Virus record (IMG/VR): IMGVR_UViG_3300020152_000019
Origin: a virus
DNA: 25,485 nt
Direction: 5' to 3' (one strand)
Both the position numbers and the translations under genes were made by a program. The stretch's first letter is position 1; each line of letters opens with the position of its first letter. The notes beneath the pieces are model-generated. The model was not told the DNA's origin, ran no database searches, and saw nothing but the letters and a program-made list of their open reading frames with translations. Positions 1-25,485 of the stretch are shown piece by piece.

Positions 1-413
1 TAGACCCGGAGTTAGCAGGTCGCCCTCATCAAGTTATCAATGAGTACGACTCTAAAGTAAGAGGGGATTTGAAAAAGTTTCCTTCTCCAAATATGAAAGA
101 GTGGAGCAGAGAGAGAAGACAAGTAAGTTTCTTCTTTGAATTTGTTCGGATAGCAAACGAACGAGAAACAGAACGTTTGAAACAGCTACATCCTAATCCT
201 GATCCTGTAAAGCAACTGATTTCGACGAAAGTACCTGAAACAGCGTATTTGGATAGACAGAATCTATATTCAACAATAGTTACATTCTTCAGAGATTTGA
301 AATCAGAAAAACTATTGGAAGATCCTTATTTCGTTAAATTAGCTTTAGGATATGGAATAGTTTATCTGTCTGATAAAGAAGTTCAACATTTGATTGAATT
401 AAATGAAAGATAA
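1..413 (+). CDS. hypothetical protein, 5'-truncated by the window edge
   Basis: The frame of ORF 69..413 stays open back to position 3 (DPELAGRPHQVINEYDSKVRGDL...), so the true start is probably upstream of the window. Confidence 0.7.
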   Translation, partial: DPELAGRPHQVINEYDSKVRGDLKKFPSPNMKEWSRERRQVSFFFEFVRIANERETERLKQLHPNPDPVKQLISTKVPETAYLDRQNLYSTIVTFFRDLKSEKLLEDPYFVKLALGYGIVYLSDKEVQHLIELNER

Positions 414-433
414 TAAAGTATAATAAAATAAGT

Positions 434-470
434 ATCTACCACGGATATGTTCCGTGGTAGATTTATCTTT
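434..470 (+). terminator. intrinsic terminator
   Basis: ATCTACCACGGA-TATGT-TCCGTGGTAGAT 12-bp hairpin followed by a T-rich tail. Confidence 0.7.
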
Positions 471-490
471 CATAAATAAAGGAGTTTAGT

Positions 491-1075
491 ATGACTAATT
501 CGTTTAAGAAGTTCATGGAGTCGCTTGATATGAACAAAGGCGACATGTTTAGCGAAATAGGAGAGTTGGGTAATATTCTTCGTAAGATCGAATATACTTC
601 TCATATTCAGAAAGAAGATTTAGTCGCAGCTTCTGAGAACACTATGATTCTTACATCGCCTGCTCCTAACTGGAGAGGATATCTTAATCTTCTCAGAAAC
701 TATATCAGGTTTCATAACATCCAATTTGCTTTTCTTGTCAGGAAAGCTAAAGACATAGCAAAGGATAAAGACAAAGTCATTAACGTACCTGACGAAAACA
801 GAATGCTGTTCTTCAGTAAGAGAATAGCGAGAACCTTACATAACATCTTCACCAAACAAGGCGAATACGCTAATTATATTCAAGACAAGAAAGAAGGAGA
901 AATTCCTGATTCAGTAGTAGGATTAGCTGTAGATGCTTATATATTCGAAAATCCTGTAACAGGAAAGTACGAATTAATCATGGTAAGTGTCACTAGAGGT
1001 CTTCGTTTAAATAGGGGAATAAACGGAGAGCCGACTATTTACAAGTTCGAAGAAATTATCGAAACAGTATTCTAA
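491..1075 (+). CDS. hypothetical protein
   Basis: 194 aa ORF with AAGGAG RBS. Confidence 0.8.
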   Translation: MTNSFKKFMESLDMNKGDMFSEIGELGNILRKIEYTSHIQKEDLVAASENTMILTSPAPNWRGYLNLLRNYIRFHNIQFAFLVRKAKDIAKDKDKVINVPDENRMLFFSKRIARTLHNIFTKQGEYANYIQDKKEGEIPDSVVGLAVDAYIFENPVTGKYELIMVSVTRGLRLNRGINGEPTIYKFEEIIETVF

Positions 1076-1089
1076 TTAAGGGAGCGATT

Positions 1090-1518
1090 GTGGGTAAAAC
1101 TATTAATAACGTTCTAGAAATCATTAAGATTTTTTATCTTCGTTTGGTGTACAGAACAAGTCCAGAGAAGATTAGATATCCGGATGACTTCGAAATCAGA
1201 TGTGCTTACGAGCGTAATAAAGAAGCTAAGCATTATAAATTAGAAGCAGCAATAGGTATGTTGCTTCGTAGATTTAAAATTCCTATTGAGCGGTCTATGA
1301 CCCTCACTTTACTCCTTACGTATATTGATGGCGATTTAGCCAATAAGGAAGATTACAAGAGAGTAGAGAGGCTTCTTAGATCTACTAACTATCGGAGGGA
1401 TGTTTTCATCTTCATGCAAGAAGTAGGAGACATCACTGAACAATCACTGAATAAACTTTATCCCGTTGGAAAGAAGCGAGATGAGTTAGAAAAATGGCTT
1501 AGCGGTTTATACGCATAA
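1090..1518 (+). CDS. hypothetical protein, paralogue of 1530..2000
   Basis: AGGGAG RBS, GTG start; C-terminus RRDVF..M.E..DI.E..LN..YPVGKKRDELEKWL.G is shared with the next ORF. Confidence 0.8.
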   Translation: MGKTINNVLEIIKIFYLRLVYRTSPEKIRYPDDFEIRCAYERNKEAKHYKLEAAIGMLLRRFKIPIERSMTLTLLLTYIDGDLANKEDYKRVERLLRSTNYRRDVFIFMQEVGDITEQSLNKLYPVGKKRDELEKWLSGLYA

Positions 1519-1529
1519 AGGAGTTTAAC

Positions 1530-2000
1530 ATGGATAAATTTTTCTTTAAGTTTGTATATTTTCTTGGATATTCAGTAGCTTGGATTAAGAGAATCCCTAA
1601 AAACCTTCGTCATTATTACTATGAAGTCAAATACGGAGGAGCTAATAAAGTTCCTATCGAGTTAGTTAAAGATGACATCAGTCAAGCAGCCAAAAATATG
1701 ATAAACGCTCAAGATTTTAAATTCAGCATTTATATCATGGATCTGCATAAGAAGTTTAATATCTCGACTGATCATTCAAACACATTCACTATCATGAGGA
1801 AGTTTTACCAGCAAGATTTGAATACGATCAACGAGTATAGTAAAATCAGTTCACTAATGCGTCCTGATGTTACTCGTAGAGAAATATTTAACCTGATGGT
1901 AGAGAATAAAGATATTCCGGAACATAAACTCAATTACTTCTTTCCTGTAGGAGAAAAGAGACAGGAACTTGAAGATTGGCTTGACGGTAAAATAAAATGA
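1530..2000 (+). CDS. hypothetical protein, paralogue of 1090..1518
   Basis: AAGGAG RBS; C-terminus RREIFNLMVENKDIPEHKLNYFFPVGEKRQELEDWLDG. Confidence 0.8.
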   Translation: MDKFFFKFVYFLGYSVAWIKRIPKNLRHYYYEVKYGGANKVPIELVKDDISQAAKNMINAQDFKFSIYIMDLHKKFNISTDHSNTFTIMRKFYQQDLNTINEYSKISSLMRPDVTRREIFNLMVENKDIPEHKLNYFFPVGEKRQELEDWLDGKIK

Positions 2001-2296
2001 AAAAACGATTTCTATCGCCTAACAACAAGTTAGAGCGTAACATAGAAATAGCCGAAAGGTTATTAAAAGACGAAACTCCGATAGCTGTGATAGCTGAAGA
2101 ATTTCAACTTTCAAAGAGCAGAACACGAGCAGTAGCTGAAAGTCTATTTAGGAAAATAATATTTTATTCTGACTTAAAAGAAAATGAGTTTCCTAAACAT
2201 GACATTTATAGGCTAACACAAGTGCGGGAACACAAAGAGTTCTGGTTCAGACAACTTAATAAGTTAAAGGAAGAGTTTAAAAATGAATGCAGCTAA
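1997..2296 (+). CDS. putative helix-turn-helix DNA-binding protein
   Basis: ERNIEIAERLLKDETPIAVIAEEFQLSKSRTRAVA resembles a sigma70-region-4/Mor-type HTH; ATGA overlap with the upstream gene. Confidence 0.6.
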   Translation: MKKRFLSPNNKLERNIEIAERLLKDETPIAVIAEEFQLSKSRTRAVAESLFRKIIFYSDLKENEFPKHDIYRLTQVREHKEFWFRQLNKLKEEFKNECS

Positions 2297-2558
2297 AGAT
2301 ACAACGGAATTGAATTTTGATTCTCGTAAATGTCCAGGTTCTGTGGTGGTTAGAAACGGAAGAGTCCCGTTAGGAATGATTGTAGTTTGCGCAGATGATG
2401 TGCCTGGTAAGATTAAAAAGGGTGATCGTTTCTTTATACCCATTACACAAAGTTCTTTAAGTGATGAGTTAAAGAATATTACTCCTGGTACATATCAAGA
2501 AGTAAAAGAAAAGGTAATCGATGTCTTTAAAAAACACACTTTTGATGGTTCTAGTTAA
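2283..2558 (+). CDS. hypothetical protein
   Basis: 91 aa ORF overlapping the upstream stop; purine-rich RBS. Confidence 0.7.
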   Translation: MNAAKDTTELNFDSRKCPGSVVVRNGRVPLGMIVVCADDVPGKIKKGDRFFIPITQSSLSDELKNITPGTYQEVKEKVIDVFKKHTFDGSS

Positions 2559-2600
2559 AAAATACTAACTAGCATATAAATTGAAGAATAGTATCAAGTT

Positions 2601-2627
2601 GGGCCTATAGCTCAGAGGTTAGAGCAG
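2601..2627 (+). pseudogene. truncated tRNA 5' fragment (acceptor 5' strand plus D-arm), Ile2-like
   Basis: GGGCCTA-TA-GCTC-AGAGGTTA-GAGC-AG is a near-copy of the 5' end of the tRNA starting at 2652; no anticodon arm or T-arm follows. Confidence 0.7.
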
Positions 2628-2651
2628 CTATAGGACAGTACTAGTTTCAAA

Positions 2652-2976
2652 GGGCCTTTAGCTCATGCTGGTTAGAGCAGCGAACTTAGCAATTGATATC
2701 TAAGGACATTGTCTATGATATCTATTAATGGGTCGCTTACGTACAAGTTAACTCTGGACGTAAGTAGAAGACGATCAAATTCGGTGAAACCCCTGGAGAA
2801 ATCCGAGGCAATACCGAGCCAAGCTTCGATAGTAATATCGTTGAAGGTGTAGAGACTAGACGGTCGTCCACGAAAGTGATGGTATAGTCCAGACAGCAAA
2901 CTCGAAAGAGGTAGTGAAAACTATAGCTGTAAGCATAATTCGTTGGTGCCGTGTTCGACTCACGGAAGGCCCACCA
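2652..2976 (+). tRNA. tRNA-Ile2 (anticodon CAU, lysidine type; Met not formally excluded), split by a group I intron; exons 2652-2686 and 2934-2976
   Basis: Joined exons fold into a full cloverleaf: acceptor GGGCCTT/AAGGCCC, D-stem GCTC/GAGC, anticodon stem GCGAA/TTCGT with loop CT^CATAA, T-arm CCGTG-TTCGACT-CACGG, discriminator A, encoded CCA. C4-G69 and C5-G68 are TilS determinants. G1-C72 and the absence of GGG/CCC in the anticodon stem argue against fMet. Confidence 0.92.
2687..2933 (+). ncRNA. group I self-splicing intron (247 nt, no ORF; resembles the IC3 bacterial tRNA introns)
   Basis: Exon U precedes it and it ends in G. Conserved core elements: AAATTCGGTGAAA, AATACCGAGCCAAG, GAAGGTGTAGAGACTA, ATGGTATAGTCC. 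Helices: P2 CTTACGT/ACGTAAG, P3 GACGATC/GGTCGTC, P4 TCGGT/ACCGA, P7 GACTA/TAGTC, P8 CAC-GAAA-GTG, P9 region ACAGC/GCTGT with two GAAA-capped hairpins. IGS ATGGGTCGC at 2728-2736. Confidence 0.93.
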
Positions 2977-2992
2977 TTATCATAACAAAGAT

Positions 2993-3027
2993 ATAAGAGA
3001 AGCGACAAACGCTTCTCTTATGTTTTC
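2993..3027 (+). terminator. intrinsic terminator after the tRNA
   Basis: ATAAGAGAAGCG-ACAAA-CGCTTCTCTTAT followed by GTTTT. Confidence 0.8.
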
Positions 3028-3043
3028 ATCCATAGGTGTTTAA

Positions 3044-3190
3044 ATGCCAGAACCTACTAACGTTAGTGAAGTGACGCCTAAGAGTCCTCCGGCACCTTAT
3101 GATACTCAATCTTTTTATGACAACTTATCAGAAGAAGAGAAGGCTAAAAAACCATATAGTGTTTGGATTAATGAATTAATTAAACGATGA
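3044..3190 (+). CDS. small hypothetical protein (48 aa, not in ORF track)
   Basis: AGGTG RBS; MPEPTNVSEVTPKSPPAPYDTQSFYDNLSEEEKAKKPYSVWINELIKR; fills the gap between two hairpins. Confidence 0.55.
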   Translation: MPEPTNVSEVTPKSPPAPYDTQSFYDNLSEEEKAKKPYSVWINELIKR

Positions 3191-3201
3191 AAAATATTAA
3201 A

Positions 3202-3235
3202 TACACTATCACAAGGTATCCCCTGTGATAGTGTA
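3202..3235. terminator. hairpin between convergent genes, probable terminator for DHFR
   Basis: TACACTATCACA...TGTGATAGTGTA 12-bp inverted repeat. Confidence 0.7.
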
Positions 3236-3243
3236 GAGTATGT

Positions 3244-3771
3244 TTATTTTTTTCTTTTGTAAATATCTAACATATATGAAATACCTTTGTCTTCGGGAAG
3301 ATTCATAAAGTATTCACTAGAAGCAAGATCAAAATAGCTTTGATAATGTTTTACATCGAAGAATGCATCACCGTCGTATTCCCCAAAGATGCGAGTGTGG
3401 TAGACTTCATCAGCTAAATGTACGGCTTGTTCATATACAGTAGCACCACCAATAATCCATACTTCTTTTTCTTTAGGTACTGATTTTAAATAATCAATTA
3501 AAGAATTGACTATAATAAGATTAGGATGCAAGACTGATGATCCTGCTAAAACGATATTGGAGATGGGTGTTTTAGTGACGACAACATTAGTACGTCCAGG
3601 AAGCGGTCTAAAACGTTCAGGAAGCGACTCATAGGTCTTTCTACCCATAACCACGATCTGACCTAAAGTAAGCTCTTTAAAGCGTCTAAGATCACTAGGA
3701 AGATGCCAAGGTAAACCGTTGTCTTTACCGATACAACCTAAAGCATCGGATGCATAAATCATTTTTATCAT
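3244..3771 (-). CDS. folA: dihydrofolate reductase
   Basis: IGKDNGLPWHLPSDLRRFKELT, VVMGRKTYESLP, RPLPGRTNVVVT, WIIGGATVY and GDAFF motifs; AAGGGAG RBS on the minus strand. Confidence 0.97.
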   Translation of the reverse strand: MIKMIYASDALGCIGKDNGLPWHLPSDLRRFKELTLGQIVVMGRKTYESLPERFRPLPGRTNVVVTKTPISNIVLAGSSVLHPNLIIVNSLIDYLKSVPKEKEVWIIGGATVYEQAVHLADEVYHTRIFGEYDGDAFFDVKHYQSYFDLASSEYFMNLPEDKGISYMLDIYKRKK

Positions 3772-3804
3772 AGTAACTCCCTTACAGAAATATCCATCTT
3801 ATTT

Positions 3805-3841
3805 TGAATTTTTTATAATTACATATATACTAATTGATCTT
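3805..3841 (+). promoter_or_regulatory. phage promoter motif, copy 1 (probably early)
   Basis: TGAA-N11-TACATATATA then CTAATTGATCTT; intergenic, upstream of an RBS. Confidence 0.8.
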
Positions 3842-3878
3842 TAACCATTTGGTCTTTAATAAGACAAGGAGTTGATAA

Positions 3879-4391
3879 ATGTTTACTGCTTTTGATTTTA
3901 GTGAAGAGTTCAGAAACTTTAAAGTCATGCTTGACAATGAATATGCATGGCAAGTAGTAAATAGCGATGTCTTTTCAGTGGATAACATGACGGATGAAGA
4001 ACTTCGTCAGTCTATCGTGCAAGACGTTTTGACTGTGACGATGTGGGAAAAACAGTCGGAACAAACCGCAGACTTCTCGTTGGATACTCTGTGTCGGTTC
4101 TTGAACGATGATCAACGTCAAAAGGTTGAACAAGCTTTCTCTCATCCAGAGATTTCTGGTTTGTTCAATATGTCCGACAAAAAGCAATTGCGAATCAGAA
4201 CGGAATCCGTAATCTTACAAGCAGCAATGGATTATGTTGGGGTATGGTTTACGGGGTTTGAAATCCCTGTAGGAGTAACCATTATCGATACCAGAGAAAT
4301 TGCAGAAAGAATAGGTACATTGGAAGCAGCGCTTTCTCTGATTTCTATGGATCTGGAGTGTACCGTAAAAGGTAACTCTACTATTAACTGA
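3879..4391 (+). CDS. hypothetical protein
   Basis: 170 aa acidic ORF, AAGGAG RBS, first gene after the promoter motif. Confidence 0.8.
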   Translation: MFTAFDFSEEFRNFKVMLDNEYAWQVVNSDVFSVDNMTDEELRQSIVQDVLTVTMWEKQSEQTADFSLDTLCRFLNDDQRQKVEQAFSHPEISGLFNMSDKKQLRIRTESVILQAAMDYVGVWFTGFEIPVGVTIIDTREIAERIGTLEAALSLISMDLECTVKGNSTIN

Positions 4392-4424
4392 ATCTAAAAA
4401 TCTATACATAAAAAGGAGTTTATC

Positions 4425-5333
4425 ATGGAACAAAATAATCAAGCAGCAGTAATTGCCGTCATCGAATACGTAAACGTGTACGCTAATGGTGTTCTTCGCA
4501 TCGGTGACGAAGTTATTATGAATATGGATAAAGAAGCTCGGGGCTGGGGTCGTAAAGGTCCCGCTGACGGTACTAAAGGTACTGTGATGGGTTTCTGGGA
4601 ATACTTCACTACCGAGAACTACAATCAAGGCTTCTGCAAACCTGGTATTTATCGTGGTAACGGTGCCGCTCTTGTGAAATGGGAGACTGGTGAAGTTGAT
4701 TTCGATCAACACGATCTTGCTATTCCTAAAGACCTTTACGAAGAACGTAAGAAAGATACGGCTTACGTAAATGCTTTTACCGAAAAAGTCAAGGTGTTTG
4801 ATTTGCCGAATTTCCGTTTCATGGTGGGTAACAAAGTAGCCGTCACCAACTATGACATGGAAAATGGAACAATCACTGCGATTGATTTCGAAGACATCAT
4901 CAATCTTCGTACTGGTGAACTTAAACCAGAAGAAGCTTGGCGTAAAAACCATATCATCAAAGTCGATTTCGATAAAGGTGGTACTGTAAGGGTTGCTGCT
5001 TCCGATCTGGTGTTTTTGGAATACGGTAATTATTGGGCTTATCTCAACGATAAGTCTGAACTGAAGTTCAAAGACCTTCAGGAAGAAGCAAGGTTTTACA
5101 GAAGTCTCGGTAAAGTAACCCAATTGATGAATCCGGCAACTGAGGATTATAGTTGGACTATCGAACAAGCAGTTGAAGCTGTCCGTAAAGGGGAAGCAGA
5201 CCTGATCGGAACTGCTGGTAGTTTCTTCGGTTCTACGCCGTTTCCCATCGTCTTCAAGTTTGACGAAGATCTCGCTGACCTCGCAGCTCGCTGTCGGGCT
5301 GAAATCATCAAAGGCTTTGCACAAGCCGCTTAA
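4425..5333 (+). CDS. hypothetical protein (possible SH3/KOW-like beta-barrel modules)
   Basis: 302 aa, AAGGAG RBS; LRIGDEV...GTKGTV and FMVGNKV...NGTITAID patterns suggest KOW/SH3-like units (weak). Confidence 0.8.
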   Translation: MEQNNQAAVIAVIEYVNVYANGVLRIGDEVIMNMDKEARGWGRKGPADGTKGTVMGFWEYFTTENYNQGFCKPGIYRGNGAALVKWETGEVDFDQHDLAIPKDLYEERKKDTAYVNAFTEKVKVFDLPNFRFMVGNKVAVTNYDMENGTITAIDFEDIINLRTGELKPEEAWRKNHIIKVDFDKGGTVRVAASDLVFLEYGNYWAYLNDKSELKFKDLQEEARFYRSLGKVTQLMNPATEDYSWTIEQAVEAVRKGEADLIGTAGSFFGSTPFPIVFKFDEDLADLAARCRAEIIKGFAQAA

Positions 5334-5347
5334 TAAAGGATATCAAT

Positions 5348-5674
5348 ATGAATCAGAAATTCTATATCGCTTTTAGCGTACACGGAACGAATTCGTTCAT
5401 CACTGCTGTGATGGAAACCAAAGATTTCCAACTCAGCAAAGACAAGAAGAAGGTCAAGATCGGTAAGCGTGAATTCGACGTGGCTCAATCCCGTCGTCCC
5501 GATTACGACCTGAAGAAGGACGGCTATAAGCTGCACGCCCAGGATCTGCTGACGAAAGACAGCAAACCCACGCGGTCCGTGCCGATGATTCTGCGCTTCT
5601 TCAACAATCTGGCGAAGGAAGGTTGGAAGATTGATAAGAACCACTTCGTCTACAATCATTACGTTAAACCGTAA
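5348..5674 (+). CDS. basic hypothetical protein
   Basis: 108 aa, Lys-rich, AAGGA RBS, strongly C/G-ending codon bias. Confidence 0.8.
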   Translation: MNQKFYIAFSVHGTNSFITAVMETKDFQLSKDKKKVKIGKREFDVAQSRRPDYDLKKDGYKLHAQDLLTKDSKPTRSVPMILRFFNNLAKEGWKIDKNHFVYNHYVKP

Positions 5675-5679
5675 TTAAC

Positions 5680-5745
5680 TCAAGAGGGAACTTTGATTCC
5701 CTCTTGATACTTAAGTGTATTGACAAGTATATTTAAGTATCAAGA
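5680..5745 (+). promoter_or_regulatory. two overlapping RNA hairpins in an intergenic leader
   Basis: 11-bp stem 5680-5690/5697-5707 and 20-bp stem 5702-5721/5726-5745 (three G.U pairs) share TCTTGA. Confidence 0.6.
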
Positions 5746-5765
5746 AAATATATAGGGAGAAAACT

Positions 5766-6653
5766 ATGACACTTACTCTTTATCGCGGTGATTCCGTTAA
5801 GATTAAACAATTCGAATTCAATAAGACTAACAAATGGTGCTTGCTTGGACAAGGTATCTATTTAACTAACAGTTTGAAAGTTGCTCAGACATATCGCACC
5901 AAGGACGCTGGTAAGTCCTATATGCATCAATTGTTTTATGGTGAATGCGATAACCGCAACGAAGCTTATGAAAAAGGTTTTGGTGGTTTTTGCAAAGTGC
6001 TGTGGGAGAAAGAACACGGTTGGTGTACTCGTTACCCGACTGGTACTGATCAACAGAAGTTTGAAGAAAAGCATCGCAACAAGTATCGTGCTTTGATTGA
6101 AGCAGGTGAAATTACGGCTGATTATACTACTCGTCCTGTGCTGGATAGTGGTTTTAGCTATTACCGTAACGCTTCACAACGTATCGCTAAAGTCAAAGAA
6201 GAAAAGAAGAAACACAAAGCTTATATCAAGGTTGTGTGGGAAGAAGATCCTAACATCGGTTATATTACGAAGTTTGAGTTCGAAGAAAACAAGTTTGAAC
6301 CGTTTCTTCTTAATGTCGATGTTGCTTGCAATGACGAGTTCTTCTGGTCTTTGATGTATGACGGTGGTGTGCGTATCGGTAAGCAAGGCGGTAACATGGA
6401 AGAATATATCCGTGCTAACTTCGGACGCAAGATTTTTGATTGCGTTGCGGAAGGCTTTGTTGATCCGAGAGGTAAACACCATAGTCATAAGCAAGATGCA
6501 TGGCGTAAGATCGGTAACATTCTTCGTCCCTACGGCACCATCGGTATGGAGTATAACGGAGGTGTGAGACTTGGTGGTGGTCATACTCATCGTGCTTTCT
6601 GTATCTGGGACGAAGAGTTCGTTAACGACCATAAAGTCGAACGCTTTAAATAA
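5766..6653 (+). CDS. putative ADP-ribosyltransferase-fold protein (ART-PolyVal-like) with a large central insertion
   Basis: N-terminal LYRGD...F.F.......LGQGIYLTNSLKVAQTY and C-terminal GTIGMEY...AFCIWDE match the YHG/G.G.Y.T...A..Y and GYDGI.Y...VVFD pattern of this family. Confidence 0.55.
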   Translation: MTLTLYRGDSVKIKQFEFNKTNKWCLLGQGIYLTNSLKVAQTYRTKDAGKSYMHQLFYGECDNRNEAYEKGFGGFCKVLWEKEHGWCTRYPTGTDQQKFEEKHRNKYRALIEAGEITADYTTRPVLDSGFSYYRNASQRIAKVKEEKKKHKAYIKVVWEEDPNIGYITKFEFEENKFEPFLLNVDVACNDEFFWSLMYDGGVRIGKQGGNMEEYIRANFGRKIFDCVAEGFVDPRGKHHSHKQDAWRKIGNILRPYGTIGMEYNGGVRLGGGHTHRAFCIWDEEFVNDHKVERFK

Positions 6654-6660
6654 ATAGGAG

Positions 6661-6697
6661 AACAATCGTAGAACATCTCTGCGATTGTTTTTCTTTG
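6661..6697 (+). terminator. intrinsic terminator
   Basis: AACAATCGTAGA-ACATC-TCTGCGATTGTT followed by a T tract. Confidence 0.75.
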
Positions 6698-6723
6698 TAT
6701 TTCTTTTATTAATGAAAGTAAAT

Positions 6724-7215
6724 ATGCTTAAGAAAATTCTTACTTGGCTTGGTCTCACCACAATCCATGCCGCTAATGAAAAGCTGCACGAAGGAATCAG
6801 TCAAGAACGCACGCGCCAACAGGAATTCCGAGATAAAATTGAACTCACCGAGCTTCAATCTTTGGTCGGTAAACCGGTAATTGGTTTCAGTAATGAATGG
6901 GAAAACATCGTTGTTGGTGTCGTGACCGATCTCCAATTCATCAGTAAAGCTCAAAAACCTATCCCTGTTGTTTTCAACTACCTCACAGGGAAAGAGCAAT
7001 TGGTGATTTGTAAACTGATGCCTTTTACCGAACAACGGTTGAAGGCTTTGATAAAGCTTGACCCTTATGAACGCTGGTGTTTGATTTCTCCAAGCAATAA
7101 ACCATATCGGGTCAACGATATAACTAAGAAACCTAAACTCTACACTGAAGAAGAAATTTTTCAGATTCTAGAGAACAAGGGTTTCCTGAAACTTCTGGAA
7201 AAAGAAACAGTTTAA
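6724..7215 (+). CDS. hypothetical protein
   Basis: ORF 6685..7215; start moved to the ATG at 6724 because the upstream part overlaps the terminator. Confidence 0.75.
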   Translation: MLKKILTWLGLTTIHAANEKLHEGISQERTRQQEFRDKIELTELQSLVGKPVIGFSNEWENIVVGVVTDLQFISKAQKPIPVVFNYLTGKEQLVICKLMPFTEQRLKALIKLDPYERWCLISPSNKPYRVNDITKKPKLYTEEEIFQILENKGFLKLLEKETV

Positions 7216-7224
7216 TTCAGAATT

Positions 7225-7260
7225 AGCTACGAGATTACTCTTGTAGCTTTTTCTTTTTTC
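7225..7260 (+). terminator. intrinsic terminator
   Basis: AGCTACGAGA-TTAC-TCTTGTAGCT followed by TTTTCTTTTTT. Confidence 0.85.
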
Positions 7261-7277
7261 TTGTTAAGGAGATAGTC

Positions 7278-7553
7278 ATGAAAGACGAGTCTGTTGACAA
7301 GGGAGATTGGATAGCGACTGTAACCACAGTTTCTATCAACACACCAAAAGGAATAATGAAACTACCTGCCGAAGAAATGGTAGATACTTTAATAAGAGAA
7401 AATCCTGAGGGTTCTGTAGGTTCTATCATTAAGTATTTGCAATTTTATATCAATAGGTCAGGAAAGAAAATAGATCCAGAGATTAAAGAAGAAACAGAAA
7501 GAGCTAAAAAAATCTTTCAGGGCATACATACTAAGAAGAAAATTCTCTCGTAG
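7278..7553 (+). CDS. DUF3175-like protein
   Basis: W.A.VTTVS...P.G......AEE....L...S.I.YLQFYINRSGKKI......E.ERAK resembles DUF3175 (LTFYINRAGKNL); AAGGAG RBS. Confidence 0.65.
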   Translation: MKDESVDKGDWIATVTTVSINTPKGIMKLPAEEMVDTLIRENPEGSVGSIIKYLQFYINRSGKKIDPEIKEETERAKKIFQGIHTKKKILS

Positions 7554-7554
7554 T

Positions 7555-7583
7555 TGAATTAAATACACTTACATATATAATAT
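7555..7583 (+). promoter_or_regulatory. phage promoter motif, copy 2 (variant class)
   Basis: TGAATTAAATACACT-TACATATATA-ATA. Confidence 0.75.
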
Positions 7584-7610
7584 GCGACGTATTAATAAAA
7601 GGAGTTTATT

Positions 7611-8066
7611 GTGATTTTGTCTGACTATGATATTCAGCAGAAGCGAAAAGAGTTTGATGAAAAGAAATTCGAAGTAGAAATTGGACGTGGTTCTTATCCG
7701 ATAAATATCGTTGGTCATCCAACTCAATATTTCTTTGCGGTTGAAACTGATGAAGGAATAGAAGGTATTTGCGGATTGAATGCCAGGTTATTAAGTCTTA
7801 GAAATAGAGAAGATCCTGCTAGCGAAGCATTTTATGCTGATTTAGCAGTAGAGACTCATATTCCTGGATTCTATGCTGAAGTTCTAAATGAACTAGTTAC
7901 TTCTATTACAGTAATAGATAGTAGTGGTAACAAAGAAACAGGACTATGTCGATATCAAGATGTAGAAAAAGTAGAGACAGTTATTAACTCTAACTTTAAA
8001 CCAAATGGTAAACCCAAACTGCAATTAGTTGTGAATAATCCTAAAATAGAAGGTAAGGGAAATTAA
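7611..8066 (+). CDS. hypothetical protein
   Basis: 151 aa, AAGGAG RBS, GTG start. Confidence 0.8.
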   Translation: MILSDYDIQQKRKEFDEKKFEVEIGRGSYPINIVGHPTQYFFAVETDEGIEGICGLNARLLSLRNREDPASEAFYADLAVETHIPGFYAEVLNELVTSITVIDSSGNKETGLCRYQDVEKVETVINSNFKPNGKPKLQLVVNNPKIEGKGN

Positions 8067-8068
8067 AT

Positions 8069-8314
8069 ATGAAACACGAACAAGACGTTAAACTTCCTAC
8101 TAACCTAAAGATCAAAAACCCTGAAGCAGCATTGCAGGCTATCCTTAACATAGCTCGTGATGCTGAAGTGATCGGGCTAGCAGGAGATACTAATCTAGCT
8201 GGTGTCAGATGTGTAGTTGAGGGACTTAATCTGGGTCATTGGTATAAACTCTCTGAAGCTCTCGGTGATGATGTTTGTAAGTTCTTAGAAGAACCCGGAA
8301 CACAAGTGAGTTAA
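8069..8314 (+). CDS. hypothetical protein
   Basis: 81 aa, closely coupled to the upstream gene and followed by a terminator. Confidence 0.75.
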   Translation: MKHEQDVKLPTNLKIKNPEAALQAILNIARDAEVIGLAGDTNLAGVRCVVEGLNLGHWYKLSEALGDDVCKFLEEPGTQVS

Positions 8315-8318
8315 ACTT

Positions 8319-8356
8319 ACACTACCTCTAGCAATAGGGGTAGTGTTTTCTTTTTT
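8319..8356 (+). terminator. intrinsic terminator
   Basis: ACACTACCTCTA-GCAA-TAGGGGTAGTGT followed by TTTCTTTTTT. Confidence 0.85.
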
Positions 8357-8359
8357 CCT

Positions 8360-8400
8360 TATTTGAAATATTTATAGTTACATATATACTAAGTGATCTT
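8360..8400 (+). promoter_or_regulatory. phage promoter motif, copy 3
   Basis: TGAAATATTTATAGT-TACATATATA-CTAAGTGATCTT; 8360-8392 is identical to 15288-15320. Confidence 0.85.
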
Positions 8401-8419
8401 AATGGATAAGGAGTTTATC

Positions 8420-8557
8420 ATGAACAATCGTCTTACATACGCTCAACAACAAGCTGCAAAGAAGACTGACGTCTTTTTCGCAAAGCTTACGATTGCTTTT
8501 ACAGTGGCTGTCGTAACCGGTGTTTTCTATCTGGTCATTCAACAACTTAATAAATAA
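8420..8557 (+). CDS. small single-pass membrane protein (45 aa, not in ORF track)
   Basis: AAGGAG RBS directly after the promoter; MNNRLTYAQQQAAKKTDVFFAKLTIAFTVAVVTGVFYLVIQQLNK with one hydrophobic helix. Confidence 0.8.
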   Translation: MNNRLTYAQQQAAKKTDVFFAKLTIAFTVAVVTGVFYLVIQQLNK

Positions 8558-8567
8558 CGAGCTTATT

Positions 8568-8765
8568 ATGACTTTCCTTCGTCAGAAAGAATGCAATAGC
8601 TGCAACAACGTCTATCACAGTTCTCAAATTCCTCAGCAACAGTTTGAGAAGCTGATTGAAAATGACATCGGTGAATACTCCAGAAATGGCGACGACGAGA
8701 TTATCACTACTCGTGGTTGCTGTAAAGAATGTGAAGAAGAGTATCTCAGTTCTATTGAAGAATAA
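8568..8765 (+). CDS. small putative zinc-binding protein
   Basis: Start moved to ATG 8568; CNSC...CCKEC motifs. Confidence 0.7.
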   Translation: MTFLRQKECNSCNNVYHSSQIPQQQFEKLIENDIGEYSRNGDDEIITTRGCCKECEEEYLSSIEE

Positions 8766-8784
8766 ACCTAACAAACTTATTTAA

Positions 8785-8829
8785 AGCGATATACGGTTAA
8801 CTCCGTATATCGCTATTATTTTTTATTTA
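8785..8829 (+). terminator. intrinsic terminator
   Basis: AGCGATATACGG-TTAACT-CCGTATATCGCT followed by ATTATTTTTTT. Confidence 0.8.
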
Positions 8830-8841
8830 GGAGATATTATT

Positions 8842-9117
8842 ATGAAAAACTTTGTTATTGGTATCCTTGAATCCCAAGGTATTGCAGCTCTTCTTCAGGA
8901 TCGTGTGCGTCTTACCGAACTGAAAGAAGTTAAAGTAAAAGAAGTAAAAGAAATGCAAGCTCGCCGTTTGGCGTTGATCGAAGAACTTCGTCAGCTTAAC
9001 ACGAATATGATCGACACGTATTCTGAAATAGCTGACATCAATGAGTTGTTGGACGTTAACGAGAAAACGTACAACCGTTTGCTTGGTCCTGGCGCACGAC
9101 TGAAAGTTGTGTGTTAA
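8842..9117 (+). CDS. coiled-coil hypothetical protein
   Basis: 91 aa, AGGAG RBS, heptad-like L/I spacing. Confidence 0.8.
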   Translation: MKNFVIGILESQGIAALLQDRVRLTELKEVKVKEVKEMQARRLALIEELRQLNTNMIDTYSEIADINELLDVNEKTYNRLLGPGARLKVVC

Positions 9118-9160
9118 AAAAATAAATTACCACAAATAAATTGTAAAGGGGGGTTTAAAA

Positions 9161-9592
9161 ATGTCTATCACATCTACTGTAAATTCTGATGCACTTGGTG
9201 TGGTGCTGGGTACTTTTGTAAAATTGATGCGAACGGTAGCCACACCTGGGGCTGATATTCGGCAGTTTATTTCTACCATTGACTTTGATAAAGTTGATCA
9301 AGCAATAACTACTCTTTCTGGCAATATCCAAGAGTGTATTGACCGAGAAAAGAATGATTCGTCTGAACCTACTCCAACTTGGCAACAGGTACATGATTCG
9401 AGGAATATACCATCGCCGAGTAGAACAATTTACTATACAGCTTCGGAGATGCAAGCTATCGGACTCTATGACACTATTCGAGGCGGTAATTGTACCACCA
9501 ATGAAAATCCTGAAGAAGCAATTAAGTTCTTTATTAACTTAGTAGACCGTATTCGTGACGAACGCTCTGTATTAGCTATTCGTCATCGTTAA
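9161..9592 (+). CDS. hypothetical protein
   Basis: 143 aa, AAGGGGG RBS. Confidence 0.75.
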   Translation: MSITSTVNSDALGVVLGTFVKLMRTVATPGADIRQFISTIDFDKVDQAITTLSGNIQECIDREKNDSSEPTPTWQQVHDSRNIPSPSRTIYYTASEMQAIGLYDTIRGGNCTTNENPEEAIKFFINLVDRIRDERSVLAIRHR

Positions 9593-9618
9593 GGTAATTT
9601 AATTAAAGGGGAAGTAAC

Positions 9619-10371
9619 GTGAATGGTATTAAATCTGATAATTGGTTGCGCTGTCAATCTGAGAAGCCCACCCATGTAATTCATCGCGCTTTGGGGGGTG
9701 TTGAATATGCTTCTGCACCGTTTAGCAGAGCCCAGAGCGCAATCATGGCGACGCAAGATCTGATGCAAGGTATCAACAACAGCAATGTTGCTGGTAACTT
9801 CCATTTCGATACGATGCGACCGATTACAGAAGAAGAGCTTGCTAATTGGAAACCGATGATCGAACCGTTCACGAATCGTTGTGTGCGGGAAGAAGAAGGT
9901 AAGAAAATCATTTCCTATGGCTTGTCGAGCTATGGTTATGATCTTCGCATTGGTAACAAATTCAAGATCTTCACTAATATCAATTCCACGGTAATTAACC
10001 CGAAGGACTTTGATAAGCGTTCTTTCGTTGACTTCGAAGGAGATGTTTGTATTATCCCTCCGAATTCGTTTGTACTCGCCGCAAGCTTGGAATACATTCG
10101 TATGCCTCGCAATGTGACTGGTGTAGTGTTGGGCAAGTCTACCTATGCTCGCACTGGTATCGTTTGTATTGCAACACCGCTGGAAGCTGAGTGGGAAGGT
10201 CATGTGACTCTGGAGTTCGCAAACACGACTCCTCTGCCTGCAATGTTGTTTGCTAACGAAGGCGCAGCACAAGTGTTGTTCTTCGATGGAGAAGAATGCT
10301 TGACTTCATATGCTGATCGTGGTGGTAAGTATCAGTGTCAAGAAGCTGGTCCTGTTCTCCCGAAAGTGTAA
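9619..10371 (+). CDS. dcd: dCTP deaminase with an N-terminal insertion
   Basis: [48 protein letters not shown] and [10 protein letters not shown] motifs. Confidence 0.96.
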
Positions 10372-10372
10372 C

Positions 10373-10681
10373 ATGAATAAAATCACGTTACCGTCTGGAA
10401 GAACAGTGCCTGTAACGGGGTATATCTATAGATTCTTATACCATATCCCGACAGGTGAATATCGTCAATGGGTAAAGCCTTTCTACGTAAGTCGCAACGG
10501 TAAAATCTGTTCAGAGATCGAAGCGCAGTTTGAAGGAATGAATAAGGAAAAGTTAGGTCAGTTCCTTAATCGCCCTGGGTACTTTGAGATGTTTTCTACC
10601 AAAGAAAACTATCATAAAAACAAAGCACTGTTTATGGCGTCGGTATTAAAACGACTAAAGAAAATTGGTCACTTTGCATGA
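10373..10681 (+). CDS. hypothetical protein
   Basis: Start moved to ATG 10373, just after the dcd stop. Confidence 0.7.
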   Translation: MNKITLPSGRTVPVTGYIYRFLYHIPTGEYRQWVKPFYVSRNGKICSEIEAQFEGMNKEKLGQFLNRPGYFEMFSTKENYHKNKALFMASVLKRLKKIGHFA

Positions 10682-10685
10682 TTAC

Positions 10686-10726
10686 ACACTCACTACTTCT
10701 CAGAGTAGTGAGTGTTTTTCTTTTTT
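10686..10726 (+). terminator. intrinsic terminator
   Basis: ACACTCACTACT-TCTCAG-AGTAGTGAGTGT followed by TTTTCTTTTTT. Confidence 0.88.
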
Positions 10727-10730
10727 CATC

Positions 10731-10759
10731 TGAATTAAATATAGGTACATATATAATAG
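10731..10759 (+). promoter_or_regulatory. phage promoter motif, copy 4 (variant class)
   Basis: TGAATTAAATATAGG-TACATATATA-ATA. Confidence 0.75.
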
Positions 10760-10813
10760 TTGTTGTATTGCAAGTATTACTCAAATCGTAATATGGTGAG
10801 CAGTTAACTGCTT

Positions 10814-10844
10814 CCTATAGCCCTAAAAGCTATAGGTCTTTTTT
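10814..10844 (+). terminator. terminator within the leader of the SLT gene
   Basis: CCTATAGC-CCTAAAA-GCTATAGG-TCTTTTTT, about 60 nt downstream of the promoter motif and before the RBS. Confidence 0.7.
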
Positions 10845-10866
10845 AATCATCAGAAAGGAGTTTAGT

Positions 10867-11460
10867 ATGATGTTCAAAACTAAACGAACTTGTCTTTATG
10901 TTCTTTTTACGCTCTCGTGTTTATTCCTTCTAATTGGAATGACTGAGAATTCCTTTTCAATCATGCAACAAGCTTTTGCTTCTGAAGTTGATGAAGTGAT
11001 AGAAGATGAAGCAGAACTCGCTCTTACTGAAGAAAAGAGAAAGATTGCTGACGCTATCACGAAGGTATATAAATATGTACCTCCAACCGAAGCAACTAAG
11101 ATTGTAGACGTGGTCTACAAATATTCAGAAGTGCATGAAATTGAACCATCATTGCTACTTGGTATTATCGCTACGGAAAGTAGCTTTAAGAAATACGCAA
11201 GAAGTCGTGAAGGAGCAGTAGGTTACACTCAAGTGCTACCCAAATATCATCAAGACAAGATCAAAGGTCGAAACATCTTCGATACGTATGTCAATATACA
11301 AGTAGGGTCAACGATACTCTCGGATTGCTTACGTAAACACAATAATCTTAAGAAAGGATTAGGCTGCTACAATGGTACTAGCGATAGTAAGAAGGTTAAG
11401 AAGTTCCAAACTACTATCACCAAACGGAAGAATCAAATTCTTCTCTTAGCATCACTTTAA
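10867..11460 (+). CDS. SLT-family lytic transglycosylase with N-terminal signal/anchor
   Basis: LLLGIIATESSF (catalytic Glu), S..GAVGYTQVLP, NIQVGSTIL and CYNG motifs; basic plus hydrophobic N-terminus. Confidence 0.88.
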   Translation: MMFKTKRTCLYVLFTLSCLFLLIGMTENSFSIMQQAFASEVDEVIEDEAELALTEEKRKIADAITKVYKYVPPTEATKIVDVVYKYSEVHEIEPSLLLGIIATESSFKKYARSREGAVGYTQVLPKYHQDKIKGRNIFDTYVNIQVGSTILSDCLRKHNNLKKGLGCYNGTSDSKKVKKFQTTITKRKNQILLLASL

Positions 11461-11476
11461 CAACCCAAACCCATTT

Positions 11477-11518
11477 GCTACGGAAGCCTTGAGCTTCTGT
11501 AGCTCTTTATATTTTTAT
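11477..11518 (+). terminator. intrinsic terminator
   Basis: GCTACGGAAGC-CTTGA-GCTTCTGTAGC followed by a T-rich tail. Confidence 0.8.
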
Positions 11519-11559
11519 TTCTTTTTTCATTGCGTGATAAATCCATAAAAGGAAAGAAT

Positions 11560-11979
11560 ATGCATAACACCACAACTACTGAGAAACCTTTTTCTGATAC
11601 AGTTAAAGCTCTTCTTATTTACAGTAAGAAAACTGAAAGCGACTTTACAATCAAAAGCCTTATAGCGGATTGTTTAGGTAATTTGTATCATCACGAAATG
11701 AGAATTAAAGATGTTCTTGTAGTTCTTACTAATGCTCTTGAAGAACTCTATTCTATTAAAGAGTTCGAAGCAGGTCGTAAAGAAAATCTGCTTCTAGATC
11801 TTCTTAAAGCTCCTTTTGACGGTGCTCGTCGTCTACACGATCCTGTGTGGGGGCCGAAGTTGGAACAATTATGCCCAGTAGAAAGTTTCTATGATTCTAT
11901 TGTGGCTGAAATGCTTTATAAATTCAAATTCACTAATGTTGGTTGGTGCAGAAAATATCTGTTTCCCAACGAAGAATAA
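11560..11979 (+). CDS. hypothetical protein
   Basis: Start moved to ATG 11560 after an AAGGAAAG RBS. Confidence 0.75.
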   Translation: MHNTTTTEKPFSDTVKALLIYSKKTESDFTIKSLIADCLGNLYHHEMRIKDVLVVLTNALEELYSIKEFEAGRKENLLLDLLKAPFDGARRLHDPVWGPKLEQLCPVESFYDSIVAEMLYKFKFTNVGWCRKYLFPNEE

Positions 11980-11991
11980 GGAGAATATGTA

Positions 11992-12321
11992 ATGAAAATT
12001 ACCTACGGTGCTGGTAGTACTGAATACGGTCCTGGAGTAGAAATCTCTCTTACAGGAAGTGAAATAGCAACAGCAATTAGTGCTTATTTAGTAGCACAGG
12101 GTATTCATGTAGACGGTGCAAGAACTATTTTTGTGAATGCAGAACTATGTGAAACTGGTAGAGTATATGTAGATCCGAGTGGTTTTGTTATCGCAAACGG
12201 TCGACGCTTTTCTGGTCGTGGTCCTGACTATGATAAAGAGAAAAAATATATGAGAGTAGGTCCTATTACTACTCTTGAAATTGATACTCACGTTAATGGT
12301 GAAGATGATGACAACAACTAA
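11992..12321 (+). CDS. hypothetical protein
   Basis: 109 aa Gly-rich beta protein, AAGGAG RBS. Confidence 0.8.
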   Translation: MKITYGAGSTEYGPGVEISLTGSEIATAISAYLVAQGIHVDGARTIFVNAELCETGRVYVDPSGFVIANGRRFSGRGPDYDKEKKYMRVGPITTLEIDTHVNGEDDDNN

Positions 12322-12679
12322 TGTCTCCACAGCAGGTGCAAGCTTTCTGGGAATGATCGAAACTGATAAAGGTCTCTTCCTTCCCTTTTTGTTCTTTAGT
12401 GATGACGATCGAGTAGAAATCTTTAATGACGGTGAAGAGTCTATTGGTCTCGTCTATACCAGCTCTTCTGAAGTTCTATTTAAGGGTAAACAAATCGGTC
12501 GTGTACGCTATCCTTTTCCGGATGAACCTACCACTATTAAATTAGTCTTGGAAAACGAAGACGGATCACATACTACCGTTGATAGTCATGTTCCTACTAG
12601 CGATGTAGAGTGCTTCATCAAAGCTGAAAAGTTCTTCACAGAACACCTCATCAAAAACAATATCATCACTGTAGAGTGA
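12305..12679 (+). CDS. hypothetical protein
   Basis: Start uncertain (12305 or 12308); overlaps the upstream stop. Confidence 0.7.
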   Translation: MMTTTNVSTAGASFLGMIETDKGLFLPFLFFSDDDRVEIFNDGEESIGLVYTSSSEVLFKGKQIGRVRYPFPDEPTTIKLVLENEDGSHTTVDSHVPTSDVECFIKAEKFFTEHLIKNNIITVE

Positions 12680-12692
12680 GAAGGAAATAAAA

Positions 12693-13934
12693 ATGAGTTT
12701 AAACCTGAATAAAGATTCCCTAGTCCAACTCATCGAGATGGCAAGAAAAGAAATCGTTCTTGAAGAAGCTGATAAAAACGCTATCTTTAATATGTTAGCG
12801 CAATTAACTAGTAACCAGATGCAAATGTATAGTGAGGTATCTTCACATCTTCGGTTAAATTACCATAGTTCATACGGTATACCTGCGACTCCTTTCAATA
12901 TTATAAACGGAGTATCTATTCCTTACGCTTTAAAATGTGAGGATGAATTCTCTAAGAAGTTGAAAGAGAAAATCAGGAAGCAAGCAATGTATCATGCTTA
13001 TTTCTCTGACATCAATATTGATTTTCCTGATCTTGTTGTTAAAGAGATTGAGAATTTGTTAAAAGTGAAAACAGATGTAATTACTCTTAACGAATTGGAA
13101 CTTCGTTGCCTTAATATCTGTATCCTCTGTAATTGGCTTAAGAAAGATCTCGTTGATATTGGGGTGGGTGATTTTATCATTAATGTGAAATCTGAAAAGA
13201 ACGGATCTACCCCGTACAAGAAGATTTCGATAAAGTATATCAATCCAGTGTTTGAAGGAAATGATATCGAGATAACTAGAGAGGTGTATTCCTATCAATA
13301 CAACTATAATTACCTAAAGAACGAAGGCCGTAGTTCTTTTAATGTAAGTGGTAATCATAGTAACAGTGTATTTGAAGTTCCTGCTGGGTTCTTAAAAGCT
13401 CTTGATGAAGTTATTTATGATCTTTATGCAGAGTCAAACGTCACTAATGATCGTAGCATAGATAACTTGATCACGGAAGTACTTGCTAGAATTACAGCAA
13501 ATTTTAAAGAGATAGTGGATACTTGTTTGCCGAAGATTGTTTCTACCGAAGATCTTTCGCATAAAGAAAAGTTATACACAATTAGTAGGGTTATGAATGA
13601 AAAAGTAAGGTATACAAACCCCTTATTTCTTTACAGTCATAAAGTTATGGACCTTTCATCCTCTCATGCTTATGCATCAGAAGACGGTGAGTCTTTGCTA
13701 TTTGAATTAGAAGTATCAAGCTTCTTTAAAGCAGAGGGTAGTTACGAAAAACAGACTGTTAAGTTTGGTTTTGATCATCTTCGTGAAAGTACAGTACATT
13801 GCTTCTTTATGGAAGAAGATTACCATGTGAAGCTTTATAATTACTGGATCTTACATGAACTGGAAAAACACTTTGTTAACGTTAAAGAAGCCGTACAGTT
13901 GATAGGTAAATTCGACAAGTACGGCAATTACTAA
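12693..13934 (+). CDS. hypothetical protein
   Basis: 413 aa, AAGGA RBS, no motif recognised. Confidence 0.85.
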   Translation: MSLNLNKDSLVQLIEMARKEIVLEEADKNAIFNMLAQLTSNQMQMYSEVSSHLRLNYHSSYGIPATPFNIINGVSIPYALKCEDEFSKKLKEKIRKQAMYHAYFSDINIDFPDLVVKEIENLLKVKTDVITLNELELRCLNICILCNWLKKDLVDIGVGDFIINVKSEKNGSTPYKKISIKYINPVFEGNDIEITREVYSYQYNYNYLKNEGRSSFNVSGNHSNSVFEVPAGFLKALDEVIYDLYAESNVTNDRSIDNLITEVLARITANFKEIVDTCLPKIVSTEDLSHKEKLYTISRVMNEKVRYTNPLFLYSHKVMDLSSSHAYASEDGESLLFELEVSSFFKAEGSYEKQTVKFGFDHLRESTVHCFFMEEDYHVKLYNYWILHELEKHFVNVKEAVQLIGKFDKYGNY

Positions 13935-13946
13935 GAAAGATTAACT

Positions 13947-14189
13947 ATGAGCGCCGTGTATGTAATTCCAACGATAACAGGAATGTTTCTTGTTGGAATA
14001 ATTCTCTTTCTTTTCTGGATGAAAAAGAAATATCAACATCTTGATCCTGTAACTGAATGTGATTTGTATAAAAACGAAGGCTGTAGTCATGTAGACGGCT
14101 TTCTATGCGATGTAGAATCGTGTTCTATGCGTAAAGAATATCTTCAAGATAAGGAAGGACAAAATAAATGTCAACCCAACAACCAATAG
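13947..14189 (+). CDS. membrane-anchored Cys-rich small protein
   Basis: N-terminal TM helix, then KKK, then CDLYKNEGCSHVDGFLCDVESC. Confidence 0.75.
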   Translation: MSAVYVIPTITGMFLVGIILFLFWMKKKYQHLDPVTECDLYKNEGCSHVDGFLCDVESCSMRKEYLQDKEGQNKCQPNNQ

Positions 14190-14377
14190 AAAATCCGAAT
14201 ATCAAGACTTGGAAAGGACTACTTCATAGCGGAGTACCGACGCTGACAGTCTTACATTTGGCTCAAGGACACGCTAAAGCTCTGAATGAACTGTCTGGAG
14301 AAGTTGAAGGCAGAGATCAAGCTCTTAAAGAGGTGGAAGCCTTCATCTCTGAAATAAAAGAAGGTAAGTATGACTAA
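14168..14377 (+). CDS. hypothetical protein
   Basis: 69 aa, overlapping operon packing, GGAAGGA RBS. Confidence 0.7.
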   Translation: MSTQQPIENPNIKTWKGLLHSGVPTLTVLHLAQGHAKALNELSGEVEGRDQALKEVEAFISEIKEGKYD

Positions 14378-14606
14378 CAAAGTTTTTATGTTTAATGAGA
14401 AGGATATTGTTAGACATAAGAATGGAGATGATTATATTATTTTAGATACGCCAGAGTTTGCTCGTATAGAGGAAACAAACGAACCTGCGTACTATTACAC
14501 AAGAGCTGACGGTAATGATAAACGTCGATGGATGCGGTCTCAAACCAAAATGGAAGATGGCCGTTTTACGCTAATCAGTAAAGGTGTTTCAAATGCTAAC
14601 AACTGA
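14370..14606 (+). CDS. DUF1653-like protein
   Basis: VRHKNG..Y.IL...ARIEETNEPAYYY......RWMRS...M..GRF matches the DUF1653 pattern. Confidence 0.65.
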   Translation: MTNKVFMFNEKDIVRHKNGDDYIILDTPEFARIEETNEPAYYYTRADGNDKRRWMRSQTKMEDGRFTLISKGVSNANN

Positions 14607-14838
14607 AGTTGGTAAGAAAGTTGTAGATCGTATCTGTGAATATCTAGTCGTCAATGAAGGGGATATCAAACTCGAATCTACCTTAGAGAGAGATCTTGAA
14701 TCTGATATGCTAGATCGCATGGAATTATTCTGCGCTCTTGAAGAAGACTTTAATATCTTTATTAACGATGATGATGAAGAAAAGATCATCACTGTAAAAG
14801 ATCTCATTAAAACTATTGAAAGACTTAGACAGGAGTAA
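14593..14838 (+). CDS. acyl carrier protein homologue lacking the phosphopantetheine serine
   Basis: Aligns end to end with AcpP ([32 protein letters not shown] versus DLESDMLDRMELFCALEEDF..FI.DDDEEKIITV); DSL is DML. AAGGTG RBS before ATG 14593. Confidence 0.85.
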   Translation: MLTTEVGKKVVDRICEYLVVNEGDIKLESTLERDLESDMLDRMELFCALEEDFNIFINDDDEEKIITVKDLIKTIERLRQE

Positions 14839-15056
14839 TGATGCCTGAACAAAAGTTTGAAGTTAAACCGGTAGGTGTCGCGTATGTATGTGACGCTTGT
14901 GGGGAAGGTGAGATGCAACAGGTCGGTAAGCTTCATTACGAAGCTGAAAAGGTATTGTTCCCTCATACTTGCAACCATTGCGGTCATAAACAAGATTTTT
15001 ACGAAAAGTATCCTCTTGTTCGCTTTGAAGGTAACACAGGAGTGAAAAGTGGCTGA
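14838..15056 (+). CDS. zinc-ribbon protein (paralogue 1)
   Basis: YVCDACGEGEM...FPHTCNHCG...EKYP. Confidence 0.8.
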   Translation: MMPEQKFEVKPVGVAYVCDACGEGEMQQVGKLHYEAEKVLFPHTCNHCGHKQDFYEKYPLVRFEGNTGVKSG

Positions 15057-15249
15057 AGAACAACACGAAGCTAAAGTAATAATTGTCGACTATATTTGTG
15101 ATGTGTGTAAAGAAGGTAAGATGATTCCTACTGGTATGGTACTATCGTCTTATCCTCCTCAATATCCTCATGTTTGTAATAAATGTGGAAGTACTACTAA
15201 TTTAAAAGAAACATATCCAACCACTAGGTTTGTCAAAGTGGAAAGTTAA
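15049..15249 (+). CDS. zinc-ribbon protein (paralogue 2)
   Basis: YICDVCKEGKM...YPHVCNKCG...ETYP; AGGAG RBS, GTG start. Confidence 0.8.
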   Translation: MAEEQHEAKVIIVDYICDVCKEGKMIPTGMVLSSYPPQYPHVCNKCGSTTNLKETYPTTRFVKVES

Positions 15250-15251
15250 TC

Positions 15252-15285
15252 AAGAAGAGAGACACATAGTCTCTCTTCTTTTTTT
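15252..15285 (+). terminator. intrinsic terminator
   Basis: AAGAAGAGAGAC-ACATA-GTCTCTCTTCTT followed by TTTTT. Confidence 0.85.
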
Positions 15286-15287
15286 CG

Positions 15288-15328
15288 TATTTGAAATATT
15301 TATAGTTACATATATACTAATTGAACTT
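15288..15328 (+). promoter_or_regulatory. phage promoter motif, copy 5
   Basis: TGAAATATTTATAGT-TACATATATA-CTAATTGAACTT. Confidence 0.85.
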
Positions 15329-15346
15329 AACAGTTGAGGAGTTTAT

Positions 15347-15565
15347 ATGTCCATTAGTGTTTGGTCTGAAGAAGATCGTATTATGGCTGAAGAAGCGATT
15401 GAAGATCGACTCCAATGCCTTCGCAGTGATCATCCTTCTTCTGTCCATCATCGTAACAATTGGAGAAAAACCATCGTCAACGAGATGAATTTTCTCAAGC
15501 AAGCTTTCCCCGATAGCTACATTCTTAAACAAGATATTTCTGACGTGTCGTTGGCGTTGGAATAA
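15347..15565 (+). CDS. hypothetical protein
   Basis: 72 aa, GAGGAG RBS after the promoter. Confidence 0.8.
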   Translation: MSISVWSEEDRIMAEEAIEDRLQCLRSDHPSSVHHRNNWRKTIVNEMNFLKQAFPDSYILKQDISDVSLALE

Positions 15566-15575
15566 AGGAGAATAA

Positions 15576-15827
15576 ATGTTCACCAATCAATACAAAATAA
15601 GGGGTTTTCATATCCTCTCTGATGCTCAAAATGGTTGCCGTCCGATTGACGGTATCTGTCAGTTTGAATACAAAGGTCATTTGGTAAGTATCTCTACCGC
15701 TGGTCTTAGTAAAGGTGCTTGCCAAACTGAAGTTGGTGTCTACGACGGTGTGAAACGTGACAATGAAGTAGGTCGCTTTCATACGGTGCAAGAAGCTCTC
15801 GACCACATCAACGGTTTGAATAAATAA
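15576..15827 (+). CDS. hypothetical protein
   Basis: 83 aa, AAGGAG RBS. Confidence 0.8.
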   Translation: MFTNQYKIRGFHILSDAQNGCRPIDGICQFEYKGHLVSISTAGLSKGACQTEVGVYDGVKRDNEVGRFHTVQEALDHINGLNK

Positions 15828-15880
15828 AATAGCTTATCGAGAAATCGATATTCATTAATAGAATTTAAGGATAACAGATT

Positions 15881-16276
15881 ATGTCTACATTTACTAAAGA
15901 GCAATTTCTCGAAGGTTCTCCGATGGCGAAGATGCTTCGTCGCCAAGGACGAGATGTTAAACTCATCCTTACTACGGCTGAACAAAACGTATTGGCGGCA
16001 CAAGGTCGTAATTTCCAAGTGATCAGTAACGGCAAGGTGTTCTGGTTCACTGACGACTACTGCATGGGTGTGGGTACTCTCCCGAAGCAGTTCGTTCCTT
16101 CCAGTACTGTTTGCCCCTGCCGTGTGACTCCGCGTGCTAGTCTTCCTGATGGCGTGATTATCACCGCAGAAGACTATATCAAGATCTTCTGTGAAGGGGA
16201 AACTCAGATTAATTCCCTGGACGAACTCGTGGAATATCTGAACACTTGTCATGCTGAAGCAGAAGCTACACGTTGA
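15881..16276 (+). CDS. hypothetical protein
   Basis: 131 aa, AAGGA RBS. Confidence 0.8.
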   Translation: MSTFTKEQFLEGSPMAKMLRRQGRDVKLILTTAEQNVLAAQGRNFQVISNGKVFWFTDDYCMGVGTLPKQFVPSSTVCPCRVTPRASLPDGVIITAEDYIKIFCEGETQINSLDELVEYLNTCHAEAEATR

Positions 16277-16292
16277 AGTAGAAGCGTGAACT

Positions 16293-16326
16293 AAAAAAGA
16301 GAGAAGCTATATTCTCTCTTTTTTTC
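16293..16326. terminator. weak, possibly bidirectional terminator
   Basis: AAAAAAGAGAGAA-GCTATA-TTCTCTCTTTTTTT. Confidence 0.7.
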
Positions 16327-16399
16327 TTTTTTATAAGAAGCTTAATTTTTTGCAGAAGTAAAGTTAGAAGTAGTAGTTTTAAATATAAAAGGAAAACCT

Positions 16400-18931
16400 A
16401 TGTCACAAGAACTTAATCTAGAGCCGCAGGAAATTAGTGTTGACGTACTTATTGAAAAGTACGCTAAGGGTGATGAGAAGTCTATTCCTGAGGTTCAACG
16501 ACGCATAGCTCGTGGACTAGCGTCTATTGAGAAAGATCCTGCTTATTGGGAAGAGCAATTCTTTAAAAATCAAATTAACGGTTTTGTTGCTGCTGGTCGT
16601 ATTGCTTCTGCAACTGGCATGAAACTTTTAGCTACACTTATTAACTGTTTCGTTCAACCCGTTGGTGATTGCATCGAAGGTGTTGACGACGAAGGTTATC
16701 CGTCTATTTATACCGCATTAGCGGAAGCAGCTTCTACGATGCGTCGCGGTGGTGGTGTGGGTTATGACTTTAGCCGTATTCGTCCTGCTGGTGCTCTAGT
16801 TAAAGGTACGCAATCCCGTGCTTCTGGTCCTCTGTCTTACATGCGTGTGTTTGATCGCTCTTGTGAGACGGTAGAATCTGCTGGTGCTCGTCGCGGCGCA
16901 CAAATGGGTGTTCTGCGTTGTGACCATCCTGATATTTTTGCATTCGTTATTGCTAAGCAGACTAAGGGTCAGTTTAACAATTTCAATCTGTCAGTAGGCG
17001 TTACTAACAAGTTCATGAAAGCTGTTCGTGATAACGGCATGTGGGAACTTGTTCATAAGGTAGCTCCTAACGCTGAATATATTGCTGAGAACAATAGCTT
17101 CTTTGATGATGTTCGTGGTTTGTGGGTATGGAAAGTTATTCCTGCTGCTGAACTGTGGGAATTGATTATGCAGTCGACGTATAATCAAGCAGAGCCAGGT
17201 ATTCTGTTCCTCGATCAGATGAACGAAGAGAATAATCTCTGGTACTGCGAACAGATCGAAGCTACTAATCCTTGCGGTGAACAACCGTTGCCAAAATACG
17301 CTTGCTGTGATCTGGGTTCCACTAATCTGACTAAGTTTGTTCAGAATCCGTTTACACCGAATGCTTGGTTTGATTGGGGAGCGTTTGAACGTGTAGTGAA
17401 GCTTTCCGTTCGTATGCTGGATAACGTTCTTGATGTGACTGCATGGCCTCTGCCGCAACAACAACAAGAAGCTATGAACAAACGTCGTATTGGTCTGGGC
17501 TTCCTTGGTATTGGTGATGCGATCATCATGCTCGGTATGTACTACAACGGACCGGATGGTGTAGAGTTTGCACGACAAGTAGCGGAACGTATGCGTAACG
17601 CTGCTTACAACGCTTCGGTTGATTTGGCTATCGAAAAGGGTCCATTCCCGCTGTTCGATGCTGAAAAGTATCTGAAGGGCGCATTCGTTTCTCGTCTGCC
17701 TGAAGAAATTCGTGAACGTATTCGTCAGCATGGTATTCGTAATTCGCATCTGACTTCGATCGCACCGACTGGTACTATTACTCTGGCGTTTGCAGACAAT
17801 GCTTCTAACGGTATTGAACCTCCGTTCTCTTGGGTATATGACCGTAAGAAGCGTATGCCTGACGGTGAATGGAAAACGTTTGAAGTAGCTGATCACGCAT
17901 GGCGTGTATATCGTGCTATGGGTCATGACATGACTAAACTGCCTGACAACTTTGTCACAGCTTTGGAGATGGGTGTCAATGATCATGTCAACGTAATGAA
18001 AGCGGTGCAACCGTATGTAGATACTGCTATCTCTAAGACTGTTAATATTCCTGCTGATTATCCGTATGAAGACTTTAAAAATCTTTATATGTATGCCTGG
18101 GAATCTGGTCTGAAAGGTCTTGCTACTTATCGTCCGAACGATACTCTTGGTTCTGTTCTTTCTGTGAAGGAAGAAGAAAAGAAAGAAGAGACGAAAGAAG
18201 AAGTAATTGATCAGCCGGTTATTACTGAAGTTAGTAAAGATCCTGATGCTTCTATCGAAGAGATCGTTAAGTCGATGTATAAGCTGCCGTTTAGTTCTCG
18301 TACTGACGGTACGTTAGAAGGATTTACCACTAAAGCTCGTTTCTTTACGGCTGAAGGTGAACAAAAAGTCCTGTTAACTATTAATTTTGTAAAGATTGTC
18401 CGTGAAACTCCACATGGTGTTATTTCTATTAAGAGACCAGTGGAAATTCTATTGCAATCTAACTTTAAAGTAAGTAGTTCGTCATGGGCTGCCGCTACTC
18501 GTTCTATGAGTGTTGGCTTGCGTTATGGCGTCCCTATTAATAAGATTATCGAAAACCTGCAAGAAATTACCTGGGAACATGGTAATGTAGGTTACGGTAC
18601 TATGATTAAAGATGGTAAACCTTTTACTAAGTGGCATCCGTCTGACGCTGCTGTAATTGGTTATATCATTGAAGAAGAACTTAAGAAGATTGGCTATCTA
18701 AATTCAGAAGGTAAGATAGCTGAACAATATACGATTGAGGGTAATAGTCTGTCTGCGACTGCTTCTACTTTGGATACTGATGTTAAAGTTGAAGTGGTTG
18801 AAGAAGGTAATACTACTCCACAAACGACTAAAACCGGTAAGCGCTGCCCGGAATGTGGCGATAATACAGTCATTAAGAAAGACGGCTGTTCATTCTGCAC
18901 GGCTTGCGGTTATGTAGGTACTTGTGGTTAA
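16400..18931 (+). CDS. nrdJ: class II (adenosylcobalamin-dependent) ribonucleoside-diphosphate reductase
   Basis: TLINCFV, RRGGGVGYDFS, GARRGAQMG, EATNPCGEQPL (thiyl Cys), CCDLGS, RRIGLG, SIAPTGTI, AISKTVN, GLKGLATYR; C-terminal TSCPD-like domain and zinc ribbon CPECG...DGCSFCTACG; no nrdB nearby. Confidence 0.93.
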   Translation: MSQELNLEPQEISVDVLIEKYAKGDEKSIPEVQRRIARGLASIEKDPAYWEEQFFKNQINGFVAAGRIASATGMKLLATLINCFVQPVGDCIEGVDDEGYPSIYTALAEAASTMRRGGGVGYDFSRIRPAGALVKGTQSRASGPLSYMRVFDRSCETVESAGARRGAQMGVLRCDHPDIFAFVIAKQTKGQFNNFNLSVGVTNKFMKAVRDNGMWELVHKVAPNAEYIAENNSFFDDVRGLWVWKVIPAAELWELIMQSTYNQAEPGILFLDQMNEENNLWYCEQIEATNPCGEQPLPKYACCDLGSTNLTKFVQNPFTPNAWFDWGAFERVVKLSVRMLDNVLDVTAWPLPQQQQEAMNKRRIGLGFLGIGDAIIMLGMYYNGPDGVEFARQVAERMRNAAYNASVDLAIEKGPFPLFDAEKYLKGAFVSRLPEEIRERIRQHGIRNSHLTSIAPTGTITLAFADNASNGIEPPFSWVYDRKKRMPDGEWKTFEVADHAWRVYRAMGHDMTKLPDNFVTALEMGVNDHVNVMKAVQPYVDTAISKTVNIPADYPYEDFKNLYMYAWESGLKGLATYRPNDTLGSVLSVKEEEKKEETKEEVIDQPVITEVSKDPDASIEEIVKSMYKLPFSSRTDGTLEGFTTKARFFTAEGEQKVLLTINFVKIVRETPHGVISIKRPVEILLQSNFKVSSSSWAAATRSMSVGLRYGVPINKIIENLQEITWEHGNVGYGTMIKDGKPFTKWHPSDAAVIGYIIEEELKKIGYLNSEGKIAEQYTIEGNSLSATASTLDTDVKVEVVEEGNTTPQTTKTGKRCPECGDNTVIKKDGCSFCTACGYVGTCG

Positions 18932-18946
18932 CTATTGGTAAAGTAA

Positions 18947-18990
18947 AGACTACCTCCTGTAATAAGGAGGTAGTCTCTTGTTTTATATTT
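18947..18990 (+). terminator. intrinsic terminator
   Basis: AGACTACCTCCT-GTAATA-AGGAGGTAGTCT followed by CTTGTTTT. Confidence 0.8.
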
Positions 18991-19056
18991 CCTGTTAGCA
19001 ACTATAATAAGCGGTACCAAGGGAGAAATCATTAACTTTATTTACATGAGGAAAAC

Positions 19057-19389
19057 ATGAAATTTAGATATGAAATAACTGCCTTTATTCGTATGGTCGA
19101 TAAAATGACCAATGAACCTCTTCTTCAATACGAACAGATTAGAACTTTATATGATTCACCGAAAGAACTAAATCCAAACGACCCTCATGATTTTGTTCTA
19201 GCTAAACGCATTATCAAGTGTTGTTATGAATGTATGTTAATGAAAGAAGATCGTTTACCAGATTTAGGAACCTGTGAGACTAATAGAGATGTAATGAATC
19301 TTACCATTAACTTTGTGAAACAAGTAGGAAGAGGAAAAGATCATCCTCTTAACGGCGTTAAACCAGAAGTTGTTATCCATACCCATTAA
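19057..19389 (+). CDS. hypothetical protein
   Basis: 110 aa, GAGG RBS. Confidence 0.75.
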   Translation: MKFRYEITAFIRMVDKMTNEPLLQYEQIRTLYDSPKELNPNDPHDFVLAKRIIKCCYECMLMKEDRLPDLGTCETNRDVMNLTINFVKQVGRGKDHPLNGVKPEVVIHTH

Positions 19390-19407
19390 CAGATAAAAAA
19401 GATAGGT

Positions 19408-19439
19408 GGAAGGATACACGAGTTAACGTGTATCCTTCC
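19408..19439. terminator. strong hairpin, possibly a bidirectional terminator
   Basis: GGAAGGATACACG-AGTTAA-CGTGTATCCTTCC (13 bp), with an A tract on the left and TAGTTTT on the right. Confidence 0.75.
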
Positions 19440-19445
19440 TAGTTT

Positions 19446-19563
19446 TGATAGTTTGTTACACGGAGATCCCAATTAGTTAAAGCTTAATAGGCTTGTCGGA
19501 CATATGCCGAAACACGAAAGGAGTTGATGTTATAAACATCTCTTTCCGTTGAACTTACTATCA
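19446..19563. ncRNA. candidate structured non-coding RNA (multibranch fold)
   Basis: Closing stems TGATAGT/ACTATCA and ACGGAGA/TTTCCGT enclose three short hairpins; no convincing ORF. Confidence 0.35.
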
Positions 19564-19580
19564 CAGCATTAATGTTACCT

Positions 19581-19617
19581 AGAAATAATTATAATTACAT
19601 ATATACTATGTGATCTT
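19581..19617 (+). promoter_or_regulatory. phage promoter motif, copy 6
   Basis: AGAAATAATTATAAT-TACATATATA-CTATGTGATCTT. Confidence 0.8.
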
Positions 19618-19636
19618 CACTGATAAGGAGTTCATT

Positions 19637-19888
19637 ATGAATAATTCCGAACAAAGAATCAAGCAACTTGAAACCAAAGTAAAATTCCTTGAACAATTAT
19701 TGGCTCATTTTAAAAGTGAGTCCGATGTAGAATTTTATACTCACGCTGGCGATTGGGAAATTATTTCTCCTATTCGCGGCAGTTATCTAGTTAAGCAAAC
19801 GAAAGATAAAGAGTACATTTCACTAGGAACAATGCAAGAAGTATTAACTTTTATCGAAGGTGTGGATAGCACCAAACGAACTTATTAA
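19637..19888 (+). CDS. hypothetical protein
   Basis: Start moved to ATG 19637 after AAGGAG; short N-terminal coiled coil. Confidence 0.8.
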   Translation: MNNSEQRIKQLETKVKFLEQLLAHFKSESDVEFYTHAGDWEIISPIRGSYLVKQTKDKEYISLGTMQEVLTFIEGVDSTKRTY

Positions 19889-19906
19889 CGAAGGGCTTTA
19901 GAAATT

Positions 19907-20341
19907 ATGACGTTTCCAAATTTAGCAGGTGATCACGACACCACTGATGATATTCTCACCGCGGAATTAAACGCAGCCGGTATTCCTACGTTAGAACAAA
20001 CGGAAGGACCGTTATCAGATATCGTTCGTAAATTCATACGTGACCAATCCGGCGAAGTTAAAACTTCCGTCATCGGTTATTTACATGGTTGGGAATTTAA
20101 ACGAGCTTGGTATTACTGGGTAGCTAAAGGACCTGGTATCGAAATCACTGATGCAGAAGAACTGCAAAAGAAATTCGGTACTGTGGTAAGAGCTAACGGT
20201 GACGCTGGTTGCCGTGGTCCACGTTTCTGGTTTAAAGGACTAGCGTGCGGTATGTATCACGTAGACACGCCAGAAGGCTTAAAAGCGCTTGCAGACACGA
20301 TTAAACACATAGTTGAACGTTGCGCTGTGATCGAAAAATAA
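19907..20341 (+). CDS. hypothetical phage protein
   Basis: 144 aa; distinctive GWEFKRAWYYW and YHVDTPEGL segments, function unknown. Confidence 0.8.
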   Translation: MTFPNLAGDHDTTDDILTAELNAAGIPTLEQTEGPLSDIVRKFIRDQSGEVKTSVIGYLHGWEFKRAWYYWVAKGPGIEITDAEELQKKFGTVVRANGDAGCRGPRFWFKGLACGMYHVDTPEGLKALADTIKHIVERCAVIEK

Positions 20342-20353
20342 ATAGGAGTTTAT

Positions 20354-20869
20354 ATGGTTTACAGAGCTACTTTACTTACTCGACAACTTCTTGGTGCAGA
20401 AAAAGTCTATCAAAACGTCTTTGTCTTTAATTTAGACGTGATTAAAAATCTTGGCTATCATGATCCTGAGGATTACGTTTCCATCGTTATCCATAGAGAA
20501 ATGCATGATATCAAAGATAAGTTTCCTGAACTTAATAACGCAAAATTCGCTATTGAAGAAATAGATCCGGATAACGTTATTATACTTTATTCACCAACGA
20601 TCATTCCAGATAAGACACATATGAATCATAAGACTATTATCGTTCATAGACAACTTCCTACGCATGAGAAAGTTGTTCACAAAGTCTTCGTCTACGATGA
20701 AGATGAACTCAAACAAGCAGGTTATGACGCACCTAGTGGTTATATTCAGAGCATCATTGACAACGATATTAAAGAGTTCAAAGAAAAGTTTGTTGAGTTT
20801 AAACGAGCTGAATTTACGACCCAACTCCTCGAAGCCAATGAGGTTGTGGTAGTTACTAATAAACTTTAA
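20354..20869 (+). CDS. hypothetical protein with two tandem copies of a ~75-aa domain
   Basis: RQL...EKV...VFV......K..GY..P..Y....I......K.KF.E...A.F occurs twice. Confidence 0.8.
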   Translation: MVYRATLLTRQLLGAEKVYQNVFVFNLDVIKNLGYHDPEDYVSIVIHREMHDIKDKFPELNNAKFAIEEIDPDNVIILYSPTIIPDKTHMNHKTIIVHRQLPTHEKVVHKVFVYDEDELKQAGYDAPSGYIQSIIDNDIKEFKEKFVEFKRAEFTTQLLEANEVVVVTNKL

Positions 20870-20905
20870 AGGTAACTGACTGATTATTAAAAATAAAGGA
20901 TAGGT

Positions 20906-21145
20906 ATGACTAATAAAGTTATTGTAGTTACGAGAAAATTACCGTGGGCAGAGAAAGTTATTCATAAAGTCGTGGTCTTTAATGAAGACGAGATTAGAAA
21001 AAAGGGTTATGACGTACCTGAGGAGCCTGTCTATTCTTGCATCTATAAAGACATTGATGAGTTCAAAAGAAAGTTTATTGAATTCAATAGCGCGCAATTC
21101 GAGATTAAAGAAATAAATCCGGACAGCGTTATGTGTATTTCTTAA
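20906..21145 (+). CDS. hypothetical protein, single-domain paralogue of 20354..20869
   Basis: RKLPWAEKVIHKVVVFNEDEIRKKGYDVPEE...DIDEFKRKFIEFNSAQFEIKEINPD. Confidence 0.8.
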   Translation: MTNKVIVVTRKLPWAEKVIHKVVVFNEDEIRKKGYDVPEEPVYSCIYKDIDEFKRKFIEFNSAQFEIKEINPDSVMCIS

Positions 21146-21150
21146 CAACC

Positions 21151-21190
21151 AGCTACAGAGGGTCACTCCTCTGTAGCTTTTTTCTTTTTT
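21151..21190 (+). terminator. intrinsic terminator
   Basis: AGCTACAGAGG-GTCACT-CCTCTGTAGCT followed by TTTTTCTTTTTT. Confidence 0.88.
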
Positions 21191-21233
21191 ATTTCTTTTC
21201 TTCATGGTTTGATTAGAACATTGAGGGAAAGTC

Positions 21234-22649
21234 ATGCCTTCGTTAACTACCGATACGAGTCAGTTATACCCGGATATAGCGGACATAGTAAAAGCATATG
21301 AAGAAAAATATAACGCCGTATTTACCGTAGAAGCTAAACTCCATACTGTCGATAAAGATCTTGATAGTACCGATGGAGTGATTCTAAATGGTATCACTAT
21401 TATCAGAGACTATGTTGAAAACATTTCTGATTATATTGAAATTCAACTATCGATGCATCTTGGTACTTACATCTATGATGTTTATAAATATTTAGATAAC
21501 ATAGAAGTAACTTTAATTACACATAAACAGCGTTACAAAGATAAGAAACCGTTTACCACCAAGGAAAGGTATAAAGCGGTTTATCTGTTAGATAAGAATG
21601 CCAAGATTCCGACAACGGTTAATCAAAGCAAAGAAGACTTAAATCAAAATCTTCCTATTGTTATTACGTTACAATTGTTAGATCGGAGTGTTGAGACTCT
21701 TCGTGTAAAGACGACTCAAGGCAATTTCGATAAGAAGTTAAATCCGAAGAACAAGGATATGTCGCCGAAAGCTTTTCTGAAAAGCATCATTTCAGAAGAG
21801 AGTAATAAAATTCTTATTGAGAACAAACCGCCGTTAGATAATATCTCAATAGAAGAACCTGACCAACAAGATCAATTAAAAGCTATCACGATTCCATCCT
21901 TTACTCGTATCATAGAACTACCTGAGTATTTACAAAATAAGAACATCGGGATCTATAATGCTGGCGTTGGAAATTATATCCAAAACTTTGGTATCGACCA
22001 TTACACGTATAAGAAGACGTTCTTTATCTATTCGCTATACGATGAAAAGAAATACGATAAAGCCGAATACAAGATTATTTTCTATAATCCTGCTTCTTCG
22101 AGTATCTCGTTAACGGATATCACGTATAAGTATGAGGATAAGATTCTTAAAATTATTCCTTATACGATGAGTAAGATCGATGATAGTAAAGAGACGGGCG
22201 CGATGTCTAAAGGCTCTGGCTTTAGAATGTCGAATGCTAACAGCTATATGAAAAAACCTGTCGAAATGACAGAGAAGGGTCCAGTCTTTAAGAAAGATAG
22301 TTTAACGACTGAGATCACGTATAAAGATCGTAAAGACAATCTAAACTTTGCTCCTAATCGTTCGGTGGGTAGTAATCAATTTAGTTTGACTTCTGAAATA
22401 TTAAAAGAGAGCGGTGCATATATCACATTAGAAGTAAGTAATCTTGATCATGATTTCATCTATCCTGGTGCTAGCTGCAAGATCATGTACGAAGACACTG
22501 AAAATAAAGTTAAAGAGATTTACGGCGTGATCCATAAAGCTTTGATTAGTTATAAGTCTTCGTCTATCAATATGCCGTTGAATTACAACAGCAAATTGAC
22601 AGCTTTAACATCACATATCAGTTTACAAATATTCTGTCATACGGAGTAG
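21234..22649 (+). CDS. conserved jumbo-phage protein, possibly virion structural
   Basis: 471 aa, GAGGG RBS; resemblance to phiKZ-like virion proteins (EYLQ...GIYNAGVG.Y) is recalled, not verified. Confidence 0.6.
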   Translation: MPSLTTDTSQLYPDIADIVKAYEEKYNAVFTVEAKLHTVDKDLDSTDGVILNGITIIRDYVENISDYIEIQLSMHLGTYIYDVYKYLDNIEVTLITHKQRYKDKKPFTTKERYKAVYLLDKNAKIPTTVNQSKEDLNQNLPIVITLQLLDRSVETLRVKTTQGNFDKKLNPKNKDMSPKAFLKSIISEESNKILIENKPPLDNISIEEPDQQDQLKAITIPSFTRIIELPEYLQNKNIGIYNAGVGNYIQNFGIDHYTYKKTFFIYSLYDEKKYDKAEYKIIFYNPASSSISLTDITYKYEDKILKIIPYTMSKIDDSKETGAMSKGSGFRMSNANSYMKKPVEMTEKGPVFKKDSLTTEITYKDRKDNLNFAPNRSVGSNQFSLTSEILKESGAYITLEVSNLDHDFIYPGASCKIMYEDTENKVKEIYGVIHKALISYKSSSINMPLNYNSKLTALTSHISLQIFCHTE

Positions 22650-22651
22650 TT

Positions 22652-23089
22652 ATGTTTAAATTCCTAAAGAAGTGGTTCACGAAAGAAAAACCCATTAAAA
22701 AGTTTAGTACTACTCTTACTACTGCCACGGAAGGTAGTAATAATAAAAAAGATATCTCTCCAGAAGTTGCTGCAATCGTTAAGAAACTAAAAAAGAATAG
22801 CAATGAGAATATCAGTAATGAAGAACTGAATACGATCATTAGCCATTTCTTTAATCTCAAACCAGTCGAACCTGGTGTGTATAATATCAATAAGTTATTT
22901 ACTGAAGGTATGTGTTTCGATATAAGTCGAGTGCATACTGTGTATAACAAAGAAGGAGATATTGAAAATATCTTCATTAACCTTCGTGAAATTACTTTCA
23001 GTAACGATATTGTCGTGACTGTGTCTATTAAAGACTTTCATGAAACCTTTAACCGTCTTGATCTTCAACCCGTAGTTTCTAAGGAATGA
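22652..23089 (+). CDS. hypothetical protein
   Basis: 145 aa, GGAG RBS, amphipathic basic N-terminus MFKFLKKWF. Confidence 0.75.
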   Translation: MFKFLKKWFTKEKPIKKFSTTLTTATEGSNNKKDISPEVAAIVKKLKKNSNENISNEELNTIISHFFNLKPVEPGVYNINKLFTEGMCFDISRVHTVYNKEGDIENIFINLREITFSNDIVVTVSIKDFHETFNRLDLQPVVSKE

Positions 23090-23523
23090 TTATGTTAACT
23101 AAAGCTGCATTAAAAGACATTATTGTAGAAAATTTTAATGACATCCGGATGACCAGCATTGTATTGTTTGTCAATGCTTTAATTGAACGGAAAGCGCACG
23201 GTGGTGGAGTTAACCAGTACCGTTTAAAGAACAAACTCACCGGAACATATATTACTAGCGTAGAACAGTTCTTAACCGCTATCGATGCTAATTCCCTGAA
23301 AATGGATTACTATCGTTATAGCGATAAAATGACGGGGGATCGTGTACATCCAATCTCGGTCGTGCTCGACAATATTGAAGTAGAATTACAAAAGTTTGCC
23401 GATGAAGATGCTTACTATTTCGCGCAGTATGGTGAGTCTACTCGTCTTATGATGTTGATTAATTACGTGTCGGATGGTGATACTGTTTTACCTCTGAAGG
23501 TGTTTGAAATCAAGCTGACGTAA
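23086..23523 (+). CDS. hypothetical protein
   Basis: 145 aa (start may be 23092), overlaps the upstream stop. Confidence 0.75.
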   Translation: MIMLTKAALKDIIVENFNDIRMTSIVLFVNALIERKAHGGGVNQYRLKNKLTGTYITSVEQFLTAIDANSLKMDYYRYSDKMTGDRVHPISVVLDNIEVELQKFADEDAYYFAQYGESTRLMMLINYVSDGDTVLPLKVFEIKLT

Positions 23524-23529
23524 TAAGAG

Positions 23530-23567
23530 AAGACTACTAGGAACTCCTAGTAGTCTTTTTCTTTTTT
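23530..23567 (+). terminator. intrinsic terminator
   Basis: AAGACTACTAGG-AACT-CCTAGTAGTCTT followed by a T tract. Confidence 0.88.
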
Positions 23568-23612
23568 ACATTACGAAAGCATTGTGTGACTTACTCTATA
23601 CGAGGAAAACGT

Positions 23613-23996
23613 ATGACAACCTTTACTATTAATAAGTACTATAATTTTTCAGTCTATGCTAACTCTATCTTAGGTACTTCTTATAAGAACGCTAAGTTAG
23701 TTTCTATTCTAGATTATAACGTTGCATTAAAGTTTGCGAACATCGAACTCTTGCAACGCCAAATTTATCCGTATCTACCTCCGAATACTCTTTCGGATCA
23801 TACTAAATATACCTATTATCTGTTTAAGTATAACGATAAAGATATCGTGTTAGCTGATGTCTGGATCGAACAAAATAGTATTGAAGAGACGCAAGGTCTC
23901 AATTATACCTTAAAATTAAACAATATTACCTCTCCTCAATTAGCGACCATCCGAGATCAGCTTAGACTTCTTGGCATCTCATTTGATATCGTTTGA
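23613..23996 (+). CDS. conserved hypothetical protein of phiKZ-like phages
   Basis: Start ATG 23613 after GAGG; F.VY..SILG..YKN.K..SILD...IYPYLP......D...Y.Y...WI...SI pattern recalled from phiKZ-like genomes. Confidence 0.65.
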   Translation: MTTFTINKYYNFSVYANSILGTSYKNAKLVSILDYNVALKFANIELLQRQIYPYLPPNTLSDHTKYTYYLFKYNDKDIVLADVWIEQNSIEETQGLNYTLKLNNITSPQLATIRDQLRLLGISFDIV

Positions 23997-24011
23997 ATTT
24001 AGGAGATTCTT

Positions 24012-24581
24012 ATGGAAAAGCCACAGTCTAACCTTCTGTTTATTGATCGTAATAATTACGTCAGTATTCTAGATAAAAAATTTAACTTAGATGATTTAGT
24101 AGAAACGATTGCTGGTAAGAAGATGAACGAGCGTTTATCTCCTCTGACTACTGCAATCATTTACGAAATTAATGGAAAGCTGCACAAAGCTTTCTTTGAT
24201 AGTTATTTCTATAACGAAAATAGATGGTCTCTATTTGCTCAACTCAGTAACACTGATGTAAAGTATGTAGAGCATTATACGAAAGATTCTCTTGTTAAGA
24301 GCCACGACCAAACAGCTTGTATTGGAATTGTAGGCTGTAATAGCGAAGAGAAAAAATACTATGAACTTATTCCTCTTTCGAATAACGATATCCTCGTTGT
24401 TTTTGAGGAAGCCTTCTTTGATATTACTACAGAGTCTAAGGACAGATTAAAAGAATTTGTTCTAGATTGCCTCTGTCATCAATATAGATTTAACTCTAAT
24501 TTAGAGTTATTAATGAAATTATATCTTAGCCTTCAAATAAACGACACTTACCTCGATATGGTCAAGCTTCGTTTTAATTAA
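24012..24581 (+). CDS. hypothetical protein
   Basis: 189 aa, AGGAG RBS. Confidence 0.8.
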   Translation: MEKPQSNLLFIDRNNYVSILDKKFNLDDLVETIAGKKMNERLSPLTTAIIYEINGKLHKAFFDSYFYNENRWSLFAQLSNTDVKYVEHYTKDSLVKSHDQTACIGIVGCNSEEKKYYELIPLSNNDILVVFEEAFFDITTESKDRLKEFVLDCLCHQYRFNSNLELLMKLYLSLQINDTYLDMVKLRFN

Positions 24582-24619
24582 ACAATTTCGTAGTAAACTT
24601 TTTTATTTAGGAGTCAAGT

Positions 24620-25485
24620 ATGTCCGCTCACAAACTGTTAGGTGGCAAGAAAGTCACTACCGTAGATCCGATTGCTAACCTCACTGAGAAAGTTAGTCAA
24701 ATTGCTGCTTCCCGTTCGTTTAGCGACGAGAAGATCGGCACGATGGCTATTGCCTCTGAATCGCTCGACCAGAATGGCGAACAACTGTTGACGAACGTCT
24801 ATAACAACATCGAAACCACGATGAAGACGATCGCTACCGATTTCAACATGTCGCTGGAAGCTCACCAAATCGAATCCGCTGCTTTCGCTGGTATCTTCGG
24901 TACTAACCCGAAGGCTATGCTTGGCGCGAAACCGAAGGGCTTTGCTTCTGACGTGACCATGATGGTTCCGAGTGTTGCTGATGGCTTCCTGGAGCGTCCG
25001 CAAGTGTCGATGGAAGCTTACGACGAGCGTGACAACCGTAATGCTCAACTGTATTCGATCATTTATAACCTGCTGGCTTCGCGTCAAGATGATTTCGGTG
25101 AGACCTTCTTCCCGACGCTGGTTGTTAACCCGAACGAAGTTGGCGTGACCCTGGCTGTTAAGCTGTTCTACGTGTACAACGACTTCAAGCGTTCGGTCAA
25201 TGGCTCGCTGGCTAACTATGGTCGTAAGAGCGTTATCCGTGCTTACGCTGACGCTGACATCCTGAAGAACGAACTGACCAAGGTCGTTCCGGTTCTGCGT
25301 GACGGCGGTGGTGCTGATGACAACACCGACAAGTTCGTTGACGTGGATGTTGTTCCGGCATGGGCTGACAATCTGGGTGTGAACGTGTCTGTGAAGACCG
25401 GCGCTCTGAAGGTGGACCAGAAGGTTGATCTGATCGGTATTTCGCAAACCAATGAACTGCTGAACAGTGGTATCATGGGTCCGTC
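24620..25485 (+). CDS. major capsid protein precursor, phiKZ gp120-like (3'-truncated by the window edge; not in ORF track)
   Basis: AGGAG RBS; frame open to the window end: MSAHKLLGG...VSME-AYDERDNRNAQLYSIIYNLLASRQDDFGETFFPTLVVNP...RKSVIRAY...VDLIGISQT. The N...SRQD.FGE.F.PT motif is typical of phiKZ-like MCPs; strong high-expression codon bias. Confidence 0.88.
   Translation, partial: MSAHKLLGGKKVTTVDPIANLTEKVSQIAASRSFSDEKIGTMAIASESLDQNGEQLLTNVYNNIETTMKTIATDFNMSLEAHQIESAAFAGIFGTNPKAMLGAKPKGFASDVTMMVPSVADGFLERPQVSMEAYDERDNRNAQLYSIIYNLLASRQDDFGETFFPTLVVNPNEVGVTLAVKLFYVYNDFKRSVNGSLANYGRKSVIRAYADADILKNELTKVVPVLRDGGGADDNTDKFVDVDVVPAWADNLGVNVSVKTGALKVDQKVDLIGISQTNELLNSGIMGP

Follow-up and report, generated by a model that had tools for sequence, protein, structure and literature searches.

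A compact group I intron between U33 and C34 of a probable tRNA-Ile2(CAU) gene in a phiKZ-like jumbo phage

The window analysed here, a 25,485-nt stretch of viral DNA, carries a split tRNA(CAU) gene at 2652-2976 on the plus strand, with a 247-nt group I intron between U33 and C34. With introns allowed, ARAGORN reports tRNA(cat) [2652,2976] i(36,247), which puts the intron behind gene position 35, and once joined the exons form a regular cloverleaf of 78 nt with CCA encoded; by default, the same program finds no tRNA in the whole window. In the ARAGORN -i output, exon 1 of the probable tRNA-Ile2(CAU) gene occupies 2652..2686 (+, 35 nt, ending ...GCGAACU) and contains the acceptor 5' strand GGGCCUU, the D arm, the anticodon stem 5' strand GCGAA, C32 and U33. 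Exon 2, at 2934..2976 (+, 43 nt), starts CAUAAUUCG and contains the anticodon CAU, A37, A38, the stem strand UUCGU, the variable loop, the T arm, the acceptor 3' strand, A73 and CCA. The intron between them, IC3-like and ORF-less, occupies 2687..2933 (+, 247 nt) and ends in G, and the spliced exon junction would read GCGAACU-CAUAAUUCGU.

The position of the insertion can be read from intron-less alleles of the same gene in other viral contigs. Exon 1 has a 26-28 nt match to the intron-less alleles in L124 and L142, the first 32 nt of exon 2 are identical in the intron-less alleles L124, L129 and L169, and these last three read ...GCGAACT|CATAATTCG... across the junction. Set against the intron-less alleles, the window is longer by exactly 247 bases, all of them between T(33) and C(34), and a shift of one base either way fails to reproduce the sequence, so that the insertion point is fixed at the DNA level. 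Splice sites moved by one base were rejected, since they need a non-G intron end or produce an 8-nt anticodon loop. ARAGORN and the intron-less alleles together give the 33/34 setting of the anticodon loop, with U at position -1 and an omega-G at the intron end. A first-pass annotation of this DNA had proposed a compact group I ribozyme splitting the gene at U33^C34, and i(36,247), the full-length Rfam alignment and the intron-less alleles bear out both the proposal and its coordinates. Just 3' of the tRNA lies a 12-bp terminator-like hairpin (2993..3021, given no strand of its own), scored on the minus strand; read on the plus strand, UAUGUUUU comes next. A shortened copy of exon 1 is found 51 nt upstream of the tRNA and shows a past rearrangement of the locus.

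The 5' strand of P1 (2680..2688, +) is made of exon GCGA(A)CU and intron UA, with the 5' splice site after U2686 (U33); in the local MFE fold it pairs with 2729-2736 with one bulged A, and U2686.G2731 is a wobble. An unconstrained fold of 2680-2770 also returned P1, as GCGA(A)CU|UA with UGGGUCGC and one bulged A, together with P2 and the hairpin that extends the P1 loop. The extension hairpin (2691..2726, +) has a motif, GGACAUUGUC, in common with the intron of contig L084. It is followed by the internal guide sequence AUG-GGU-CGC (2728..2736, +), read from the sequence, in which the GGU of AUGGGU (2728-2733) pairs with exon 1 ACU (P1) and the AUG with exon 2 CAU (P10), so that ligated ACU-CAU would sit on one continuous 6-bp helix (P1+P10). 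The intron has, in other words, both the U.G wobble in P1 with the guide (U2686.G2731) and a P10 with the 3' exon, and the same guide, AUGGGU, is present in L084 and L144. The P2 hairpin (2737..2764, +) has the strands UUACGU/ACGUAA and a 15-nt loop. In the core, the P3 5' strand GACGAUC (2770..2776, +) pairs with the P3 3' strand GGUCGUC (2862..2868, +, backed by the covariation count), and between them stand J3/4 AAA with P4 and P5 (2777..2817, +; P4 2781-2785/2813-2817, P5 with its GAAA loop 2791-2808), P6 (GCC/GGU) and P6a (2818..2848, +), the latter having a tandem U.U, which is conserved, and a GUAA loop, and J6/7 with the P7 5' strand G(A)GACUA, its A bulged in the guanosine-binding helix, and then J7/3 (2849..2861, +). 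P8 is unusually short (CAC-GAAA-GUG, 2869..2878, +), as it is in L144 and L084. J8/7 (AUGGUA) and the P7 3' strand UAGUCC (2879..2890, +) lead to the P9 domain (2893..2933, +), which is composed of P9 ACAGC/GCUGU, P9a CUC-GAAA-GAG, P9b GUAGU-GAAA-ACUAU, AAG and omega-G 2933. P1 to P9, the terminal G and the GNRA loops (GAAA in L5, L8, L9a and L9b, GUAA in L6a) are all found; the first-pass annotation had listed P2-P9, a terminal G and several GNRA loops.

Rfam Intron_gpI (RF00028), searched in a local region of 601 nt, aligns to the locus over model positions 1-253 at 42 bits (E 2.3e-9). The curated gathering score of this family is 50 bits, under which the intron falls, and for this reason Rfam at gathering score gives no match in the window; a covariance-model check, which the first-pass annotation had proposed, therefore yields a full-length alignment at 42 bits and nothing at the gathering score of 50. 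Support for the fold came from 28 non-redundant viral tRNA introns aligned with MAFFT (A1), onto which the P2-P9 pairings of the window were written and the pairs counted. In A1, 82% of cells are paired, as against 32-40% when the partners are slid by 1-3 columns, and the covariation score is 0.276 as against 0.05-0.09 when slid; none of 500 shuffles attains the observed value on four of five measures. Covariation is seen among the 28 introns in P3, P4, P6, P6a, P9 and P9b. Four pairs of P3 have 12-17 double-sided changes each. In P4 every cell (100%) is paired, the distal pair covarying UA/GC/UG; in P6a 94% are, and each of the six counted pairs has both-sided changes, while P9 (98.5%) and P9b (99%) have many compensatory changes. 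J6/7, the P7 5' strand and J7/3 are invariant in 28/28 introns, and the helices P4 and P7 nearly or wholly so, an invariance that for P7 is partly by construction, because its 5' strand, though not its partner UAGUCC, belonged to the retrieval motif. Low scores of P2 and P8 in A1 are due to misalignment of length-variable hairpins by MAFFT, and no covariation count is given for P2 on that account. Altogether 51 columns are invariant over the 28 introns, among them the column of omega-G (G2933). A full-length Rfam alignment and the covariation together point to a P3-P4-P6 and P7-P8 core with the P3/P7 pseudoknot, and on sequence grounds we regard a compact group I ribozyme at 2687-2933 as confirmed. 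The blocks CAAAUUCGG, CCGAGCCAAG, GUGUAGAGACUAGACGG and UAUAGUCCAG vary little or not at all in A1 and occur also in the seed alignment of Williams 2020 (bioRxiv 10.1101/2020.01.27.920355); by these blocks, shared with the classical tRNA introns, the window intron is IC3-like.

Some features may limit its activity. Among the 81 columns of A1 that are conserved at 89% or more, the window intron departs from the other 27 at four, of which three reflect the short P8 and a different L2 and the fourth is U2880 in J8/7, where all 27 others have A. We take this J8/7 position to be one that contacts P1 in the group I ribozymes that have been studied; lower activity is therefore possible, and full activity is not to be assumed. 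P1 has one bulged A or, alternatively, only three exon base pairs. Other introns of A1 deviate at 0-9 such columns, so that the window is no outlier overall. Its intron has no close relative, the best core identity being 78%.

To judge from its genes, the carrier is a phiKZ-like jumbo phage; the first-pass annotation, too, had spoken of a jumbo phage. The window encodes a PhiKZ-type major capsid protein (PhiKZ_MCP, E 8e-46), a class I ribonucleotide reductase, dCTP deaminase, DHFR, an SLT transglycosylase and an SH3DP domain protein; no TilS-like gene or RNA-repair protein was found within its 25 kb. Among deposited phages, Bacillus phage vB_BspM_AgentSmith has the nearest capsid protein, at 62.5% identity over 288 aa; no other phiKZ-like phage exceeds 34%. 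The AgentSmith genome has no match to the window tRNA or intron, and its one strong group I intron lies at another place. When the whole window was compared with deposited phages by megablast, a single 53-bp match came up; a search for syntenic relatives by three flanking proteins gave no matches for two and only distant ones for DHFR (at most 56% identity), and no synteny appeared when the window proteins were searched by tblastn in the tRNA loci of other contigs. The bacterial genome scan gives no clue to the host, since the window anticodon arm occurs in many phyla.

The tRNA itself belongs to a family seen in viral contigs. Searching these contigs with the exon 1 tail GGTTAGAGCAGCGAACT gave 57 loci, of which about 19 have the unusual tRNA body of the window, GGGCCUyUAGCUCAUGyyGGUUAGAGCAGCGAACU...GUUCGACUC... 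In 17 of these 19 viral members the exon 1 tail runs on, uninterrupted, into CATAATTCG; the intron-less alleles that the first-pass annotation had suggested looking for are, therefore, the common form. At precisely this ACU|CAU site, a different intron is found in other contigs with this tRNA (L144/L127/L386; 637 nt, Rfam 33.6 bits). In L144 this group I intron carries an HNH endonuclease of 122 aa (PHROGs E 6e-18; Pfam had no match to the ORF), encoded antisense in the P1 loop by ORF 8051-8419(-), in the stretch that separates the 5' splice site from the guide sequence. The P1 extension hairpin of the window occupies the same loop that holds the HNH gene in L144. No endonuclease ORF is found in the window intron, since neither Pfam nor PHROGs matches any of the ORFs of 75, 47, 44 and 50 aa that overlap it. 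An empty site, an intron with no ORF and an intron with an HNH gene, all in alleles of a single tRNA family, make up a natural series for the study of homing into tRNA genes. Further afield, the 33/34 split was seen in at least eight distinct CAU tRNAs from viral or metagenomic contigs (the window, L084, L089, L106, L111, L144/L127/L386, L377 and L414/L436), a minority compared with Leu(UAA); scans with the 3' junction 14-mer and for the junction in metagenomes gave mostly chance matches, and L111, L144, L377, L386 and L414/L436 were the real ones after filtering. A FastTree tree of intron cores was too poorly resolved to speak either for or against a single origin of the 33/34 CAU introns.

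The combination of an Ile2 tRNA with the 33/34 site known from fMet had at first seemed unrecognised, but it is already on record for bacteria, and no new combination or mechanism is involved. Williams 2020 lists Ile2.2Ug, Met.2Ug and fMet.2Ug among 21 bacterial settings, names Gba28.Ile2.2Ug, Sba135.Met.2Ug and Tpc1.fMet.2Ug in the seed alignment and classes all four classical settings as IC3; that study, noting that Rfam seeds include no bacterial sequence, worked at 18-20 bits. Compared with bacterial Ile2.2Ug introns (seed Gba28.Ile2.2Ug), the window intron has the same tRNA type, the same site, U-1 and omega-G, as well as the P1 U.G wobble on a GGG-containing guide and the blocks AAUUCGG, GUAGAGACUA and AUAGUCC. 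It differs from that seed in its extended P1 hairpin, 3-bp P8 and branched P9, there is no close sequence relationship, and the bacterial introns come from bacterial genome assemblies whereas this one comes from a phiKZ-like phage. With the cyanobacterial tRNA-fMet intron (fMet.2Ug) it shares the 33/34 point in a CAU tRNA and an IC3-type core, and with the seed Tpc1.fMet.2Ug a large P1-loop extension. The host tRNA there, however, is an initiator (C1xA72, A11-U24), unlike the elongator-type Ile2 body here. As cited in PMC3984707, Bonocora & Shub 2001 reported that some cyanobacterial tRNA-fMet introns encode an endonuclease specific for the tRNA-fMet anticodon region; L144 is the analogous mobile form in the tRNA family of the window, although its endonuclease is an HNH enzyme, antisense, in the P1 loop. 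In Azoarcus sp. BH72 pre-tRNA-Ile(CAU) (Ile2.5Ug, IC3; PMC13168695) the interrupted tRNA is of the same species and the IC3 ribozyme is again small, about 200-250 nt, and without an ORF, with nearly identical J3/4-P4, P6, J6/7-P7 and P7' sequences. The Azoarcus intron lies 3' of the anticodon (36/37) and its P1 uses CAU, so that C34 is in exon 1, the anticodon is unsplit and only the loop 3' of it is interrupted, whereas at the 33/34 site of the window CAU serves P10.

We consider it likely that the element is an ORF-less, IC3-type, selfish and self-splicing intron between U33 and C34 of tRNA-Ile2(CAU) in a phiKZ-like phage. What the sequences show is the gene structure, the fold with its covariation, the exact insertion site, identity elements of Ile2 type, a patchy distribution and an allele with an HNH gene; that the RNA splices, that C34 becomes lysidine and how the intron arrived are what we infer from there. 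In the proposed sequence of events the primary transcript would fold, with the guide 5'-AUGGGU-3' paired to exon 1 ACU and a U33.G wobble at the cleavage site (P1), and exogenous guanosine bound in P7 would attack after U33. The AUG of the guide would align exon 2 CAU (P10), G2933 would enter the G site and exon ligation would leave the loop CUCAUAA. Host TilS (lysidine at C34) and IleRS would then act on the mature tRNA, whose CCA is encoded, and this tRNA would decode AUA. Such an intron would cost little because it splices itself out; it would be descended from, or kin to, homing-endonuclease-bearing introns at the same site. It is carried by a minority of the alleles of its tRNA family. 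Mostly empty sites, an HNH form at the same site and an ORF-less form point to a classical mobile group I intron and its endonuclease-free derivatives. Mobility of the window intron itself is only inferred, since it has neither an endonuclease gene nor a close relative. No new mechanism is required, and the window adds another case of a selfish element that is frequent in the tRNA genes of bacteria and phages, not a new switch.

The identity of the interrupted tRNA bears on this reading, and an elongator-type tRNA-Ile2(CAU), the first proposal, is the most likely one from its sequence. According to Silva 2006 (PMC1635315), G3 or C70 marks tRNA-Ile(CAU), Met and fMet tRNAs usually having C3-G70; G3-C70 excludes Met and fMet, C4-G69 and C5-G68 are typical of Ile2, and A11-U24 and G12-C23 are the marks of fMet. 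The window tRNA has G3-C70, C4-G69, C5-G68, C11-G24 and U12-A23 and fits the Ile2 discriminators. It is also nearer to E. coli ileX (63/81 identities) than to metT (56/82), both of these being taken by coordinates; BLAST against E. coli genomes gave no match at the size of that database. Among 120 chromosomal CAU tRNAs of bacteria that share its anticodon arm, G3-C70 is present in 103, C4-G69 in 85, C5-G68 in 101 and C11/U12 in 119. In related phage arrays a second CAU tRNA adjoins the tRNA family of the window; it is initiator-like, with a C1xU72 mismatch, in some and elongator-Met-like, with a CAUCC/GGAUG stem, in others. Taken together, the discriminators, the likeness to ileX, the 120 bacterial tRNAs and the separate CAU tRNAs make Ile2 the best reading. 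That the gene instead encodes elongator tRNA-Met, which would make it the 'Met.2Ug' setting of Williams 2020, is quite unlikely: the Met label given by ARAGORN agrees with the CAU anticodon, and deposited annotations of similar phage tRNAs are all tRNA-Met and uninformative, but G3-C70 speaks against it, Ile2-type acceptor stems go with this anticodon arm in 120 bacterial genomes, and Met-type CAU tRNAs already stand beside the family. It keeps some weight from the separation of Met and Ile2 by Silva 2006 being profile-based and lineage-dependent.

It is unlikely, too, that the locus is a decaying remnant that has lost its endonuclease, with fading activity, in a tRNA pseudogene or poorly spliced gene. 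U2880, unique at an otherwise invariant J8/7 adenine, would agree with decay, as would the very short P8, the bulged A in P1, the Rfam score under the gathering score and the rearrangement signalled by the upstream exon 1 copy; yet the core helices are all fully paired with compensated sequence of their own (for example P3 GACGAUC/GGUCGUC), three of the four deviations at the 81 conserved columns come from a different P8 and L2 and the total is within the 0-9 range, P10, omega-G and the GNRA loops are intact, and the exons are flawless, with the first 32 nt of exon 2 as in the intron-less alleles. An intact ribozyme with no endonuclease gene might conversely suggest that the intron is kept for a use, and the first-pass annotation had proposed that it gates AUA decoding or keeps the precursor from anticodon nucleases. 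As an adaptive gate, splicing would time the appearance of a lysidine-competent anticodon loop and AUA decoding, or would hide the precursor from anticodon nucleases or premature methionylation. C34, the TilS target, is indeed in an intact anticodon loop only after exon ligation, and ATA is in use in the window ORFs (9.5 per 1000 codons, 13% of Ile codons), although this use is modest. We nevertheless hold a gate very improbable: the family is intron-less in 17/19 viral contigs, the nearest cultured relative, AgentSmith, is without the gene, and other introns at the same site, including the HNH-bearing one, are a signature of homing. Empty sites, the HNH form and the ORF-less form together argue against dependence of the phage on the intron as an AUA gate or nuclease shield. 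The spliced tRNA would be no less exposed to nucleases than other tRNAs, and unmodified tRNA-Ile2 behaves as a Met tRNA (Silva 2006), which leaves little to protect. There is just as slight a chance that the 33/34 site was retained because ligation there creates the TilS substrate C34 and so times lysidine formation and AUA decoding, the ORF-less intron being kept for that purpose and not as a relic.

With a selfish, ORF-less IC3-type intron as the preferred reading, the window can be set beside the other phage tRNA introns in the databases. Standard annotation misses the gene, as had been expected: default ARAGORN and Rfam at gathering score are silent, and spurious ORFs cover the locus. The annotation is corrected here to a functional-looking tRNA-Ile2 gene that is invisible to default tRNA finders and at the Rfam gathering score. 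A 2014 review (PMC3984707) stated that all phage introns are in protein-coding genes despite the many phage tRNA genes, and Devoto et al. 2019 (PMC6784885) knew of no earlier report of phage tRNA introns and left theirs unclassified. Among open-access papers and preprints we found none on a group I intron in a phage tRNA gene, which is not proof of absence. The novelty that had been claimed subject to the scarcity of phage examples at this site is accordingly lost as regards sequence databases and stands as regards published phage examples. A scan of IMG/VR for the IC3 J6/7-P7 block GTGTAGAGACTAGACGG gave at least 120 stretches and, with three from other loci, 123 motif sites; split tRNA genes called by ARAGORN hold 89 of the 123 among the matches listed, and by this count IC3-type introns are common in phage tRNA genes. 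Being both common and unannotated, phage tRNA introns leave phage tRNA counts and codon-supplementation analyses systematically incomplete. Phage tRNA genes would appear to be a large, unannotated home of group I introns, to which the window adds one more data point. The phage tRNA introns in the databases (Atu_ph07 and IMG/VR contigs) are unannotated, of IC3 type and in the anticodon loop, mostly in Leu(UAA) at 34/35, and the window belongs to the CAU 33/34 minority. Leu(UAA) at 34/35 is likewise the commonest split tRNA among the matches listed, and the 'Tyr(ata)' calls of ARAGORN are this setting mis-split. The Azoarcus kind of split, 3' of the anticodon, is seen in CAU tRNAs of L015, L030, L062 and L088, and the Agrobacterium jumbo phage Atu_ph07 (L001) carries an intron-split tRNA-Leu(UAA) that is unannotated in GenBank.

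Group I introns of the IC3 type were found in many other viral tRNA genes. The IC3 motif GTGTAGAGACTAGACGG lies inside split tRNA genes at 89 of 123 sites in IMG/VR contigs L004-L123, among the matches listed. Most of the genes split at these sites in the listed matches are tRNA-Leu(UAA), with CAU, Lys, Ser, Thr, Phe and Arg tRNAs also represented, and in two of them (L010 and L115) ARAGORN read a UUA ('Stop') anticodon; the split position given by ARAGORN is frequently 1-3 nt off; for example, a 'Tyr ata' call is truly Leu UAA. In the jumbo phage genome of Agrobacterium phage Atu_ph07 (MF403008.1, about 112.9-113.25 kb; L001, 527-890), an unannotated tRNA-Leu(UAA) gene with a 278-nt group I intron inserted between its U34 and A35 occupies an 'intergenic' gap of the deposited genome.

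Group I introns or cores were also seen at other loci in named phages. Bacillus phage AgentSmith (L294), the nearest cultured relative, carries a strong group I intron (MW749006.1, 117384-117713; Rfam, 81.8 bits) at a locus unrelated to the window tRNA. Annotated CDS fragments flank a group I core both in Alteromonas phage vB_AmaP_AD45-P1 (KF005317.1, about 42.4 kb; L003, 560-790) and in Pelagibacter phage HTVC120P (L002). In AD45-P1 the neighbours are two hypothetical proteins; in HTVC120P the intron interrupts the capsid gene, so that the annotation shows two 'capsid protein' CDS.

In their P1-loop extensions, the AT-rich window intron (2703-2722) and the GC-rich intron of L084 (1535-1556), which splits a CAU tRNA at 33/34, have in common the motif GGACAUYGUC followed by WRAUGAKUC, which contains a mini-hairpin, GAC-AUY-GUC. 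Since the loop is otherwise free, such a degree of preservation hints that the motif may make a tertiary contact or serve as a protein or endonuclease site.

A partial duplicate of tRNA exon 1 (GGGCCUAUAGCUCAGAGGUUAGAGCAGC) was observed in the window at 2601-2651, 51 nt upstream of the tRNA-Ile2 gene. It matches positions 1-30 of the real exon at 26 nucleotides and, together with its continuation, forms a 9-bp hairpin (CCUAUAGCU...AGCUAUAGG; -11.6 kcal/mol). The truncated copy was found in none of the 19 related loci, and it could be a recombination scar from the arrival of the tRNA or the intron, or the remnant of an older gene. On the 3' side, the stretch that separates the tRNA from the convergent DHFR gene holds two strong hairpins of 12 bp (2993-3021) and 15 bp (3202-3235), which look like the terminators of the two converging transcription units.

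In six tRNA arrays of related phages (L126, L132, L140, L143, L171 and L172) there are 74-nt companion CAU tRNAs in which positions 1 and 72 are mismatched (C1xU72 or U1xU72) and the D arm is unusual; these look like phage-borne initiator-type tRNAs. In L142, L152 and L165, a 95-nt 'tRNA-Ile(uau)' called by ARAGORN abuts the tRNA-Ile2-like CAU gene directly upstream; it is an oversized tRNA-like gene that may contain an insert.
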